Source: a virus. From it: a stretch of DNA of 64,000 nt. The DNA lies in the IMG/VR virus record IMGVR_UViG_3300042402_003181; one strand, written 5' to 3'. How positions within the stretch are numbered: the stretch's first letter is position 1; each line of letters opens with the position of its first letter. Shown piece by piece: positions 1 through 64,000 of this stretch. The position numbers and the translations under genes are program-made. A model generated the notes under the pieces. The model did no database searches. It saw only the letters and a program-made list of their open reading frames with translations, and was not told the DNA's origin.

Positions 1-3000
1 AATTTACTGCCGTATTGTAATATAACTGGAGTTTTAACCCATTTTTGTTTAAAACCTGCAGAAACTCCGCCAATGATTGGTAATTCGCCTAGCATTGCAA
101 AGTAAGAGTTATCAAATACAGATGATGCTACATGAGTAGTAGTTACACGGTAATACTTTTTATTATATAGAACAATTTTTCCTTCAACAAAAGTTTGTAA
201 GGCACCCCACACTGCATATGCCTCTGAAATTCCACCAATGTTTACTATTGTACCTACACCAAGACCTTCGTAATATCTAAAATACGGTTGTAGTTTGCTG
301 TATCCTTTAATCTCAAAGCCGCCTTCAACCTTAGTAATAATTACACCACTATATGTTATAGTAGCAATAGGAGATGATGTGTTTAATACTACTGTATAAT
401 CTTCTTGAGGAATGAATACACTACCGACAGTAGTTGGAGATTTTGAATCTAATAATAAATTAAATTTTTCTTTACTAGTAAAGCCGCTTACTCGATAACA
501 AAGTTTAGCAGTTATTAGTTTTAAATTATGTTTATACTCGTTATACTGTTGCAACGATTCACAATTAAGATAATTAACCAAATAATTTAAAAGTCCTGCA
601 GTTTGAACTCGATCATTTCCTAAATATATGCTAGGCAATACAATGTCGCTTGGTTTAATTCGTAATCCAGTTTCAGAATATATAAGTTGCCCAGCGTTAT
701 TCCGTTTAATTCTTGATCTATCTAATAGCAAACCTATAGTTTTTGCAGGTGTTAATAATATAGCAGTTTTAATTACACTAAACGAATAATGCGAATGTCT
801 TCTCCATGCTGATTCTAACGGGGATACATCACCAAATGTAAAATCACCTTGATTTGATTGAGAAATTATACCTGTAGTAAAATTAGAAATGCGAGGATCA
901 ACTAATCGGCCGTCTGAGTCAACTGGAATATGATCTAACAAATCTGGTTTTATATGTTTGAATATATTATATGTAAATGCTGGATCTTTTACTAAACCAT
1001 TGCTTAGATCTTCCCATAAAATAAGATTATCCTTTGTGTACGGAGCTGGTCCATAAACACTTACCCACCATAACGGCTCTTCGCTAAACCCTAGCATTTC
1101 CCATGGACAAATGTGAGGACGATCAGTCCTAAGCATCCATTGATATATACCTCTCCAATATTTAGGACCAACAGTGCCATCAGCTGCAATATGATTTTTG
1201 TAATTAAAGGTAAATGGATTCTGATCATCATATGTTAACGGTGTTGAAAAATCTATACCTATATTAAGCGACCAAGAATAAAAATTAGACATTAACGCGT
1301 CGTTAAACTCTTGTAAACTATAATCAGATAATTGATAATAACAAGGAATTACATCATTTATATCAAAAATAGATTCATCGTATGCTACTTTTATATTATT
1401 ATAAATTCGTTTTTCTAATTCTAAAATTAAGTCGTCTCTATAGTCATTATATGCTAATGTTAAACTACCATCATGGCCTTGAATCATCCAGCGAGGCGTA
1501 ACTAGTGTAGTATCTAAATACATTTTTGGTTCGTATTTAGGCCACATACCTAACTTTGTAGGTGTTTCAGGAACTAAACAACCATCAGTAGTATCGTATT
1601 CAAAAATAGAAATAATGTCGCCAGTAACTAACTCAGCAGTAACAGTAACAAACCCTTGGTCACTAAACGTGTAATCTCGTCTATGTAAAAGTTGTAGGTC
1701 GTTTAAGTACACATTAACTGCTTTATTTGATAATTTAGATAAACTAAACACTGCTGATAATGAAAAAATCGTATTGCTTGAATCGGCAACTAAGAAATCA
1801 GTTCTTATTTTTGATCCAGTTGGTACCATATCACTAAAGTAATACGATGATGTTGCTGGTGTATCTTTAATAATAGTCTGTAATATTAAATCAGTATGTG
1901 GTACGGTATCTAAATCTACACCAAGTGAGTCGGCTAGATTTATAAAAATACGTTTAAATTTACAATAGTCATCTCGTGCTTGGTCAATTGCACGAATTAC
2001 GTTATGTGAGTCTGATGTTATGTGATATACTGCTAAACTAGCAGGACCACTGTGCTGAATAAACTTTGTGCCAAATTTTGATACACTTCCTAAATCTCTT
2101 AAATTACCAACTCCTGGAAAATCTCCAAGAAACTCAGTAGTAGCACGTAAATTATCAACAATACTTTCAACATGATCAATCACTTCACCTAATGTAAATT
2201 CAGTAAGCTCGCCATTTAATGGGTTGTTCTGTATGTTATTAGGAAATTCATAATACCCATTTGAATTTATTGTAGTATTAGCATACACTTTAAACATTAT
2301 CGTATCAGTTACTTTAACATCGTTGCTAAAAATAATCCGATAATACGGAAGTATTGCATCTTCTGTTCCAATTGTTTGTATCCAATTGTTAACAACAACG
2401 CCGTCTACATATGTTTGCTGAGGCACGCACACGCCATTTACATATACCCGCACTTGAATAAATGCAGGTGCTACATCAAAAATGTCTATATCAAAATTAT
2501 TAGTTTTATTTGAATTTCGATATAACCGAATTGCTGCTTGTGGTGGACCTACATAAGTTTCCCATCCATTTACAAATCCATTATAGCTGCTGTATAAAAA
2601 ACCGGTGTTTATTTGTTTACTAACTGTAGTTCCGTTATATTCATATTGAAATGTGTCCGATAATAATGTAAAATTAAATACAATATCACCAATGTTATTA
2701 ATATTTTTATGCGATAACGAAAACCCTAAATTGTTATCAACAGTACCGTTACCTACTTTATAAGAAAAGATTGAAGTTCCTTTAAACGTAGTTCCAGGAT
2801 ATGTACTAGTGTCGCCAAAACTTATTAAATCTTCGTTGTATGCATCAAATAATGGTAACTGATTTAGCTCTGTCTTTTGTTGGCAAGTAACCCAGCTAAT
2901 TCCATTAAACCAATACATAGAACCTTGCGCCAATCTTCCTTCTTTTACTAGAACTACTTGATCATATTCTGGATATGATTCTAATACTAATCGAATTTGC

Positions 3001-4556
3001 GCACTTGTTGAACCTAACTTAACCTCATGTTTAACATCAATAAACTCAACACGATAAATGTTGTTTGCTACTAACGAATCAGTATCGGCTGTAAATATAA
3101 CACGCTGACCGTTAGTTAAGGTAACACCATCAATGCTATATCCTAATGATCCTTCTATTGTTGAAAATGCATCAACAGTAAACTGATCAATAACTGACAC
3201 ATCAGTAATTGCATTACTTCCAAAATTAAATAATTTTAAATTTTTCTCAAATTCAATGATTGGTCTAACTGCTCGCATTGATTGGTCAAACGATGCATGT
3301 ATACCATTAAGTGTTGCACTCTGTTCAATAACAGCTTTGTGTATCCATCTATTATTTCTACTCCAACCGTTTTTATCGTTACTTCCTCGATTAATAACAA
3401 TGTAATCAGGTTTACCGGAATACGATACTGCATCACTAAAAGGAGTTGTGTCAAACTTAGATGTGTCAAATAATATCGATTCAGATGTAGTATACGGAGT
3501 AATAATTTCTAACTGAGATTCATTAATTAATTGAATTGACTCGCCAACTCCTTCAACATAATACCGTCCAGTTTTGTACTCAGCAGGGTAAATATTTCCA
3601 ACAAACCGAACTTTCATTCCGTTACTTAATAAACTATTAGAGCCAAATTGATACGTTAGTTTACCTATAATATCAGCATCAACATTAAGTTCTCCACTTA
3701 TTGCAGGATCTAAAATAATAAATAATCCACCAAAATTTACATCACTTTCACTAACATAAAATAATTCAGATGGTGCATTGTCCGGAACAGTGAATTCAAT
3801 AATACCATTTTCAGTTGCATTGTTTAATAATGTAGGAGTGATATATCGATTTATTTCCCCTGCATCGCGGTCAGTTTTAATACTAAATGGATGTCCAGTG
3901 CTATCAATTTTAAAATAATAAGTATAACCTTTGTATAATGTAATAGTTGGGTTTTGTAAAGTAGTGTTTGCCGAAAATAGATAAGATTCAGAATTTATCG
4001 ATACACTGTATGTACTAATAACATCGTATTGCAGTGCAGTACTAATAGTAACTGTGTCTGCGCCATTTGGCATCCAGTAATAATTTTGAAAATTAACAAA
4101 CTTATCCCAATCAATGTGCGGATTCCAACTATAAAATTCTTCTTTATTTACGCGAGAATGATTTGATGCATTATCATTTCCGTTTTTATCAAATGACACG
4201 TTTGCGCCAAAAACTCGCAACTGGTTTATGTAATCTTGATAGTCTTTTAAAAATATATTGTTACCTAAGTCGTTCTCAATTACAAACCCAGGTTCTAATT
4301 GATAATTTTGACGTAATCTAGTAGGTGCATTTACAAACACATCATCTGACGTTGTTGCTTTTGAATTCATTCGACCAATGTAACCGCTAACTTTGTTAAC
4401 AGAACCTGATTGTGTAAGTTGAGTTAATGTTGATTTAAAAAACTTTTTATTAGCATCTGTTTTATAAAATGCAGGTAACAAACTAGCAACATTTGCGCGA
4501 TCGCTGTCGTTGATAGCGTTTGATCTAGGTATAAAATTGTTTTTGTTGTCAGCCAT
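1..4556 (-). CDS. Very large baseplate-associated structural protein (partial, >1518 aa, runs off the left edge; possibly gp7-like wedge)
   Basis: Not in the ORF track because it has no stop inside the window. Its ATG (4556-4554) overlaps the TAA of the upstream gp6-like gene (TAATG). It reads MADNKNNFIPRSNAINDSDRANVASLLPAFYKTDANKKFL..., and the frame is still open at the window edge (AGFKQKWVKTPVILQYGSK). I checked the frame at both ends only. It is the last visible gene of the baseplate operon. Confidence 0.8.
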   Translation of the reverse strand, partial: MADNKNNFIPRSNAINDSDRANVASLLPAFYKTDANKKFFKSTLTQLTQSGSVNKVSGYIGRMNSKATTSDDVFVNAPTRLRQNYQLEPGFVIENDLGNNIFLKDYQDYINQLRVFGANVSFDKNGNDNASNHSRVNKEEFYSWNPHIDWDKFVNFQNYYWMPNGADTVTISTALQYDVISTYSVSINSESYLFSANTTLQNPTITLYKGYTYYFKIDSTGHPFSIKTDRDAGEINRYITPTLLNNATENGIIEFTVPDNAPSELFYVSESDVNFGGLFIILDPAISGELNVDADIIGKLTYQFGSNSLLSNGMKVRFVGNIYPAEYKTGRYYVEGVGESIQLINESQLEIITPYTTSESILFDTSKFDTTPFSDAVSYSGKPDYIVINRGSNDKNGWSRNNRWIHKAVIEQSATLNGIHASFDQSMRAVRPIIEFEKNLKLFNFGSNAITDVSVIDQFTVDAFSTIEGSLGYSIDGVTLTNGQRVIFTADTDSLVANNIYRVEFIDVKHEVKLGSTSAQIRLVLESYPEYDQVVLVKEGRLAQGSMYWFNGISWVTCQQKTELNQLPLFDAYNEDLISFGDTSTYPGTTFKGTSIFSYKVGNGTVDNNLGFSLSHKNINNIGDIVFNFTLLSDTFQYEYNGTTVSKQINTGFLYSSYNGFVNGWETYVGPPQAAIRLYRNSNKTNNFDIDIFDVAPAFIQVRVYVNGVCVPQQTYVDGVVVNNWIQTIGTEDAILPYYRIIFSNDVKVTDTIMFKVYANTTINSNGYYEFPNNIQNNPLNGELTEFTLGEVIDHVESIVDNLRATTEFLGDFPGVGNLRDLGSVSKFGTKFIQHSGPASLAVYHITSDSHNVIRAIDQARDDYCKFKRIFINLADSLGVDLDTVPHTDLILQTIIKDTPATSSYYFSDMVPTGSKIRTDFLVADSSNTIFSLSAVFSLSKLSNKAVNVYLNDLQLLHRRDYTFSDQGFVTVTAELVTGDIISIFEYDTTDGCLVPETPTKLGMWPKYEPKMYLDTTLVTPRWMIQGHDGSLTLAYNDYRDDLILELEKRIYNNIKVAYDESIFDINDVIPCYYQLSDYSLQEFNDALMSNFYSWSLNIGIDFSTPLTYDDQNPFTFNYKNHIAADGTVGPKYWRGIYQWMLRTDRPHICPWEMLGFSEEPLWWVSVYGPAPYTKDNLILWEDLSNGLVKDPAFTYNIFKHIKPDLLDHIPVDSDGRLVDPRISNFTTGIISQSNQGDFTFGDVSPLESAWRRHSHYSFSVIKTAILLTPAKTIGLLLDRSRIKRNNAGQLIYSETGLRIKPSDIVLPSIYLGNDRVQTAGLLNYLVNYLNCESLQQYNEYKHNLKLITAKLCYRVSGFTSKEKFNLLLDSKSPTTVGSVFIPQEDYTVVLNTSSPIATITYSGVIITKVEGGFEIKGYSKLQPYFRYYEGLGVGTIVNIGGISEAYAVWGALQTFVEGKIVLYNKKYYRVTTTHVASSVFDNSYFAMLGELPIIGGVSAGFKQKWVKTPVILQYGSK

Positions 4557-7500
4557 TAGATACTCCCATATGATGAACTTGTTATTAATTGTGTGTTTGA
4601 GGTGTTGTTATTTGCAATTACATTTGACGATTTAATATTACTTGAAGTTAACCCTGATACTACTTCAATATCAGTTACAGTTGCACTGCTTAACAAAATT
4701 TGGTTGCTTACCGCTTTTATTTCAAATAATCCTCCAAAATTAAGCTCTGAATGTTTTGGAACAATTACAAAATTAGAAATATACGGTGATGCTTGAGTAC
4801 AAACATATGCTGATAACTCAGTAAAATAAAATGTATCACCAAAATCCCAATTATCTAATGCAAAAAATGTGTTTATTGCAACGATAACTTTTGACTTAAT
4901 GTCGTTGTCTGAAATAACTTGTCCTGGTGTTTTTGTAATTTTAAAAGTTGCTTGCACTTCTGGTGCAGCTGATGAACCAAATAAGATTTTGTAATTAACT
5001 GGATGATACACTACTTCATCTGATATAGACTTAATTAAATTTAACGAAGGCGCAATTGTATTATAAAGTTCGTCTGAACCCGGCGGGAGCGGTTTAGTAG
5101 ATATTGATCCGTTTATCCATTGGCGCATTTCAATGTCATAACCTTTTGTTAACACATATACATCGATAAAATTACTTGCACTTGGGTCAATTCTTGAATT
5201 GTAACTAGCATTATGGGTATATTGGAATTTGATTTTATCGCGACCATTATATACTTTGTAATCTAGTGACGGCTCTAATACTGACGCATCTGAGCATTTC
5301 AACACAATACCTGCATCTTTAACATAGTAATATTTCCCCGGTACAGGACTTATTTCAAATACATTATTACAAATTAATACAATTGCATTATTGTTATCTA
5401 CATATCGATAATCTTCTTGACCTTGCGAAATTAAATATCGTTCTTGAACAACATAAGTGTCTGGAGAGACAACCTGTTCGAATAACTCCGGATCATCAAC
5501 AACTCCGTTGTTATCAGAATCAGCAAACGTTATTACAATTTTTTTGTTATCTATATACCCGTCTAATCCATTATACTCTGAAACAATATCCCATTTAAGA
5601 TCATTCTTAAATGACGCAAAATTATCATATGGTAATGTGTTAATGTTTAAAATATTAATCTTATCCTGTACTACTGAGCTAGACACGCTATTATACACAG
5701 TTTCACTGCTATCAAAATAAAATCGAATTTCTTTATCACTTTCAAAAATATAGCGAAGCTCTCGGTTTTCAATTGTATAATATTCGTTATCAGTAGTAAA
5801 TGATATCATCCAACTAGAGTCTAAGTGTTTGTTTGTGTTATTTTTTTGTGAATTTAAATCAAACGTAGAAGTTAAGTTTAAATTTGATTCGTATACAATT
5901 ATCCAAGATTGGGTAGCCGCATCATAAGATAATCCAAATGATTTATTTTCAAAAATTAAATCAATCATAGTAGTAATAACACTTGATTCTAAGCTAGTTC
6001 TCCATCTAGGTATTACTTGTATAATAACGGAACCTGCTGGTAATGCAACACTACTGGTTATTTGATTTCCTACAACTTTTACAATAGTTGCCCATAATGT
6101 ATTAATACCATCAATAGATATCTTAATTAATGTACCAACTGTCATATATGCCAATTTATCAGCAGCAACATTAACGGTAGAAGTATCACCTGCAGTAGAC
6201 CATAATTCATTCCATGATAAATTTGTTGCATACGCATAATTCATATAATAAAAATTACGTATCCCTGCTTTTTTAAGAATAGTGCTTAATGTATTATATA
6301 TTATACCTTGTATATCAGTTTTATTAGTATACGAAAACTTAACAGACGATTTAAACACATCTTTATATATTACACCGTCTGTAGCAAATAAATTAGTTGA
6401 ACTAAACTTTCCAGTTGGATCAACTAAATCAAAATATCTACTAATTCCACTTGATGCACGGTTTATTGCTTTAACTTTTAATACTTGTTGGCTAGCACTT
6501 AACGGGCAAATGTTATAATCTTCACCTGTAATCATTCTGTTTTGTGTATAAAACGTAGCTGGCGCATTTGCTTTAATACTTGCATTAGATTCAGTTGATT
6601 CTGCATTTGAAACCGACGATGCAAGAGACATGTTTAACGTTAATGTTTCCGATTTTCCGGTATTAGAAAGATACGGCACCGATAACGACACATTTCTAAT
6701 GTCGCGAGGATGAATAGTGTACGAAACACCATTGCTAGTTCTATAATAAACTTTAAATGTTCCTAACGGTTTGTTTCCAAACGTGCCATCACTAAACGAC
6801 AAGCTTACTGCATCATTTGCACGAGTTATAACACTAAAAATATTCTTAATACTTTTGTTAACACTATTGTAAATTATGTTATTACCTTCAACACTAGGAA
6901 CTTTAGTCCACAAATTTTCATCTAATTCAGCACCGTTTTTATCTAACTGATATAACCATACATCAGTTTCATTTATATTAGTTGTGCCAACGTCGATAAT
7001 TTCATTGCTTCTTGGTTGATCAACTGTAAATTGACTAGATGCTAATGTACCCTGTGTAAAGTTTAAAAAGAACCCTGATCCTGCACTGCCGTATCCTCTT
7101 CCATCATTCCTAAAAATACAAGAAAGCTGATTGTTGTCTTTTGGAGTTTCTTCGTAAATAAAATCCTTACCAGAGAATGTAGTACTAGTTACTTCAAACG
7201 TCATCATTTTACCAGCTACTGTTTTAGTAAACGAGTAAACAGGCACGCCTGTTGAATTTGAACTTAATCTATATCGTTCAGTTGGAATTCCGTAAATTGT
7301 AGCTTTATCTGATGGGTTGCCAAATTGTTGTGTAGGCTGCATTGCTGCATTCATAATTTTAATAAATTGGTCATACCAACTATCATTAGATGAATCGTTC
7401 CACGACACTACTTGTCCTGATAAGTTTCGACCATTACCATCAAGAATGTTTTCTGAAGTTTGTACTGAAGTTACTTTCATTAATCCTGATGCAGCAGTTG

Positions 7501-7831
7501 TGCGTTTGGCGTTGTAACTAATCAATCTTGATAATCGCAAAACACTTTCTCTGCGTTCTGCTAATTCTAAGAAATTCTCCCTAGCGTTTAAATCTACTCG
7601 AAATGCTACACTTTGTCCTAAGAATGCAATTACATCAAGTAATGCTAAGTATTCCGAACTTTCAATATAATCATTAAAGTCTTCTGGATAATTTTGGCGA
7701 ATATAATCAACCATTACACGACGTAAATTTTCAAAATCGTAACTTTGAAAATCTGCGTTTCTAAAAGATTGATAAATTTTCTTCCAATCTTCCGTTACTA
7801 GTAATCTATTTTGTCTGTCAGTTGCACTCAT
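4556..7831 (-). CDS. gp6: Baseplate wedge subunit, T4 gp6-like
   Basis: 1091 aa. The N-terminus DFQSYDFENLRRVMVDYIRQNYPEDFNDYIESSEYLALLDVIAF and the motif QNRMITGEDY match gp6/baseplate-J-type proteins. It follows gp25, with SD AGGA and a late promoter upstream. Confidence 0.8.
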   Translation of the reverse strand: MSATDRQNRLLVTEDWKKIYQSFRNADFQSYDFENLRRVMVDYIRQNYPEDFNDYIESSEYLALLDVIAFLGQSVAFRVDLNARENFLELAERRESVLRLSRLISYNAKRTTAASGLMKVTSVQTSENILDGNGRNLSGQVVSWNDSSNDSWYDQFIKIMNAAMQPTQQFGNPSDKATIYGIPTERYRLSSNSTGVPVYSFTKTVAGKMMTFEVTSTTFSGKDFIYEETPKDNNQLSCIFRNDGRGYGSAGSGFFLNFTQGTLASSQFTVDQPRSNEIIDVGTTNINETDVWLYQLDKNGAELDENLWTKVPSVEGNNIIYNSVNKSIKNIFSVITRANDAVSLSFSDGTFGNKPLGTFKVYYRTSNGVSYTIHPRDIRNVSLSVPYLSNTGKSETLTLNMSLASSVSNAESTESNASIKANAPATFYTQNRMITGEDYNICPLSASQQVLKVKAINRASSGISRYFDLVDPTGKFSSTNLFATDGVIYKDVFKSSVKFSYTNKTDIQGIIYNTLSTILKKAGIRNFYYMNYAYATNLSWNELWSTAGDTSTVNVAADKLAYMTVGTLIKISIDGINTLWATIVKVVGNQITSSVALPAGSVIIQVIPRWRTSLESSVITTMIDLIFENKSFGLSYDAATQSWIIVYESNLNLTSTFDLNSQKNNTNKHLDSSWMISFTTDNEYYTIENRELRYIFESDKEIRFYFDSSETVYNSVSSSVVQDKINILNINTLPYDNFASFKNDLKWDIVSEYNGLDGYIDNKKIVITFADSDNNGVVDDPELFEQVVSPDTYVVQERYLISQGQEDYRYVDNNNAIVLICNNVFEISPVPGKYYYVKDAGIVLKCSDASVLEPSLDYKVYNGRDKIKFQYTHNASYNSRIDPSASNFIDVYVLTKGYDIEMRQWINGSISTKPLPPGSDELYNTIAPSLNLIKSISDEVVYHPVNYKILFGSSAAPEVQATFKITKTPGQVISDNDIKSKVIVAINTFFALDNWDFGDTFYFTELSAYVCTQASPYISNFVIVPKHSELNFGGLFEIKAVSNQILLSSATVTDIEVVSGLTSSNIKSSNVIANNNTSNTQLITSSSYGSI

Positions 7832-7881
7832 GTTGTTGTCCTAATAAAGGTATTTATTGAAAATTTTAACCGCGCAGTTTA

Positions 7882-8319
7882 TTACGCTATTAAGCCATTT
7901 GTTTGGTCAAATCGCAGACTAATTTGTTCTGTAAGGTTATATGGAGTGTATGTTAGAGAGAACACAATAGATATACCGCTTTCATATGTTGAGATATTTG
8001 TATCTGATACTTGTACTCTAGGATCATAGTTAATAATTGCTTCTACATCCTGTTTAATCATCCCTTTAATATCTTCAGTTAATGGCTCAAATAGCAAGTC
8101 CCATATAATAGTACCAAATCGAGGAAGCATTACTCGCTCACCTTGGCGTACATGAAAATGATTTAAAATATCCTGCTTAATAAGTTCAAAATCATACAAA
8201 CTGAAATGCTCAGTTTTATTACTTACAGTACTAAATCCTTTATAAGTTTTTGGTTTAACTATGTCATTCTGTTTTTTTAAAACTGCAGGAATTTTTATTC
8301 TTGTATATAAGTCTGTCAT
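7882..8319 (-). CDS. gp25: Baseplate wedge/sheath initiator, gp25-like
   Basis: 145 aa with LIKQDILNHFHVRQGERVMLPRFGTIIWDLLFEP...INYDPRV, the typical GPW/gp25 signature. Confidence 0.9.
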   Translation of the reverse strand: MTDLYTRIKIPAVLKKQNDIVKPKTYKGFSTVSNKTEHFSLYDFELIKQDILNHFHVRQGERVMLPRFGTIIWDLLFEPLTEDIKGMIKQDVEAIINYDPRVQVSDTNISTYESGISIVFSLTYTPYNLTEQISLRFDQTNGLIA

Positions 8320-9824
8320 TGGTCTTTTTCCGGTGGTTTAATTTTTTCAAACGTGTCTGTATCTATTGTGTATTTGGTCCATGCTTCTGGTGGTGTTTTC
8401 ATTTCTTCATTAGTACCTTCAGTCCTGCCTTTACCATCTCGATTAGTTACCGGTGATTTAAACTTTTCTGGATCTAAATTTTCATGCTGCGGATATGGTT
8501 CATGTGTCGGTACACGCATCATTATTGAATTTAGTGTTTTATCTTTTACGTCAGTCGGTAATACATGTATCTTTAATGGTTTTGCTGCTACTGACGTTGC
8601 TTTTCCTGAATTTAAATGTATCTGACCGCCATCTATAGCAGTATTCGCTGCCTTAACACCAAAATCGCCAGTAATTGCATAATCAAACTTTCCACCAATA
8701 GTAATGTTGCCATCTTTAGTTGCTTTGATTGTAAAATTTTCACCAGTTTCAATATGCATTTCTTTTAATGCTTTAAAATTTATGTTACTATCTGCTTGAA
8801 AATTTATATCTCGACCGGCATGGAAATTAAAATCAGTTTCTGTATGAAAACTAATACTATCCTTAGCATACACATCAATCTTTCCGTTAGCTGTCATTTC
8901 AATCCAAGAATTACCACTACCGTGTGAGATGTAAATTAAATCTTCACTGTTATGTAACAGTATTTGATGTCCAGTGCGTGTTCTAATACGGATTAACTCA
9001 TTATGCGGGGTACTATAATCTTTTGCTGATTCGCCTTGTTCAATTGCAATATATTTAGGCGCGGCATCTTTTGCAGGTTTTTCCCTAACATACTTGTCGT
9101 CACCATCATCCATTACAAATGTAGATCCGCCATGTCTTGTTACATAAGCGTTTTTTATAGGATGATCTTGTTTACCAATCGTACCTTGCTTTCCACTTTT
9201 GTTAAGGGGTCCAGGAGTTGAAATACCAAATACCATACTTGGTGTTTCACGGCGTGAGCTGCTAGTTGTAATACCACGGATGTCATCTTTAATTAAGCCA
9301 CCGCCCTCTGTGCCTTGTTCTAAGACTGTTGCAAATGGATGTTTTGGTTTTTTAAATTTAGTAGAATCAGTTCCTGTATTCTTACTAGTCTTATTATATT
9401 CAGTAACCGGCAATCTAGATTTGTCATCAGCTGTATTAAATTTTGTAGCTGCTATGCCTGGAACCATAAAATTCATATGATCATCTTGTACGCAACCAAT
9501 CCAATATGCACGTTTTACATCACCATTTATAAAAAATACAATAACGGTTGACCCAGGATCAGGTGGAACCATCCACATACCGTAACTTTGTCTTTCATCT
9601 TCTTCAGGATTATTGCTTTTTGGAGTAATCCCGTAAAACGGTGACATATATTTTGCCGGAATTACTTGCCCTGCTACTGGTTCGCTACCTGATATTCTTA
9701 GAATTTCAACTTCTATGCCGCCCATATAAATTGCGTCTAGATGTCCAACTACTTTTGCCAAAAACGGACCAGGTGTGGCATTAGGCTGCCCAATCGGCGA
9801 TGACATTTCATTTCTTGTACCCAT
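8316..9824 (-). CDS. gp5: Baseplate central spike, gp5/VgrG-like (no lysozyme domain evident)
   Basis: 502 aa. N-terminal OB-fold-like segment (GPFLAKVVGHLD...YGMWMVPPDPGSTVIVFFING...YWIGC) and C-terminal beta-helix repeats (RTRTGHQILLHNSEDLIYISHGSGNSWIEMTANGKIDVY). Confidence 0.75.
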   Translation of the reverse strand: MGTRNEMSSPIGQPNATPGPFLAKVVGHLDAIYMGGIEVEILRISGSEPVAGQVIPAKYMSPFYGITPKSNNPEEDERQSYGMWMVPPDPGSTVIVFFINGDVKRAYWIGCVQDDHMNFMVPGIAATKFNTADDKSRLPVTEYNKTSKNTGTDSTKFKKPKHPFATVLEQGTEGGGLIKDDIRGITTSSSRRETPSMVFGISTPGPLNKSGKQGTIGKQDHPIKNAYVTRHGGSTFVMDDGDDKYVREKPAKDAAPKYIAIEQGESAKDYSTPHNELIRIRTRTGHQILLHNSEDLIYISHGSGNSWIEMTANGKIDVYAKDSISFHTETDFNFHAGRDINFQADSNINFKALKEMHIETGENFTIKATKDGNITIGGKFDYAITGDFGVKAANTAIDGGQIHLNSGKATSVAAKPLKIHVLPTDVKDKTLNSIMMRVPTHEPYPQHENLDPEKFKSPVTNRDGKGRTEGTNEEMKTPPEAWTKYTIDTDTFEKIKPPEKDQ

Positions 9825-9831
9825 ATTATTC

Positions 9832-12030
9832 CTAACTAAAAAACTCTTTAACGTCTTTTACAATATTACCCAAACTAAATGGTTTATTTTTTGAGTCTTC
9901 TTGTGTTGATTCTTGCAATGACGCTCTACGACATTTTAATGTCTGTTCAAACATTCCCATTCGAAACGAACTTGTTACGTTTGTAGGCGTATATAATCCA
10001 CTAAATTGCATTAACGGTGTTGATGCAACTTCTCCATTAAACTGATACATACCGGTTGTTTGATCAATCTCAATTGGAGTTCTAAAATTAACTACTATAT
10101 GTACTTCGCCAGACTGATGATTAATTGTGCCATCTAAATTTAAATTTGGATATTGTGTAGGTTTTGATGTATAATTACCAAATCCGCTATGATGTAAAAA
10201 TGCAGGGTCGCCAACAATTCTCATATCAAGGTTAACCATATCATTACCAGAAATTAATGCATCGTGAAATAGTTTAGCAGCTCGAGTTTTTGGTGAGTCT
10301 GACCCCCCGCCGCCGAACCCATCAGTGATTGATATAGTAGCAGTATAAGAATTACGTTGCGGAGTTGATCCTTTTTCAGGGGTTTTTCCAAAAAACGATA
10401 TTATATCATTAACAACACCGCCCGATTCTGAACTAGTTTTATCTGAAGTCTTTACATCCTGAGATGATTTTGAATAATCTGCTGCTAGTAGTTGAGTGTA
10501 GGTGTTTTTTATTCCTATATCAAACGACAACACATCAATGTTTTTACCAGTATACAAATAGTTGTACTCTTTTACTGCGCCAAGTAACAACTTATCATAT
10601 CCTTGTGGTTTTTGATTAATTACAGTTAATCCCGAACTAGCATGTACATTATAAGGAACTACACGATATACAATTATTTTTGGTTTTACCCCAGTTGATG
10701 TATCATTTTCATGTGTTGAAACATTATACACCTGAATATCAATCTTCCACCATTTTTTATAACCCGATGGTGACGTGTTGTCTTCTTCAAGAGAACTAGC
10801 CGGATACTCACTTTGTAAAATTACTTGATCAATTGCATTAGGAATGCTAGAATCTTGTCTAAATTTAAAATCACTTTCGGCTGGGTTTGGTTCAGTTTTT
10901 CCTCGAACATTTACTTTTAGTTTCTCATCATACACAGTATCTTCAGTGCCGTATGGTGCATCAGCTGCGCGGTCTGGTCCAAACCCTAACTTTGATTTTC
11001 CAATGTTGTTGCATTCATCAGCTTTTTGAACATGATATTTAACATCCGGAACACTACTATCTTTTCCTTTTACACTTACTTCAGTTACTCCTAATTTTTT
11101 ATATAGATCTTCTTTTGACCCAGACGTTGCACTTCCTGAATCTCCAGAATCATCTTTTTTATTAGATGCAATCGATGTTGGGAATATGATTAAAATCTCA
11201 TCCGGTACTGCAATAATTCCATCTTTCTTAAATTGTTGAAGCCTTGCATTCCAAACTGATTGCAAACTTTTATCACCAGTTTGTAATACTTCTTGAACAG
11301 TTGTTCCCTTAACTGTCATGTCAGTTTTTAAATTTGAATGTTCTGCACTTAGACCTTGAGAATTCCAAACCAACCCTTTGATTTGATATGTACTACCAGT
11401 TTCATTAACTGCCATTTCAATTTGAGTAAAAGTAAACGGAATGTATCGTGTAGAGTTTGGAATAGGCTGCATTGTACCTAACTCATCATTACCTCGAAAT
11501 TCAATTGTTAATAAGAACGGTGCTGCATTCCAGTTATGATGATCGGCTTCCCAAGCAGCTTGTTGACATGCCATGGTAAACAGTCCCATACTGTACGGTT
11601 CTTTTACTGTAAACGCGATATTCGTAGATGAGATGTTGTTTCCTTGCAAATAACCAATTATACCTTCAACTGTTAGTTCGTCAACAAAGAAATCAAACTT
11701 ACCGTAATCTGTATGAACTCGATTATTAGGATCAGCATTTGCTGACTTACAAATAATTTGTAAAGGTTTTCCTTTTCGTTTACCTGGCTGTAACGTTACT
11801 CCTTTAAGATATGAGTTATCTGGGAAATTAACATCATTATCATGCAATGCGCTAATAGTGATGATATAATCATACGTTGCATAATCATGCAATACATTTG
11901 GAATTGGCAACTCAATCTCTGGAATAGAATCAAAGTCTAACCCAAGATCTGATGCAAATTCTGATACATTTGTTGCTACTGTTTTTAAAACATCGTTTAG
12001 ACCTTTAGTTGCTGCATCTATAAATGCCAT
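9832..12030 (-). CDS. Putative baseplate hub protein (gp27-like position)
   Basis: 732 aa, lying between the gp53-like and gp5-like genes. Contains VKEYNYLYTGKNIDVLSFDI and MVNLDMRIVGDP, typical of hub/tail proteins. The call rests mainly on synteny. Confidence 0.5.
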   Translation of the reverse strand: MAFIDAATKGLNDVLKTVATNVSEFASDLGLDFDSIPEIELPIPNVLHDYATYDYIITISALHDNDVNFPDNSYLKGVTLQPGKRKGKPLQIICKSANADPNNRVHTDYGKFDFFVDELTVEGIIGYLQGNNISSTNIAFTVKEPYSMGLFTMACQQAAWEADHHNWNAAPFLLTIEFRGNDELGTMQPIPNSTRYIPFTFTQIEMAVNETGSTYQIKGLVWNSQGLSAEHSNLKTDMTVKGTTVQEVLQTGDKSLQSVWNARLQQFKKDGIIAVPDEILIIFPTSIASNKKDDSGDSGSATSGSKEDLYKKLGVTEVSVKGKDSSVPDVKYHVQKADECNNIGKSKLGFGPDRAADAPYGTEDTVYDEKLKVNVRGKTEPNPAESDFKFRQDSSIPNAIDQVILQSEYPASSLEEDNTSPSGYKKWWKIDIQVYNVSTHENDTSTGVKPKIIVYRVVPYNVHASSGLTVINQKPQGYDKLLLGAVKEYNYLYTGKNIDVLSFDIGIKNTYTQLLAADYSKSSQDVKTSDKTSSESGGVVNDIISFFGKTPEKGSTPQRNSYTATISITDGFGGGGSDSPKTRAAKLFHDALISGNDMVNLDMRIVGDPAFLHHSGFGNYTSKPTQYPNLNLDGTINHQSGEVHIVVNFRTPIEIDQTTGMYQFNGEVASTPLMQFSGLYTPTNVTSSFRMGMFEQTLKCRRASLQESTQEDSKNKPFSLGNIVKDVKEFFS

Positions 12031-12031
12031 G

Positions 12032-12334
12032 TTAAATCCCCATTACTGTTTTTAATTTACTTAGTTGAGGTATATATATTTGAACACCTGGTACAAAATC
12101 AAATATAGGATCTTGAATTACGTCTAAATTACGCTGTGTAAATACCCACCATAACGCAGCATCATTATATAAATCAAACGCTAACAAATCAGGTCGATGT
12201 GTATATTGTGATTCAATAGTATACAAGTAATCAGATACATCAGCTGCAACTGCTCGAATTTTTAATATATCTAAGTATCCATTAGTAACTGTAGTTAAAA
12301 ACCACGGACTTTTATTGCTATATTTTGCTGCCAT
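12032..12334 (-). CDS. gp53: Baseplate wedge protein gp53/LysM-like
   Basis: 100 aa with YTIESQYTHRPDLLAFDLYNDAALWWVFTQRN, the gp53-type RPD..A..LY...LWW motif. Confidence 0.75.
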   Translation of the reverse strand: MAAKYSNKSPWFLTTVTNGYLDILKIRAVAADVSDYLYTIESQYTHRPDLLAFDLYNDAALWWVFTQRNLDVIQDPIFDFVPGVQIYIPQLSKLKTVMGI

Positions 12335-13260
12335 TATACATACCCAAAACTATTGTTAAGATAGCCGCCGGCTACAAAGTTGTCTAATCCAAACTTACGA
12401 GCACTTGTTCTGCTGTATGCAGGTGTTAAAACTATTGAAAATGAACTTTTAGTTGGAACATATGCAGTTCCGCCGCTTTTTGACATGCCAATACCCATTG
12501 AGTTTGCCATTGATGCAACTTCACCAACAGTATCGGCAATATCAGTAATTGTTTCAGTTATCTTTCCTAACCCAAATGATCCACCAATTGCGCTTGCAGC
12601 TGCACCAACTCCGCCAGCCATAGATGCAATTGCTCCTGCTAAACTAGTAGTTGTTTCAACTGGAATGTAATCACATTCTGCATTTAAACTTGTACTAAAT
12701 GAGGTTACAACTACCGGAACATTATTAAAAACATAACTTCCGTACCCATTTAACATTACAATAGGTGGCGGATTTCCTGCTTTTGGATCGTTACCTGAAA
12801 ACATTTTTGTTACTGATCTAAAATAATGTAATGCTGCAATCCAATACAACGCTTGGTTAGCATCTTCAACATTCATTGGAGCATTGATTGTAATTGTACC
12901 TGGATCACTATGTTGATACGCTTGAAATTTAAAGTTTGAATGCACAGGTTGCATTGATGTATAGGTTGCATTAGCTGACAAACTAATCAGTGGAGTGTAT
13001 GGAAATATCATGCCGCCTGCATCTTTTAACGGTTTTAAAACCGGACTTCCTCTAAAACTCGGCCATGTTGGAAGTGTAAGGCGTACTCGCCAGTCATCGA
13101 CAAACATGTCTTGAACTACTGCATAAACGCTCATTAAATCACCCGCAACTTCGCCTGCTCTAGGCAATGTTGCCGAACGTGTCATGCTTAAAAAATTACC
13201 TGCATTGCTTAATGCACCAATACCTGCACCAGCTGCTGCGCCTAATCCTGAAAATGACAT
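12334..13260 (-). CDS. Tail-tube initiator / baseplate cap (gp48/gp54-like)
   Basis: 308 aa with GMIFPYTP, PPPIVMLNGYGSYVFNNVPVVVTSFS and a tube-like fold signature. First gene of the baseplate operon. Confidence 0.6.
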   Translation of the reverse strand: MSFSGLGAAAGAGIGALSNAGNFLSMTRSATLPRAGEVAGDLMSVYAVVQDMFVDDWRVRLTLPTWPSFRGSPVLKPLKDAGGMIFPYTPLISLSANATYTSMQPVHSNFKFQAYQHSDPGTITINAPMNVEDANQALYWIAALHYFRSVTKMFSGNDPKAGNPPPIVMLNGYGSYVFNNVPVVVTSFSTSLNAECDYIPVETTTSLAGAIASMAGGVGAAASAIGGSFGLGKITETITDIADTVGEVASMANSMGIGMSKSGGTAYVPTKSSFSIVLTPAYSRTSARKFGLDNFVAGGYLNNSFGYV

Positions 13261-13283
13261 TATTATTACTCCTTTTATTGTAT

Positions 13284-13290
13284 TATTTAT
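13284..13290 (-). promoter_or_regulatory. Late promoter (ATAAATA) for the baseplate operon
   Basis: The plus strand reads TATTTAT, 24 nt upstream of the 13260 start. It resembles the T4 late promoter TATAAATA, and the same motif recurs before most structural genes. Confidence 0.75.
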
Positions 13291-13319
13291 TTGACTTTAT
13301 TAAGTGTAGAGTTTATAAT
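13291..13319 (+). promoter_or_regulatory. Sigma70-type early/middle promoter for the gp55-gp47-gp46 operon
   Basis: TTGACT (13291-13296), a 17-nt spacer, then TATAAT (13314-13319), followed by SD GGAG and ATG at 13345. Confidence 0.85.
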
Positions 13320-13344
13320 ATACTTGTAAATGGAGATACAAAAA

Positions 13345-14169
13345 ATGCTTACACCAAAAGTAAATTACTTAAACAATAAAGATATGCTGTTAGAAATACA
13401 TAGATCAAAAAGTTCGTATTGTGTCTTTACAGACCCAGCATATCATCAATACGACCTTATTTTACCTAATATTGATAAAATAAATATCCGTACTATCGCT
13501 ACTGCAAAACGGAATCAAGCAAAGCGTATAGGGGACTTAGCATATTTAACTAGAAAGAGCGAAGGCGAAAAAATTAAACAAGCAGAATGCGAGGTTAATT
13601 ATAAAACTATTCCAAAAGAAGATGTAGTATTTAGAATTATGTCATATGAACATATTCCGCTAAACGCAACAAGAAAGAAAAATCCAAAAACAGAAGCAGA
13701 TAAACGAGAAAAAGTAAACTTTCCTCCGTTCCAACATTGGAAATTTATAGATGATCAACTAGTATGTGTAGGCAAGAGCCACTGGAACGGCGACTTAGAA
13801 ACTGGACATTTTGATAAAAATGCAGGTCAAATTACTAATACATTAGCTCGTATGATGATTAAATTATGTGAACGCTATGCTACTAGAGGTAATGTTAGAG
13901 GTTATACCTACAACGATGAAATGCGTGGACAGGCAATATTACAACTAACACAAATTGGATTACAATTTGACGAATCTAAATCAGATAACCCATTTGCGTA
14001 TTTTACAGCAGCAGTTACTAATAGTTTTGTTAGAGTTATTAACATTGAAAAACGAAATCAAAACATTAGAGATGACATTTTAGAAATGAACGGAATGAAT
14101 CCATCGTATACTAGAACAGGATCTGAAGAATATGAAAACGCAATGCGAAGATCAGACGAATATGAATAA
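13345..14169 (+). CDS. gp55: Late-transcription sigma factor, gp55-like
   Basis: NYLNNKDMLLEI at the N-terminus and RGNVRGYTYNDEMRGQAILQL...FDESKSDNPFAYFT...NSFVRVINIEKRNQ are the gp55 signature. It sits next to gp47/46 as in T4. The likely start is 13345 (SD GGAG) rather than 13330. Confidence 0.88.
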   Translation: MLTPKVNYLNNKDMLLEIHRSKSSYCVFTDPAYHQYDLILPNIDKINIRTIATAKRNQAKRIGDLAYLTRKSEGEKIKQAECEVNYKTIPKEDVVFRIMSYEHIPLNATRKKNPKTEADKREKVNFPPFQHWKFIDDQLVCVGKSHWNGDLETGHFDKNAGQITNTLARMMIKLCERYATRGNVRGYTYNDEMRGQAILQLTQIGLQFDESKSDNPFAYFTAAVTNSFVRVINIEKRNQNIRDDILEMNGMNPSYTRTGSEEYENAMRRSDEYE

Positions 14170-14389
14170 TACACTGGATATAGCACATCCTGCACTTGAT
14201 GATGCTTATCAAATTCTTAAAGAAGAACACTTGGATGCTAAAGCTAGTTATATTGAAAAACTGTTTGAAGAAACTTATAAATGCAAAATAATTTTTGATA
14301 ATAGATTTGGCGGTTCAGTTACATTTAACACAAACAAAGATTTAGTTTGGTTTTTATTAAAACACGACTCAACAGGAAATAATGGATAA
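14162..14389 (+). CDS. Hypothetical protein
   Basis: Small ORF overlapping the gp55 stop and the gp47 start (translational coupling). Likely start is ATG 14162. Confidence 0.55.
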   Translation: MNNTLDIAHPALDDAYQILKEEHLDAKASYIEKLFEETYKCKIIFDNRFGGSVTFNTNKDLVWFLLKHDSTGNNG

Positions 14390-15395
14390 TTTATTTAAAA
14401 AAGCAGCAGTTTTTACAGATATCCACTTTGGATTAAAGTCAAATAGCAGTGTACACAATCAAGATTGTGAAGATTTTATAGATTGGTACATTGGTACTGC
14501 TAAAACAGAAGGGTGTGATGTTGGAATCTTTATGGGAGATTGGCATCACAATCGCAACAGTTTAAACATTACAACAATGGATTACAGTCTAAGAGCATTA
14601 GAGAAATTAGGCCAAGCGTTTGATAAATTTTACTTTTTTCCAGGTAATCACGACCTATATTACAAAGATAAACGTGACATACACAGCGTTGAATTTGGCA
14701 AATATATCCCTGGAATTACAGTAGTTCATCATCCAACTACCATTGGGAATGTTACATTATGCCCTTGGTTAGTACATGATGAATGGAAAGAAATTGGTAA
14801 GAAAGGTGCGAAATATATCTTTGGACACTTCGAATTACCTCATTTTTTTATGAACGCAATGGTACAAATGCCTGATCACGGTGAGATTAGTTTAGACTCT
14901 TTTAGCAGTTACGAACTTGGTTTTAGTGGTCATTTTCACAAAAGACAGCAACGTGAAAACATGCATTACATTGGTAATGCATTCCCTCATAACTATGCAG
15001 ATGCATGGGATGATGCAAGAGGTATGATGACATTAGAGTGGGGCGGACAACCAGAATTCTTTACATGGCCTAATCAACCTACATTTAGAACTGTTAAATT
15101 AAGTCAACTTTTAGACGATGCTGATAATATTCTTAAACCAAATCAACACTTAAGAGTAGCATTAGATATTGATATTAGCTTTGAAGAAGCTAGCTTTATT
15201 AAAGAAAAATTTATTGGAGATTACAAATTAAGAGAACTTAAAGTAATTGAAGAACGCAAGTCAATAGATGTATCAAGCAACGTAGACATTGAAGCATTTG
15301 AAAGTATAGACGAAATTGTAGCAACTCAAATTGTAAATATTGACTCTGAAACTTATAACAAAAACACATTATTATCAATCTATAGCAACCTATGA
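14382..15395 (+). CDS. gp47: Recombination endonuclease subunit gp47 (Mre11/SbcD-like)
   Basis: Metallophosphoesterase motifs FTDIHFG, GDWHH, GNHD, GHFE and GHFH. Confidence 0.93.
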   Translation: MDNLFKKAAVFTDIHFGLKSNSSVHNQDCEDFIDWYIGTAKTEGCDVGIFMGDWHHNRNSLNITTMDYSLRALEKLGQAFDKFYFFPGNHDLYYKDKRDIHSVEFGKYIPGITVVHHPTTIGNVTLCPWLVHDEWKEIGKKGAKYIFGHFELPHFFMNAMVQMPDHGEISLDSFSSYELGFSGHFHKRQQRENMHYIGNAFPHNYADAWDDARGMMTLEWGGQPEFFTWPNQPTFRTVKLSQLLDDADNILKPNQHLRVALDIDISFEEASFIKEKFIGDYKLRELKVIEERKSIDVSSNVDIEAFESIDEIVATQIVNIDSETYNKNTLLSIYSNL

Positions 15396-17155
15396 AAATA
15401 CAAAATTTAACTGTAAAGAATTTTATGAGTGTAGGGAATCAAACTCAGGCTGTAGATTTTGAGAAAGAAAACTTAACACTTGTACTAGGAGAAAACTTAG
15501 ATCAAGGCGGCGACGATGCAGGATCTAGAAATGGTACAGGCAAGACGACTATCGTAAACGCATTGAGTTATGCGCTTTACGGTACTGCTCTTACTAACAT
15601 TAAAAAAGACAATTTAATCAACAAAATCAATAATAAGAACATGTTAGTTACATTGTCTTTTGAAAAGGATGGTAACACATACCGCATAGAACGTGGGCGC
15701 AAACCAACTGTTCTTAAGTTCTTTGTTAACGAAGAATCACAAGTTTTAGCAGACGATGCACAAGGCGATATGAGAGAAACACAAAAAGACTTGCATCACT
15801 TATTTGGTATGAGTCATGATATGTTCAAACATATTGTTGCATTAAACACTTATACAGAACCGTTCTTATCAATGAGGGCAAATGATCAACGAGAAATCAT
15901 TGAGCAACTGTTAGGTATTACATTGCTAAGTGAAAAAGCTGAAACACTTAAAGAGCAAGTTAGACAAACCAAAGATACAATTTATCAAGAAACTGCTAAT
16001 ATTGAAGCTGCTAAAAAGTCAAATGAGCGTATTCAACAAAGTATTGATACTTTGTTATTAAGACAAAAAGCATGGTATAGTCAACAAGAAACTGATCTTG
16101 AAAAACTTGCTCGTGCTATTGTAGAAATGGAAAGTGTAGACATTGAATCTGAAATTGCTAACCACGCGTTACTAAAAGATTACTTAGAACAACGTGCAAC
16201 AATAGCAAGTCTTAACAAAGAAAAAGCAACTTTAGAGTCTGCATCAAGTCAAGCTACTAAAACTAGAGACAAATATGTTAGAGAAATTGACGCACTTGAT
16301 AACAAAAAATGTCATGCTTGTGAACAAGAATTACACGATCACAAACACACAGAATTATTAGAAACTGCCACACAACATTTGCTCGAAGCACAGAAATATT
16401 TTGATAAAGTATCAAATGATTACAATAAAATATGCAATGAGCTAGCTAATATTACAGTTATTGAAACTAGACCAGATACATATTATGACACACTTGAGCA
16501 AGCATTAAAACACCAAACTAACTTTAGATCTTTAGAACAACAGTTAGAAGTTAAAGCAGTTGACACTGATCCATACCAAGAACAAATTGACGAAATGCGG
16601 AATGCTGCATTACAAGAGATTAGCTGGGATAAGATTAACGAAGCAACTGCACTTAAAGATCACCAAGAGTTTTTGCTTAAACTACTCACAAATAAAGACA
16701 GTTTTATCCGTAAAAAAATTATAGATCAAAATTTAGCGTACTTAAACAATCGGTTAACATACTACTTAGATAAGATGGGATTACCGCATAATGTTGTATT
16801 CCAAAACGATTTAAGTGTTGAAATTACACAACTTGGACAGGATTTAGATTTTCATAATCTTTCAAGAGGAGAAATGAATAGAGTTATTATTTCGTTAAGT
16901 TTAGCTTTTCGAGATGTATGGGAAAGCTTATATCAAAAAATTAACCTACTGTTTGTTGACGAATTGTTAGACAACGGGCTTGATTCAAACGGCATTGAGT
17001 GTGCGTTGTCAATCTTAAAAGCTAGAGCTAGACAATCAGATTCGTCAATTTGGTTAATTAGTCATAAAGAAGAATTAATCGGACGAGTAGACAACATATT
17101 GCGAGTTTACAAAGAAAACGGTTTTACGAATTACGATTATCCAACTATACAATGA
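15392..17155 (+). CDS. gp46: Recombination ATPase subunit gp46 (Rad50/SbcC-like)
   Basis: Walker A GSRNGTGKTT, a coiled coil with Zn-hook CHAC, signature LSRGE, Walker B LLFVDE and H-loop LISH. Confidence 0.95.
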   Translation: MKIQNLTVKNFMSVGNQTQAVDFEKENLTLVLGENLDQGGDDAGSRNGTGKTTIVNALSYALYGTALTNIKKDNLINKINNKNMLVTLSFEKDGNTYRIERGRKPTVLKFFVNEESQVLADDAQGDMRETQKDLHHLFGMSHDMFKHIVALNTYTEPFLSMRANDQREIIEQLLGITLLSEKAETLKEQVRQTKDTIYQETANIEAAKKSNERIQQSIDTLLLRQKAWYSQQETDLEKLARAIVEMESVDIESEIANHALLKDYLEQRATIASLNKEKATLESASSQATKTRDKYVREIDALDNKKCHACEQELHDHKHTELLETATQHLLEAQKYFDKVSNDYNKICNELANITVIETRPDTYYDTLEQALKHQTNFRSLEQQLEVKAVDTDPYQEQIDEMRNAALQEISWDKINEATALKDHQEFLLKLLTNKDSFIRKKIIDQNLAYLNNRLTYYLDKMGLPHNVVFQNDLSVEITQLGQDLDFHNLSRGEMNRVIISLSLAFRDVWESLYQKINLLFVDELLDNGLDSNGIECALSILKARARQSDSSIWLISHKEELIGRVDNILRVYKENGFTNYDYPTIQ

Positions 17156-17880
17156 AACAGTCAATACCGTACCTTTACCAGTGGATTCACATACCTACTA
17201 ATAAATGGTATATAGGATCAAAAACGCAAGCTGGGTGGAATCCAGCTTGCCATGAGAATTACCTGTGTTCAAGTAAAATAGTAAAGCCGTTAATTTTAGA
17301 AAATAGAAATGACTGGAGATATGAAATCTTAGCAATCGGCCCTGCATCATATATAAGAAAATTAGAATCCGATTACCTTACAATTTTAGATGCTAAAAAC
17401 GATCCTATGAGTTTTAATCAATCAAATGCTAAAATTGATCCAGGAAATAGATTAGGTAGAATCGAGTCAAAAATAACTCGTGCAAAGAAAAGTTTAGCAA
17501 GGCAAGGAGATAAAAATCCTATGTACGGTAAAAGGGGTGAATTAAGTCCACACTTTGGAAAACATCACTCTGCAGAAGTTAAACAAAAACAAAGCGATGG
17601 TGTTAAAAATTATGCAGCATTTCGCCCAGCAACACATAATGAAAATATAAGTAAATCATTAAAAGGAAATCCTAAAGTAGGATTAAAAGGCGAAAAAAAT
17701 CCAATGTATGGAAAATCTGCATCTGACTATAATAAACAAATGTCCAAGTTAAAAAATTCAGGAGATAACAATCCGATGAAGCAACTTAAACATCAACGAA
17801 CATGCGAGCATTGTAACAAGACGATTGCAAAAAATCATTATACTCTGTTTCACGGTGACAAATGTAAATTAAAATCGTAA
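17152..17880 (+). mobile_element. Free-standing GIY-YIG-type homing endonuclease with NUMOD3 repeats (Seg-like)
   Basis: N-terminal YLYQW...NKWYIGS (a GIY-YIG variant), NUMOD3-like repeats GDKNPMYGK, FGKHHSAEVKQKQS, GEKNPMYGK and GDNNPM, and a C-terminal CEHC...HGDKC. It overlaps the gp46 stop (ATGA). Confidence 0.82.
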
Positions 17881-17884
17881 TAAT

Positions 17885-17910
17885 ATGCCACTTTATTTTT
17901 AGAGTGGCAT
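17885..17910 (+). terminator. Hairpin after the homing endonuclease (possible terminator or processing site)
   Basis: ATGCCACT...AGTGGCAT, an 8-bp perfect stem immediately downstream of the stop. There is no strong U-tract. Confidence 0.45.
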
Positions 17911-17921
17911 TCTCACGACTA

Positions 17922-17928
17922 ATAAATA
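17922..17928 (+). promoter_or_regulatory. Late promoter ATAAATA
   Basis: Motif 20 nt upstream of the 17948 ORF; it would drive the resolvase late. Confidence 0.65.
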
Positions 17929-17947
17929 GTTATTATATGGAATTATT

Positions 17948-18271
17948 ATGTTACCAAATGAAGAATTACACGACGAAATAATGAATGCGTTTAATGAATA
18001 CTTTAAAGCACATCAACGTTGGGTTACAATACAAAACTCGTCAACTGTTGTAGATTTACGTAAAGAATTAATGGCTATGAGAAAACTTAGTATTAAGTTA
18101 AGAAAGTATTGTGAAGATCAACGCAACGTTGTACAGGATTGGCGTTACTATCATTTTTCCCCTAAACAACCAAGTAAACGCGCTAAAGCATTGATAGCAG
18201 AGCGTGATCAAAAAATAAAAGATGGCACTGCAGATCCGATAACTAAAATAAAGATCAAACACAGAAACTAA
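17948..18271 (+). CDS. Hypothetical protein
   Basis: 107-aa helical, basic ORF behind a late promoter. Confidence 0.7.
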   Translation: MLPNEELHDEIMNAFNEYFKAHQRWVTIQNSSTVVDLRKELMAMRKLSIKLRKYCEDQRNVVQDWRYYHFSPKQPSKRAKALIAERDQKIKDGTADPITKIKIKHRN

Positions 18272-18280
18272 AGGAACAGT

Positions 18281-18799
18281 ATGCCAAGTAAGAGCAAATC
18301 AAAAGGGAACAGTTGGGAAAATACAGTATCAAAACATTTAAGCTCACTGTATAATGCATCTTTCATGCGGGTGCCAGGCAGCGGTGCTTATATTGGAGGT
18401 AAGAATGCAGTACGTAAAGACTTCTTACATGAAGGACAAATACGTTCTATGAAAGGTGATATTGTGCCGCCATTAAATTGGAAACACTTTAATGCTGAAT
18501 GTAAATCTTATGCTGATTTTCCATTTCATCAATTGTTTACTGCAGGTGAAATTAAGATTTTAGATACTTGGATTGAGCAAACTTTAGAAGTTGCTGATAC
18601 AGATGATTTCAATATTATTATGATGAAGTTTAATCGCAAAGGCTCTTATGTTGCGTTTGAACATAAACATTTCAAAAAATTCAAACTACAAAAAAGTGTA
18701 GACTATTACTCCAAAAAGAACGGTAAATGGGTGTTTACTGATTACGATTCTTTTTGGAGTGAAAATAAAGATGTTGTTGAGAAACTTTCTAAAGTGTAA
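18281..18799 (+). CDS. Holliday junction resolvase, PD-(D/E)xK type
   Basis: MPSKSKSKGNSWEN..., RVPGSGA, GDIV and ECKSY match the phage Hjc-like resolvase pattern. SD AAGGA. Confidence 0.8.
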   Translation: MPSKSKSKGNSWENTVSKHLSSLYNASFMRVPGSGAYIGGKNAVRKDFLHEGQIRSMKGDIVPPLNWKHFNAECKSYADFPFHQLFTAGEIKILDTWIEQTLEVADTDDFNIIMMKFNRKGSYVAFEHKHFKKFKLQKSVDYYSKKNGKWVFTDYDSFWSENKDVVEKLSKV

Positions 18800-19775
18800 G
18801 ATCTGTTGAGTCAACAGGTTTATCTAATGAATTGATAATCTCATTAACATTTAACAGTGGTATATTATATTTTGTTACTGCATACGTAGCAACATCACTA
18901 CACAGACTAAGAAATTCGCTGTAGCTACTTGTCCATTTCATCATATTCATTCTAACTAATACAAACTCAACGTTTCCTTTATGATATCCTTTCAACGGAT
19001 CTAATCGATCTGGGCTTGATTTAAGTCCAGATAATCTACCTTGATCTAATTTTGTTTTTCCTTCATAAAATGGGAGATGTGTAAATGCACATTTCCATTC
19101 TTGTTTATTAATTAAATCCCATAAATCTTGATATGACATAGATACTGAAAATCTATCCTCTATTTGTTTTCCGTCTTCTAACTTTTCTAACCTAGAAGTT
19201 AATCGATCATAAATGCTAGTTGCAGCAATAAACCACATTTTATGTTTAGTATCGTTGTTATTGTAGTCAGATGGTAGCGGACCTTTAATATTCCTTACAT
19301 ACTGTTGTATAGCTAATGATTTTTTATATCTTTCTTTCTCACGTTCTAACGGTTCTTTATATCTTTTATCCGAAGCTATTATTGCATCTGCATTGTAATT
19401 AAATGTTTCAATAGGTAAACCGGTGTATAAGCATTGCCTCCGTAATGAGACAACTTTATACTCATTGGGTGTAAGTTCTGGTTTTATTGATAAAGCTCGT
19501 TTTATAAGTTTATATCGGTCAGAAATAATTTCAAAAACTTTAGCTGCACGGTCGTTATAAAAATTAAACATTTTTTCTGTAATTTCAAACGTTTCTCGAG
19601 AATCAAGTACTTTTGTAAGCTCATCTCTTACTTTATGCAATGACTCCATGTCAGTCCGTTGTAGATAAAATCCAAGAGGAAATGGATAATTTTTATATGG
19701 TTTTCCCTTTATATGTATTATAGTTTTTGTAAGTTTTTTTGTTAAAGTGTCTTTGTATTTCTCTGGTGTGCTCAT
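18789..19775 (-). CDS. Protein with a C-terminal His-Me-finger/HNH-like nuclease domain (paralogue 2)
   Basis: C-terminal WKCAFTHLPF...SSPDRLDPLKGYHKGNVEFVLVRMNMMK. The likely start is ATG 19775, directly after the TGA of the upstream paralogue. Confidence 0.65.
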   Translation of the reverse strand: MSTPEKYKDTLTKKLTKTIIHIKGKPYKNYPFPLGFYLQRTDMESLHKVRDELTKVLDSRETFEITEKMFNFYNDRAAKVFEIISDRYKLIKRALSIKPELTPNEYKVVSLRRQCLYTGLPIETFNYNADAIIASDKRYKEPLEREKERYKKSLAIQQYVRNIKGPLPSDYNNNDTKHKMWFIAATSIYDRLTSRLEKLEDGKQIEDRFSVSMSYQDLWDLINKQEWKCAFTHLPFYEGKTKLDQGRLSGLKSSPDRLDPLKGYHKGNVEFVLVRMNMMKWTSSYSEFLSLCSDVATYAVTKYNIPLLNVNEIINSLDKPVDSTDLTL

Positions 19776-19776
19776 T

Positions 19777-20793
19777 TCAAATACTTCCATTTTTAGTATT
19801 TACTGTATTTCTATCATGTATAAATTTACACAATGATACAAATTGGTCTGTTGTTAATTGGTTTTTCATAACGTTAATTGCATGTGTAGTAAACCAAAGA
19901 TTACCTACTTCATAAGATCTATCTGAATTAATTCGATCAAAGCTTAATCGATTGTTTGTTTCATTAAATTCTCTATTAGATAACGCACATCGCCATTCTT
20001 GTAATTGTATTATATCCCACATTTCTAAAAATGTTATTGTAGACTCTCTCCGTAATACTACATCTCTTGCAAGTGTTAGCCATTGTGCATGCAACGGATT
20101 GTTAGTGTCAAGATCAGGAGGTAATGGGGTTTCTGCCATCCGTTTTTTAGATTCTTTTCTACGGTCAGATGTTTTATAATCGGAATCACGATCATTAAGA
20201 AAATTAGTAAATATATCAATTTTACTTTTTGCATCTTCTTCAGATACAGGTGTATATTCTATAAAACTTTTTAAATATTCGTATTGTTCAGGTGTTACTT
20301 GATCTCTAAAATAACCATATTTTGAATATAATTGAACATTCTCTTTTGAATTGAGAAAATTAGTAATATCGTTTACAAATGTAGTATAAAATGGTATTCG
20401 TTTACCTTGTACTACCGGTTTAGTATTAGGTGTTAGTACTCCGGTAGATGGTTTTCGTTGCGATAGAACATATTGTTTTAATTGATCCATACTACTATAC
20501 AACGAACTATAATTAACATCTGTTCCGTTACCATAAATGTTTTTTAAATCATTATAAAATTTCATTAATTCCAGTATTACCGGCCATGTTCGTCCTTCAG
20601 GTGATCTAAGATTATCAGTATGGTTATCATGAACTCGTGTATTAACATAAAATGGACCTTTATAATCATCACGAAGAAATTGCTCAATATCAGCTATTAA
20701 GTTTTTATATTGTTTTTTATATGTAGTAATCGGTATCGCAGCTTTAGGCTTAGGTGTAATATCAGATTCTTTTAAAATATCTATAACTCTCAT
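19777..20793 (-). CDS. Protein with a C-terminal His-Me-finger/HNH-like nuclease domain (paralogue 1)
   Basis: C-terminal WRCALSNREF...LSFDRINSDRSYEVGNLWFTTHAINVMK. The likely start is ATG 20793 (SD AGGAA; late promoter GTAAATA at 20814-20820). Confidence 0.65.
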   Translation of the reverse strand: MRVIDILKESDITPKPKAAIPITTYKKQYKNLIADIEQFLRDDYKGPFYVNTRVHDNHTDNLRSPEGRTWPVILELMKFYNDLKNIYGNGTDVNYSSLYSSMDQLKQYVLSQRKPSTGVLTPNTKPVVQGKRIPFYTTFVNDITNFLNSKENVQLYSKYGYFRDQVTPEQYEYLKSFIEYTPVSEEDAKSKIDIFTNFLNDRDSDYKTSDRRKESKKRMAETPLPPDLDTNNPLHAQWLTLARDVVLRRESTITFLEMWDIIQLQEWRCALSNREFNETNNRLSFDRINSDRSYEVGNLWFTTHAINVMKNQLTTDQFVSLCKFIHDRNTVNTKNGSI

Positions 20794-20813
20794 GTGTGTT
20801 CCTATATTGTGTA

Positions 20814-20820
20814 TATTTAC
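20814..20820 (-). promoter_or_regulatory. Late promoter GTAAATA for the nuclease-like pair
   Basis: The plus strand reads TATTTAC, 21 nt upstream of ATG 20793. Confidence 0.55.
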
Positions 20821-20838
20821 CATCGGTAATAATAGCAG

Positions 20839-20867
20839 TTGACTTTTGATACTAATGACTGTATAAT
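20839..20867 (+). promoter_or_regulatory. Sigma70-type promoter upstream of rnhA
   Basis: TTGACT-N17-TATAAT, with hexamers and spacing identical to the gp55 promoter. A late motif ATAAATA follows at 20898-20904. Confidence 0.8.
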
Positions 20868-20945
20868 CGTTTCTAACAAGGTGGAGAAGTTGTTCAGATA
20901 AATATTTGTTTAAAAATACTAAACCTATATATCTAACAAAACACT

Positions 20946-21365
20946 ATGGAAGAACTCGTAATAATTTATACAGACGGCGCATGTGTACCAAATCCAGGTA
21001 AAGGCGGATGGGGTGCTACTATGCAATACAGAGACGTCATTAAAGAATTTTCTGGAACAGAACCACAAACTACTAACAACCGCATGGAAATGCAAGCTGC
21101 TATTGAAGCACTATCGCGTTTAAAAAGACCATGCAAAGTTAAAATTTATTCTGATTCAAAATATCTAGTTGATGGCTTTACACAATGGTTTCCTAATTGG
21201 AAAAAGAAAGGGCGTACTGATTACTTAAATCGTGATCTATGGCTTAAATTAGAAACTGTTGCTGCTGCACACACTATAGATTGGCAATGGGTTAAAGCCC
21301 ATGCAGGTAATCCAGGTAACGAACGCGCTAATGATTTAGCAGAAGCTGCTGCTCGTAACAACTAA
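20946..21365 (+). CDS. rnhA: Ribonuclease HI (E. coli RnhA type)
   Basis: IYTDGAC.PNPG.GGWG, TTNNRMEMQAAIEAL, YSDSKY and WVKAHAGNPGNERA. Confidence 0.95.
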   Translation: MEELVIIYTDGACVPNPGKGGWGATMQYRDVIKEFSGTEPQTTNNRMEMQAAIEALSRLKRPCKVKIYSDSKYLVDGFTQWFPNWKKKGRTDYLNRDLWLKLETVAAAHTIDWQWVKAHAGNPGNERANDLAEAAARNN

Positions 21366-21396
21366 CCACTTTTAACCCCTTGTTTAAAACACTTTT

Positions 21397-21403
21397 GTAA
21401 ATA
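21397..21403 (+). promoter_or_regulatory. Late promoter GTAAATA upstream of the non-coding structured region
   Basis: Motif 32 nt after the rnhA stop. No substantial ORF follows for about 650 nt. Confidence 0.55.
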
Positions 21404-21445
21404 CTAGACAAAACACACAAAACACTTTTAATTCACACTAACATA

Positions 21446-21852
21446 AGGTTGGCAGGCCGGATTGTAATACTGCTGAGACAAGTTCTGGAAACGAGAACCG
21501 CTGCTCAAATCGTTGATTGTGCAACGACTTTTAAACACTACCCTCTCGCAAGAGGATGCCAAAAGCAACGTCCATTGATGTCAATGCTTTGTTTAATCGG
21601 AATGGTGGTCTAGCTGTATTTGAAAAAGAATACATAGGCTTTAAATCTGTAGAATACTAGTAATAGTAACAATTTTGTAATGATATACGAAGCACCTGAA
21701 AGTTATATCTTAAAAATACCTGTAAGTGTTGGTCCGGAGGTAGCCAATAGCAAAAGTCTACAGTCATATAAATTCTTACTGCAAATTCCATGGCGATGGG
21801 GTGAAATCATGCATCTATTTTTATTAGGGTGCATCTGACTTCAAAAGTGATA
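21446..21852 (+). ncRNA. Candidate large structured non-coding RNA (~400 nt, family unassigned)
   Basis: ORF-less and richer in G/C than its flanks. Many stems are visible: 21449-55/21470-76, 21482-98 (GAAA loop), 21510-27, 21542-55, a 7-bp long-range helix 21647-53/21757-63 enclosing 21655-68 (GUAA loop), 21682-87/21704-09 and 21727-33/21743-49, plus 21786-21801 and 21809-34. Confidence 0.55.
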
Positions 21853-21856
21853 TCTC

Positions 21857-22040
21857 TTTATTAAAATAATTAAATTATATTAATTCATTTATAATTTAAT
21901 TGTTTTTTTCATTATTGTTGTTAGAGAGAATAGTATTGAGCGATAGCGAAATACAGATGAACGTTAGTTCATCTTTTAATATGAAATATATTTTTTAATA
22001 AATATTCATATTATATAAGGGATATTGCGTTTGCAATATC
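21857..22040. other. AT-rich tract (3 G/C in 60 nt) followed by stacked inverted repeats; origin-like or regulatory
   Basis: 21857-21916 is 95% A/T. Hairpins at 21933-54, 21955-74 (AGATGAAC/GTTCATCT), 21978-22012 (AATATGAA/TTCATATT) and 22021-40 (GATATTGC/GCAATATC). Confidence 0.5.
21998..22004 (+). promoter_or_regulatory. Late promoter ATAAATA
   Basis: Upstream of ATG 22052 (SD AAAGGA). Confidence 0.6.
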
Positions 22041-22051
22041 AAAGGAATATT

Positions 22052-22903
22052 ATGAAAATTTACGAAGTTACTAATCAACTTCCAAGCAAGAAAATACTTG
22101 CTCAGGAATTAAGTAAAATATACGAAGCTGATGCTCCGCCTGATCCTGGGTTCTTTTCTAAATTAGGACGTGTGTTGCATAAAAGTTTAAAACTGTTTAG
22201 TTGGTACGAAGCATTATGGAAACCGTTTGACACGTATATGGTAAACATGCAACAAGTTGAAGCCAATCTAACTAAAGCCGGTAACACTCCAGCTGCAATT
22301 GCTGAATTTAATGAGCAGCATGAACTGCAAATGGGTCAATTAATTGCAGGATTATCTGCAGGAATTATAGTTAGCGGAATACTTGGATCACTTAGTACAT
22401 TTGGAAAATTTTTACAATTTATTCCAGGTATTGGTGGCCCACTAGGAAAAACTATAGGATTGTTATCTGACGGAGCTAGAGCATGGATATTATACGAACT
22501 TCAGTCTGAAACAGGAAGATCAGCAATTGCTAAATTAGTGGTTTTTACTGGAGTTAATTATGATATTGACTGGCTTGGTGTTCATATTCACGGAGACGTT
22601 AATATAACACAAATAATTGGTAAACTAGGTGTTGAAGCACACGATTATTTTGAAGATTTATTTAGACGTGCAATTGGATTAAAAGAATTAGATAAACCCA
22701 TTAATGGAAAAGACCAGTTAGATCCAAATGCGCCACCGCCAACTCCACCGTTAACGCCAGCACAAGATGCAAGTCTAACGGCACAGATGTTTAGCACAAA
22801 TAAACCAGTTGAAAAAGAATTGCCTGTTCCAGGTGAATACCTAGGATCTAGATTGCAACGTAATCCCGTAACAGGCAGAGTAGAAATGAAGTCATTACAA
22901 TAA
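22052..22903 (+). CDS. Hypothetical protein with hydrophobic segments (possible internal/ejected virion protein)
   Basis: Starts MKIYEV... after SD AAAGGA. It has a hydrophobic Gly-rich stretch (LIAGLSAGIIVSGILGSLSTFGKFLQFIPGIGG) and a Pro-rich C-terminus. Confidence 0.7.
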   Translation: MKIYEVTNQLPSKKILAQELSKIYEADAPPDPGFFSKLGRVLHKSLKLFSWYEALWKPFDTYMVNMQQVEANLTKAGNTPAAIAEFNEQHELQMGQLIAGLSAGIIVSGILGSLSTFGKFLQFIPGIGGPLGKTIGLLSDGARAWILYELQSETGRSAIAKLVVFTGVNYDIDWLGVHIHGDVNITQIIGKLGVEAHDYFEDLFRRAIGLKELDKPINGKDQLDPNAPPPTPPLTPAQDASLTAQMFSTNKPVEKELPVPGEYLGSRLQRNPVTGRVEMKSLQ

Positions 22904-23128
22904 TGGCATTCTAGATACTTTTGTCATTTCTATATTTTCTTCAATTACATTATACATAATCATACGATCTTCGTGACTTAGGTTATACAGGAGATCGTTG
23001 ATTGACACTCCTCCTCTCATATACCACGATATTTTAAATAATTCATGTTTAAATCGTTTAACTTCGTTATCTAGCCTAATTAGATATTGACTAATTGAAT
23101 CTCTTGATTGTCCAATTAGGCGGGATCG
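22895..23128 (-). CDS. -1 frameshift extension of the gp26-like gene (77 aa, no in-frame start of its own in the 5' half)
   Basis: The open -1 frame reads RSRLIGQSRDSISQYLIRLDNEVKRFKHELFKISWYMRGGVSINDLLYNLSHEDRMIMYNVIEENIEMTKVSRMPLL*. It is entered at the slippery heptamer T TTT TTC (plus strand 23128-23134). Not in the ORF track. Confidence 0.7.
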   Translation of the reverse strand, partial: RSRLIGQSRDSISQYLIRLDNEVKRFKHELFKISWYMRGGVSINDLLYNLSHEDRMIMYNVIEENIEMTKVSRMPLL

Positions 23129-23946
23129 AAAAAATTCGATTGATCTAAGTCAACTGATATTGATGACTCGTGGTTACAATCAAGGTTACTACAAATTACT
23201 TTTACTGCTGGAATTTTCCAATCAGATTTAGTTTGATCTAAATGTGCTTTAATAATATTAAAAATTTGTTTATCGCAATTTTGTAACCATTCTGAAATAA
23301 AATTAGATTCAGTTACTACTATTTTTCCAGTATCAATTGATTCGATACTAGCCGAATAAACTTCATTTTGCATTTTACCTAATTCAATAAACAAATCATG
23401 TACAACTTCTTTATATTTCTCTGCAGGTTCAATTGGAGTTGCTGCTAATTGTTGCTGCATTTTAAAATTTCTTAAAGAAAACTCAGTAGTTTGTTTATAA
23501 TTTAGTGGTTGCAATTTGATAGTTAATGTGCCAACTTCAATTGTATTATTGTATATACAACTACTAAAATGATCGATCACTGTACCTAAATCAATATCGT
23601 AATCGTTTTCTGTTTTACATTTTGGGCATGTATGTACAACTTCTAACACACTCCCATGAGTAGCAATTCGAATTGCTGTTAGTAGTAGATCAACATCTAA
23701 TGTAGTTACTGCCCAACCGTCTTTAATTGACGGGCAGCAGCTTTCAATTAGTTTCACTGAACTATCACCGGATAATAATGCATCCGGAGTTTTCATTATG
23801 ATATCGTCCATACCTGTCATACCAAATATTGGCATGTGTGTAGGATCACCAGTAAATGTTCCTAATTGATTGTATATTCCTTTTGAAGGTAAAGAAACGA
23901 ATATTTTTGGTTGTCTATAAAATTCTTGTAAAGGGTTTTGTGCCAT
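23116..23946 (-). CDS. gp26-like baseplate-hub/tail assembly protein (probable tail assembly chaperone)
   Basis: 276 aa with NPLQEFYRQPKIFVSLPSKG, MKTPDALLSG, DVDLLLTAIRIATHG and CPKC...C..DC Zn motifs. It is adjacent to the tape-measure-like gene. Confidence 0.7.
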   Translation of the reverse strand: MAQNPLQEFYRQPKIFVSLPSKGIYNQLGTFTGDPTHMPIFGMTGMDDIIMKTPDALLSGDSSVKLIESCCPSIKDGWAVTTLDVDLLLTAIRIATHGSVLEVVHTCPKCKTENDYDIDLGTVIDHFSSCIYNNTIEVGTLTIKLQPLNYKQTTEFSLRNFKMQQQLAATPIEPAEKYKEVVHDLFIELGKMQNEVYSASIESIDTGKIVVTESNFISEWLQNCDKQIFNIIKAHLDQTKSDWKIPAVKVICSNLDCNHESSISVDLDQSNFFDPA

Positions 23947-23958
23947 TTGTTACTCCGC

Positions 23959-23981
23959 ATAAATATATTAACCGTATTTAT
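23959..23981. promoter_or_regulatory. Crossed pair of late promoters for the tape-measure-like (+) and gp26-like (-) genes
   Basis: ATAAATA on the plus strand at 23959-23965 and ATAAATA on the minus strand at 23975-23981, within a 62-bp intergenic gap. Confidence 0.65.
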
Positions 23982-24008
23982 ATATACAAACTTATAGGAA
24001 AATAAAAC

Positions 24009-27000
24009 ATGAGTAGTGAAGACGATAGACGTAATGATCAATTAGATAAGCTTATCAACGCGTTGGAAGGTAATAATCGAAATAATCGAAGATCTAACCC
24101 AGATTCTGGATCAAGCGGTGGCGGTGGTGGATGGGGCGGATTTGGCCAAATATTTGTTAATACTGCACAAACTGGCGCTAAAGCATTAGACGATTTATGG
24201 AGAGGAACTCTAAATGTGTCTAATGGTTTTGACTCGTTAACTGGAGTCTTAAAAAACGCAGATTCATCTCTTGGTAAAGTATTTGGCCAGATCGCATCTC
24301 AAGTTGGAACTGCTCTTATTGATACTACTGCAAGTTTAAACAAAGCTGGATCAAACGGCGCTGATTTTAACATGGATATTGCAGAATACGATCGCTTATT
24401 AAAAGGCGCTCGTATGACCCATGAGCAATACAACGACATGATTAAGCATAGTGCTACTGATTTAGCAGGATTAGGCAGTGGAATCAATAAAGCTCAAAAA
24501 CACTTTTTAGATATAGCTAGAGATTTTCAAGAATCAGACGTTGGTGCTAGATTTAAAACGTTAGGGTGGACTACTGACGAACTTAACGAAGTTACCAAAG
24601 TTGCAATGTCTAATCGCAAAGGCATGGACCTGAACGATCCCAATAATCAGCAAAACGCAGTAATAGCTACTGAAAAATTAGGAACGGCAATTGATGAAAA
24701 TTCAAGAATACTTGGTTTAAGTAGAAAAGACCAACTTGAGGCGCTTCAACGATCAAAAGACGAAGGCGATTTAGAAGCATCAATGTTATTAGCTGGCCCA
24801 CAAGCTCGTGCGCAATATAAACAAGCCGAAGCTGATTCAATGGGAATGGGCGACTCTTTTAAACGAGTAATGAAAGAAGCGTTTACTGGAAAAACTACTG
24901 CAGAAGGTTCAGAAGCAGCAGCAGCAACAGGCACAGCAGCTGCTGCAATTAGAGAATATGGGATATCGTTAAAAGATACTACAGATGAAGGCCAAAAACG
25001 ATCTGAAGCATTAGGCGAAAAAGCTCGTGCAGCGCAACTTGAATATATGAATTCTAAAGGTGCATTAGAAGCTGCAGCTCTAGCAGGCGGCGCAGTTGCT
25101 GACAAAATGGGTAAAGAGTTAGTTACAAGTAAAACACAAGGTGTATATGTAACTAAACAAGCCGAAGCAGCATCTGAAGGTAAAAAATTAAGTGCTGAAG
25201 ATGCCTTAAAAGAACTAAAAGATGCTGCAATAAACCGCCGTAACCTTAAAACAGAAGAAGGCGGTGCACTTGACACGCCAGGTGCAACTGTATCAAAAGC
25301 ATTAAACAATGCAGATCGAACGTTATCTGATTTATTTGCCGGGTCAACTGAAGGATTTAGTAAGTTAGTTGGAGCAACTGATGATGTTATAAACAAATTT
25401 CATTTATTAGATTCTGAAGTATTAAAACCTCATAAACAAAAAGATATAAATTTAGACGCAATTGTTGGAGAGCTAAAAAAAGGAACGGGCGATAAAGTAA
25501 ATAAATTGTTTGAAGGTAACAACGCAAACATACCAGTTACTCCTCCAAAACGTGCATCAGGATCACCTGAAATTGACAGTTTTATTAAATCATCTTCCTC
25601 ATCTTTTAATAGTATGTTTGAACAATTTAACCCAAAAGGTGAAATGGTAGAACTACATGGTGCAGAATCAGTAGTAACACCTAAACAAATGGAAGGTATT
25701 ATTGCTAAATTTATGCCTACCGATATAATGGACATGATTAAACAGCCAATGAATGCGGCTAAATCACAGTCTCAACAAGGAATGCAACCGTTTACAATTG
25801 ATTTACCAACATCAGGCAACGCAACACAAACCGCAGACCACAAACCAATAGATATTAAATCGTTAGCAGTACTTACGCCAAACAACGAAGATTTATTAGT
25901 AAAGAACATTTCTACAACTGTTCATGATGTAGTTACTAAAGTGTTTCACCCCATGGGGAATATGCTACAAACAGTAACTAAATCTGTTGAAAAACATACC
26001 GAACCTAAAAAAGAAGAACCTAAAAAAGAAGAAAAGCCAGCTGAACCTAAAAAAGAAGAACCTAAAAAAGAAGAAAAGCCAGCTGAAGTTAAAAAAGAAG
26101 AACCTAAAATACTAGATTTAGGTATTAAAACTGCAGAAGATTTAAACAAGTTTATGTTTGGCACACAGCAAGTTGGTACCAAACAGCCTGAAACAAAACC
26201 AGCTGACGGTTTTCCAGCTATTCCAGGTCCATCAATAACAAATAGAAAACCGCATTGGATTCCAGATGAAAATGGTACAGATCAACCAACAGGTTCGTTT
26301 AAACAAATTGATTATGATATAGACACTGAAGCTCTTCAAGATCAAATAGCATATCTTAGAACACGGAAAGATGAAGATGCAGAACATGATCTTCCTATAT
26401 ATGATGAGATGTTACGTCAACATTTAGCAAAAGGTAGACCGGCTGACGAAGTAATTAAAGGCGGAAACGTTGAAAAAGAAATGAAAACGTTTAATGACTC
26501 ATTAAAAAACATGGGCGGACCTGAAACTTTTAAAGAAATTGGTTCTCAACTTACTGATTCAATATCTACAGCATTGCCATCAACTGAAAAATTAGAAGAA
26601 ACAATGACATCTGCAACTGATACATTTAAATCTACTGATTTTAATAAAGCATTTGCATCAGTTGGCGATTCTTTTGCATCTGCTAATGTTAGTACTCCTA
26701 CTGTTGAAGAAAAAGTACCAGATGCATCAATAGAAGAACAACAAGCACAGCTGAAAAAAGACAATGACAAAACAGTTGACAATTATCTTGCTGCTAATCC
26801 TACTGCTGAACTAGTTGAACCTAATAAAGATGAAGCTAAAGATAATTCACCGGGAATATTTGATAAGTTTACAAATTTATTCAGTAGTAGCAATAAACCT
26901 GCATTTGCAAGTGGTAATGTAAAATACGAAACTATACCACAAGCAGAAATTGATGCTAGAGATAAAGAACTTCAAAAAACTATAGGTACAATAGACAATA

Positions 27001-27548
27001 GTCCGGAAGCAATTGAAGCTCGTAATGCAGAACTTGACAGACAGAAAAATTCAGGGATGTACAAACAAAAAGAACCAGAGAAACATGTACTTCCTGAAAT
27101 TAAAAAGCCTGCAGAAACAAAAGAGCAAGCTCATATTAAAGATATGTACAAAAAGTTTGGTCTTGAATCGTTTAATGACTACAATGCAAGAATGACAGCT
27201 GAAGAAAAAGCTAAAAAGCCTGATCACAGCAAGCTTGCTGAAATTAAACCAACTGTAATGCCAACAATTAAAGCACCTGATATTAAAGCACCGGTAGTTT
27301 CAGGAGATTCATTAAAGCCGCCATCTCCGCCAGTGGTAAACAAGCCGCATGAAGAACAAAAACCAGCCGAACAACCTAAATCTACAGCGCAAGTTGTTGA
27401 AAAGCAAGTATCATTAAAAGATATACTCGATGCAGTAACAAAGTTAAATAACACAATGACAACGATGGCACACCATACTGATAAAATTAGTACTAACAGC
27501 CATAAACAAATTAGTGCAACACAAAGTTTATCTAATTCAAGATTTTAA
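24009..27548 (+). CDS. Tape-measure-like protein
   Basis: 1179 aa. The N-terminal half is Ala/Gly/Lys-rich and helical, followed by a MVELHGAESVVTP motif and a low-complexity K/E/P C-terminal half. It is adjacent to the chaperone-like gene. Confidence 0.65.
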   Translation: MSSEDDRRNDQLDKLINALEGNNRNNRRSNPDSGSSGGGGGWGGFGQIFVNTAQTGAKALDDLWRGTLNVSNGFDSLTGVLKNADSSLGKVFGQIASQVGTALIDTTASLNKAGSNGADFNMDIAEYDRLLKGARMTHEQYNDMIKHSATDLAGLGSGINKAQKHFLDIARDFQESDVGARFKTLGWTTDELNEVTKVAMSNRKGMDLNDPNNQQNAVIATEKLGTAIDENSRILGLSRKDQLEALQRSKDEGDLEASMLLAGPQARAQYKQAEADSMGMGDSFKRVMKEAFTGKTTAEGSEAAAATGTAAAAIREYGISLKDTTDEGQKRSEALGEKARAAQLEYMNSKGALEAAALAGGAVADKMGKELVTSKTQGVYVTKQAEAASEGKKLSAEDALKELKDAAINRRNLKTEEGGALDTPGATVSKALNNADRTLSDLFAGSTEGFSKLVGATDDVINKFHLLDSEVLKPHKQKDINLDAIVGELKKGTGDKVNKLFEGNNANIPVTPPKRASGSPEIDSFIKSSSSSFNSMFEQFNPKGEMVELHGAESVVTPKQMEGIIAKFMPTDIMDMIKQPMNAAKSQSQQGMQPFTIDLPTSGNATQTADHKPIDIKSLAVLTPNNEDLLVKNISTTVHDVVTKVFHPMGNMLQTVTKSVEKHTEPKKEEPKKEEKPAEPKKEEPKKEEKPAEVKKEEPKILDLGIKTAEDLNKFMFGTQQVGTKQPETKPADGFPAIPGPSITNRKPHWIPDENGTDQPTGSFKQIDYDIDTEALQDQIAYLRTRKDEDAEHDLPIYDEMLRQHLAKGRPADEVIKGGNVEKEMKTFNDSLKNMGGPETFKEIGSQLTDSISTALPSTEKLEETMTSATDTFKSTDFNKAFASVGDSFASANVSTPTVEEKVPDASIEEQQAQLKKDNDKTVDNYLAANPTAELVEPNKDEAKDNSPGIFDKFTNLFSSSNKPAFASGNVKYETIPQAEIDARDKELQKTIGTIDNSPEAIEARNAELDRQKNSGMYKQKEPEKHVLPEIKKPAETKEQAHIKDMYKKFGLESFNDYNARMTAEEKAKKPDHSKLAEIKPTVMPTIKAPDIKAPVVSGDSLKPPSPPVVNKPHEEQKPAEQPKSTAQVVEKQVSLKDILDAVTKLNNTMTTMAHHTDKISTNSHKQISATQSLSNSRF
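26001..26108 (+). repeat. In-frame 42-bp tandem repeat (EPKKEEPKKEEKPA, ~2.6 copies)
   Basis: 26001-26042 is identical to 26043-26084, followed by a partial third copy. Confidence 0.9.
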
Positions 27549-27572
27549 ATAGAACCAAAAAGGAATTATTAT

Positions 27573-29324
27573 ATGTCGTGGCGAAAACACTTTTCACCAA
27601 TTGAAACTGATTACGATACCACTAGATCTGCAGGATTTAATCAAAATTCTAAAGCCGGTCCTGCTAGAACCAATTATTCTAGCTACTTACCTGATGTATA
27701 TACAGGTAGTCCTAATAGAGTTGAACGGTATCAACAATACGAAGTTATGGATAGTGATCCAGAAATTAACGCAGCACTTGATATTCTTGCTGAATTTTGT
27801 ACACAGAAGCTAAAAGATGGTAAAAGTCCATTTACGGTTCGATGGAACAGTAAAGGTACTAATTCGGAAATTAGAATCTTAGGTGAATATCTGCAGCAGT
27901 GGAATAAATTACAACAGTTTGATACTAAAATATTTCGTATAGTACGTAATGTATTCAAATATGGTGACGCTTTCTTTATTAGAGATCCAGAAACACAGAA
28001 ATGGAATTGGATTGATAACAGCAAAATTGTTAAAATTATTGCAAACGAGAGTGATGGAAAGAAACCAGAACAGTATATTATTAAAGATCTTGCTCCTAAC
28101 TTTGAAAATTTAGTAGTTACACAGATTACACCTAACATTAATCCTAGACAAGCAGGCGGCGGAATGACATCTGGTGCAGGTTTTATGGGTTCGCCTGGTG
28201 CTCAACGTGGGTCATCTGGTCCTTATCCTAGCTCAAGTGGTGGTTCTAAATTTGGTTTAGCTGAAACAGAATATGCAATCAATGCAGAACATGTGGTTCA
28301 TTTGTCACTATCTGAAGGTTTAGATAACAATTTCCCATTTGGTAACAGCTTATTAGAGAACATTTTCAAAGTTTATAAGCAAAAAGAGCTGTTAGAAGAC
28401 GCTATTTTGATTTATCGTATACAAAGAGCTCCAGAAAGACGTGTATTTCATATTGACGTAGGTAATATGCCTAGTCATTTAGCTATGGCTTTTGTAGAAA
28501 GAGTTAAAAATGAGATACATCAACGTAGAATTCCTAGTCAAAGTGGCGGTGGACAGAACGTAATTGATAGTGCATACAACCCTTTAAGCATAAATGAAGA
28601 CTATTTCTTTCCGCAAACTGCAGAAGGACGTGGTTCTAAAGTTGATACATTACCGGGTGGTACTAATTTAGGTGAAATTGATGACTTAAAATTCTTTACA
28701 AACAAGTTATTCCGTGGTTTACGAATTCCAAGTAGCTACTTACCAACAGGTGCTGATGATTCTCAAGCAAGTTTTAACGACGGACGCGTAGGTACAGCAT
28801 ACATTCAAGAGCTAAGATTTAACAAATACTGTGAAAGATTGCAAAGTTTAATTACAGAAGCATTTACGAACGAATTTAAAATGTATATGTACTCAAGAGG
28901 TATGAATATTGATGCAAACTTATTTGAATTAGCATTTAATCCGCCAATGAACTTTGCAAGTGCCCGTCAAGCAGGATTAGATTCGGAAAGAATTAATACA
29001 TTTAACACCATACAAGCAGTTCCTTACATGAGTAAACGCTTTGCCCTTAAACGATTTTTAGGGTTAAACGAAGATGAAATGGCAGAAAACGAAAGATTAT
29101 GGGGTGAAGAACAAGGTAAAGGGCAACCTACTCATACAGATGCAGCTGGTGAACTACGTAGTGCAGGCTTATCTGCTGCAGGTATGGAAGGCGATTTAGG
29201 CGCAGCAGGTAATTTAGCTGCACCGGCTGATATGGGCATGGGCATGGATCCATCAATGGGTGGCATGGGAGCTGGTATGCCCCCAGCTGGCGCACCTGCA
29301 GGCGGTATGCCGCCATCAATGTGA
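27573..29324 (+). CDS. gp20: Portal protein, gp20-like
   Basis: QYEVMDSDPEINAALDI, LLEDAILIYRIQRAPERRVFHIDVGNMP, EDYFFPQTAEGRGSKVDTLPGG and NKLFRGLRIPSSYL. Confidence 0.95.
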   Translation: MSWRKHFSPIETDYDTTRSAGFNQNSKAGPARTNYSSYLPDVYTGSPNRVERYQQYEVMDSDPEINAALDILAEFCTQKLKDGKSPFTVRWNSKGTNSEIRILGEYLQQWNKLQQFDTKIFRIVRNVFKYGDAFFIRDPETQKWNWIDNSKIVKIIANESDGKKPEQYIIKDLAPNFENLVVTQITPNINPRQAGGGMTSGAGFMGSPGAQRGSSGPYPSSSGGSKFGLAETEYAINAEHVVHLSLSEGLDNNFPFGNSLLENIFKVYKQKELLEDAILIYRIQRAPERRVFHIDVGNMPSHLAMAFVERVKNEIHQRRIPSQSGGGQNVIDSAYNPLSINEDYFFPQTAEGRGSKVDTLPGGTNLGEIDDLKFFTNKLFRGLRIPSSYLPTGADDSQASFNDGRVGTAYIQELRFNKYCERLQSLITEAFTNEFKMYMYSRGMNIDANLFELAFNPPMNFASARQAGLDSERINTFNTIQAVPYMSKRFALKRFLGLNEDEMAENERLWGEEQGKGQPTHTDAAGELRSAGLSAAGMEGDLGAAGNLAAPADMGMGMDPSMGGMGAGMPPAGAPAGGMPPSM

Positions 29325-29335
29325 TAAATAGATAT

Positions 29336-29572
29336 ATGATACTTAGAGAACTTTTTTATATTGACCCTAACACACGCCATGTTGCTAGTGATATGCGGTA
29401 CAATCCTGATAATGATAAATCGGTAATGCAGCGTTCAGATACACGCAAAACACGTTTATCTCTTAGGCAAATTAATGAATTACGTAAGAGCAGTGAAGCT
29501 CATATTTTAGAACAAGAAGTTGAATTATCATTCGTTAACGCAATGTATTCAACTCCACCACCTGCAGTATAA
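29336..29572 (+). CDS. Small prohead/internal protein (gp67/68 position)
   Basis: MILRELFY..., directly behind late promoter ATAAATA (29324-29330), between the portal and core genes. Confidence 0.65.
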   Translation: MILRELFYIDPNTRHVASDMRYNPDNDKSVMQRSDTRKTRLSLRQINELRKSSEAHILEQEVELSFVNAMYSTPPPAV

Positions 29573-29645
29573 ATAATTCTAAAATATTAAAAAAACCACC
29601 GGTTTGACCCCATATTTACATTCTTTTTTATAAGTAGTGTAAATA
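29568..29645 (+). promoter_or_regulatory. Tandem late promoters for the head core/protease/scaffold/capsid operon
   Basis: TATAAATA (exact T4 consensus) at 29568-29575 and GTAAATA at 29639-29645, with SD CAGGAG before 29685. Confidence 0.7.
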
Positions 29646-29684
29646 TAAGACAGCCTTGTATAAAAATTATCACAGGAGATTAAC

Positions 29685-30536
29685 ATGACTGACCGTACAA
29701 AATTTGAAGCCATGCTTGAGGCATTGATCAATGAAGATCACGAAGCAGCGAAAGATATTTTTCACAATATCGTAGTAGGTAAATCGCGTGAGATTTACGA
29801 AAAATTATTAGCAGAAGAATTTGAAGAAGATGATTCTGAAGATGACGCATTTAGTGCTGACGACGAAGAAGGCGAAGACGATGACATGTTTGGTGCTGAC
29901 GACGAAGAAGGCGAAGACGATGACATGTTTGGTGCTGACGACGAAGAAGGCGAAGACGATGAATTTGGTGATGACGAATTTGGTGATGAAGAAGGCGACG
30001 AAGGTTTAGAAGATCGCGTTATGGATCTTGAAGATGCATTAGACGAATTAAAATCAGAATTTGAACAATTATTAGCTGGCGAAGAAGATGAACCAGAACA
30101 TGATGACATGTTTGGTGCTGATGATGAATTAGGCGGCGATGAATTTGGCGGCGACATGATGGGCGGCGATGAATTTGGCGCTGGCGAAGAAGAAAATGAA
30201 TTCCAAAGCATGTTTGAATACGTAAACAAAGTTGCATTACCTAAACACGGTGACAACGGCTTAAACAATAAAAGTATTTTTAATAAACCAAAATACAATG
30301 ACATGGGTGGAACAGCACCTGTATTTGCAAAAGAAGCATCTGGTGAAGGTACAAAAGGCGGTTTGTTAAACCCAGCTACCCAAGACTTAACTAAAGGTAT
30401 GCAAGTACATAATCGTAAAGATAGTAACGCTGGTAAAAAAGCATTCAAAAGCCAACAACCAGGTCACGGTGCAGAGAAAAAAGGTAACCGCGAATCAGCT
30501 CCAAACACAAAAAGTTTGATTCCAGGCAGAAAATAA
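29685..30536 (+). CDS. Highly acidic prohead core protein (gp67/68-like position)
   Basis: 283 aa with a D/E/G-rich centre, located between portal and protease. Confidence 0.7.
   Translation: MTDRTKFEAMLEALINEDHEAAKDIFHNIVVGKSREIYEKLLAEEFEEDDSEDDAFSADDEEGEDDDMFGADDEEGEDDDMFGADDEEGEDDEFGDDEFGDEEGDEGLEDRVMDLEDALDELKSEFEQLLAGEEDEPEHDDMFGADDELGGDEFGGDMMGGDEFGAGEEENEFQSMFEYVNKVALPKHGDNGLNNKSIFNKPKYNDMGGTAPVFAKEASGEGTKGGLLNPATQDLTKGMQVHNRKDSNAGKKAFKSQQPGHGAEKKGNRESAPNTKSLIPGRK
29854..29962 (+). repeat. In-frame 39-bp tandem repeat (ADDEEGEDDDMFG, ~2.8 copies)
   Basis: Unit GTGCTGACGACGAAGAAGGCGAAGACGATGACATGTTTG at 29854, 29893 and 29932 (partial). Confidence 0.9.
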
Positions 30537-30539
30537 TTT

Positions 30540-31166
30540 ATGTTACATCTCCGAGAAAACCTTAGCTTCAACGAAGCACAAATGATCGTTGAATCCGACG
30601 ACAAGGAAGGAAAGAACTTGTATATGAGCGGTATTTGTATACAAGGTGGCATCCGCAACGCAAATCAACGTGTGTATCCTGTGAGCGAGATTAGCAAGGC
30701 TGTTAAAACCCTCAACGATCAAATTCAAAACGGTTATTCTGTGCTCGGAGAAGTAGATCATCCAGATGATCTAAAAATAAACTTAGACCGAGTTTCGCAT
30801 ATGATAACTAACATGTGGATGGAAGGCCCAAATGGTTACGGTAAACTTAAAATTTTACCAACACCAATGGGACAATTAATCAAAACAATGTTAGAAAGCG
30901 GAGTGAAACTTGGCGTTAGTTCACGCGGATCTGGTAACGTTAGCGATAGCGGATCCGGTGAAGTTTCAGATTTTGAGATTATCACAGTTGATATGGTAGC
31001 TCAACCAAGTGCTCCAGGAGCTTACCCTACGCCTATTTACGAACACCTAATGAATACACAAGGTGGCCTTAAATCCTTTCGCATAGCGGAAGAAGTTAGA
31101 GGAGATCCAAAAGCACAAAAATACCTCAAAGAGAGCTTATTGAATATAATAAGCAAACTCCAATAG
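30540..31166 (+). CDS. gp21: Prohead core protease gp21
   Basis: GICIQGGIRNANQRVYP, LGEVDHP, LDRVSH, GVSSRGSG and DMVAQPSAPGAYP. Confidence 0.95.
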   Translation: MLHLRENLSFNEAQMIVESDDKEGKNLYMSGICIQGGIRNANQRVYPVSEISKAVKTLNDQIQNGYSVLGEVDHPDDLKINLDRVSHMITNMWMEGPNGYGKLKILPTPMGQLIKTMLESGVKLGVSSRGSGNVSDSGSGEVSDFEIITVDMVAQPSAPGAYPTPIYEHLMNTQGGLKSFRIAEEVRGDPKAQKYLKESLLNIISKLQ

Positions 31167-31182
31167 TAAAGGAGAATCACAT

Positions 31183-32277
31183 ATGTTGGACGCACTAAAA
31201 ACTTTATTTGAAAACAATGTGGTTTCGGCAGAGATCAAAGAGTCTATTGAACAAGCATGGGATCAACGTATTGTTGAAAACCGTGAATTAGTTTCTCAAC
31301 AACTCCGCGAAGAATTCGCTCGTAAATACGAGCATGATAAGAGCACAATGGTTGAAGCAGTTGATCGTATGATTTCTGAGCAACTTCAAAGTGAACTTAG
31401 TGAATTCGTTGACGATCGTAAACAACTAGCAGAAATGAAAATTAAATTTGCTAGAAAAATGACCGAAAGCGCAAAAACCGTTAACACTTTTGTTACACGT
31501 CAGTTAGCACAAGAAGTTAAAGAATTACACGAAGATCAAATGACAATGGCTAATAAATTTGGTACATTAGAACACTTCGTAGTAGAAGCTCTTGCACAAG
31601 AAATTGCAGAGTTCTACAAAGATAAAAAAGACGTAGCCGAATCAAAAGTTCGTCTGATTCGTGAAGGTCGTCAAGAAATCAAACGAGTAAAACAACAGTT
31701 TGTACAACGTGCAGCTGCAATGGTTGAAAGTGTTGTAGGTACTACCTTAAACGCTGAAATTACTGCATTAAAAGAAGATATTGAATCAGCTCGTCGTACA
31801 GATTTTGGTCGCAAATTATTTGAAGCATTTGCTGTTGAATATCAAGCGAGTTACTTGAATGAAAAATCCGAAACTGCAAAATTGCTCAAAGTCATAGACA
31901 TGAAAGATTTGGCCATCAATGAGGCTGCACATGCAGTTGTCAAAGCTGAAAAAATATTAGAAAGCAAACAAGCAGAAATCGTTGCGTTGAAAGAGTCGCA
32001 AGAAAGAAAAGCAATTATGAGCGAATTGTTGGCTCCTCTAAACGCTGAACAACGCTCTATTATGGGCGAATTGATGACGAGTGTGAAAACTTCAAAACTT
32101 AACGAAAGCTTTGAAAAATACTTACCGGCAGTAATTTCTGGTAAACAAGCACCACAAAAAAGACAAGCTCTTGTAGAAGCTAAAGAAATAACAGGAAACA
32201 AAGCTGTTTCCACAACCACCCGTAGCAGCGAAGATGAATCAAACATTATTGATATCCGCCGCCTCGCTGGTCTATAA
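31183..32277 (+). CDS. gp22: Prohead scaffold protein gp22-like
   Basis: 364-aa coiled-coil, E/K-rich protein between protease and capsid, with SD AAGGAG. Confidence 0.85.
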   Translation: MLDALKTLFENNVVSAEIKESIEQAWDQRIVENRELVSQQLREEFARKYEHDKSTMVEAVDRMISEQLQSELSEFVDDRKQLAEMKIKFARKMTESAKTVNTFVTRQLAQEVKELHEDQMTMANKFGTLEHFVVEALAQEIAEFYKDKKDVAESKVRLIREGRQEIKRVKQQFVQRAAAMVESVVGTTLNAEITALKEDIESARRTDFGRKLFEAFAVEYQASYLNEKSETAKLLKVIDMKDLAINEAAHAVVKAEKILESKQAEIVALKESQERKAIMSELLAPLNAEQRSIMGELMTSVKTSKLNESFEKYLPAVISGKQAPQKRQALVEAKEITGNKAVSTTTRSSEDESNIIDIRRLAGL

Positions 32278-32295
32278 AAATTTAGGAGAATTTAA

Positions 32296-33468
32296 ATGTC
32301 AGAACTACTTAATGGCCGTTGGGCAGAAACAAAGCAAGCACTTTTAGAAGGCTTGACAGGTACAAAAAAATCAGTAATGGGCGTAACACTTGAAAATACA
32401 CGTAGGTATTTGATAGAATCTCCTACTGCTGGTGCTACATCAGCTGGAAACATCTCAACTTTAAACCGTGTGATTTTACCAGTAATTCGTCGTGTTATGC
32501 CAACTGTTATTGCTAACGAATTGGTAGGTGTACAACCGATGACTGGCCCAGTTGGTCAAATCCATACATTGCGTGTTCGTTATGCAGATTCTAGCACAGG
32601 TGCTGGTGTATTAGCAGGCGAAGAAGCATTAAGCCCATTCAAAATTGCAGAAAGCTATTCAGGTAATGAATCAGCTACAGCGAAAGCTGCATCAACTGCA
32701 ACTTTAGAAGGACAAGCAGGCAAAAAAATGAGCATTCAAATCTTGAAACAAACAGTTGAAGCAAAAACTCGTAAGTTATCAGCTCGCTGGACATTTGAAG
32801 CTGCTCAAGACGCTCAAGCACAACAAGGTATTGACGTTGAAGCAGAAATTATGGCTGCATTAGCTCAAGAAATTACTGCTGAGATTGATCAAGAAATTAT
32901 CGCTTCATTGTTAACATTGGCTGGTTCAGATGTTGAAAGATATGACCAATCTGCAGTATCAGGTACTGCTACTTTCGTAGGTGACGAACATGCTGCATTA
33001 GCTGTTCAAATCAACCGTGTAAGTAACTTAATTGCACAACGTACACGTCGTGGCGCTGGCAACTATGCTGTTGTATCTCCATTTGCTTTAACAATTTTAC
33101 AATCAGCTACTACTTCAGCTTTTGCTCGTACTACTGAAGGTACTTTTGAAGCTCCTACTAACACTAAATTTGTTGGTACATTAAACAATTCATTGAAAGT
33201 ATATGTTAACAGTTATGCAACTGATAACACATCTATCTTAATTGGTTACAAAGGTGGTTCAGAATCAGACGCTCCTGCGTTTTATTGCCCTTACATTCCT
33301 TTGATGTCTTCAGGTGTTGTTTTAGATCCATCAACATTTGAACCAGTTGTATCGTTCATGACACGTTATGGTTATGTTGAACTTTCTAACACTGCGTCAT
33401 CTTTGGGTAACGCTGCTGACTATTTAGGTCGTGTTGGTATTTCTAACGCTAACGTAAGATTTAGCTAA
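32296..33468 (+). CDS. gp23: Major capsid protein gp23-like
   Basis: ILPVIRRVMPTVIANELVGVQPMTGPVGQI, VEAKTRKLSARWTFEAAQDAQAQQGIDVEAE, FYCPYIPL and FMTRYG. Confidence 0.97.
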   Translation: MSELLNGRWAETKQALLEGLTGTKKSVMGVTLENTRRYLIESPTAGATSAGNISTLNRVILPVIRRVMPTVIANELVGVQPMTGPVGQIHTLRVRYADSSTGAGVLAGEEALSPFKIAESYSGNESATAKAASTATLEGQAGKKMSIQILKQTVEAKTRKLSARWTFEAAQDAQAQQGIDVEAEIMAALAQEITAEIDQEIIASLLTLAGSDVERYDQSAVSGTATFVGDEHAALAVQINRVSNLIAQRTRRGAGNYAVVSPFALTILQSATTSAFARTTEGTFEAPTNTKFVGTLNNSLKVYVNSYATDNTSILIGYKGGSESDAPAFYCPYIPLMSSGVVLDPSTFEPVVSFMTRYGYVELSNTASSLGNAADYLGRVGISNANVRFS

Positions 33469-33492
33469 TTTAAACTTAGGTTTAATTATATT

Positions 33493-33518
33493 AAAAAGGC
33501 TCTTTGGAGCCTTTTTTT
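33493..33518 (+). terminator. Rho-independent terminator after the major capsid gene
   Basis: AAAAAGGCTC-TTTG-GAGCCTTTTT followed by a T-tract. Confidence 0.9.
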
Positions 33519-33532
33519 ATGATAAATACATC

Positions 33533-34111
33533 ATGACAACACAATTCTATACACCTACCACAATTCAAGAAGTTACACCTACAGACGATTATTTGATGCA
33601 ACCTATTATAGGATGGAATCACAATGGCGCAATATATGATAACAACTATGCTGTTACTAAGCAACCGCTTTATACTATCAGTGGGTTGTGGATGGAGAAA
33701 TATCTCAGTCATACTAGCGAGTTATGGTGTACTGGACTTAATATTCTAGACACTGAGCAATCAGTAGTAGGTATAGAATTTTCATTGCTAATGCATCGAT
33801 TTTCAAGAATTGAAGATTTACGATTGCAATTAACGCTAAATGGCGAAGCAATTGGTGATAACATGGCAAGTCCAGTTAATCCTGTACAAAGTAATATGTA
33901 TACAGGTGATAATAGTCCATTACTTCCTATAATAGGCGACTCTAATATATACGGTAGTTCTACTAATTTATGGGGAACAACTGGATTAACTAGTACCAAT
34001 GTCTCCGATCCGTCATTTGGAATCATAATTAGTTTCCGCAGTAATCAAGTATATCCACATCGTGATATAGCGCAAATAAATCAGATTGCGTTAGGTATCA
34101 CCTACGGATAA
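33533..34111 (+). CDS. Hypothetical late (structural) protein
   Basis: 192 aa, preceded by late promoter ATAAATA (33522-33528). Confidence 0.75.
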   Translation: MTTQFYTPTTIQEVTPTDDYLMQPIIGWNHNGAIYDNNYAVTKQPLYTISGLWMEKYLSHTSELWCTGLNILDTEQSVVGIEFSLLMHRFSRIEDLRLQLTLNGEAIGDNMASPVNPVQSNMYTGDNSPLLPIIGDSNIYGSSTNLWGTTGLTSTNVSDPSFGIIISFRSNQVYPHRDIAQINQIALGITYG

Positions 34112-34192
34112 ATACTTAGTCATTCAAGTGCTGTAAACACAGACTTATGCAGTACCCACTGCGTATGGCTTAAAACGTCAAAGGAGAAAACA

Positions 34193-35158
34193 ATGGGACG
34201 TCCACTCAATAAAAGATATTTTGGTAACCGTAATGTCGGTTCAGCATCCACTACTGCAGATGATGGTATTGGCGGTAAAAGTGTAGCAAGTATTCCAGTA
34301 ACTACTGCTAGTACATACACTACTCGTCCGTTAGTAACATTAACTGGTGCACCTAATTTAGTAAAAGGTACAGCTGCTACTGCAACTATTACTTCAGAAG
34401 CAGCAACCGGTGCAACTACTACTCCGGGTACAGGTTATACTGTTGGCGACACTCTTACATTATCAACTGCAGGCGGCACAGCTGTTGCAGTTGTAGCTAG
34501 CATCACTGGCGGTGGCGCAACTGGTCCAATTGGCTTAGTTAACTTTACTGGTACTGGAGCAAGTCGTGGTAGTTTTGAAGCATTACCTGGTGTTAAAGTT
34601 GCCGCAGTCGGTGGAACTGGCACAGGCGCTGAAATTACTATTACCTTCCAAGCTAAATCAGTAAAAGTATTACCTGGTTCAGGTTACACAACTACAACTC
34701 CAACTGCAGCAGCAACACAATCTGTTGTATTAGGAACCGTGGTAATGACTACTCCAATTGCAAATACTGCTACAGTAGGTTCAGGATTTAATCCAGAGTC
34801 TGCAATTATTGCGTATGCATATACTGCGTCATCTTCTAAACAAGCTGACATTGTTAAACAAGTTTCAACCGATCGTTATAAAGTTGTTACCTCAGATACT
34901 ACTACACCAATTATTGCAAAACTAATAACAGTTGGCACACCTGCTGCAGTTGGCGAAATGATGATTAAAGCAACTGATAGTGCCGGTAAACCATATTTTG
35001 TTAAAAAATTAACTTCACGTAAAGTAGTTATTGTTCCAGATACATCTTCTGTTACTGGACACCAATTTCCTGCAACCTCTGCTGGAGTTTATCAAAGACC
35101 TCAATGGACACTTGGCACTGCAACAGCAAATGTATCAGTAAAAATAGAAAACGGTTAA
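34193..35158 (+). CDS. Thr/Ala/Gly-rich virion protein (head decoration or fibre candidate)
   Basis: 321 aa starting MGRPLNKRYFG, with late promoter ATAAATA at 34108-34114, SD AAGGAG and a downstream terminator. Confidence 0.75.
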   Translation: MGRPLNKRYFGNRNVGSASTTADDGIGGKSVASIPVTTASTYTTRPLVTLTGAPNLVKGTAATATITSEAATGATTTPGTGYTVGDTLTLSTAGGTAVAVVASITGGGATGPIGLVNFTGTGASRGSFEALPGVKVAAVGGTGTGAEITITFQAKSVKVLPGSGYTTTTPTAAATQSVVLGTVVMTTPIANTATVGSGFNPESAIIAYAYTASSSKQADIVKQVSTDRYKVVTSDTTTPIIAKLITVGTPAAVGEMMIKATDSAGKPYFVKKLTSRKVVIVPDTSSVTGHQFPATSAGVYQRPQWTLGTATANVSVKIENG

Positions 35159-35170
35159 TAAAAATTAGAT

Positions 35171-35192
35171 AAGGGGTCGCAAGGCCCCTTTT
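35171..35192 (+). terminator. Rho-independent terminator
   Basis: AAGGGGTC-GCAA-GGCCCCTT followed by TT. Confidence 0.8.
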
Positions 35193-35204
35193 TGAGGAAT
35201 ATAA

Positions 35205-37025
35205 ATGTCAAAAATATTAAAAATTAGCCAAGGTGATTACATAGTTCAAGTACCTTCTGGTAAAAAAATTACGTTAGATACTGATTCGTTACATGTTACC
35301 GGTAATATCGTTGTTGAAGGCACTACTACTGAAATCCAAACGACGAATACTACTATTGCTGATAATATAATCGTTTTAAATAAAGGTGAAGTAGGTCCCG
35401 GAATTACAAAAGCTGCCGACCAATCTGGTTTTGAAATTGATCGTGGAACATCTAACGGATTACCTAGCGGATTAAAATTATCTGCAAGTTTAATATTTGA
35501 CGAATCATTATCTGCATTTGTATTAAACACTACTTCTAACACAACTACTACCTTAACTAATTTATATGCAAATACTGCTAATTTAAATAAAGTCTCGAGT
35601 AACGACGTAGGCATTACTCTTAGTTTAACAAATGATAACACTACAGTAACTATAGAAACACCAAATTCAGCTACTGATTATCATAATCGTACCTTAGTTT
35701 CTAACAGCATTGTAACTAAACAATATCTTGAAAATTATGTTGAAGCAGACAGTGGTCGTGCTATTGTTAGTCAACTTTTGCAAACAGCAGGAACTGTTAC
35801 TAATTCACAAGTTCTAGCAACTGCAGACGCAATTGAATTTTATGTTGGCGAAACAGACAGTGTTAAAAATTTAATTGGAAAAATACTAATCGATGGAATT
35901 TATATTGACCAAATACAAAGTATAACAGGTGATACTGTATTTTTTGTATCAAATATCGAAAGTGCATATAATTTAACACTTACCGGTAATGTGGATATTA
36001 TAGGTGATGCTAACCGAGACATTACACTTACAACAGATGGCACTGGTGTTATTACTCTTACATCAGGAACTACAGGTACAATTAACAATGTAGATATTGG
36101 GTTAACTACTCCTGGTAACAGTAAATTTAATAACTTGCAAGTAACTACTTCAGCTACTCTTCCATCAGGTCCAACAACTGGTGCCGGTGGTCGTCCAACT
36201 AATGCTGCTGCAGGTAACATACGATATAACACAACTATTAAATCGTTTGAAGGATTTAACGGTACATTATGGGGTACTGTAGGCGGCGGTTTACAATCAA
36301 GTCCAGGAATTGAAACAAGCAATTATACTGCATTATCAAATAATTTAGTTAGAGCAAATTCAACAGCTGGTGGGTTTACAATTACACTACCAGATGCACC
36401 AAATGACGGCGATGTTGTTGGTATTATTGATGTTGCAAATACATTTGGTATTAGCGGTAAAGAAGTAACAGTTGTTCCGGGCGCAGTTGGCACAATTGAA
36501 GGTACTACTGATGTAGTTTTAGACTTAGAAGGTACATTTGTATCATTTGTGTATATTGCAGCAGTTACTAACTGGAAGTTAGAACAAACACCAACCGGAC
36601 CAAGCAGCGGATCTGCAGGATTAACTATTTCAAATAGTCGAGTTGTTTCTCGAGTTACAACAGCAACTGCTACACCTACTGCATTGACATTTGACGGCGA
36701 AGTGCCAAGTGCAACTAATCAACTAATTTTACCAAACGACAGCACTTATACATTTTCAATTTTAGTAACCGCAAGACGGACAGATGCAGATAACGAGTCT
36801 GCAGGCTATAAATTTGAAGGAGTGATTGATCGTAATACTATTGCAGCAACAACTAATTTTGTCGGAGTACCGATTAAAACTGTGCTAGCAGAAGATTCGG
36901 CTTTGTGGGATTGTGTTATTTCAGAAGATACCGTTAACGGTGGATTACGAATTACAGTTACTGGCGAAGCAAATAAAACAATTAAATGGGTAGCAGTATG
37001 CAATACCGCAGAAGTTACTGGATAA
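35205..37025 (+). CDS. Virion structural/fibre protein with a gp9/gp10-like module
   Basis: 606 aa with TIADNIIVLNKGE, GNIRYNTTIKSFEGF and YTALSNNLVRANSTAGGFTITLPDAPNDGDVVGIID. Confidence 0.65.
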   Translation: MSKILKISQGDYIVQVPSGKKITLDTDSLHVTGNIVVEGTTTEIQTTNTTIADNIIVLNKGEVGPGITKAADQSGFEIDRGTSNGLPSGLKLSASLIFDESLSAFVLNTTSNTTTTLTNLYANTANLNKVSSNDVGITLSLTNDNTTVTIETPNSATDYHNRTLVSNSIVTKQYLENYVEADSGRAIVSQLLQTAGTVTNSQVLATADAIEFYVGETDSVKNLIGKILIDGIYIDQIQSITGDTVFFVSNIESAYNLTLTGNVDIIGDANRDITLTTDGTGVITLTSGTTGTINNVDIGLTTPGNSKFNNLQVTTSATLPSGPTTGAGGRPTNAAAGNIRYNTTIKSFEGFNGTLWGTVGGGLQSSPGIETSNYTALSNNLVRANSTAGGFTITLPDAPNDGDVVGIIDVANTFGISGKEVTVVPGAVGTIEGTTDVVLDLEGTFVSFVYIAAVTNWKLEQTPTGPSSGSAGLTISNSRVVSRVTTATATPTALTFDGEVPSATNQLILPNDSTYTFSILVTARRTDADNESAGYKFEGVIDRNTIAATTNFVGVPIKTVLAEDSALWDCVISEDTVNGGLRITVTGEANKTIKWVAVCNTAEVTG

Positions 37026-37056
37026 AAATAAACCGTATATCAACAAGGAATTTTAA

Positions 37057-40000
37057 ATGTCAAAAAATCTTTCAAACATTCTAAAAGGAGGAACTCTTCC
37101 AGTTATTCACGGAGGTACTGGCGTAACAGTATCAACTGGTACCGGAAGTGTTGTATTAAATACAAGTCCTTCATTAGTTACTCCTGACATAGGTATTGCG
37201 ACTGCTACTTCAATTAATAAAGTAATGTTTACTCAACCAACCGGTAATGCGACGTTGACTATTGCAAATAATAAAGTATTAACTGTAAGCAACACTATAT
37301 CATTTACTGGCACTGATTCAGCTGCAGTTGAAGTTAGTACCGGGGGAACAGTAACTTATACGAAAGATAAATTATCAGTATTTTCAACTACTACATCAGC
37401 TGAGTTAGCAGGTGTTATTTCAGACGAGACTGGTTATGTTGCTGGTGCAATATTAATGTTTAACGACAGTCCTACAATTAAAAACTCAATTGTTACTACG
37501 TCAACTAGTTTTGATTTACTCAATACTAACGCAACTACTGTAAACTTTGCAAGTGCTGCAGGAACTATTAGCATTGGTGCATCCGGTACTGGAACTACAA
37601 CAATTAATCATAATTTACAAGTAGCTGGTGATATTTTCTTTAATGGTACTGCAAGTCAGTTAAGTGCATCAACTATTGAAGTAACTGACACATTAGTAAT
37701 GTTGGCTAAAAATAACCCGGGTGATATTGTAGATGTTGGTTGGTATGCGTCTTATATTGCAACTGCAACAGGTGTAAAAACATATACCGGTTTAGTAAGA
37801 GATGCTAGTGAATCTGATAGATCGTGGAAATTGTTTAGCGGAACAATTACTGCACCGTCAACTACAATTGATTTTGGTAATGCAGTCTATGATAACTTAA
37901 AAATAGCTGCATTAACTGCAACCACTGGTAACTTTTCCGGACAAATAACATCAACTCTTGCACAAGGTACTGCACCATTTTCAGTTGTGTCAACTACCCC
38001 TGTTACTAATTTAAGCATTGGCGGAAATGCTGCAACTGTTACTACAAATGCAAATATGACAGGACCAATTACAGGTACCGGCAATGTTACATCTATTACA
38101 AGTCAAACCGGTACAGGTACTAAATTTGTAATGGATACTAGTCCAGTTCTAATTACACCTACTATTGGTGTTGCTACTGCTACATCAATAAACGGGTTAA
38201 CACTTACTGCATCAACCGGTACATTAACTATTGCAACTGATAAAGTATTAACCGTAAGCAATACATTAACCTTTACTGGTACTGATACATCATCTGTAGC
38301 ATTTGGCGCAGGTGGAACAGTAGCATACACAGGCGGCACAGGTACTAAATTATCATCATTTGCTGCAACAACTTCAGATGAATTAGCAAGTGTTATTTCA
38401 GATGAAACCGGTACAGGTAAATTAGTATTTGCAAATACTCCTACATTAATTACTCCAGCAATTGGTGCTGCAACTGGTACATCAGTAGTACTAACAAGTG
38501 ATTCTACAATTAATGGATTAACAATCGGGTTAGGCGGAAGCAACGTTGCATCTAATACTGTTATTGGTTTTTCTGCATTTAGTGGTAATACAACAGGCAC
38601 ATCAAACATTGCGATTGGTATGCAATCGCTGTATGGATCAACAACTGCTAATGTAAACACATCAGTTGGTTCTCAATCAATGCAAAATGTGCAAGACGGT
38701 AGTGCAAACGTTGGGATAGGTGCTGGGACATTATATTCTAACACATCAGGTGCACAAAACACTGCAATTGGTGCATTTGCAGGGTACGGATCTAACGGAG
38801 TTAACGCAAACACTACTGGAACAAACAATGTATATGTAGGGTATAGTACTATAGGTTCTGCAATTGACAATACAAACGAAATTGTAATTGGTTCACTTGC
38901 AGTAGGGTTAGGGTCTAATTCAACAGTACTTGGTACAACAAGTACAACTACTGCAACTATTTACGGTGCATTATCGATACCTAATACTACTGCATCGTCT
39001 AGTTCAATAACCGGTGCATTAAAAGTTGCAGGCGGAGTTGGAATTGGCGGTAATTTATATGTTGAAGGAAACTTATCTGTAAACGGGTTAATCACTACGA
39101 TTAATTCTACTACAATTACAGTTGACGATAAAAATCTTGAATTAGGATCAACTGCGTCACCAACTGACGTAACTGCAGACGGTGGCGGCATTACGTTAAA
39201 AGGGTTAACTGATAAAACATTTACATGGAGTGCTGCATCAAATAGTTGGGTAAGTAACGTTGGTATTACTGCATCAAGCATTCAAAATACCCCAATTGGA
39301 TCTACAACTGCTAGTTCAGGAAACTTTACAGGTATTACTGTTGAAAATGGTGGATCCTTAATTTTAAAAGAAACATCATTAAATGGTATCAACTATATTA
39401 GCATTAAATCTCCAGATAGTTTAGCTGCAGATTACACAATAACGTTACCTACTACTGTCGGTACAGCTGGACAAGTACTATCAACTGACGGTAATGGTGC
39501 ATTAACGTTTGTTGACTCTGATGTGTTTGGTGGTAACGTTGTGTACGTATCAGAATCTAAAGGTAATGATCTAAATGACGGGTTATCTTTACCAGTTAGA
39601 ACAATTAAACGCGCATTACAAATTGCATCTGGAATGGTTTACAATTCGTTAGGTGCAGTAAACCGTATACGTGCCGTTGTTTCAGTAGCTGCAGGCAACT
39701 ATGTTGAAAACAATCCAGTTATTATTCCTGATAATGTTAGTGTAGAAGGCGCAGGGTTAAGAGCATGTGTTATTCGTCCGTTAAACGCAAACAAAGATAT
39801 GTTTAGACTTAGAAACGGTGGATATTTTGCGCAATTTACATTTAGAGATGGGATAACTGCATCTGGTGTAGCATCGTATACTTGGGCGTATGCATTTGCA
39901 TTTGATGATGTATTTGATACGCAATGTGATCGTACTGGGTATATTAACTTACCAAGTAACAGACCAACGATGACATTGTCGCCATATGTTCAAAACTGTT

Positions 40001-43000
40001 CTATTATTAGTTTCTTAGGCGGTAACGGTGCATATGTTGACGGAAGTAAGGTTGCTAATCCAAACGTTCCGACTAGCTTATTAGAAGTTGAAGTAAACCC
40101 TGCAGGTGCTGCACCTGTACAGTGTAAATCAATGATTGCAAATGCGTTTACTATGATTAGTTTTGGCGGTACAGGATGGCGTGTTACAAATGATGCGTAT
40201 GTTCAGTTAGTATCATGTTTCCAATTATTCTTACTAAATGGTGTTTATGCACAAAGCGGTGGTTATACGTCTATTACTAACTCTGCAACTAACTTTGGTA
40301 AGTACGCATTGCGATCTTCAGGCTATTCGCCTATTGCATACCCATACGATAAAGGTTTTGTATCCGCTGTTGGATCATCTGGAAGTATTCAAACAGTTAC
40401 TGCAATTGGTTTTACAAGACCAGATGGTCCAGTTGAACAATATGTTATTAGAATATACGATAATAACGCATTTACTTACAACGTAGCAATTTGCCAACGA
40501 GATATTGGTTTTATTATTGATGCAATTGGTTACGATATGATGTTTGGCGGTAACTTTAGATCAATTAAAGCTGCAATGACATATTATTCAACGCAAGCTG
40601 CAAACGTAGTTGGTGTTCAAAAAACTGCAACAATTGCAGGATTTACGTATTTACGAGACTATGTTGCTAATGCAGTTAATGGTGATCCAATAGCCGGAGC
40701 ATCTATTATTGCTAATATGAATACAATTAATGATATTGTTAATAACGGGTTGTCAGTAGTACCTGCATCAGTAATACCGGAACCATCTAACATCGATCCT
40801 GGTTTTTCAGATGCTGCTAGGTTACTTGCTGGTAATAAATTATTCTTACAAGCTGAAATAATAGCATTTATGTCGTCAACTTACACTGCATTATGGAGTA
40901 GTTTAACTGCACCGCAACGCTTGTTATGCCAACGCGATGTAGGATATATGGTTGATGCAATACAATATGATTTAATATACGCATGTAACTTAGAAACAAC
41001 TGTAATTGGAAGACTGTATTATAATCGATTAACTAACACTTTTGTAGAGAACGCTGGAGAAAAAACTGCAGCATTGGATGTAGTTTTAAGATTACGTGCA
41101 ATTGTTGAATATATTGTAACAAACAATACTGCAGGCTGGACAAAATCAGCTGGCAATGCAGCATCACAATTTATTAGTGGAACTGCTGCAACTCCTGGAG
41201 CAGTTACTTTTGCAAAGGCACGTTTCCAAGAAATATATGATACTATTAATACAGGTACAGAAACTGCAGTAGCAATATTGCCAGATACAACATGGGTAGT
41301 TGATGCTAACTTAGTTACACAATTTAACATTTTACAAACAACAAAAGACGCAATAAAAACATTTGTTACTGAATATATTTCTACTCAGTACGGCGCTACT
41401 GATTTAACATCACAGTATAAAGTGCAATCACCTAACTTTTTGCAAGTTTCATTTAATGCGTTTACTGAGATTGATATTGCAACTGATGTGTTTACAACTA
41501 GTACACCGCATGGGTTAACAAACGGTGACTCGGTTATCTACGACAGTACCGGCAATTCACCGTTGGGCGGACTGTTTACAGGTAGTGTATACTACGTGTA
41601 TTTCTTAAATACTGTGCAATTTAAATTAGCACACGATGATAGTTTAACATTACCGGTTGATGTAGTAGCATTAGGCACTGGTACACATACATTTACAAAA
41701 AATGATTATGAATTGTATGTTGACACAGTTACTAGCACACATACTACTTTCCAAACAATTGTTTTAACATCTGCTTATTCGTTTGCACCTGGTGATTTAC
41801 TTGAAGGTACAACCGGTGCATTGCCTAATAAAGCAAGCGTTTATAGCTATGATGGTGATAAAACTATTGTTGTTGCTATTAATTTTGTTACTATTGGCAT
41901 ATCACAAGAACGCAAACTATTTGCTACAAATTCAATTATAACAAAAATAAATGCAACTGTAGTTAGTTTAACGGTGTCGTCTGTAACATCAAGAAACGAC
42001 TTACATGCAGCTACATTTAACGTTGCATCAACATTGCTAGGCGGATTATTAGACAACGTTGGTACACTAGTTGGTAAACAAATTTTCTTCCATAGAGCAA
42101 GTATTGTAAACTCGTCTGGTCATACATGGGAATACGCAGGTTCAGGAATTGATTACAACGCGTTACCGACAAATGGTGGTAAAACAGATGTTAGATTTGA
42201 ACAATATCAAGAACGATCTGGGCGAGTATATACGTCAGGTACTAACGAATTAGGTGACTTTAAAGTTGGTGATTTTATTACCGCATATAACAGAACAGGG
42301 AACATTGTATTTAAAAATACTGTTACAGTTAGTCAGTTAAATGTATTAAAATTAGCGTTAAGTGACATTTCGGTTGATGCAATTAGTAATGACACTGGGT
42401 TAGGTGAAAATGAAGTTGGCGGACCATCTGATAGTAAATTAAGTACGCAGCTAGCAATTTGGTCATATGCAAATCAACGATTAGGTGCGTTTATTGATAA
42501 AGCAGTTAGTACTAACGCAGTACCTGGAGCACTAGTTCAATTAAATGCAACTGGGCAAATTAACGTTGACTTAATTCCGGCACAGCGAACATCTGCATCG
42601 GTTATTACATATGGTTACCGTTCACGATTAACTGCATACGATGATGTGCCATCTGTAAACTTTTTATCAGGTGATAACAGTACAGAAGAATTTGAAACTG
42701 TCACGTTAACGTTAAGTGATCCAATTACTGCATTAGATGGTGCAATTGTTACCCAATCTACTAGCGGTGCATCAGGTTTGTTAAAAGGCGATCATACTAA
42801 CGTAAATACTATTTTAGTAGCTAGTACTGGTTATACATTTACTACTGTATTTGATACAACTCCTGCGCATACACTTATTATTAATTTAGATTCAACACCA
42901 AGTACTACTAACACATCGGTGTATTGTTTAGTAGTCAGTGCTGCAATTAGCGCAACTGATAATAGTGTGTTACGTAATTCTACAACTAATCAATACTTAG

Positions 43001-46000
43001 TGTTACCTACTACTGGAACATATGTATATACATTTGTAGGTATTAGTAAGATTCTTAGATACAACAACATTGCATATGTTACTACCGACGCAGCACATTT
43101 ATTAGTATCATCTAATCAAGTTAAAATTACACCAACTACGTTAACAAATTACGCAGCTACACCGTATGTTACTGTGCTAAGTTCTACTAGATTTAGGTGT
43201 CCAAATGTTGGACCACAAACTCCTGCTGCTGCAACTACTACAAACACTGCAACAGTGCCTGCAACTACCGGAACTACTACTGTTACTGTTGCAAGTGCAA
43301 GTGTTTCCGGCGGCCCAATTCAGATTGGAGATTACGTATTTTCAAATATTAATAGTTTTCCAATAGGTTCAGTAGTAACCGGAGTAACTGGAACTACAAC
43401 ACTTTTAATTGCAATTGAATTTCCGTCAGTAAGTGATACTTCTACTGCATCATCGATAGCAGGATTAACATTTATTCGACCAATAACTGAAGCTGGTACA
43501 GTTCGATCTGTTATAACTGCAGTTAATAACAGTGCGCAAGGTGAAATTTCAAGCATACGAAAAGGCATGTTAACTGCAGTTAATAATTTAACAATTACTA
43601 GCGGTAGTTCCTATGTGTCAGGAACATATTATAGGGTTTCGTTATCTAATGTAACAGGTACAGGTTCTGGTGCATTAGCAAATATCACAGTTACTGGCGA
43701 TTCAGTAACGGCAGTAGATTTAACGTATGCAGGATCAGGTTATGCAGTTGGGAATACAGTAAGTGCATCATTGCCTGGTGGCAGTGGTTTTAGTATACCA
43801 GTTTCGGCAATTGAAACTCATGCATATATTAACAATATCTCAGATTTGTTTGTTGGGTCAAGTATATCACCAGATTTTGTTAGTGATAACGCTAGTGCAA
43901 TAAACACTATTACTGTGTCAAGTACAATTTCTAAAACATTTAATGCTTCAAGTGATGTTAATTACTCTACTAACAGAATAACTATTGCAACCCACGGTTA
44001 TTCTAATGGTGATTACGTAATGTATAATCCAGGTTCTAATCAACTAATATCCGGATTATCAATTACTCTACCGTATTATGTTAAACGAATTGATGCTAAT
44101 ATTATTGAACTGTATAGCGAATACTACCTAACTAATATTATATCATTAGGCACTAGTTCAACTGGTACACACACGTTTACAACAAGTGCAATAAACATTA
44201 CTAATAACAGATTGTACGTTGCGGCGCACGGGTTATCTACTGGTGATGCATTAGTGTTTACCGGAACTAACTTACCGTCAATTGATTCTAATCAGATTGG
44301 TGATAGATCGCATTTCTTTATTGGATCAGTTACAACTAACACATTTACAATTCACAATTTACGAAGTGATGCATTAGATAGTGTAAATGGCGTAGTGGTT
44401 GCCCCAAACAACATTACAAGTATTGGATCTAGTACATTATCTATGATTCATTATCAAGTTCAAATTATTGGGTATTCAAATACTAGTAGTAAACAAATAT
44501 CAAACTGGGGACTTTTAGCATCGTCAAGTATTGATGCAAGTAATATTGTGTCGGGCGTAGTTACAACTAGCAGATTAGCAACATCCGGTACTGCAAGTTC
44601 AACAACTTATTTACGAGGCGACTCTACTTGGTCAACTGCAGTTACAAGCATCCAGTCTTCAAACAGCGCGTTAACTATTACCGGATCTGGAATAGGTGCT
44701 ATGTACGGTGCATTAACATTTGATGTTGCAAAAACAACATTCCCAACTGATAATGGATCTTATTCAACATTAGGTGTTGCTAGTTTTAATATTAATCAAT
44801 TTACAGTTGGTACAGGCGCCACTGCTGGTCTAGTTTATATTACTGCAGGAACAATTGATGCTGGTACATTAGATGGTAACGACTCGTCGTATTACTTAGA
44901 TCCTGTAAACTTATCTGCATCAATACCACTCAATAAAGGCGGTACTGGAATTAGTGTGTATACTGCAGGCGATATGATTTATGCAAGTACGACAACAAGC
45001 TTAAATCAACTTCCAATTGGGCCAGCTAATACTATTTTATCAAGCAACGGTACATTACCGTATTGGGCGCCGTCATTATCATTAGCAACTGTTATTAAAA
45101 CAGGTGCTGGCGAGATTTCAACTACTAATGCAGGTTCTGCAAACGTATTTAATACGAATGCATTAACATTAAATGTTGGTGGAGCAGCAACTAGTGTGTA
45201 TTTAGGTGCAAATTCTACAGGTATAACATTAATTAATGTTAAGAGCTATACTACAAACGGTGCATCAAGCACTACTGTTTCAGCAGTATATGGTATTGTT
45301 GCACCTATTAGCACCGCAGCTAGAAATAATAGTGGAGTATCAACTATTGTTACTACTATACCGCACGGTTTAACTGCAGGTGATCTAATTACGGTTGTGT
45401 GTTTGTCTGACCCGTCGTACAACGTAAGAAACGCTGTAGTATCAGTTACTAACACAACTACATTTACCTATTCAAATGCTGGCTCGTTAACTACCGTTGT
45501 TGCAAGTACTGGTTCAATATTTACTGGGTCACAATCATTATCATTAGCAACGACTGCTGCAAACGGTGATACTAAATTAATTTTTGGTAGTACTGCTGGA
45601 GTTATTATTGGCCAAATTGTATTAGGTAATTCGCATATACCTACAAATACAACAGTTATTGGTATTGATGCGTTAAATATTTATTTAAGTGCAGCAATCA
45701 CTGATGTAATTATGTCAGCTACGTCAATTGTGTTTGTTCACACTAATGCTAGTTTAGGTATTGCTACTGGTAACCAAATAACTATTGCGTCATCTGGTAT
45801 AACAAATTTAGACGGTACATGGCCAGTTACTAGCGCATCTTCATTTTCAACATCATTTAGTATTTCAATAACTACTGCAATTACTGCATCATCTGCTCCT
45901 CGCGTAGGTAATATTACTAAAGCTAATTCATTAGTATTAAAAAATAAAAATATTACAATTGGTAGCAGTGAAGCAAGTGCAACTCCGGTTGCAGCTACAT

Positions 46001-46554
46001 TAATTGGTGAAAAATCAGTAGGTACAAATGTTGCAGGTGTTGATTTTAATATTATCCCTGGAACAGGAACAGGTAATGCAGCATCAGGTAGTTTTGTAGT
46101 AAAAACAGGTAACGGTGCAGCATCAGGCACATCACCCCAAACTCCGACTACTAAGTTAACTATTGATAATAATGGTATTGCAACATTTACAAATTCAGTA
46201 GTTATAAATCAAAACATTGAAGTACACGGTGTTAATACTACTGGAATTACTAATGCAGCAGCTGTGCCAGTAAAATCATTTTCAAAGACAGTTTATAGAA
46301 GTGCTAAATTAATATTCCAAGTAACTTGTACGTCGGGACCAAATGCAAATACATATCAAATTGGTGAAGTTTTAATCATCCATGACGGTACTACTGCATA
46401 TATGGCAGAATACGGTGATATTAAAACTGGTGCAAACATGTTAGCAACATTTACTTGTGATATTGATGGATTAGATAACGTTCGAATTTTAGCACAAGCA
46501 CTTACTGGTGATACTATTTCAGTTCGTGTAGTAAGTAGTTTAAATATTATATAA
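37057..46554 (+). CDS. Giant tail-fibre/virion structural protein (3165 aa)
   Basis: Contains a Thr-rich shaft, adhesin-head-like N.AIG repeats, a beta-helix entry (VYVSESKGNDLNDG...PVRTIKRAL...VEGAGLR), helical CQRD.G..IDAI.YD repeats and several HG(L/Y)..GD.V modules. Confidence 0.8.
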   Translation: MSKNLSNILKGGTLPVIHGGTGVTVSTGTGSVVLNTSPSLVTPDIGIATATSINKVMFTQPTGNATLTIANNKVLTVSNTISFTGTDSAAVEVSTGGTVTYTKDKLSVFSTTTSAELAGVISDETGYVAGAILMFNDSPTIKNSIVTTSTSFDLLNTNATTVNFASAAGTISIGASGTGTTTINHNLQVAGDIFFNGTASQLSASTIEVTDTLVMLAKNNPGDIVDVGWYASYIATATGVKTYTGLVRDASESDRSWKLFSGTITAPSTTIDFGNAVYDNLKIAALTATTGNFSGQITSTLAQGTAPFSVVSTTPVTNLSIGGNAATVTTNANMTGPITGTGNVTSITSQTGTGTKFVMDTSPVLITPTIGVATATSINGLTLTASTGTLTIATDKVLTVSNTLTFTGTDTSSVAFGAGGTVAYTGGTGTKLSSFAATTSDELASVISDETGTGKLVFANTPTLITPAIGAATGTSVVLTSDSTINGLTIGLGGSNVASNTVIGFSAFSGNTTGTSNIAIGMQSLYGSTTANVNTSVGSQSMQNVQDGSANVGIGAGTLYSNTSGAQNTAIGAFAGYGSNGVNANTTGTNNVYVGYSTIGSAIDNTNEIVIGSLAVGLGSNSTVLGTTSTTTATIYGALSIPNTTASSSSITGALKVAGGVGIGGNLYVEGNLSVNGLITTINSTTITVDDKNLELGSTASPTDVTADGGGITLKGLTDKTFTWSAASNSWVSNVGITASSIQNTPIGSTTASSGNFTGITVENGGSLILKETSLNGINYISIKSPDSLAADYTITLPTTVGTAGQVLSTDGNGALTFVDSDVFGGNVVYVSESKGNDLNDGLSLPVRTIKRALQIASGMVYNSLGAVNRIRAVVSVAAGNYVENNPVIIPDNVSVEGAGLRACVIRPLNANKDMFRLRNGGYFAQFTFRDGITASGVASYTWAYAFAFDDVFDTQCDRTGYINLPSNRPTMTLSPYVQNCSIISFLGGNGAYVDGSKVANPNVPTSLLEVEVNPAGAAPVQCKSMIANAFTMISFGGTGWRVTNDAYVQLVSCFQLFLLNGVYAQSGGYTSITNSATNFGKYALRSSGYSPIAYPYDKGFVSAVGSSGSIQTVTAIGFTRPDGPVEQYVIRIYDNNAFTYNVAICQRDIGFIIDAIGYDMMFGGNFRSIKAAMTYYSTQAANVVGVQKTATIAGFTYLRDYVANAVNGDPIAGASIIANMNTINDIVNNGLSVVPASVIPEPSNIDPGFSDAARLLAGNKLFLQAEIIAFMSSTYTALWSSLTAPQRLLCQRDVGYMVDAIQYDLIYACNLETTVIGRLYYNRLTNTFVENAGEKTAALDVVLRLRAIVEYIVTNNTAGWTKSAGNAASQFISGTAATPGAVTFAKARFQEIYDTINTGTETAVAILPDTTWVVDANLVTQFNILQTTKDAIKTFVTEYISTQYGATDLTSQYKVQSPNFLQVSFNAFTEIDIATDVFTTSTPHGLTNGDSVIYDSTGNSPLGGLFTGSVYYVYFLNTVQFKLAHDDSLTLPVDVVALGTGTHTFTKNDYELYVDTVTSTHTTFQTIVLTSAYSFAPGDLLEGTTGALPNKASVYSYDGDKTIVVAINFVTIGISQERKLFATNSIITKINATVVSLTVSSVTSRNDLHAATFNVASTLLGGLLDNVGTLVGKQIFFHRASIVNSSGHTWEYAGSGIDYNALPTNGGKTDVRFEQYQERSGRVYTSGTNELGDFKVGDFITAYNRTGNIVFKNTVTVSQLNVLKLALSDISVDAISNDTGLGENEVGGPSDSKLSTQLAIWSYANQRLGAFIDKAVSTNAVPGALVQLNATGQINVDLIPAQRTSASVITYGYRSRLTAYDDVPSVNFLSGDNSTEEFETVTLTLSDPITALDGAIVTQSTSGASGLLKGDHTNVNTILVASTGYTFTTVFDTTPAHTLIINLDSTPSTTNTSVYCLVVSAAISATDNSVLRNSTTNQYLVLPTTGTYVYTFVGISKILRYNNIAYVTTDAAHLLVSSNQVKITPTTLTNYAATPYVTVLSSTRFRCPNVGPQTPAAATTTNTATVPATTGTTTVTVASASVSGGPIQIGDYVFSNINSFPIGSVVTGVTGTTTLLIAIEFPSVSDTSTASSIAGLTFIRPITEAGTVRSVITAVNNSAQGEISSIRKGMLTAVNNLTITSGSSYVSGTYYRVSLSNVTGTGSGALANITVTGDSVTAVDLTYAGSGYAVGNTVSASLPGGSGFSIPVSAIETHAYINNISDLFVGSSISPDFVSDNASAINTITVSSTISKTFNASSDVNYSTNRITIATHGYSNGDYVMYNPGSNQLISGLSITLPYYVKRIDANIIELYSEYYLTNIISLGTSSTGTHTFTTSAINITNNRLYVAAHGLSTGDALVFTGTNLPSIDSNQIGDRSHFFIGSVTTNTFTIHNLRSDALDSVNGVVVAPNNITSIGSSTLSMIHYQVQIIGYSNTSSKQISNWGLLASSSIDASNIVSGVVTTSRLATSGTASSTTYLRGDSTWSTAVTSIQSSNSALTITGSGIGAMYGALTFDVAKTTFPTDNGSYSTLGVASFNINQFTVGTGATAGLVYITAGTIDAGTLDGNDSSYYLDPVNLSASIPLNKGGTGISVYTAGDMIYASTTTSLNQLPIGPANTILSSNGTLPYWAPSLSLATVIKTGAGEISTTNAGSANVFNTNALTLNVGGAATSVYLGANSTGITLINVKSYTTNGASSTTVSAVYGIVAPISTAARNNSGVSTIVTTIPHGLTAGDLITVVCLSDPSYNVRNAVVSVTNTTTFTYSNAGSLTTVVASTGSIFTGSQSLSLATTAANGDTKLIFGSTAGVIIGQIVLGNSHIPTNTTVIGIDALNIYLSAAITDVIMSATSIVFVHTNASLGIATGNQITIASSGITNLDGTWPVTSASSFSTSFSISITTAITASSAPRVGNITKANSLVLKNKNITIGSSEASATPVAATLIGEKSVGTNVAGVDFNIIPGTGTGNAASGSFVVKTGNGAASGTSPQTPTTKLTIDNNGIATFTNSVVINQNIEVHGVNTTGITNAAAVPVKSFSKTVYRSAKLIFQVTCTSGPNANTYQIGEVLIIHDGTTAYMAEYGDIKTGANMLATFTCDIDGLDNVRILAQALTGDTISVRVVSSLNII

Positions 46555-46563
46555 GGAAAATAA

Positions 46564-49500
46564 ATGGCTCAAGCTGATTTTACCATAAAAAGCGGATTTA
46601 CCGCTAACGACATTTTGCAAGTTAATTCAGAAACTGATTCAACATCATCTATAACTGGTGCGGCAATTGTTGTAGGTGGTATGGGTATTGGTAAAAAATT
46701 ATATGTAGGTAGTGGTATTAATACCACTACCGGTACTTTTACATCAACCGTTTCAACAACTCAATTAACATCAACTATTGCACAAGGAACTGCACCATTT
46801 GTTGTAACTTCTACCACGCCTGTTACTAACTTAAAATCAGATTGGGTAGTAACAAATGCAAATATGACAGGTCCAATTACAGGAACTGGAAATGTAACTT
46901 CTATCACAAGTCAAACTGGTACTGGTACTAAATTTGTTGTTGATAATTCACCAACGTTAATTACTCCAGATATAGGAGTTGCAACTGCAACTACGGTTAA
47001 TAAAGTAACAATTACTGCTCCGGCTACTAATTCTGTACTAACTATTGCTAATAACAAAACGTTAACTGCAAGTAATTCTATTACGATTGCAGGTACTGAT
47101 AGTAAAACTTTAACTGTTACAAATTCGGTAGCATTTTCAGGTACTGACAGTTCAACGTTAGCATTTAGAGCAGGTGGCCAAGTTGCATATACTGATAAAG
47201 ATAAATTATCAGCATTTTTAGCAACTACATCAGCTGAATTAGCAACTGTAATTTCAGATGAAACCGGAACTGGTGTTTTAGTTTTTAGTACAAGTCCTGC
47301 ATTTACTACATCAATTACAACCGGATCTACTAGTTTTGATTTAATCAATACTACTGCAACTACTGTAAATTTTGCCAAAGCAGCAACTGCATTAAGTATT
47401 GGAGCAGCTACTGGAACTACTACAGTTAACAATAACCTACAAGTAACTGGTGACATTTATTTTAATGGTACTGCAAGTAAACTTAGTTCAACTAACATTG
47501 AAGTTAACGATGCATTAGTTTATTTTGGTGCAAACAACATAGGTGATTTATTAGATTTAGGGTGGATAGGACGTTACAACAACGGTGTTGTTAACGATGC
47601 TCACGTAGGATTTATAAGAAGTGCTGCAGATAAAGAATGGAAACTCTTTAGTAATATTACTGCAGAACCGACTACTACTGTAGACTTAACAGGAGCTACA
47701 TACGATAATTTAAGGATTGGAAAACTAACAACTACTGGTGTTAATAAGGTAGCAATAACTGCCCCAACTACAAGTGCAACATTGACTATTGCAGACGGCG
47801 CAACGTTTGCAACATCAGGTGCATTTACTACTACAATTACATCAACTGCTAATACTGCAGTAACATTACCCACTTCTGGAATATTAGTTAATACATCTGT
47901 AACAACACTCTCATCATTAGCATCAGTTGGTACTATTACTTCGGGTACTTGGTCAGGATCATTCGGCATAGTATCAGGTTCAAATCTTACAAGTTTAACT
48001 GCAGGAAATTTAAGTGGAACTATTCCAAGTGCAGTGTTAGCTAATTCAACACAGTATATTGGAACAACTGCTATTACGCTATCGAGAGCATCATTAGCAC
48101 AAACCCTAACCGGTGTTAGTATTGACGGTAATGCTGCTACAGTTACCAGTGGAGTTTACACAACTGGAAGTTATGCAGATCCAGCATGGCTTACAAGTTT
48201 AGCTTATTCAAAAATAACTGGAACTCCGAGTGCATATTCATTACTAGCAGCTACTACAACTACATTAGGTGGGGTAAAAGTAGACGGTTCTAGTATTACA
48301 ATAAATGGGTCAGGTGTAATTAGTACTCCTGGACCAACACTTAAAACTATAAACAGTAGTTCACTTTTAGGATCAGGAGACATTGCAGTAGTATCATCAT
48401 TGTCAGTTACATCAGCTAACGGGTTTGCAGGTTCTATTTCTGGAACTTCTTCATCAGCAATTACAATTTCTACTTCTATAACAGGATTATTAAAAGGTAA
48501 TGGAACTGCAATTTCAGCCGCTACTGTTAACACAGATTATTTACCTGCAACCAGTCCAGCTGTTACTACATCGTTAACTACTCCGTCGACGTCTTTTGAT
48601 TTAATTAATACTACTGCAACTACTGTAAATTTTGCCAAAGCAGCTACTACCTTGAGTATTGGTGCAGCAACTGGTACTACTACAATTAATAATGCAATTT
48701 CGTCAATATTTGATGCAACATTTAACTCGTGTGTGGTTGGCTCTGGATCGTATTCAACAAATATAAGAGTCGGATTTGGCACATTAGCTAACGTTACTGC
48801 AGCCGGTGTTAGAAACACTAGTGTAGGATATGCTCCGTTATCGTATACTACTTCTGGTACAAAAAATACTGCAATAGGGTATGGCGTATTAAATGTTAAT
48901 TCAACTGGCAGTTCAAATACCGCAATTGGTTCATCGGCATTAATAAAAAATTCAATAGGTAACTATAATGTTGCGCTTGGTTCAGAATCATTAATAAATC
49001 TAACTACATCAGTTGCTACTATTACATTTACTGCCGGATCTGGATATACTGCTAATTCTACATTTACTGCAGCACAATTAGTGTATTCATCAGGTACAGT
49101 TGCAGGATCGTATCCAACTGCTACTATTGTTACCAATGCTAGCGGAGTAGTTACAAGCGTAACGTTAGTAACGTATGGAACTGGATTTACTGACGCAACT
49201 ACTGTTATGACGTATGCAAGTATGGGCGCCGGTACCGGATTTACTGTAACCGCAGCAACATTATCAGCTACTGGAAGCAGCAATATTGCAATTGGCTATC
49301 AAACATTACTTAGCACAACTACTAGCGGCACTAATATTGCAATTGGGACACAATCGTTAGCATTAAATACAACCGGTAGTAGCAATACTGCAATTGGGCA
49401 TGCAGCAGGGTATGCAGGTAGTTCAAATGCAAATGCTACCGGATCAAACAATGTATATGTTGGTTATTATGCCATAGGATCTGGAACAGCTAACACAAAT

Positions 49501-50022
49501 GAAATTGTAATTGGATCATCTGCTATTGGTTTAGGAAGTAATTCTACTGTAATTGGTAACAGTACTACAACTTCGGCTAAAATATTTGGTGCATTAACAT
49601 TAGCAGGTTCTTCGTCAACGTTGGCTGCTATTCTTACAAATATGGCAGAGGTAACAACTGTAATTGCAACTGCTGCAGCAACTTCAGTTACTTACTACAC
49701 GTCGTCACAGGCAGTTCTATATTATACAACTGCAGCATCATCAAACTGGGCTATAAACATAACACATTCAGCAGGTACTACACTAAACACCGCGTTAGGG
49801 ATTGGGCAATCAATCACTGTTGCATTTTTAGTAACTCAAGGAGCTACTGCATATTATAATACCGCAGTTCAAATAGACGGAACAGCAGTAACTCCAAAAT
49901 GGCAAGGTGGATCAGCGCCAACTTCCGGTAATACTAACGCTCTTGATGTATATTCGTACACTGTAATTAAAACTGCAGCTTCAACATTTACTGTGTTAGC
50001 ATCAATAACTAAATTTGCATAG
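46564..50022 (+). CDS. Tail fibre protein (1152 aa)
   Basis: Shares shaft modules with the 37057 and 54240 proteins. It has N.AIG repeats and a C-terminal PKWQGGSAPTSGNTNALDVYSYTVIK tip domain. Confidence 0.8.
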   Translation: MAQADFTIKSGFTANDILQVNSETDSTSSITGAAIVVGGMGIGKKLYVGSGINTTTGTFTSTVSTTQLTSTIAQGTAPFVVTSTTPVTNLKSDWVVTNANMTGPITGTGNVTSITSQTGTGTKFVVDNSPTLITPDIGVATATTVNKVTITAPATNSVLTIANNKTLTASNSITIAGTDSKTLTVTNSVAFSGTDSSTLAFRAGGQVAYTDKDKLSAFLATTSAELATVISDETGTGVLVFSTSPAFTTSITTGSTSFDLINTTATTVNFAKAATALSIGAATGTTTVNNNLQVTGDIYFNGTASKLSSTNIEVNDALVYFGANNIGDLLDLGWIGRYNNGVVNDAHVGFIRSAADKEWKLFSNITAEPTTTVDLTGATYDNLRIGKLTTTGVNKVAITAPTTSATLTIADGATFATSGAFTTTITSTANTAVTLPTSGILVNTSVTTLSSLASVGTITSGTWSGSFGIVSGSNLTSLTAGNLSGTIPSAVLANSTQYIGTTAITLSRASLAQTLTGVSIDGNAATVTSGVYTTGSYADPAWLTSLAYSKITGTPSAYSLLAATTTTLGGVKVDGSSITINGSGVISTPGPTLKTINSSSLLGSGDIAVVSSLSVTSANGFAGSISGTSSSAITISTSITGLLKGNGTAISAATVNTDYLPATSPAVTTSLTTPSTSFDLINTTATTVNFAKAATTLSIGAATGTTTINNAISSIFDATFNSCVVGSGSYSTNIRVGFGTLANVTAAGVRNTSVGYAPLSYTTSGTKNTAIGYGVLNVNSTGSSNTAIGSSALIKNSIGNYNVALGSESLINLTTSVATITFTAGSGYTANSTFTAAQLVYSSGTVAGSYPTATIVTNASGVVTSVTLVTYGTGFTDATTVMTYASMGAGTGFTVTAATLSATGSSNIAIGYQTLLSTTTSGTNIAIGTQSLALNTTGSSNTAIGHAAGYAGSSNANATGSNNVYVGYYAIGSGTANTNEIVIGSSAIGLGSNSTVIGNSTTTSAKIFGALTLAGSSSTLAAILTNMAEVTTVIATAAATSVTYYTSSQAVLYYTTAASSNWAINITHSAGTTLNTALGIGQSITVAFLVTQGATAYYNTAVQIDGTAVTPKWQGGSAPTSGNTNALDVYSYTVIKTAASTFTVLASITKFA

Positions 50023-50032
50023 GAAACACAAC

Positions 50033-53000
50033 ATGCCATCATTAATATCTTTTGGAACTGCAGCAGGACGTGCATATGGGTTAACTAATAAAAAGGGTTC
50101 GTCTATAGGTGATCCGTATTGGGATAATGTTACTATTATGTTACATTTTAATGGAACAAGCGGGTCTACTGTTGCTACTGATACAAGTAATAATCAGTTA
50201 ACAATGACTAATATATCGTCGTTAAACAGTATTAATACATCTACCTTAAAATTTGGAACTGGATCAATGTATTTTCCAGGAACTTCTAATTTAACTAATC
50301 CAAGTACTGCAACTACATTAGTTGGTTTAAATAACAATTTTACAATTGAATTTTGGGTATATCTTAATGGCACGCAAGGTGCATGGAAAGGATTTTGCGG
50401 AAACTATTTAGATTCGAGCTACGGATCAAGAAGCTGTTGGGCAATTGGGCTTGACGGCACCGGTAGTGGCTTAAGCTCGAGTATTGCAACCAGTACCAAC
50501 GGAACATATCAAGGTACATCTTTAGGTACATCAACTTATACAGTATCGCCAAACACATGGTATCATGTTGCATTTGTTCGATCAGGCAGCACGTTTACTC
50601 AATATGTTAATGGATCAAGTACTGGAAGTTTTACATATTCTGGTTCAATATATGATGGCGGTTCTAATCTTGAAGTCGGATCGTACATTAACGGAGGGTA
50701 TCGATTTACTGGATATATGGATGAATTTCGTATTACTAAAGGTGTTGCAAGATACACTGCAAACTTTGTTCCTCAATCATTTGAATTTTTAGATTTTAGT
50801 ACCAGTAGTACTGCCCCTGTAATTACTGCCATTGGCATATCATCTTCATCTGGTATACAAAATAATTATATGAATGAAACTGATTCATTAATTGCTGTAG
50901 TGTCGTTTAACAAAGCAGTTACTATAACAGGAACTCCGAGATTGGCAGCAAATATCGGTGGAAGTATTTTATATCTAAATTATGTAAGTATATCTGGATT
51001 AAACGTTTATTTTTCATATGGATCATTACCTGCAGGATATAACGACTCTGATGGTATTAGTTTTGATGCAAATGCAGTATCATTAAATGGCGGAACAATA
51101 ATTGATATAGCAGGTAATAGTGCTGATCTAACTAGTCTTGCAGTAGCAGCAAATCCATCGTATAAAGTAGACACTACCGCCCCAACTGGAGGATCGATAA
51201 GTGTAGATGCAAATGGATTAGTTACAGTAAGTGGATTAGAGTCTGGAGCAACTTGGCAATTCAGTACTAATTCTGGTAGTTCATGGACGACTGGTACCGG
51301 TACTACATTTTCTTTAGCTACGGGTTCATACGCAATAGGTTCAGTTCAAGTACGACAAACTGACTTAGCAGGTAACGTGCAAACATCTGGAATTGCATAT
51401 AATTCATCACTTATAACAGTAGCATCTACTTATGATGTAACAAAATTAAGCTTATTAATGAACTGTGACGGTGCAAATGGTTCAGCAATCTTTTTAGATC
51501 ATTCATTAAACAACGTAACTTTATCTAACGGAGGCGGTGCACCGCAACTAAGCACAGCTACCTATAAGTTCGGTACTTCGTCGTTGTATGTTAACGGATC
51601 AAGTAGCAGGGTGAGCGCACCAAATAACGCTTTATTTAACTTTGATTCAGGTGATTTAACTATTGAATTTTGGATGTACACTCCAATTGCATGGACAAGT
51701 CAAGCGTATAGTGCAGGAATACTTGGACAAAAGGCAAATGATTCTACTAACGGGTGGGTACTTTATATTGATGGAGGTTATCCATCTAAAATAAATGCAA
51801 GACTTGCATTAGAAAACAATTTTCCAACGGGAAGTACACCAACACAAAATACATGGGAACATTGGGCATTAGTAAGATCTGGTACAACATTAAAATGGTA
51901 TAAAAATGGAGTTTTAGATGCAACAGGTACATCCTTTGCTGCTGTTTCAGATTCAACTGGAACGTTTTATATTGGACACGCTCAAACATGGGGCGGATAT
52001 TTAAACGCGTATTTAGACGATATTCGAATTACTAAACAAGCATTGTATCTTTCAAACTTTACACCTCCTACATCAAAATTGTTAACTTATCCGGACATAT
52101 ACTATAACAATGTAAGTTTACTTTTAGTAGGCGATGGTGCTAATGGGGTAAACACGTTTACCGATCTAAGTCCTACACCTAAAGCAATTACTGCTGCCGG
52201 TAACGCTATTAACAGCACTACTACTTATAAAACTGGCACATCATCGATGTACTTTGACGGTACCGGCGATTATCTGTATGTAACAACTGCAAATTCTGCA
52301 TTTAATTACGACATAAGCAATTTTACTATTGAATTTTGGGTATATCCGCAAGCAGGTCCTGCGTCAACTTATAACCCAACATTCTTTACAAATCATGGTG
52401 ACAACGATTGGAATTCAGTAGGTACTGGTGTTCGTATTCATCATCAAAATGTGTTAATTGGAAGCTCTCAAATAACATTCAGTAGTCCTATAACTAATAA
52501 CGTGTGGACGCATGTTGCTCTAGTACGAAATGATAACATAATTACTGCATATAAAAACGGTGCAAGTGTTGGTAGTGTTTCGTACACCGGATCAGTCGGC
52601 GCCAATTCGGATCGTCCTGCATTAGCAACATCAGACAGTGTTGGTAGTGGAGGTAGAGAATTCTTACAAGGGTTTATCGACGACCTTCGTATTACTAAAG
52701 GTATTGCTCGATATACATCAAACTTTACTGCACCTGGACGATTAGGGGTGTTACGTATAGGAGCTTCTGCGCCGCTTACTATGACGTTAGCAGGTGGTAC
52801 TAATGTAACTATTAACAAAGCATGGTTAATGACAAACGGATGGGATGGAAATTCAATACTTTCTACAACTATTACTAATACTGCAGATATTCGATCTTCA
52901 ACTACTTCAGTTGCAGCATTAACATTTGCAGCTGATTTGTCAACACTACCATCTGGATCTTCTATTACTTTTACTAATAGCTCCGGAATTTATATTGCAG

Positions 53001-54190
53001 GACGAGGAGGAGATGGCGGTGTATGGGGAGGCGCAGGCGGCGCAGGCGGCACTGCAATAGCAGTAAACGCGGCAATTACATTTAACAATAATGGAATTAT
53101 TGGCGGTGGCGGTGGCGGTGGCAGCAGTTATTGGGGATGTGGTGGCGGTGGCTGGGGAGGCGGCAACGGCGGATCAACAGCCGACACAAGATCAGGCGGT
53201 GGAGGTGGTGGCGCCGGGGGTGGTGCAGCTGGTACCGGCCCGATGGGCAATGGCACAGCTGGTAGTACAAGTCTTGCAGGTGCAGGTGGTAGCGGTGGAT
53301 ATTCGGGCGCAAGTGGAGGTAGCTCACTTGGTGGAGGTGGCGGTGCCGGGTCAACACAAAGTGCAACAACAGGCGGTGCAGGTGGTGCTAACGGTAATGC
53401 AGGATCAGGTTCCGGTTACGGCGGTGCAGGTGGTGGTTCTGCTGGAGCTTCCGGTGGTATAAATACTGGCAGTGGTGCCGGCGGTGCAGCTGGTGCAGCG
53501 GTTGTTGGTAATTCTTATATTACCTGGGGAACTACTGGCACAAGATACGGAACTCCGTTTAGTGTAGTTATACCTACTCCATTAAACTTAGTTAGTTCAA
53601 ATCGATCGCCATTGTATGGTGCATCAAGCGCCGGTTCATGGCCTCCAAGTGGATGGACATCACAAATAAATAGTAGCCAAGACGATGCTAACTTTGGTCT
53701 TACCCTACCGTTTACTTTTTACTTTAACGGAACTGCATATACTACCGTGTATGTAGGATCAAACGCTTATATAACTTTTGGAAGTGGTTCGAGTAACTAC
53801 TCTGGGTTATCAGCTTCAAATCCAGCAATTGATAAAATCATGATGAATTCAGGTGACAGAAGTTGGCAACGGGTTGCCACTTATTCAACAAGTTCTTATG
53901 TAAGAATTAGATATGAAGGCAGTGCATCTACTTCAGGAACAGTCGGCGCATCAACAGTAATTTACGAATGTACAATATTTAATCCAAGTGTTCAAAGTGG
54001 AAACTCGGTAATTGAATGGATTATAGGATCTAGTAACATTATTAGTAGTACTAATATTGCGGGAATATATTCAAGTTCTGCATTAATAACAGCTTGGAGT
54101 CCGGCTGCAAATACATCATATGTATTTGCAAGTAATTCAACTGGAACAGCTTGGCAAGTGTACAGTGCATACATTAGCGGGTATTATTAA
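50033..54190 (+). CDS. Multi-domain adhesin: three LamG/ConA-like domains, an Ig-like domain and a polyglycine gp38-like domain
   Basis: Three units of the form NV.LL...DG.NG...FTIEFW...W.HVA.VR.G...DE/DDLRITK, plus the Gly-rich block IAGRGGDGG...GGAGGTAI...NNNGIIGGGGGGG. The likely start is ATG 50033 (SD AGGAAA). Confidence 0.8.
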   Translation: MPSLISFGTAAGRAYGLTNKKGSSIGDPYWDNVTIMLHFNGTSGSTVATDTSNNQLTMTNISSLNSINTSTLKFGTGSMYFPGTSNLTNPSTATTLVGLNNNFTIEFWVYLNGTQGAWKGFCGNYLDSSYGSRSCWAIGLDGTGSGLSSSIATSTNGTYQGTSLGTSTYTVSPNTWYHVAFVRSGSTFTQYVNGSSTGSFTYSGSIYDGGSNLEVGSYINGGYRFTGYMDEFRITKGVARYTANFVPQSFEFLDFSTSSTAPVITAIGISSSSGIQNNYMNETDSLIAVVSFNKAVTITGTPRLAANIGGSILYLNYVSISGLNVYFSYGSLPAGYNDSDGISFDANAVSLNGGTIIDIAGNSADLTSLAVAANPSYKVDTTAPTGGSISVDANGLVTVSGLESGATWQFSTNSGSSWTTGTGTTFSLATGSYAIGSVQVRQTDLAGNVQTSGIAYNSSLITVASTYDVTKLSLLMNCDGANGSAIFLDHSLNNVTLSNGGGAPQLSTATYKFGTSSLYVNGSSSRVSAPNNALFNFDSGDLTIEFWMYTPIAWTSQAYSAGILGQKANDSTNGWVLYIDGGYPSKINARLALENNFPTGSTPTQNTWEHWALVRSGTTLKWYKNGVLDATGTSFAAVSDSTGTFYIGHAQTWGGYLNAYLDDIRITKQALYLSNFTPPTSKLLTYPDIYYNNVSLLLVGDGANGVNTFTDLSPTPKAITAAGNAINSTTTYKTGTSSMYFDGTGDYLYVTTANSAFNYDISNFTIEFWVYPQAGPASTYNPTFFTNHGDNDWNSVGTGVRIHHQNVLIGSSQITFSSPITNNVWTHVALVRNDNIITAYKNGASVGSVSYTGSVGANSDRPALATSDSVGSGGREFLQGFIDDLRITKGIARYTSNFTAPGRLGVLRIGASAPLTMTLAGGTNVTINKAWLMTNGWDGNSILSTTITNTADIRSSTTSVAALTFAADLSTLPSGSSITFTNSSGIYIAGRGGDGGVWGGAGGAGGTAIAVNAAITFNNNGIIGGGGGGGSSYWGCGGGGWGGGNGGSTADTRSGGGGGGAGGGAAGTGPMGNGTAGSTSLAGAGGSGGYSGASGGSSLGGGGGAGSTQSATTGGAGGANGNAGSGSGYGGAGGGSAGASGGINTGSGAGGAAGAAVVGNSYITWGTTGTRYGTPFSVVIPTPLNLVSSNRSPLYGASSAGSWPPSGWTSQINSSQDDANFGLTLPFTFYFNGTAYTTVYVGSNAYITFGSGSSNYSGLSASNPAIDKIMMNSGDRSWQRVATYSTSSYVRIRYEGSASTSGTVGASTVIYECTIFNPSVQSGNSVIEWIIGSSNIISSTNIAGIYSSSALITAWSPAANTSYVFASNSTGTAWQVYSAYISGYY

Positions 54191-54204
54191 CTCTAATTTT
54201 TAAA

Positions 54205-54211
54205 CTAAATA
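54205..54211 (+). promoter_or_regulatory. Late promoter CTAAATA
   Basis: Upstream of 54240 (SD AAGGAG). No further such motif is seen in the intergenic gaps before 60992. Confidence 0.55.
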
Positions 54212-54239
54212 CTGCATATTAGCAGGAAAAGGAGATCTA

Positions 54240-57200
54240 ATGGCTATAGCAGATTTTGTCGTTAAACACGGAGCAACCGTTAACGAAATTGCAACATTTA
54301 CATCACAAACTGAAGCAACATCTACATCAAATGCAGCACTAATTGTTGCAGGTGGTGTAGGTATTGCAAAAAAACTTATTGTTGCATCAACAATATCCGG
54401 AACACAATTAATTTCAACTATTGCAACTGGTACTGCACCGTTTTCTGTAACGTCAACTACTACAGTTGCTAATTTAACTGCAGCAACCGTTGCAACTAAC
54501 GCAAATTTAACCGGACCAATTACATCGACAGGTAATGCTACTGCTATTGCAAGCCAAACTGGCACTGGTTCTAAATTTGTTATGGACACAAGTCCAACAT
54601 TAGTTACACCTGCGCTAGGAGTTGCAACTGCTACTTCAATTAACGGGTTAACAATTTCATCGTCAACTGGTACTTTAAGTATTGCAAATACCAAAACATT
54701 TGCAGTTAACAATACAATAACATTAGCCGGTACTGACTCTACTACTATTACATTACCAGCCACTACTGGAACAGTTGCACTTAATAATCAAATACATTAT
54801 ATTGGTACAACGTCAATTGCAATTAATAGGGCGTCGTTAGCACAAACATTAACCGGTGTTAGTATTGACGGAAATGCAGCCACTGTTACAACTAATGCAA
54901 ATTTAACTGGTGTTATTACGTCAACTGGTAATGCCACAGTTATTGCAAGCCAAACTGGTACTGGTTCTAAATTTGTAGTTGATACAAGTCCAACATTAGT
55001 AACTCCAATATTAGGCGTAGCAACTGCAACATCTATCAATAAAGTAGCAATTAGCACAATTGGTACTACTAATAATGCATCTATTGTAATAGGTGATACA
55101 AAAACTCTTACAGTTAACAATACATTAACTTTTAATGGAACGGATGCATCATCTGTAGCATTTGGCACAGGTGGCACAGTAGTTTATGCATCTAGCGGGC
55201 TGAGTCAATTTACATCAGCATCTACTACATCTGCTCAATTAGCAACTGTTATATCAGATGAAACCGGATCTGGATTATTAGTATTTGGTACTAGCCCAAA
55301 CATCATTACTTCGTTAACTACTACTTCAACTAGTTTTGATTTAATTAACGCTAATGCAACGACTGTAAATTTTGCTAAAGCGGCTACTGTATTAAGTATA
55401 GGAGCAACGACTGGCACTACTACAATTAACAATGATCTAACGGTATCAGGTGCATTAACTGTAAACGGAACAATTACTACTGTAAATTCAACTACAGTAA
55501 CCGTTGACGACAAGAACCTTGAATTAGGATCAGTTACTACACCAACTGATGTAACTGCAGACGGCGGCGGTATTACATTAAAAGCAGCTGCTGATAAAAC
55601 ATTCCAATGGGCATCTGCATCAAATACATGGGTAAGTAATATTGGGTTAACTGCAGCAACATCATTAGTATCATCGTCTGCATCATTTAACTTAATTAAT
55701 ACTACTGCAACTACTATAAACTTTGCAGGAGCAGCTACTACGTTAGCTATTGGTGTAGCTGGTACTGCTACTACGTTAAATGGATCAGTAAATTTACCAA
55801 ATGTTGGCACTTCTGGTTTTGTAAAATTAGGCGCAAGTGGTGCGTTAAGTGCTGATACAAATTCATATGCACTAACTAATCAAACAATGTATATTGGTAC
55901 TACTGCAATTAATATTAATAGAGCGTCAGGTGCATTAACGTTAACAGGCATAACAAGTATTGACGGAGCACTTGCAAGTCAAGGTGCAGTGGCAAATAAT
56001 ACAACTGGAACAGGATTAGCTCCAGGATTAAGTCACGCGCAAGTTTATAATAATGGATATCCTACAAGTTACGGTAACGTAATGACAATGTACGGCACAG
56101 GCGCATCTCAATTATTATTAGGGTGGTCTGGGACAACTGGTGCAACTGCTGACAACTATATAAGATCATTACGTGATTCAGCAGTAGGAACTAATGGTTG
56201 GTCAACATGGGATAAGATATTAACAAGTGCAAACTATAATACGTATTCTCCAACATTAACTGGTACTGGTGCAAGCGGAAATTGGGGTATTAATATTACT
56301 GGTACTGCTACTGGATTATCGTCATCACCAACAGTAACTGGAACGTTAACATTAGATTACGCACAAGCTGTTGGAACAGGAGCAATTGGACAATACGATG
56401 CAGTATACGGTTCAAGCACATCTTGGTATAATGCTGGGTTTAGAAATGATGGCGGAAACGTTTACTTATTAAGTTCAAATGTTCAAACTACACAGGCATT
56501 AGCTAAAGCTGCATCTTGGAATACATATAGACCACTGTCGTGGAATTTAAGTACTGGCATATTATCGTTATGTGCTTCGGGACAATCTATTAATATTGCA
56601 GGAGGTACAGGTAGTTCTCAAGTAAACATTGCATCGTCAAATGCATACGGCGGCGCTGGATATGCTGGGTTCTTTACTCTAACTAATACTAATGCCGGTG
56701 CTACTAATACTAACAAATATATTCGCACTAATATAGCAGGCGGACTTGAAGTAATTAACAATGCATATAACGCAGTAATTTTTGCAATATCCGATGCTGG
56801 AAATGTAAATATTTCTGGATCATTTAATGGTAGCGGCGCCGGTATATCAACTAATACTATTCCAGTTGCGTCAATTTCTGCCACCGGCACTAAAGATTCA
56901 ACTACATACTTAGCAGGTGATGGAACTTGGAAATCGACGTTACTTGAACCAACATACACTCCTTCTATTACAGGTAGTGGTGCAATTACATTAACTATAG
57001 ACTTTGCAACAGTGAACTCAACTACTATTTTAATTCCGTTACCAACAGGCATTACAGGAGCTACTATTACATTTACTAATTTAAGCAGTAAAGCAATATC
57101 AAATACTGTATTTTCATATAATGTAGTGTTGTCGCATGTTTCTGCATTATCCGCAACAACATCAATTGTTTGGAAATTTGGATCAGCTCTTAATCCAAAA

Positions 57201-57329
57201 TGGACTGGGAATATTATACCTCCAAGTACTGTTACTGCAGGTGCTATTGACATATGGTCGTTCTTTACATATGATGCAGGTGCAAGTTTAGTTGGCAGTC
57301 TATCAATGGCTGACGTTAGAAATGCATAA
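54240..57329 (+). CDS. Tail fibre protein (1029 aa)
   Basis: Shared shaft modules and a C-terminal tip domain PKWTGNIIPP...AGAIDIWSFFTYDAG. Confidence 0.8.
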   Translation: MAIADFVVKHGATVNEIATFTSQTEATSTSNAALIVAGGVGIAKKLIVASTISGTQLISTIATGTAPFSVTSTTTVANLTAATVATNANLTGPITSTGNATAIASQTGTGSKFVMDTSPTLVTPALGVATATSINGLTISSSTGTLSIANTKTFAVNNTITLAGTDSTTITLPATTGTVALNNQIHYIGTTSIAINRASLAQTLTGVSIDGNAATVTTNANLTGVITSTGNATVIASQTGTGSKFVVDTSPTLVTPILGVATATSINKVAISTIGTTNNASIVIGDTKTLTVNNTLTFNGTDASSVAFGTGGTVVYASSGLSQFTSASTTSAQLATVISDETGSGLLVFGTSPNIITSLTTTSTSFDLINANATTVNFAKAATVLSIGATTGTTTINNDLTVSGALTVNGTITTVNSTTVTVDDKNLELGSVTTPTDVTADGGGITLKAAADKTFQWASASNTWVSNIGLTAATSLVSSSASFNLINTTATTINFAGAATTLAIGVAGTATTLNGSVNLPNVGTSGFVKLGASGALSADTNSYALTNQTMYIGTTAININRASGALTLTGITSIDGALASQGAVANNTTGTGLAPGLSHAQVYNNGYPTSYGNVMTMYGTGASQLLLGWSGTTGATADNYIRSLRDSAVGTNGWSTWDKILTSANYNTYSPTLTGTGASGNWGINITGTATGLSSSPTVTGTLTLDYAQAVGTGAIGQYDAVYGSSTSWYNAGFRNDGGNVYLLSSNVQTTQALAKAASWNTYRPLSWNLSTGILSLCASGQSINIAGGTGSSQVNIASSNAYGGAGYAGFFTLTNTNAGATNTNKYIRTNIAGGLEVINNAYNAVIFAISDAGNVNISGSFNGSGAGISTNTIPVASISATGTKDSTTYLAGDGTWKSTLLEPTYTPSITGSGAITLTIDFATVNSTTILIPLPTGITGATITFTNLSSKAISNTVFSYNVVLSHVSALSATTSIVWKFGSALNPKWTGNIIPPSTVTAGAIDIWSFFTYDAGASLVGSLSMADVRNA

Positions 57330-57338
57330 GGATTAGTA

Positions 57339-58877
57339 ATGTTTTCAAGATTAATTAAAAAAGTATTTACAGAAACTACAAACATTTCCGATATTACACC
57401 TGTTACATTTAATGCAACCGGTAATTATAATCCAAGATACGGAAAGTCTCGCCAATACGTAAGTGGAAAAGGAGCCGCCGGTTCGTATATAGCCGGCACT
57501 GCAAATTATAATGTAGTTGCTGGGACTGCAAATTATACAACAGTTACTGGTACTGCAAATTACACAACAGTTACTGGGAATGCAAATTATAATACTGTTA
57601 ATGGATTTGATGTTTATTATACTGCTACTGGGAATGCAGAATATTATAATACTGGAGGCAATGCAATTTATAGCACAGTTACTGGGACTGCAAATTACTA
57701 TGCGCCGACTGCAGTTGCTGCAACAAGTAACTCTACCGCTAATTATACTAATAACTCTGGTGGGACTATTTACGGTAGTTATGTTAATGAAACTAGTTTT
57801 TCATCAAACAATTACTCAACATACGGTCAAGGTCCAGTTAATGCAGGATCGGCGTATAGTGCAGGATATAATACATGGTATCGTACAACTACGTATCAGT
57901 ACTATAGTGCAATTGCATTTAGCCCAGGTAATAATGCAAATTATAATGCATCTAATCTAAATGCAACAACCTATAATGCATCTAATCTAAATGCAACAAC
58001 CTATAATGCTGCAACTCCCGGTACTATTGGATATATGTCGTACGTTGCCCAAGGATGGAATGTAAATTATGCAAAAGGTGCACCAAACACATATTTCAAT
58101 ACAACGCTGTATAGGACAGTAGGTGTAAATTATTATTATACATTGTATTATGCATTGTACACAACACCATTACCTTCACCATCATATATTTACAGCGGCG
58201 CATATACTGAAAATCAAGGACCGGTACCTAAGGCAAGTGCGCTACCGGCTAACTATGCAAATACAAATTATTACTCTCTTACTGCGGTTGACGGAGTTAT
58301 ACCTATACAATCTATACCAGGAACTTATAATACACAAAATGCAATTCCAGGAACTTATAATACACAAACTGTTGCAAGCTATAATACCCCAAATGCGTAT
58401 TCAGCATTTAGAATTTGGTATAATGTTCAATATTTAACTGTATACGACAGTAATGCGTTTACTCAACTTGGAAATGTGTCTGGTAATAATAATCCAAGTT
58501 TTCCGCATAATGGTAATAACGCAATAACTCCAGTGCTTTGGTATTATAATACAAACTATCCATACTGGTATACTAATAATACAAATTATCCGTATGCAAA
58601 TACTAATGCAACAAATTATCCGTATGCAAATACTAATGCAACAAATTATCCGTATGCAAATACTAATGCAACAAATTATCCGTATGCAAATACTAATGCA
58701 AATATTACAAATACCGGCGGTTCGTCTAGCGTACTTGGAATAACATTACCTGGCGGATACGGTGGGCCAAGTACAGTAGTACCTGCTACATTAGCATCAT
58801 CTATACCAAAATACGGAACTACAACACCAGTAACTGTACCCTCCGGTGGGTATGTTACAATTACATTTACACTATGA
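57339..58877 (+). CDS. Repeat-rich N/Y/T adhesin-like protein (512 aa), partner of the 54240 fibre
   Basis: Non-repetitive N- and C-terminal caps (FNATGNYNPRYGKSRQYVSGKGAAG; LGITLPGGYGG...PVTVPSGGYVTITF) flank four blocks of 9-10-aa tandem repeats. Confidence 0.75.
   Translation: MFSRLIKKVFTETTNISDITPVTFNATGNYNPRYGKSRQYVSGKGAAGSYIAGTANYNVVAGTANYTTVTGTANYTTVTGNANYNTVNGFDVYYTATGNAEYYNTGGNAIYSTVTGTANYYAPTAVAATSNSTANYTNNSGGTIYGSYVNETSFSSNNYSTYGQGPVNAGSAYSAGYNTWYRTTTYQYYSAIAFSPGNNANYNASNLNATTYNASNLNATTYNAATPGTIGYMSYVAQGWNVNYAKGAPNTYFNTTLYRTVGVNYYYTLYYALYTTPLPSPSYIYSGAYTENQGPVPKASALPANYANTNYYSLTAVDGVIPIQSIPGTYNTQNAIPGTYNTQTVASYNTPNAYSAFRIWYNVQYLTVYDSNAFTQLGNVSGNNNPSFPHNGNNAITPVLWYYNTNYPYWYTNNTNYPYANTNATNYPYANTNATNYPYANTNATNYPYANTNANITNTGGSSSVLGITLPGGYGGPSTVVPATLASSIPKYGTTTPVTVPSGGYVTITFTL
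57942..58009 (+). repeat. In-frame 30-bp tandem repeat (YNASNLNATT, ~2.3 copies)
   Basis: TATAATGCATCTAATCTAAATGCAACAACC at 57942 and 57972. Confidence 0.9.
58581..58700 (+). repeat. In-frame perfect 30-bp tandem repeat (TNYPYANTNA, 4 copies)
   Basis: ACAAATTATCCGTATGCAAATACTAATGCA repeated exactly four times. Confidence 0.95.
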
Positions 58878-58886
58878 GAACCTAAT

Positions 58887-59483
58887 ATGTTTACAATACC
58901 AGATATCCATTCTGCGTTAGAACCATGCGTTTGCTGGTCAGGCGCATTTTCAGAAGAAGAACTTGATGCAATCATCGAACTAGGTGATGCTCAAGAATTT
59001 CATCAAGGCAAGACAGGCTCAGGCGACGGCATAGACGATATAGCTGTTCGAAACAGCAATATATCGTGGATACAGCCGGCGGAAGATACTGCTTGGTTGT
59101 TTAATAAAATGGTTGAAGTAGTTGCAAGAATGAATACCGATAAGTATCAATTTGATTTAACATCAATCGACGAGTTTCAATATACTACTTATACTACCGG
59201 AGGGTTTTATTCGTGGCACATTGACGGCATGGCAGAAGATACGTTTGGACCTAGACATAGAAAACTTGGTATTATTTTAGTGTTATCTGACCCTACTACT
59301 GAATTTGCAGGAGGTGAATTCCAGATTATCCCAGACGGCAATCCCGAACATGTAAATACAATAGAAATTAAGAAAGGAGATGTATTAGCATTTCCTGCAT
59401 TTGTTCCTCATCAAGTTGCAGAAGTTACTTCAGGTAAACGCAGAAGTTTAGTATGCTGGGTGCTTGGGCCAAAATTTAAATAA
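58887..59483 (+). CDS. 2OG-Fe(II) oxygenase (PKHD/prolyl-hydroxylase-like)
   Basis: HxD motif (FYSWHIDG), RKLGII, GGEF, distal His (PHQV) and the 2OG-binding RxS (KRRSLVCW). Confidence 0.9.
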   Translation: MFTIPDIHSALEPCVCWSGAFSEEELDAIIELGDAQEFHQGKTGSGDGIDDIAVRNSNISWIQPAEDTAWLFNKMVEVVARMNTDKYQFDLTSIDEFQYTTYTTGGFYSWHIDGMAEDTFGPRHRKLGIILVLSDPTTEFAGGEFQIIPDGNPEHVNTIEIKKGDVLAFPAFVPHQVAEVTSGKRRSLVCWVLGPKFK

Positions 59484-59494
59484 TCAAAGGATTT

Positions 59495-60214
59495 ATGTCA
59501 TTATTATCATTTTTTAAAGATCCTCTTATAGAGTTTTTAACTACCGAAGAATATTACGATATTCTAATACCCCCTGCACCTGCAAATAAATTTATACCTG
59601 ATTGGTATAAAGTAATTCCATCCCACAGCAAGAAAAATAGAGATGCAAAAGGTGGATTTGCAATGACTGCAAAGAAATGTTTACCAATGATTGATGCAAT
59701 GACTCACGGCTATATTATTCCGCTAGCAGGTGATGTACATATACGAACAAACGATGATGCAACTAGAATTGATATTACTGAAAACCATTATGTTAAACTT
59801 ACAGATGAACACAGCGAAGAACAAGTAGGACCGCAGTTCCCGTTTCCAGGTAGGCATTTAGTTAAATTTATAAATCATTTTGTTATAAAAACTCCTCCTG
59901 GCTATTCGTGTTTGTTTGTAGCACCAATTAATCATTTAGAAACTAGATTTCATACATTAGGTGCAGTTGTTGATACTGACAAATACGACAGAGAAATAAA
60001 TTTTCCAACATGCTGGTTAGCAGCTAATTATGACGATATATTACCTGCCGGTACACCTATTATACAATGCATTCCTTTTAAACGTAGTACAAGTATTAAT
60101 GAATGTGACGTTCGTCCATTTACAGATACAGAATTTAAAAAACGAGAAATTACTAGATTAAAACAAGACAATCAAAATAGTTATTATGTAAATAATCTTC
60201 GAGTAAAAAAATAA
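59495..60214 (+). CDS. Conserved phage protein of unknown function (paralogue A; possibly dUTPase-like beta-clip fold)
   Basis: KKCLPMIDAMTHGYIIP, KTPPGYSCLF..P and GTPIIQCIPFKR; the last motif resembles the dUTPase/dCTP-deaminase C-terminal strand. Confidence 0.65.
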   Translation: MSLLSFFKDPLIEFLTTEEYYDILIPPAPANKFIPDWYKVIPSHSKKNRDAKGGFAMTAKKCLPMIDAMTHGYIIPLAGDVHIRTNDDATRIDITENHYVKLTDEHSEEQVGPQFPFPGRHLVKFINHFVIKTPPGYSCLFVAPINHLETRFHTLGAVVDTDKYDREINFPTCWLAANYDDILPAGTPIIQCIPFKRSTSINECDVRPFTDTEFKKREITRLKQDNQNSYYVNNLRVKK

Positions 60215-60966
60215 TGTCGGTATTTTCAAAAATTAAATCATCAGTATCTGAAATGTTTAGTCCACAACCAATAATTAGGTTTAAGTGTTGTATTCCGGGA
60301 TATGAAATTGGACAACCAGTGAAACGTGCAATGGATGTAAAACCAGACTGGATGATCAAACAATTAAAAGACTCCGAAAAAAATAATACCCCTAAATTTT
60401 CGTCATGTCCGGGTATGCACGACTATTATAGAACAGGATATATTATTCCTGCATGGGAAGATTTTGAAATTGTAGTAAATGATAAAACTGCAAATATTAA
60501 AATTGGCATAACTGATCAAATAAGTTGTGCTCCTTTTGAAAGAATGGGATATAGTGTTCTTGCAGGCGCTGCTAATATTGATGAGAATATTAAACCACAT
60601 GCCCTAAAATTACCGTGCCCGTGGAAAGTATTTACTAAACCGGGATATTCTGCATTTGTTATGCCTGCGTTATATCATTCTCCATTTTTAAGAGATTTAT
60701 TTTTATATCCGGGAATAAACGATTATGATCATTACCATACAATTAATGTTATGTTTTCACCATTAAGAGAAATGCGTGTTAAAATATATGCAGGTACTCC
60801 AATGTTGCATGTTATTCCGTACAAACGAGAAGACATTACAGCCGAAGTTGGATTAATAAATCAGAAAGAGGCCGGGTTAGCTAACTTTACTTACCGAACA
60901 AAATCTCCCGGCTTTTATAGAAAATGGTTACACCAAAAGAAAACAACTGATATAACTTACCTTTAA
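60214..60966 (+). CDS. Conserved phage protein of unknown function (paralogue B)
   Basis: SCPGMHDYYRTGYIIP, FTKPGYSAFVMP and GTPMLHVIPYKR, the same motif set as 59495. It is coupled via TAATG. Confidence 0.65.
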   Translation: MSVFSKIKSSVSEMFSPQPIIRFKCCIPGYEIGQPVKRAMDVKPDWMIKQLKDSEKNNTPKFSSCPGMHDYYRTGYIIPAWEDFEIVVNDKTANIKIGITDQISCAPFERMGYSVLAGAANIDENIKPHALKLPCPWKVFTKPGYSAFVMPALYHSPFLRDLFLYPGINDYDHYHTINVMFSPLREMRVKIYAGTPMLHVIPYKREDITAEVGLINQKEAGLANFTYRTKSPGFYRKWLHQKKTTDITYL

Positions 60967-60991
60967 TCTTATAACCATACCTGACTAATTG

Positions 60992-60999
60992 TATAAATA
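60992..60999 (+). promoter_or_regulatory. Late promoter TATAAATA
   Basis: Exact T4 late consensus upstream of the next structural operon. Confidence 0.7.
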
Positions 61000-61066
61000 C
61001 TACAATATAGTTGGGTATCGGTCAAATTTGCAGATTGTATCAACCAACTCACAATCGGATAATATA

Positions 61067-61399
61067 ATGGCAACACTCTTAAAAAATAAACTTCTTGCTA
61101 ATATTGGTGCTACAGAAGCACTAATACTTACAACCGATTCTACCACAAGGGTTACGGTAATTGGATTAAGTTTAACAAATATTACTGATGCTATGGTTCT
61201 TGCATCTGTTCGTATTCTTGATACTACTACTTTAGATACTGCATACTACATAAAAAATGTAATTATACCACCTCATCAAAGTTTACGAGTTGTAAATGGA
61301 GGTGAGAAATTAGTGTTAAGTCAAGGTATGAGCGTGTACGTACAAACAAATACAGAATTAAGCATAGATCTCGTAATGAGCTATGTTGAACTTACATAA
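61067..61399 (+). CDS. Small virion structural protein (hypothetical)
   Basis: MATLLKNKLLANIG...; the likely start is ATG 61067, downstream of the late promoter. Confidence 0.7.
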   Translation: MATLLKNKLLANIGATEALILTTDSTTRVTVIGLSLTNITDAMVLASVRILDTTTLDTAYYIKNVIIPPHQSLRVVNGGEKLVLSQGMSVYVQTNTELSIDLVMSYVELT

Positions 61400-61410
61400 G
61401 GGAATAAACT

Positions 61411-61770
61411 ATGGCATATTATGTTGGCGGAGACATCGACCAAAGAGAATTATTAGGAACTAATTCTAGATATTTCTATGCATTACGCAGAACAGACGAC
61501 GGGGAATTATATTTTACCCGTGTAAATCAATTAACAGATAACGAAATTGTAGCAATCAATTATTCAGGTGCTATGGACGAAAACTACAACGAATTTGCAC
61601 AAGGTGTGGATTTTTTTGAAGGACGAGATGTACATCACGAATTAGTGTTTGATAATTTACAATATGAACAATACAGATGGGATGATTGCAACTTGTTTTA
61701 CTTTATTGATGACACTGGAAATTTAGTAGTAAGAATGTATTCGGCATATCAGTATCCAACCGGTATATAA
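61411..61770 (+). CDS. Hypothetical structural protein
   Basis: 119 aa with RYFYALRRTDDGELYF...YEQYRWDD..LFYFIDDTGNLVVR. SD AAGGGA. Confidence 0.7.
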   Translation: MAYYVGGDIDQRELLGTNSRYFYALRRTDDGELYFTRVNQLTDNEIVAINYSGAMDENYNEFAQGVDFFEGRDVHHELVFDNLQYEQYRWDDCNLFYFIDDTGNLVVRMYSAYQYPTGI

Positions 61771-61801
61771 CAAATGAATTTACATAATTATGAGGTAAAA
61801 A

Positions 61802-64000
61802 ATGGCTGAGTTTAAATTAGAAAGAATTAGATTTTCATGGGTAGGAGATTGGATAGCTGCTACTTTATTTAGAAAGGACGATATTGTCCGATACGGCGGC
61901 AAATCATATGTCTGTTTAGTTGGCCACACTTCAAGTTCTAATTTTTATACAGACCTTAACTACGTAGATACTGCATCAGAACCAGATATTCCTAAACCAA
62001 AATGGGTACTATGGTTTGACGGTTATGAATTTAGAAATAACTGGACTGGAAGCACGTTGTATAATTTAGGTGACATTGTTAGATACGGAAGTTTAATCTA
62101 TGTATGTAACGAATCACATACTAGTGATCCATTAGGATTAGAATACACATTAAGCAAATGGGTAATATACGCAATTGCTGAAAAATGGGGGAATGCGTGG
62201 CTACCATTAACTAACTATAAAGTTAATGATATTGTAAAAATATCAGGAAATTTATATCGGTGTAATACTACGCATGTGTCAGCATCTACTATTTCAACCG
62301 GTGTTACACCAGATATTGCTAAATGGGATGTTGTATCAACCTCAGAAAATTGGCAATCAAATTGGATACCCGGAGCACGATATGAAATTAATAGTACTGT
62401 TAGATATGGCGGTATTGTTTACTCTTGTGTTACCGGTCATGCTGCAGCTGCAACAGATGCGTTAGGTCTTGAAGCTGATATAGAAAAATGGACTGTTATT
62501 CATGCTGGTATTGATCATAAAGGTATTTTTGCATTAGCAGTTCGATATAAATTAAACGACACTGTAAAATATGGTGCAAATGTATGGATTTGTACAGCAG
62601 GCCATACTTCAGTTTCTACATTTGATCCAAATAACTGGGCAATTTATATCCCAGGTAACGAATATGTTGATCAATGGACTGATATTACACAATATGTTCC
62701 GGGAGATATTGTAAGATACGGCGGATATAGTTATACTTGTCTTAATCACAATCTTAATGTTATCCCATACGGTCATCTACTTGACTGGAGATTATTAACA
62801 ATTGGATTTAAAGTTGTTGGTAATTGGGATAATGTTACTACATTTAAAACTGGTGATCTTGTTCGTCGTAACGGTAGATTATATGTAGCAAATGCTAACA
62901 CTTCCTCGCAAGAACCCACAACTAATTCAGTGTGGACATTAGTTGTACCGGGGGACGAATGGCATAAAGTATGGGTAGTGTCAACAGCTTATGCAGTCGG
63001 TGACATTGTTGATTATGCATCTACATTGTACCGTTGCATTTTAGCGCATATTGCATTAAATTTAATCAAACCGTCAATTGATAACACTTATTGGGAACGA
63101 GTAATAGATGGTGATCCACGCAATCCATTAACATACGCAGGCGATACAGTTTCTTATAACTTAGATGAAAATATAAGAACAGGAATTGGCCAAACAAGTC
63201 AATTGTTTAAATCAGAAATATTACCATATTTTGGCGGTTTTGGAGAAATTGGTTACATATACTACGTATCACCATCAGGAGTTGATGATCCATCTTATGG
63301 TAAAACGTTAGATCTACCATTTAAGACTATTAAATATGCTTGTGATTTTGTTAAAGCTGGTACACAAAATCAAAATGCAAATTTTTTATTAACTTCAAAT
63401 AGAGCATGGGTACTTGCAGAGATGTATCAATGGATGTTATATCAAAAAGCTAATAATATTAGTCCATTTACTGTTAGTTCTGTAATTGATCAATCTAAAA
63501 CAATTCGAGATGCAAGTATTATCTTTAATGCATTATCTTATGATATATCTCGCGGCGGTAATAGCCAACTAGTTACTAATACATACGCATATTTTCAACC
63601 AGGTACTAATTTATTCTTTAATACAGACGTTGCAAATGACATGCCGTATATTATTGCAGCATTAACAAAAATGATATCATTGATTCAAGACGCAGTTTCA
63701 AACTCTGCACCTTTGCAAAGTTATCAATTGTTAAACGGAGTAACTGTTCCTGCATTACAAGTTATTAATCCATCATATCCTCCTGAACTAGGAATTAACA
63801 ACTTAATAACAACATTATCAAACATATTAATTAACGCACTAACTACACAAACAACTTCAAATATACCTAAAATTACCGGCGGGTTAGATGCAACTATTTT
63901 TATTAAAACTGGTACATATTATGAAAATACACCAATTATTGTTCCTGCTGATACTGCATTAGTAGGTGATGAACTTCATAGTACCATTGTACATCCGGCT
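61802..64000 (+). CDS. Large virion protein with tandem CBM5/12-like repeats (partial, >733 aa)
   Basis: Not in the ORF track because it runs off the right edge. ATG 61802 with SD GAGG. It has many W....Y..GDIVRYGG..Y.C...HTS repeats followed by a beta-helix entry (YYVSPSGVDD...PFKTIKYA; IKTGTYYENTPIIVPADTALVGDEL). Confidence 0.85.
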   Translation, partial: MAEFKLERIRFSWVGDWIAATLFRKDDIVRYGGKSYVCLVGHTSSSNFYTDLNYVDTASEPDIPKPKWVLWFDGYEFRNNWTGSTLYNLGDIVRYGSLIYVCNESHTSDPLGLEYTLSKWVIYAIAEKWGNAWLPLTNYKVNDIVKISGNLYRCNTTHVSASTISTGVTPDIAKWDVVSTSENWQSNWIPGARYEINSTVRYGGIVYSCVTGHAAAATDALGLEADIEKWTVIHAGIDHKGIFALAVRYKLNDTVKYGANVWICTAGHTSVSTFDPNNWAIYIPGNEYVDQWTDITQYVPGDIVRYGGYSYTCLNHNLNVIPYGHLLDWRLLTIGFKVVGNWDNVTTFKTGDLVRRNGRLYVANANTSSQEPTTNSVWTLVVPGDEWHKVWVVSTAYAVGDIVDYASTLYRCILAHIALNLIKPSIDNTYWERVIDGDPRNPLTYAGDTVSYNLDENIRTGIGQTSQLFKSEILPYFGGFGEIGYIYYVSPSGVDDPSYGKTLDLPFKTIKYACDFVKAGTQNQNANFLLTSNRAWVLAEMYQWMLYQKANNISPFTVSSVIDQSKTIRDASIIFNALSYDISRGGNSQLVTNTYAYFQPGTNLFFNTDVANDMPYIIAALTKMISLIQDAVSNSAPLQSYQLLNGVTVPALQVINPSYPPELGINNLITTLSNILINALTTQTTSNIPKITGGLDATIFIKTGTYYENTPIIVPADTALVGDELHSTIVHPA

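What the first reader, a model, noticed from the sequence alone, without database searches (positions are those of the whole stretch)
21397..21852. Candidate ~400-nt ornate structured RNA, late-promoter driven, directly downstream of phage RNase HI
In an otherwise densely packed genome, about 690 bp (21366-22051) carry no substantial ORF. After a GTAAATA late-promoter motif and an unstructured A/C-rich leader, 21446-21852 is visibly G/C-enriched and can be folded by eye into at least ten helices. Several have GNRA loops (GAAA 21488-91, GUAA 21660-63, optionally GCAA 21548-51), and a 7-bp long-range helix CUGUAGA/UCUACAG closes a ~100-nt multi-stem domain. The loop of the 5' hairpin (CCGGA, 21457-61) is complementary to UCCGG at 21733-37, and that site lies in a self-complementary UCCGGA, giving pseudoknot or intermolecular kissing potential. 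It lacks the hallmarks of tRNA, tmRNA, RNase P RNA and self-splicing introns. Large phage-associated ornate RNAs (GOLLD, ROOL) and phi29 pRNA are precedents for multimerising RNAs. That this is a new class is inference.
Basis: partly seen in the sequence, partly recalled or inferred. Interest (0 to 1): 0.85.

Follow-up and report, generated by a model that had tools for sequence, protein, structure and literature searches.

The report
Divergent Polynucleobacter-1-type phage RNA gene
The gene-free stretch behind the RNase HI gene of this uncultured giant T4-like freshwater phage encodes a real, conserved, folded non-coding RNA of about 420 bases (about 550 with its terminator); it is a strongly diverged copy of the partly catalogued, still unexplained "Polynucleobacter-1" phage RNA, not a new class.

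Summary
Window 21366-22051 has no conserved ORF. Its core (21435-21855) is 81-99% identical in 18 viral and 5 metagenome contigs. That is more conserved than third codon positions of the neighbouring rnhA, and far more than the leader and the AT-rich spacer.

A curated fold of 98 pairs is paired in 97.6% of cells. Nine pairs changed on both sides, against 3.4 in shuffles and 0-1 in slid controls. G-U pairs and the terminator put the RNA on the + strand.

It is not a new class. Rfam gives no hit, but related phages carry the Rfam motif Polynucleobacter-1 (RF01718) at the same gp46-to-gp26 slot, on the same strand, before the same hairpin-plus-terminator module. An intermediate copy in a complete 372-kb relative scores 61 bits with my model of this RNA's 5' domain and 26.6-28.7 bits with Polynucleobacter-1 models. 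That links the two families.

Both complete relatives carry three diverged copies. The RNase H neighbour is specific to this lineage. The "late promoter" is one base off this phage's consensus. Folding energy is no better than shuffles. Nothing supports multimerisation or an origin.

Function is unknown. This scan has already found the same family on other DNA.

The parts
20839..20867 (+). Sigma-70-like promoter (TTGACT-17-TATAAT, 11 of 12) upstream of rnhA. It is the probable source of read-through transcription into the RNA.
   Evidence: The sequence is conserved in relatives. No terminator-like site lies between it and 21955.
20946..21365 (+). RNase HI gene (139 aa). It is the upstream neighbour in this lineage only.
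   Evidence: Pfam PF00075 at 2e-44 and phrog_531. It lies upstream of the RNA in all 18 IMG/VR contigs of this family. It is absent upstream of 101 main-family loci.
21366..21434 (+). Variable leader holding the late-promoter-like motif GTAAATA (21397-21403).
   Evidence: Only 42-67% identical in the distant relatives, with indels. The motif position is kept and reads ATAAATA in L033, L025 and L035. The genome-wide late motif is ATAAATA.
21435..21855 (+). Conserved core of the non-coding RNA.
   Evidence: 81-99% identical across 9 distinct versions. The ORFs inside it are not conserved. 98 pairs are 97.6% paired, 9 of them with changes on both sides.
21441..21609 (+). 5' domain with Polynucleobacter-1 architecture. 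Helices: P1 21452-55/21470-73; P2 21474-80/21502-07 and 21482-86/21494-98; P3 21510-15/21522-27; P4 21531-36/21591-96; P5 21542-45/21552-55; P6 21562-72/21577-90. The junction ACUACCC..GGAUG lies at 21537-21558.
   Evidence: Covariation: 7 pairs with double changes against 1.7 in shuffles, 0 of 500 shuffles as high. Model R1 hits the intermediate copy L193 at 61 bits, and its weak hits fall on Polynucleobacter-1 sites. R2 local alignments of P3 and P4-P6 are colinear.
21607..21640 (+). Variable-length hairpin on a conserved base helix (GGUC/GGCU).
   Evidence: Replaced by a shorter hairpin in L025 and a longer one in L035, each still folding. The base pair at columns 184-240 changes from U-G to A-U.
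21647..21763 (+). It holds hairpin UACUA-GUAA-UAGUA (21655-68), hairpin 21682-87/21704-09 and the invariant 37-nt block 21691-21727, which has ACCUG twice.
   Evidence: Hairpin 21655-68 covaries (U-A to C-G) in L026 and L035. The block is invariant in all versions. The closing helix is invariant apart from one G-U.
21727..21745 (+). 3' strand of the long-range or pseudoknot pairing with 21447-21469. It includes UCCGG and the invariant GGAGGUAGCC.
   Evidence: RNAalifold predicts it. Pairs show G-U to A-U or G-C changes at five positions and one double change. Four positions have 1-2 breaks.
21764..21855 (+). 3' domain. It holds hairpins 21785-91/21796-21802 and 21810-16/21827-33, and possibly GUCA/UGAC (21763-66/21836-39). 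It also has the imperfect 9-nt repeat GUGAAAUCA (21801-09) and GUGAUAUCU (21847-55).
   Evidence: The helices are mostly invariant. L035 breaks several pairs under the MAFFT alignment. The main family has GUCAUAUAAA..UGACU in the same order.
21856..21932 (+). AT-rich spacer, poorly conserved.
   Evidence: G+C about 0.22. 56-68% identical in the distant relatives, with indels.
21933..21954 (+). Conserved 3' hairpin with a GAG..GAA internal loop (GUAUU-GAG-CGAUAGC-GAA-AUAC).
   Evidence: With the terminator, this is the only stretch with significant sequence similarity to the main Polynucleobacter-1-long family (nhmmer E about 1e-7 both ways). It occurs once in the 176-kb record. The outer pairs covary in the main family. 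Copies L192 and L193 have the same layout.
21955..21980 (+). Intrinsic terminator (8-bp stem, GUUA loop, U run).
   Evidence: The stem covaries with L006 (GAUGAAC/GUUCAUC against GAAGAAC/GUUCUUC).
21998..22004 (+). Consensus late motif ATAAATA, 48 nt before the start of ORF 22052-22903. This is a separate transcription unit and not part of the RNA.
   Evidence: The motif is conserved in relatives.

Best explanation
Window 21435-21980 (+) is a gene for a stable, intricately folded non-coding RNA. It is a strongly diverged copy of the large phage RNA whose first third is catalogued as the Polynucleobacter-1 motif.

Shown:
- It is non-coding, under purifying selection and folded with covariation.
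- It lies on the + strand.
- It ends in a dedicated GA-loop hairpin plus intrinsic terminator.
- It occupies the same gp55-gp47-gp46 ... gp26 slot as canonical Polynucleobacter-1-long RNAs.
- It is linked to them by an intermediate paralogue.
- Both complete relatives keep three diverged copies.

Inferred:
- It is transcribed mainly by read-through from the sigma-70-like rnhA promoter (early). A weak late-type promoter at 21397 may add to this.
- It acts in trans as a folded RNA. Its invariant unpaired segments (21691-21727, GGAGGUAGCC) and its 3' GA hairpin would bind a conserved phage or host partner.
- It works independently of RNase HI.
For: Non-coding:
- ORFs are lost or frameshifted in relatives.

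Selection:
- The core is 93-94% identical where rnhA position 3 is 71-80% and the spacer is 68%.

Fold:
- 5' domain: 98.3% of cells paired, 7 double-changed pairs against 1.7 in shuffles.
- Whole RNA: 97.6% paired, 9 against 3.4, slid controls 0-1.
- The variable-length hairpin is kept as a hairpin.

Strand:
- Invariant G-U pairs and the terminator.

Kinship:
- RF01718 sits at the syntenic place in L004, L006 and L007 (99, 73 and 69 bits).
- The 3' module is shared.
- Synteny holds.
- L193 scores 61 bits with R1, 26.6 bits with R2 and 28.7 bits with RF01718.
- Weak R1 hits fall on Polynucleobacter-1 sites in L007 and in 7 of 20 further loci (about 5 distinct sequences), where about 0.6 would be expected by chance.
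- L025 carries the CUGAUGUGUG loop of the L004-type P2.

Independent genes:
- Paralogues L192 and L193 have their own sigma-70-like promoters, and L193 has a scan-detected terminator.

RNase H is not a partner:
- 98 of 101 main-family loci have a GIY-YIG gene upstream and none has rnhA.
Against:
- MFE is no better than shuffles.
- RF01718 and my 60-sequence model R2 do not detect this window directly. Kinship therefore rests on an intermediate, on synteny and on weak hits.
- Only 9 distinct versions in about 6 lineages exist. Many helices never vary, and the 3' domain fold and the 7-bp helix are untested.
- No partner is identified, so the trans-acting mode is inference.
Confidence: 0.72

Rival explanations
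1. Self-assembling 'ornate' RNA. The RNA multimerises through the self-complementary UCCGGA and loop-loop contacts, like ROOL, GOLLD or phi29 pRNA, and forms a cage or ring during infection.
For: - Size and complexity are comparable.
- CCGG is self-complementary.
- The RNA is phage-borne.
- Several copies per genome.
Against: - CCGG is not kept. It reads CCAG/UUGG, CCAG/UGGG and CCGG/UGGG in L035, L023 and L025, which loses self-complementarity. Intramolecular pairing is kept in L035, while L023 and L025 each break one pair.
- No Rfam similarity to ROOL or GOLLD.
- Nothing here tests assembly.
Confidence: 0.07
2. RNA-primed (R-loop or ColE1-like) replication origin. The structured transcript invades the AT-rich tract 21856-21932 and is cut by the adjacent RNase HI to prime DNA synthesis.
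For: - rnhA sits directly upstream, and an AT-rich tract follows the structured core.
- T4-type phages use R-loop origins (established knowledge).
- Three copies per 372-kb genome could be several origins.
Against: - The AT tract is the least conserved part.
- rnhA is absent from 101 main-family loci.
- A dedicated terminator module ends the RNA after the tract.
- The cumulative GC-skew minimum lies 8 kb away, at a switch in gene orientation.
- A primer does not need about 100 conserved base pairs and invariant loops.
Confidence: 0.06
3. Cis-acting untranslated region. The element is a 3' UTR that stabilises or regulates the rnhA mRNA, or a leader controlling ORF 22052-22903.
For: - No terminator lies between rnhA and the element.
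- In the main family the RNA starts right after the stop codon of the upstream gene.
Against: - The upstream gene differs between families (rnhA against GIY-YIG), and paralogues have no upstream gene but their own promoter.
- The downstream ORF is separated by a terminator and has its own late motif. It is hypervariable at 32% aa identity.
- 420 nt with pseudoknots is far beyond usual UTR elements.
Confidence: 0.07
4. RNA cofactor of a nuclease. The superfamily RNA works with the catalytic-only GIY-YIG protein encoded beside it in most phages, as guide, activator or inhibitor. In this lineage it would serve another nuclease (RNase HI or the RusA-like protein), or a GIY-YIG protein encoded elsewhere.
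For: - 98 of 101 main-family loci have the small GIY-YIG gene directly upstream on the same strand.
- The two 7-nt boxes are identical within each RNA in 56 of 56 main-family sequences, with 4 different words.
- phrog_447-like genes exist elsewhere in the complete relatives.
Against: - This family and the promoter-driven paralogues lack an adjacent GIY-YIG gene.
- No co-varying twin boxes were found in this family.
- No complementarity to any target was shown.
Confidence: 0.06
5. Decayed or tiny protein-coding genes: a pseudogene, or small ORFs such as 21680-21838.
For: An ATG-started ORF begins at 21680 in all 9 versions, at 40-52 aa.
Against: - Single-base indels shift its frame in the L030/L033/L026 clade and in L025. 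Its conserved start lies inside the invariant RNA block.
- No Shine-Dalgarno sequence lies before it.
- The 54-aa ORF is lost in 4 versions.
- No Pfam hits.
- Substitutions are compensatory in helices.
Confidence: 0.02

Closest known systems
Polynucleobacter-1 RNA motif (Rfam RF01718; Weinberg et al. 2010, Genome Biol 11:R31, PMC2864571, Additional file 1)
   Same: - The 5' domain has the same order of elements. A hairpin with a GCC-starting loop is followed by two hairpins. A closing helix then encloses two hairpins, and the junction ACUAYCC..GGAYG sits at the same place.
- Same genomic slot and strand in T4-like freshwater phages, and the same GA-hairpin plus terminator module downstream.
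- An intermediate copy scores significantly with models of both.
- Function is unknown for both.
   Different: - No direct hit to RF01718 even at E of 10 or less.
- Upstream gene is rnhA, not the GOS11034/GIY-YIG gene.
- The Rfam model covers 141 nt, whereas this RNA is about 420 nt plus the 3' module.
- The middle domain 21647-21763, with its invariant 37-nt block, has no recognisable counterpart.
Extended 'Polynucleobacter-1-long' phage RNA. I found no paper describing it, but it is seen here in more than 120 IMG/VR contigs and in earlier notes of this scan.
   Same: - Total size of about 400-450 nt.
- A 5' Polynucleobacter-1 domain and a variable hairpin after it.
- A hairpin whose loop holds CCGGA (UACCGGAUGACCG there, UCCGGAGGUAG here).
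- GUCAUAUAAA followed later by UGACU.
- The same terminal module.
   Different: - Sequence similarity is significant only in the 3' module.
- The order of the CCGGA hairpin and GUCAUAUAAA is reversed.
- The invariant 17-mer GGUACCGGAUGACCGCC and the strictly identical twin 7-nt boxes (56 of 56) are absent here. There is only an imperfect 9-nt repeat.
ROOL and GOLLD large ornate RNAs (Rfam RF03087, RF01998)
   Same: Large, multi-helix, often phage-borne non-coding RNAs of unknown function.
   Different: - No similarity to any Rfam model at the gathering score or at E of 10 or less.
- Smaller than either.
- No evidence of assembly.
- Different hosts and phage groups (from my own knowledge of those families).
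ColE1 RNA II and T4 oriF/oriG R-loop origins
   Same: A promoter-driven transcript next to an AT-rich tract, with an RNase H nearby.
   Different: - The AT tract is not conserved.
- A terminator module follows the tract.
- RNase H is absent from most family members.
- No GC-skew signal at the locus.

Membership tests
Polynucleobacter-1 RNA (Rfam RF01718) | Scores at or above the family's gathering score (37 bits) with the Rfam covariance model | tested here: not met
   No hit in the window at the gathering score, none at E of 10 or less in 21300-22100, and none in the whole 176-kb record. Syntenic RNAs of L006, L004 and L007 score 99, 73 and 69 bits.
Polynucleobacter-1 RNA (Rfam RF01718) | Secondary-structure layout P1, P2, P3, then P4 enclosing P5 and P6 | tested here: met
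   The same layout was drawn on A3. 98.3% of cells are paired, with double changes in P2, P3, P5 and P6. R2 aligns P3 and P4-P6 colinearly, though at insignificant scores.
Polynucleobacter-1 RNA (Rfam RF01718) | Most conserved sequence: junction ACUAYCC, loop, GGAYG between P4, P5 and P6 | tested here: met
   The window has CACUACCC..GGAUG at 21536-21558. The same ACUACCC..GGAUGA variant occurs in family members L068, L069 and L182.
Polynucleobacter-1 RNA (Rfam RF01718) | Homology shown by sequence or profile statistics, directly or through intermediates | tested here: met
   Direct tests are weak. R1 against L007 gives 11.8 bits, E about 0.1. 7 of 32 weak hits fall on Polynucleobacter-1 sites. 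R2 against the window gives nothing. Through the intermediate L193, the link is significant: R1 61 bits (E 9e-15), R2 26.6 bits (E 4e-7), RF01718 28.7 bits (E 4e-5 per genome), nhmmer 4e-7.
Polynucleobacter-1 RNA (Rfam RF01718) | Lies downstream of a GOS11034-type (small GIY-YIG) gene (Weinberg 2010) | tested here: not met
   The upstream gene here is rnhA. 98 of 101 main-family loci have the GIY-YIG gene. No phrog_447 match in the 176-kb record.
Extended Polynucleobacter-1-long phage RNA | Invariant hairpin GGUACCGGAUGACCGCC and two identical 7-nt boxes in the 3' part | tested here: not met
   The 17-mer is absent. Only a similar loop UCCGGAGGUAG is present. No pair of co-varying identical words was found in this family, against 56 of 56 in the main family.
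Extended Polynucleobacter-1-long phage RNA | Terminal GA-loop hairpin plus terminator, and a position between the gp46 block and gp26 | tested here: met
   nhmmer E of 2e-7 to 4e-8 for 21925-21980. Synteny holds.
ROOL / GOLLD / other Rfam large RNAs, RNase P, tmRNA, group I/II introns | Match to the family covariance model | tested here: not met
   No hits at the gathering score in 64 kb. The only hit at E of 10 or less in 21300-22100 is a chance 20-nt hairpin match to c4-a1b1. No tRNA or tmRNA.
R-loop / ColE1-type origin | Persistent RNA-DNA hybrid at a DNA unwinding element, processed by RNase H to a primer | not testable with these tools
   Only indirect evidence, all against: an unconserved AT tract, the GC-skew minimum elsewhere, and rnhA absent from most family loci.

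The most novel reading that the evidence does not exclude
The superfamily is a modular, target-specifying RNA. Giant freshwater T4-like phages would keep three specialised paralogues. Their hypervariable parts (twin boxes in the canonical copy, the CCGG-type loops and the 37-nt block in this copy) would each address a different nucleic-acid or protein target during infection. This rnhA-linked copy would then be a functionally distinct, box-less specialist and not a drifting duplicate.
Probability: 0.1. Interest if true: 0.85.

Novelty: new variant of a known kind. Interest (0 to 1): 0.55.

Why it matters
Large structured RNAs of unknown function are rare, and each one has opened new biology.

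This result has four consequences:
- An orphan 141-nt Rfam motif from 2010 is only the first third of a 400-450-nt RNA. That RNA is widespread in uncultured aquatic T4-like phages.
- The family has diverged so far that Rfam misses whole branches, this one included.
- Giant phages keep up to three diverged copies.
- The apparent RNase H partnership is removed as a lead.

A model built from this branch and the intermediate copies would let databases annotate these gaps. It would also give experimenters defined constructs.

Tried and rejected
- GenBank phage BLAST, near and distant modes: no match.
- Rfam at the gathering score and at E of 10 or less: nothing relevant.
- tRNA and tmRNA scans: none.
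- Metagenome pattern scan: only 5 true hits, all close relatives. The other 17 were chance.
- Bacterial genome scan with an invariant 18-mer: 4 chance hits and no homologue, so no host clue.
- R1 with default filters on 679 kb: no hits.
- R2 on the whole window: only junk alignments.
- nhmmer in both directions finds only the 3' module.
- Search for co-varying twin boxes in this family: negative.
- GC-skew test for an origin: the minimum is at window position about 13.5 kb, a gene-orientation switch, not at the RNA.
- Local CCGGA hairpin UUGG/CCAA: the outer pair fails in 5 of 9 versions, and the UUGGC/GCCAA alternative fails.
- Coding readings were rejected.
- Synteny with T4 oriF (uvsW/uvsY) was considered and dropped. 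The neighbours are gp55, gp47 and gp46.
Full report
**Setting**

The window is part of a 176-kb IMG/VR virus record, estimated about half complete. It belongs to a T4-like phage.
- gp55 late sigma factor is at 13330-14169, gp47 at 14382-15395 and gp46 at 15392-17155.
- A GIY-YIG-type homing endonuclease is at 17152-17880 and a RusA-like protein at 18281-18799.
- Two HNH/EndoVII-like genes lie on the minus strand at 18789-20823.
- RNase HI is at 20946-21365 and a gp26-like baseplate hub at 23116-23946 on the minus strand.
- Complete relatives are 372 kb with terminal repeats.

**Observation**

The gap 21366-22051 has only ORFs of 54 aa or less. It is one of six gaps of 300 nt or more in a record that is 95% coding. 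G+C is 0.37-0.41 in 21400-21700, against 0.22-0.31 around it. This test is weak for real RNAs, so I relied on comparative evidence.

**Relatives and selection**

GenBank phages hold nothing similar. In IMG/VR, a gp26 search, an rnhA search and three exact-word scans converge on the same 18 contigs. A metagenome scan adds 5 close relatives. There are nine distinct versions. The most distant, L025 and L035, are 75% identical to the window and 66% to each other.

Identity to the window, by segment:

| Relative | Core 21435-21855 | rnhA codon position 3 | Leader | AT spacer |
|---|---|---|---|---|
| L033 | 94.3% | 71.2% | 42% | 68% |
| L030 | 93.3% | 79.9% | 91% | 68% |
| L035 | 81.0% | 67.6% | 42% | 65% |

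Conservation starts sharply at 21435. The 54-aa ORF is lost in four versions. The ORF at 21680 is frameshifted by single-base indels in two clades. The element is therefore non-coding and under purifying selection.

**Structure**

RNAalifold on 9 versions gave 111 pairs, 9 of them with changes on both sides. I curated a model in window coordinates and counted pairs.
- 5' domain: 42 pairs, 98.3% of cells paired. Seven pairs have double changes, against 1.7 +/- 1.0 in shuffles (0 of 500 as high) and 0-1 in slid controls.
- Whole RNA: 98 pairs, 97.6% paired. Nine pairs have double changes, against 3.4 +/- 1.1 (0 of 500), with slid controls 0-1.

The best-supported helices are:
- P3 (21510-15/21522-27), with three covarying pairs;
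- P2a;
- P5, once L025 is realigned;
- P6a (21568-72/21577-81);
- the base of the variable hairpin;
- hairpin 21655-68, where U-A changed to C-G in two separate lineages.

The hairpin at 21607-40 is replaced by a shorter one in L025 and a longer one in L035 on the same base helix. This is typical of structured RNAs.

Five positions switch among G-U, G-C and A-U, and one position has a double change. Four positions are broken in one or two versions. The local hairpin P1 (GCAG/CUGC) is invariant within the family but covaries in the paralogue L193 (ACGG/CCGU). A pseudoknot between the P1 loop and 21727-37 therefore fits best.

The 7-bp helix CUGUAGA/UCUACAG is invariant apart from one G-U. It competes with alternatives that are equally invariant. 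Many invariant G-U pairs, together with the terminator, fix the + strand.

**Ends**

A sigma-70-like promoter (TTGACT-17-TATAAT, 11 of 12) precedes rnhA. The next terminator-like site is at 21955-74. Read-through from an early promoter into the RNA is therefore likely.

The late motif of this phage is ATAAATA. Of its 54 copies, 26 lie within 60 nt upstream of a same-strand gene start. GTAAATA behaves like background, at 5 of 61. The window has GTAAATA at 21397. L033, L025 and L035 have ATAAATA at the aligned place, although the leader around it is otherwise poorly conserved. A late start is thus possible, but weak here.

Downstream, 21933-54 forms a hairpin with a GAG..GAA internal loop, followed by the terminator. 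ORF 22052 has its own consensus late motif at 21998.

**Identity**

More distant gp26-bearing contigs (L004, L006, L007) have a gap of about 430 nt at the syntenic place on the same strand. Its first 133-145 nt are Rfam Polynucleobacter-1, at 99, 73 and 69 bits.

Weinberg et al. 2010 described that motif from freshwater and marine metagenomes. They found it downstream of GOS11034 genes and did not find it in purified phage. Its function is unknown.

The rest of the gap is also conserved. An invariant 17-mer from it hits more than 120 IMG/VR contigs. The whole region of about 400 nt covaries strongly. In 98 of 101 such loci a small GIY-YIG gene lies directly upstream.

Synteny is shared. In both groups the order is gp47, gp46, a small conserved ORF, variable nuclease genes, the RNA, the terminal module, a variable ORF, a small ORF and gp26.

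Sequence similarity between the two families is significant only for the terminal module (nhmmer about 1e-7 both ways). That module occurs only once in the 176-kb record.

Direct tests of the 5' domain:
- My model R1, built from the window family, gives as its best hit in 48 kb the Polynucleobacter-1 site of L007. The alignment is full length, at 11.8 bits and E about 0.1.
- In 20 further loci, 7 of 32 weak hits fall exactly on the Polynucleobacter-1 domain in register. About five of these are independent, and about 0.6 would be expected by chance.
- The reverse model R2, built from 60 main-family sequences, does not find the window. Its best local alignments inside the element are the colinear P3 and P4-P6, at insignificant scores.

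**The link between the families**

The two complete 372-kb relatives each contain three copies:
- the rnhA-linked copy;
- a canonical Polynucleobacter-1-long copy, at 60-61 bits, with the 17-mer;
- an intermediate copy (L193/L201 in one genome, L202 in the other).

L193 scores 61.0 bits (E 9e-15) with R1, 26.6 bits (E 4e-7) with R2 and 28.7 bits with RF01718. All three are full-length alignments. L025 also carries the CUGAUGUGUG loop typical of the L004-type P2.

I conclude that the window RNA is a diverged member of this superfamily. It fails the Rfam threshold and lacks two hallmarks of the main branch, the 17-mer and the strictly identical twin boxes. Those boxes are identical in 56 of 56 main-family sequences and absent here. 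The paralogues L192 and L193 have their own sigma-70-like promoters, and a terminator was detected for L193, so these are independent RNA genes.

**Function**

Nothing here reveals the function. The facts constrain it as follows:
- The neighbour genes differ between branches, so RNase HI is not a required partner.
- The AT tract is unconserved, and the GC-skew minimum is 8 kb away. This speaks against an origin.
- CCGG loses self-complementarity in three versions. This speaks against obligatory kissing dimers.
- The invariant parts (21691-21727, GGAGGUAGCC and the 3' GA hairpin) are the best candidates for contacts with a partner.

I therefore commit, as inference, to a trans-acting folded RNA made from early read-through transcripts and possibly from late ones.

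**Earlier notes of this scan**

The same rnhA-linked family was reported on another genome (e1-5370389, e1-5370387). The extended twin-box RNA was reported many times. I re-derived kinship, the lineage-specific rnhA link, the three paralogues and the twin boxes with my own calls. These notes are not independent evidence.

Noticed in passing
L191, L192 (canonical), L193/L201 and L202 (intermediate), in the complete 372-kb relatives G001 and G002: Each complete relative carries three diverged copies of the RNA superfamily, at about 97/131 kb, 240/272 kb and 322/353 kb. L192 and L193 have their own sigma-70-like promoters, a GAG..GAA hairpin and a downstream AGGACU..AGUCCU hairpin, which the scan called a terminator only in L193.
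   Followed up: partly
Main-family loci L067-L186, e.g. L006:7040-7475(-): In the Polynucleobacter-1-long family, two 7-nt boxes (ACUC-box-GU and AUCU-box-AU) are identical within each RNA in 56 of 56 sequences. Four words occur: AGAUAAU, GGAUAAU, GCAUAAU and GGAUGAU. The cause is unexplained.
   Followed up: partly
window 21801-21809 and 21847-21855: Imperfect direct repeat GUGAAAUCA / GUGAUAUCU in the 3' domain. It is 8 of 9 identical in L023 and does not co-vary in L035. UGCAUCU also occurs twice (21810-16 and 21830-36), and both copies read UGCACCU in L035.
   Followed up: partly
window 18789-20823 (-) and 17152-17880 (+): Two tandem HNH/EndoVII-like genes and a GIY-YIG-type endonuclease gene. 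The close relative L003 lacks them (gp46, the 99-aa ORF, the RusA-like gene and rnhA are contiguous there), while L009 has the HNH pair. They look like mobile homing-endonuclease insertions around the RNA locus.
   Followed up: partly
window 22052-22903 (+): The ORF between the RNA terminator and the gp26 block is hypervariable. It is about 32% aa identical or unrecognisable in relatives whose rnhA is 87-100% identical. It has no Pfam or PHROG family. L004 and L007 have unrelated or distant ORFs of 346-380 aa at this place.
   Followed up: no
G000:C1 168829-169799, 170220-171619, 171968-172910 (outside the window): Three gaps of 940-1400 nt near the end of the record, without ATG-started ORFs of 80 aa or more. 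ARAGORN finds no tRNA in the whole record. They were not examined further.
   Followed up: no
window 29325-29684: A second gap of 360 nt in the window without an ATG-started ORF of 80 aa or more. Rfam at the gathering score finds nothing there.
   Followed up: no
L006:7476-7913(-), L004:8597-9022(-), L007:2754-3179(-): The small gene upstream of canonical Polynucleobacter-1 RNAs (Weinberg's GOS11034) is a 141-145-aa catalytic-only GIY-YIG protein. It matches phrog_447, which is labelled 'NAD synthetase'. That label looks like a misannotation.
   Followed up: partly

Follow-up and report, generated by a model that had tools for sequence, protein, structure and literature searches.

The gp26-like gene and its -1 frame

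We analysed a viral window (the whole stretch of DNA under study, 64,000 nucleotides), which is a piece of a 176-kb IMG/VR contig with a CheckV completeness of about 48%. The minus strand of the window carries a gene of the gp26/gp51 family of baseplate-hub assembly chaperones (Table 1). Its product matched the Pfam model PF12322 (T4_baseplate) with an E-value of 4.1e-12 and 46.7 bits against a cut-off of 24.5, and phrog_150 ("baseplate hub") in PHROG at 1.6e-12. These two families were the only ones returned by the Pfam and PHROG scans, and no curated lambda-type tail-chaperone family was among the matches. The 276-aa protein contains two CxxC-type cysteine pairs, C107/C110 and C252/C257. A blastn search of the locus against a phage collection gave no match; the nearest cultured relatives are jumbo phages of the RaK2/121Q/Atu_ph07 type, at about 27-29% identity.

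The 3' end of the gene reads GAT CAA TCG AAT TTT TTC GAT CCC GCC TAA on the minus strand and encodes the C-terminus DLDQSNFFDPA. A first-pass annotation of this DNA had pointed out a T TTT TTC heptamer shortly before the stop; it is present in the correct register, and three sense codons lie between its TTC and the TAA. The same annotation had described a -1 frame that stays open for 77 codons, follows a TGA and lacks a start until codon 37, and all of these features were seen in the sequence. Seven codons 5' of the codon that follows the slip, the -1 frame is closed by a TGA; its first start codon of the ATG, GTG or TTG type is codon 37 (ATG at 23020), and it encodes the peptide RSRLIGQ...SWYMRGG...RMPLL, hereafter the extension. 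Within the extension, the ORF listing of the window holds only a 41-aa ORF (22895..23020), and the extension on its own matched no Pfam or PHROG family. The products predicted from a -1 shift are 276 aa and 272 + 77 = 349 aa, in agreement with the earlier estimate of 276 and about 350 aa.

Divergent from the chaperone gene, on the plus strand, lies a 1179-aa ORF. It had no Pfam or PHROG match, and BLASTP comparisons with T4 gp29 and RaK2 ORF088 were not significant. Its position between the chaperone gene and the portal gene is that of RaK2 ORF088, which is a virion protein with a TMP-like annotation, and its nearest neighbours according to a language model belong to tape measure clusters (score 0.92). 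From this position and these neighbours we infer that it is probably a tape measure protein. A T4-type portal gene is among the neighbours of the chaperone gene, and the arrangement of a minus-strand chaperone gene divergent from a tape-measure-like gene recurs in RaK2 and 121Q. The first-pass annotation had cited frameshifted chaperones that lie beside the tape-measure gene in lambda, P2 and Mu; adjacency to a tape-measure-like gene holds here too, but the two genes diverge, and the chaperone gene is not upstream of its neighbour. We also noted the motif TATAAATA 5' of the chaperone gene, which by eye resembles the consensus of T4 late promoters. As a separate observation on annotation in this group, CBB_250 carries the label "structural protein".

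Table 1. Features of the chaperone locus, in coordinates of the window.
Feature	Position	Strand	Remarks
Short-form (zero-frame) gene	23116..23946	minus	276 aa; gp26/gp51-family baseplate-hub assembly chaperone; PF12322, phrog_150
Slippery heptamer T TTT TTC	23128..23134	minus	X XXY YYZ in zero-frame register
-1-frame extension	22898..23128	minus	77 codons; stop 22895-22897; joined after residue 272
Spacer GAUCCC, 6 nt	23122..23127	minus	Between heptamer and stem
Putative stimulatory stem-loop	23074..23121	minus	11-bp stem; single-sequence fold and covariation
Stem 5' arm GCCUAAUUGGA	23121-23111	minus	Includes zero-frame UAA at 23118-23116
Stem loop	23110-23085	minus	26 nt
Stem 3' arm UCUAAUUAGGC	23084-23074	minus	Pairs with 5' arm
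T4-late-promoter-like motif TATAAATA	23975..23982	minus	28 nt 5' of chaperone ATG; read by eye
Divergent neighbour, 1179 aa	24009..27548	plus	Probable tape measure protein; candidate chaperone client

Conservation among relatives and natural fusions

Next, we compared the locus with its relatives. Two scans of IMG/VR yielded 85 loci whose gp26-like protein is 44-72% identical to that of the window. T TTT TTC and the following G were in frame in 85/85 loci, three or five codons 5' of the stop, and were invariant in all 68 distinct rows of the alignment. The extension was exactly 77 aa long and homologous as a peptide in 83 of the 85; in the other two, it was cut by a contig end and hence not full-length. 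Its consensus, R-x-S/R-L-I/T ... SWYMRGG ... MPLL, is conserved from the first residue. The -1 frame is closed 2-18 codons 5' of the heptamer among these loci, and its first possible start codon varies from codon 7 to codon 37, with none before codon 24-37 in the window and most relatives. Twelve cultured jumbo phages (RaK2, Atu_ph07, BF17, 121Q, PA5oct, XacN1, CBB, Phosso, Kaldavass, Munch, fHe-Yen9-03 and XaC1) all carry an in-frame slippery heptamer at the same F-F motif, TTTTTTC in eleven of them and TTTTTTT in XacN1, followed by a homologous -1 extension of 70-79 codons. The zero-frame stop in these phages shifts (3 to 13 codons on), and yet the first residue of the extension is constant across all lineages. 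A tblastn search with the extension found only Atu_ph07 and Phosso, plus a marginal match to Xoo-sp13. None of the 12 cultured-phage records annotates a joined CDS; the small ORF is either absent or listed as a separate "hypothetical protein", just as the first-pass annotation had anticipated when it called the pair invisible to standard annotation.

The heptamer alone is weak evidence because the N-F-F motif is conserved near the C-terminus of gp26-like proteins in our alignments, codon use is AT-rich (86% of Phe codons in this set of genes are TTT), and T TTT TTC also occurs in a paralogue that lacks a useful -1 ORF, the first of two tandem genes at locus L091. Since the heptamer is fairly likely to occur by chance, the weight of the case rests on comparative evidence. 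In the 68 distinct sequences, the T run is always followed by C and then G, whereas the base thereafter varies freely (C27, T19, A15, G7); the -1 frame thus opens with an Arg codon, CGN, that is constant except at its third position. This free base is the third position of CGN in the -1 frame but a second codon position in the zero frame, and therefore the -1 frame must be read from the very end of the heptamer. Farther on, in extension codons 6-36 (before Met37), diversity at codon positions 1/2/3 was 0.365/0.223/0.474, a coding pattern, and both frames are under purifying selection. As inferred from the alignment, these substitution patterns show that the -1 frame is under selection beginning with the codon immediately after the slip, which lies 5' of both the zero-frame stop and every start codon.

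We also searched 1.84 billion representative proteins with a profile of the extension. The search returned 265 clusters, mostly small ORF calls of 41-75 aa, together with about 17 clusters of 319-351 aa proteins in which a gp26-like body and the extension lie in a single frame. At the fusion junction, LD-x-S-x-x-F-R-x-K-L-I aligned without a gap to the predicted LDQSNFF-RSRLIG. The DNA of the fused genes has no T run at the junction, hence these are genuine fusions and not sequencing errors. Both loci fetched, L091 and L092, have another PF12322 gene ahead of the fused one, shorter and devoid of the extension. The first gene of each tandem thus corresponds to the short form and the second, with body and extension in one frame, is colinear with the predicted frameshift product; compared with the window, recoding is unneeded there, and the short paralogue lacks the Cys pairs. 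The Pfam model of the gp51 C-terminal domain, PF28602, was unrecorded on the fused protein P0022. The extension profile also hit P0117 (1435 aa, five stretches), a repeat protein that seems to be a false positive. Judged by their sequences, the natural fusions show that the domain functions as a chaperone C-terminus in other lineages. They show only that the fused protein is functional elsewhere; the trans-frame product itself is a prediction.

The AF2 model of a fused homologue (P0038) had a pLDDT of 96.2 and a pTM of 0.91; the modelled protein is a single compact unit, with the extension folded into helices as its C-terminal domain. Foldseek searches with this model matched no solved structure, and in BFVD retrieved only gp26/gp51-like baseplate hub assembly proteins. 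The kinship with tail assembly chaperones proposed in the first-pass annotation is supported for the N-terminal domain, whose best structural matches are solved tail assembly chaperones of the lambda G/GT class. A profile search against PDB sequences gave chance matches only and no sequence relative. From the models, a fold shared with lambda-type tail assembly chaperones is probable, though not established; the proteins concerned are HK97 gp13 (the 2OB9 chaperone) and YqbN. The body common to both forms would consist of a tail-assembly-chaperone-like N-terminal domain, a zinc-ribbon-like module and a helical region.

These data bear on two explanations that dispense with recoding. In one, the downstream frame is a separate small gene (about 41-75 aa) whose translation begins independently or by termination-reinitiation, and the heptamer is a by-product of N-F-F in an AT-rich genome. 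Gene callers list many such 41-75 aa ORFs, the annotators of 121Q, BF17, Phosso, CBB and others list a small ORF, the chance occurrence of a heptamer would not be surprising, and in four cultured phages (Atu_ph07, Phosso, BF17 and 121Q) an ATG overlaps the zero-frame stop (ATGA or TAATG), which would allow separate translation of the small ORF as an additional route there. In the first-pass annotation, homologues with a start codon and SD for the downstream ORF and without a slippery site would have counted against recoding; most homologues have neither start nor SD for it, up to PA5oct, whose extension has not a single ATG, GTG or TTG, and these four phages are the exception as regards a start. 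However, a separate gene cannot readily account for protein-level conservation of codons that lie upstream of any start, for an invariant Arg codon directly at the heptamer and 5' of the zero-frame stop, or for an extension that begins at the same residue while the stop moves; moreover, in-frame fusions exist and are modelled as one unit. We consider the separate gene highly improbable. Reinitiation at the ATT just 3' of the zero-frame stop, considered since T4 26* is initiated at AUU, was rejected, as the codon varies (ATT, ACT or ACA) in the 68-sequence alignment.

In the other explanation, a homopolymer error has split a continuous 349-aa ORF, or the locus is a pseudogene. The split falls exactly at T6, and homopolymer runs are error-prone. 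Against this, the same T6-C recurs in 85 metagenomic assemblies of many samples and, apart from TTTTTTT in XacN1, in the 12 finished genomes of cultured phages, which were obtained by different technologies; both reading frames are selected, and homologues that truly are single ORFs lack a T run where the two parts join. An artefact or decay can be virtually dismissed, and the assembly error that the first-pass annotation named as a possible refutation is ruled out by about 100 independent assemblies.

A stem 3' of the heptamer and the level of the proposed slippage

We then considered the RNA downstream of the heptamer. An 11-bp stem is predicted 6 nt 3' of the heptamer (Table 1); stimulators of -1 frameshifting usually lie at a spacing of 5-9 nt. 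The single-sequence fold of the stem had a z of -2.78, and the same stem folds in every relative of the window's clade. In the 68-sequence alignment, 92.6% of stem cells were paired, compared with 17-53% when the 3' partners were slid. Six stem pairs showed double (both-side) changes, and the observed values were reached in 0/500 shuffles of the 68 sequences. RNAalifold independently gave the same helix; Rfam has no family at the stem locus, and no upstream SD-like element was seen at the slip site. The covarying 11-bp stem is clade-specific: it was not seen in RaK2-type phages, which have weak structure only, and Atu_ph07, Phosso and XacN1 have different strong stems at the same spacing. Collectively, the heptamer, the 6-nt spacer and the covarying stem show, at the level of sequence, the make-up of a canonical -1 frameshift cassette.

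The stem matters for a third explanation, in which RNA polymerase slips on T6 and adds one U, so that a U7 mRNA encodes the NFF-RSR fusion without any ribosomal shift. The inserted U would give an identical protein, and neither the arrangement of the ORFs, nor the fusions, nor selection on the CGN codon can separate transcriptional from ribosomal slippage. As a rule, bacterial RNA polymerase slips efficiently only where a run reaches about 8-9 or more, yet the run here is only 6 nt and never exceeds 7 in about 100 lineages. Polymerase slippage also leaves the exact X XXY YYZ register unexplained, and a conserved covarying stem at a canonical 6 nt has no role in it. We regard a transcriptional origin of the fusion as improbable.

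Our preferred interpretation, with a probability of roughly 82%, is a programmed -1 ribosomal frameshift at the predicted slip site at the 3' end of the PF12322 hub/tail chaperone gene. Such a shift had been proposed in the first-pass annotation, and the proposal is strengthened by the retention of the heptamer in 85/85 IMG/VR loci and 12/12 cultured phages and by protein-level conservation of the -1 frame before its first start. Under programmed ribosomal frameshifting, most ribosomes would read through AAT TTT TTC GAT CCC GCC TAA to the stop and release the 276-aa short form. The stem would pause some ribosomes, whose P- and A-site tRNA-Phe would slip in tandem from UUU UUC to UUU UUU. The slipped ribosomes would then read CGA UCC CGC... 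for 77 codons to give a minority 349-aa form (SNFF-RSRLIG...MPLL), which would gain the helical C-terminal domain. The analogy of lambda G/GT and T4 gp26/gp51 suggests that the short form, the abundant one, may hold tape measure or hub proteins, and that the rare long form may act as an adaptor that carries these proteins to the growing hub or tube; by the same analogy, neither form would stay in the virion. Slippage on the ribosome, the efficiency of the slip and this division of labour between the forms are all inferred.

T4 gp26/gp51 and other two-product systems

Lastly, we asked how the jumbo-phage gene relates to T4. PF12322 matched both T4 gp26 (208 aa, 8.8e-64) and T4 gp51 (249 aa, 3.9e-52), the latter being longer at its C-terminus by about 48 residues. 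One PF12322 gene is present in each of the complete genomes of RaK2, Atu_ph07, PA5oct and 121Q, and two are present in T4. T4 gp26 retains the F-F motif, coded TTC TTT, which is not slippery, and gene 25 follows directly, consistent with the earlier statement that T4 itself uses no such shift. In hhalign comparisons, a shallow alignment of the extension was not significant against T4 gp51 or the gp51 family. An end-to-end profile-profile alignment of the fused proteins with the gp51 family gave an E-value of 3.9e-4 and a probability of 36%, and a 96-sequence diverse alignment of the extension matched the gp51 C-terminal domain over 36 columns with a probability of 73% and an E-value of 3e-5. 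The latter match scored 26.7, whereas the best of 30 column shuffles scored 13.3 and the reversed alignment 9.3. It is the C-terminal half of the extension that aligned with the additional C-terminal domain of gp51. These profile comparisons make homology between the extension and the gp51 C-terminal domain likely, although not proven.

Both gp26 and gp51 are hub assembly chaperones; gp51 is essential, its function is unknown, and it is absent from the particle (Leiman et al., 2010, PMC3004832). That gp51 is needed for hub assembly yet remains outside the particle is as expected for a chaperone. T4 and the jumbo phages share a protein family with a short and a long form, the long form of the jumbo phages being predicted. 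They differ in that the T4 pair are two divergent genes with separate starts and the jumbo phages have one gene with a predicted frameshift, and in that the gp51 C-terminal domain is shorter (about 48 aa versus the 77-aa extension).

Tail chaperone genes with a conserved frameshift are characteristic of long-tailed phages, a rule to which, to our knowledge, T4-type phages have so far been a conspicuous exception; a search of the literature found no report of the slip described here. We suggest, from this locus and about 100 relatives, that T4-type hub chaperones follow the same two-product logic, which jumbo phages would realize by recoding and T4 by its two paralogues. A further step, which we take only tentatively and hold to be somewhat short of an even chance, is that gp26/gp51 is the T4-type homologue of lambda G/GT and that an ancestral frameshift gene, kept in jumbo phages of the RaK2/121Q/PA5oct type and their freshwater relatives, was resolved by duplication into 26 (short) and 51 (long) in T4 and some others. 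If so, the "catalytic" gp51, whose role has as far as we know gone unexplained for decades, would be a GT-like adaptor between the tape measure or hub and the tube. For T4 gp26 and gp51, the two-product logic suggests a function open to test. The frameshift would also add a 349-aa protein that is missing from all annotated genomes of this large group, including phages of Klebsiella (RaK2), E. coli (121Q) and Pseudomonas (PA5oct). For mechanistic work, the locus provides a compact, well-conserved bacterial -1 cassette (U UUU UUC, 6 nt, 11-bp stem).

The E. coli dnaX gene makes tau and gamma through a -1 shift, at a ratio governed by a slippery heptamer together with a stem-loop 3' of it. The putative cassette described here is likewise of the bacterial -1 type and would yield two products from one gene. 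However, the dnaX shift shortens the protein and is aided by an upstream SD-like element, whereas the shift predicted in the window lengthens the protein and no such element was seen.

A -1 frameshift is reportedly conserved in tail assembly chaperone genes (Xu, Hendrix & Duda, 2004, as cited in PMC9024508); lambda G/GT, P2 E/E+E' and Mu are among the examples. The lambda style that the first-pass annotation had ascribed to the pair applies to its two-product logic and its probable shared fold, but not to membership of the lambda G sequence family: no link at that level was found, and PF12322 is the only family matched. The protein is also about twice as large as its lambda counterpart, with a long helical region and a module that resembles a zinc ribbon. 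Lambda slips at G GGA AAG, the window has U UUU UUC instead, the gene diverges from the tape-measure-like gene so that the order of tube, chaperone and tape measure on one strand is not followed, and the protein probably serves hub proteins in addition to the tape measure. Nevertheless, as in lambda G/GT, the gene adjoins a tape-measure(-like) gene, and comparison suggests a -1 slip at an X XXY YYZ site near the 3' end, by which the abundant short product and the rare long one would share their N-terminus.

Flanks of the chaperone gene and its extension

The -1-frame extension of the gp26-like chaperone gene exactly fills the space up to a convergent ORF of 292 aa, and the last codons and stop of the extension overlap this ORF by 9 nt. 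Pfam and PHROG scans of the 292-aa ORF returned no match. On the other side, the chaperone gene and the divergent 1179-aa ORF share a 62-nt intergenic region that contains TATAAATA, a motif resembling the T4 late-promoter consensus.

Features discussed in this section
Feature	Location	Strand	Remark
TATAAATA motif	window 23975-23982	-	28 nt upstream of the chaperone gene ATG
292-aa ORF	window 22025-22903	+	convergent with the -1 extension
Probable tape measure protein, 1179 aa	window 24009-27548	+	
Two tandem PF12322 genes	L091:411-2389 and L092:51-2051		uncultured phages
gp26-like gene, Yersinia phage fHe-Yen9-03	L103:689-1564		annotated 'Lead, cadmium, zinc and mercury transporting ATPase'
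CBB_250, phage CBB	L098:689-1546		annotated 'structural protein'

Tandem genes, annotations and a profile match

In the tandem loci of two uncultured phages (L091 and L092), the first PF12322 gene is short, lacks the Cys pairs and has NFFTDNK or NFLPDNQ as its C-terminus, followed by a long second gene that carries the extension in frame. T TTT TTC is also present in the first gene of L091, where the -1 frame closes after one codon.

The ATPase label in fHe-Yen9-03 is presumably a misannotation arising from CxxC motifs. The label of CBB_250 would bear on the question of whether the chaperone remains in the virion.

Five stretches of P0117, a secreted-looking repeat protein of 1435 aa, matched the extension profile (E 2.7e-9). 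Since its repeats (...YTVTYVMNGG...FNGWFLDEALTE...) look unrelated, the match is probably spurious and due to composition.

The probable tape measure protein

At 1179 aa, the probable tape measure protein is longer than those of RaK2 (719 aa) and T4 (590 aa), and it contains Lys/Glu/Pro-rich repeats (KPAEPKKEEPKKEEK, around residue 670). These features point to either a very long tail or extra domains.
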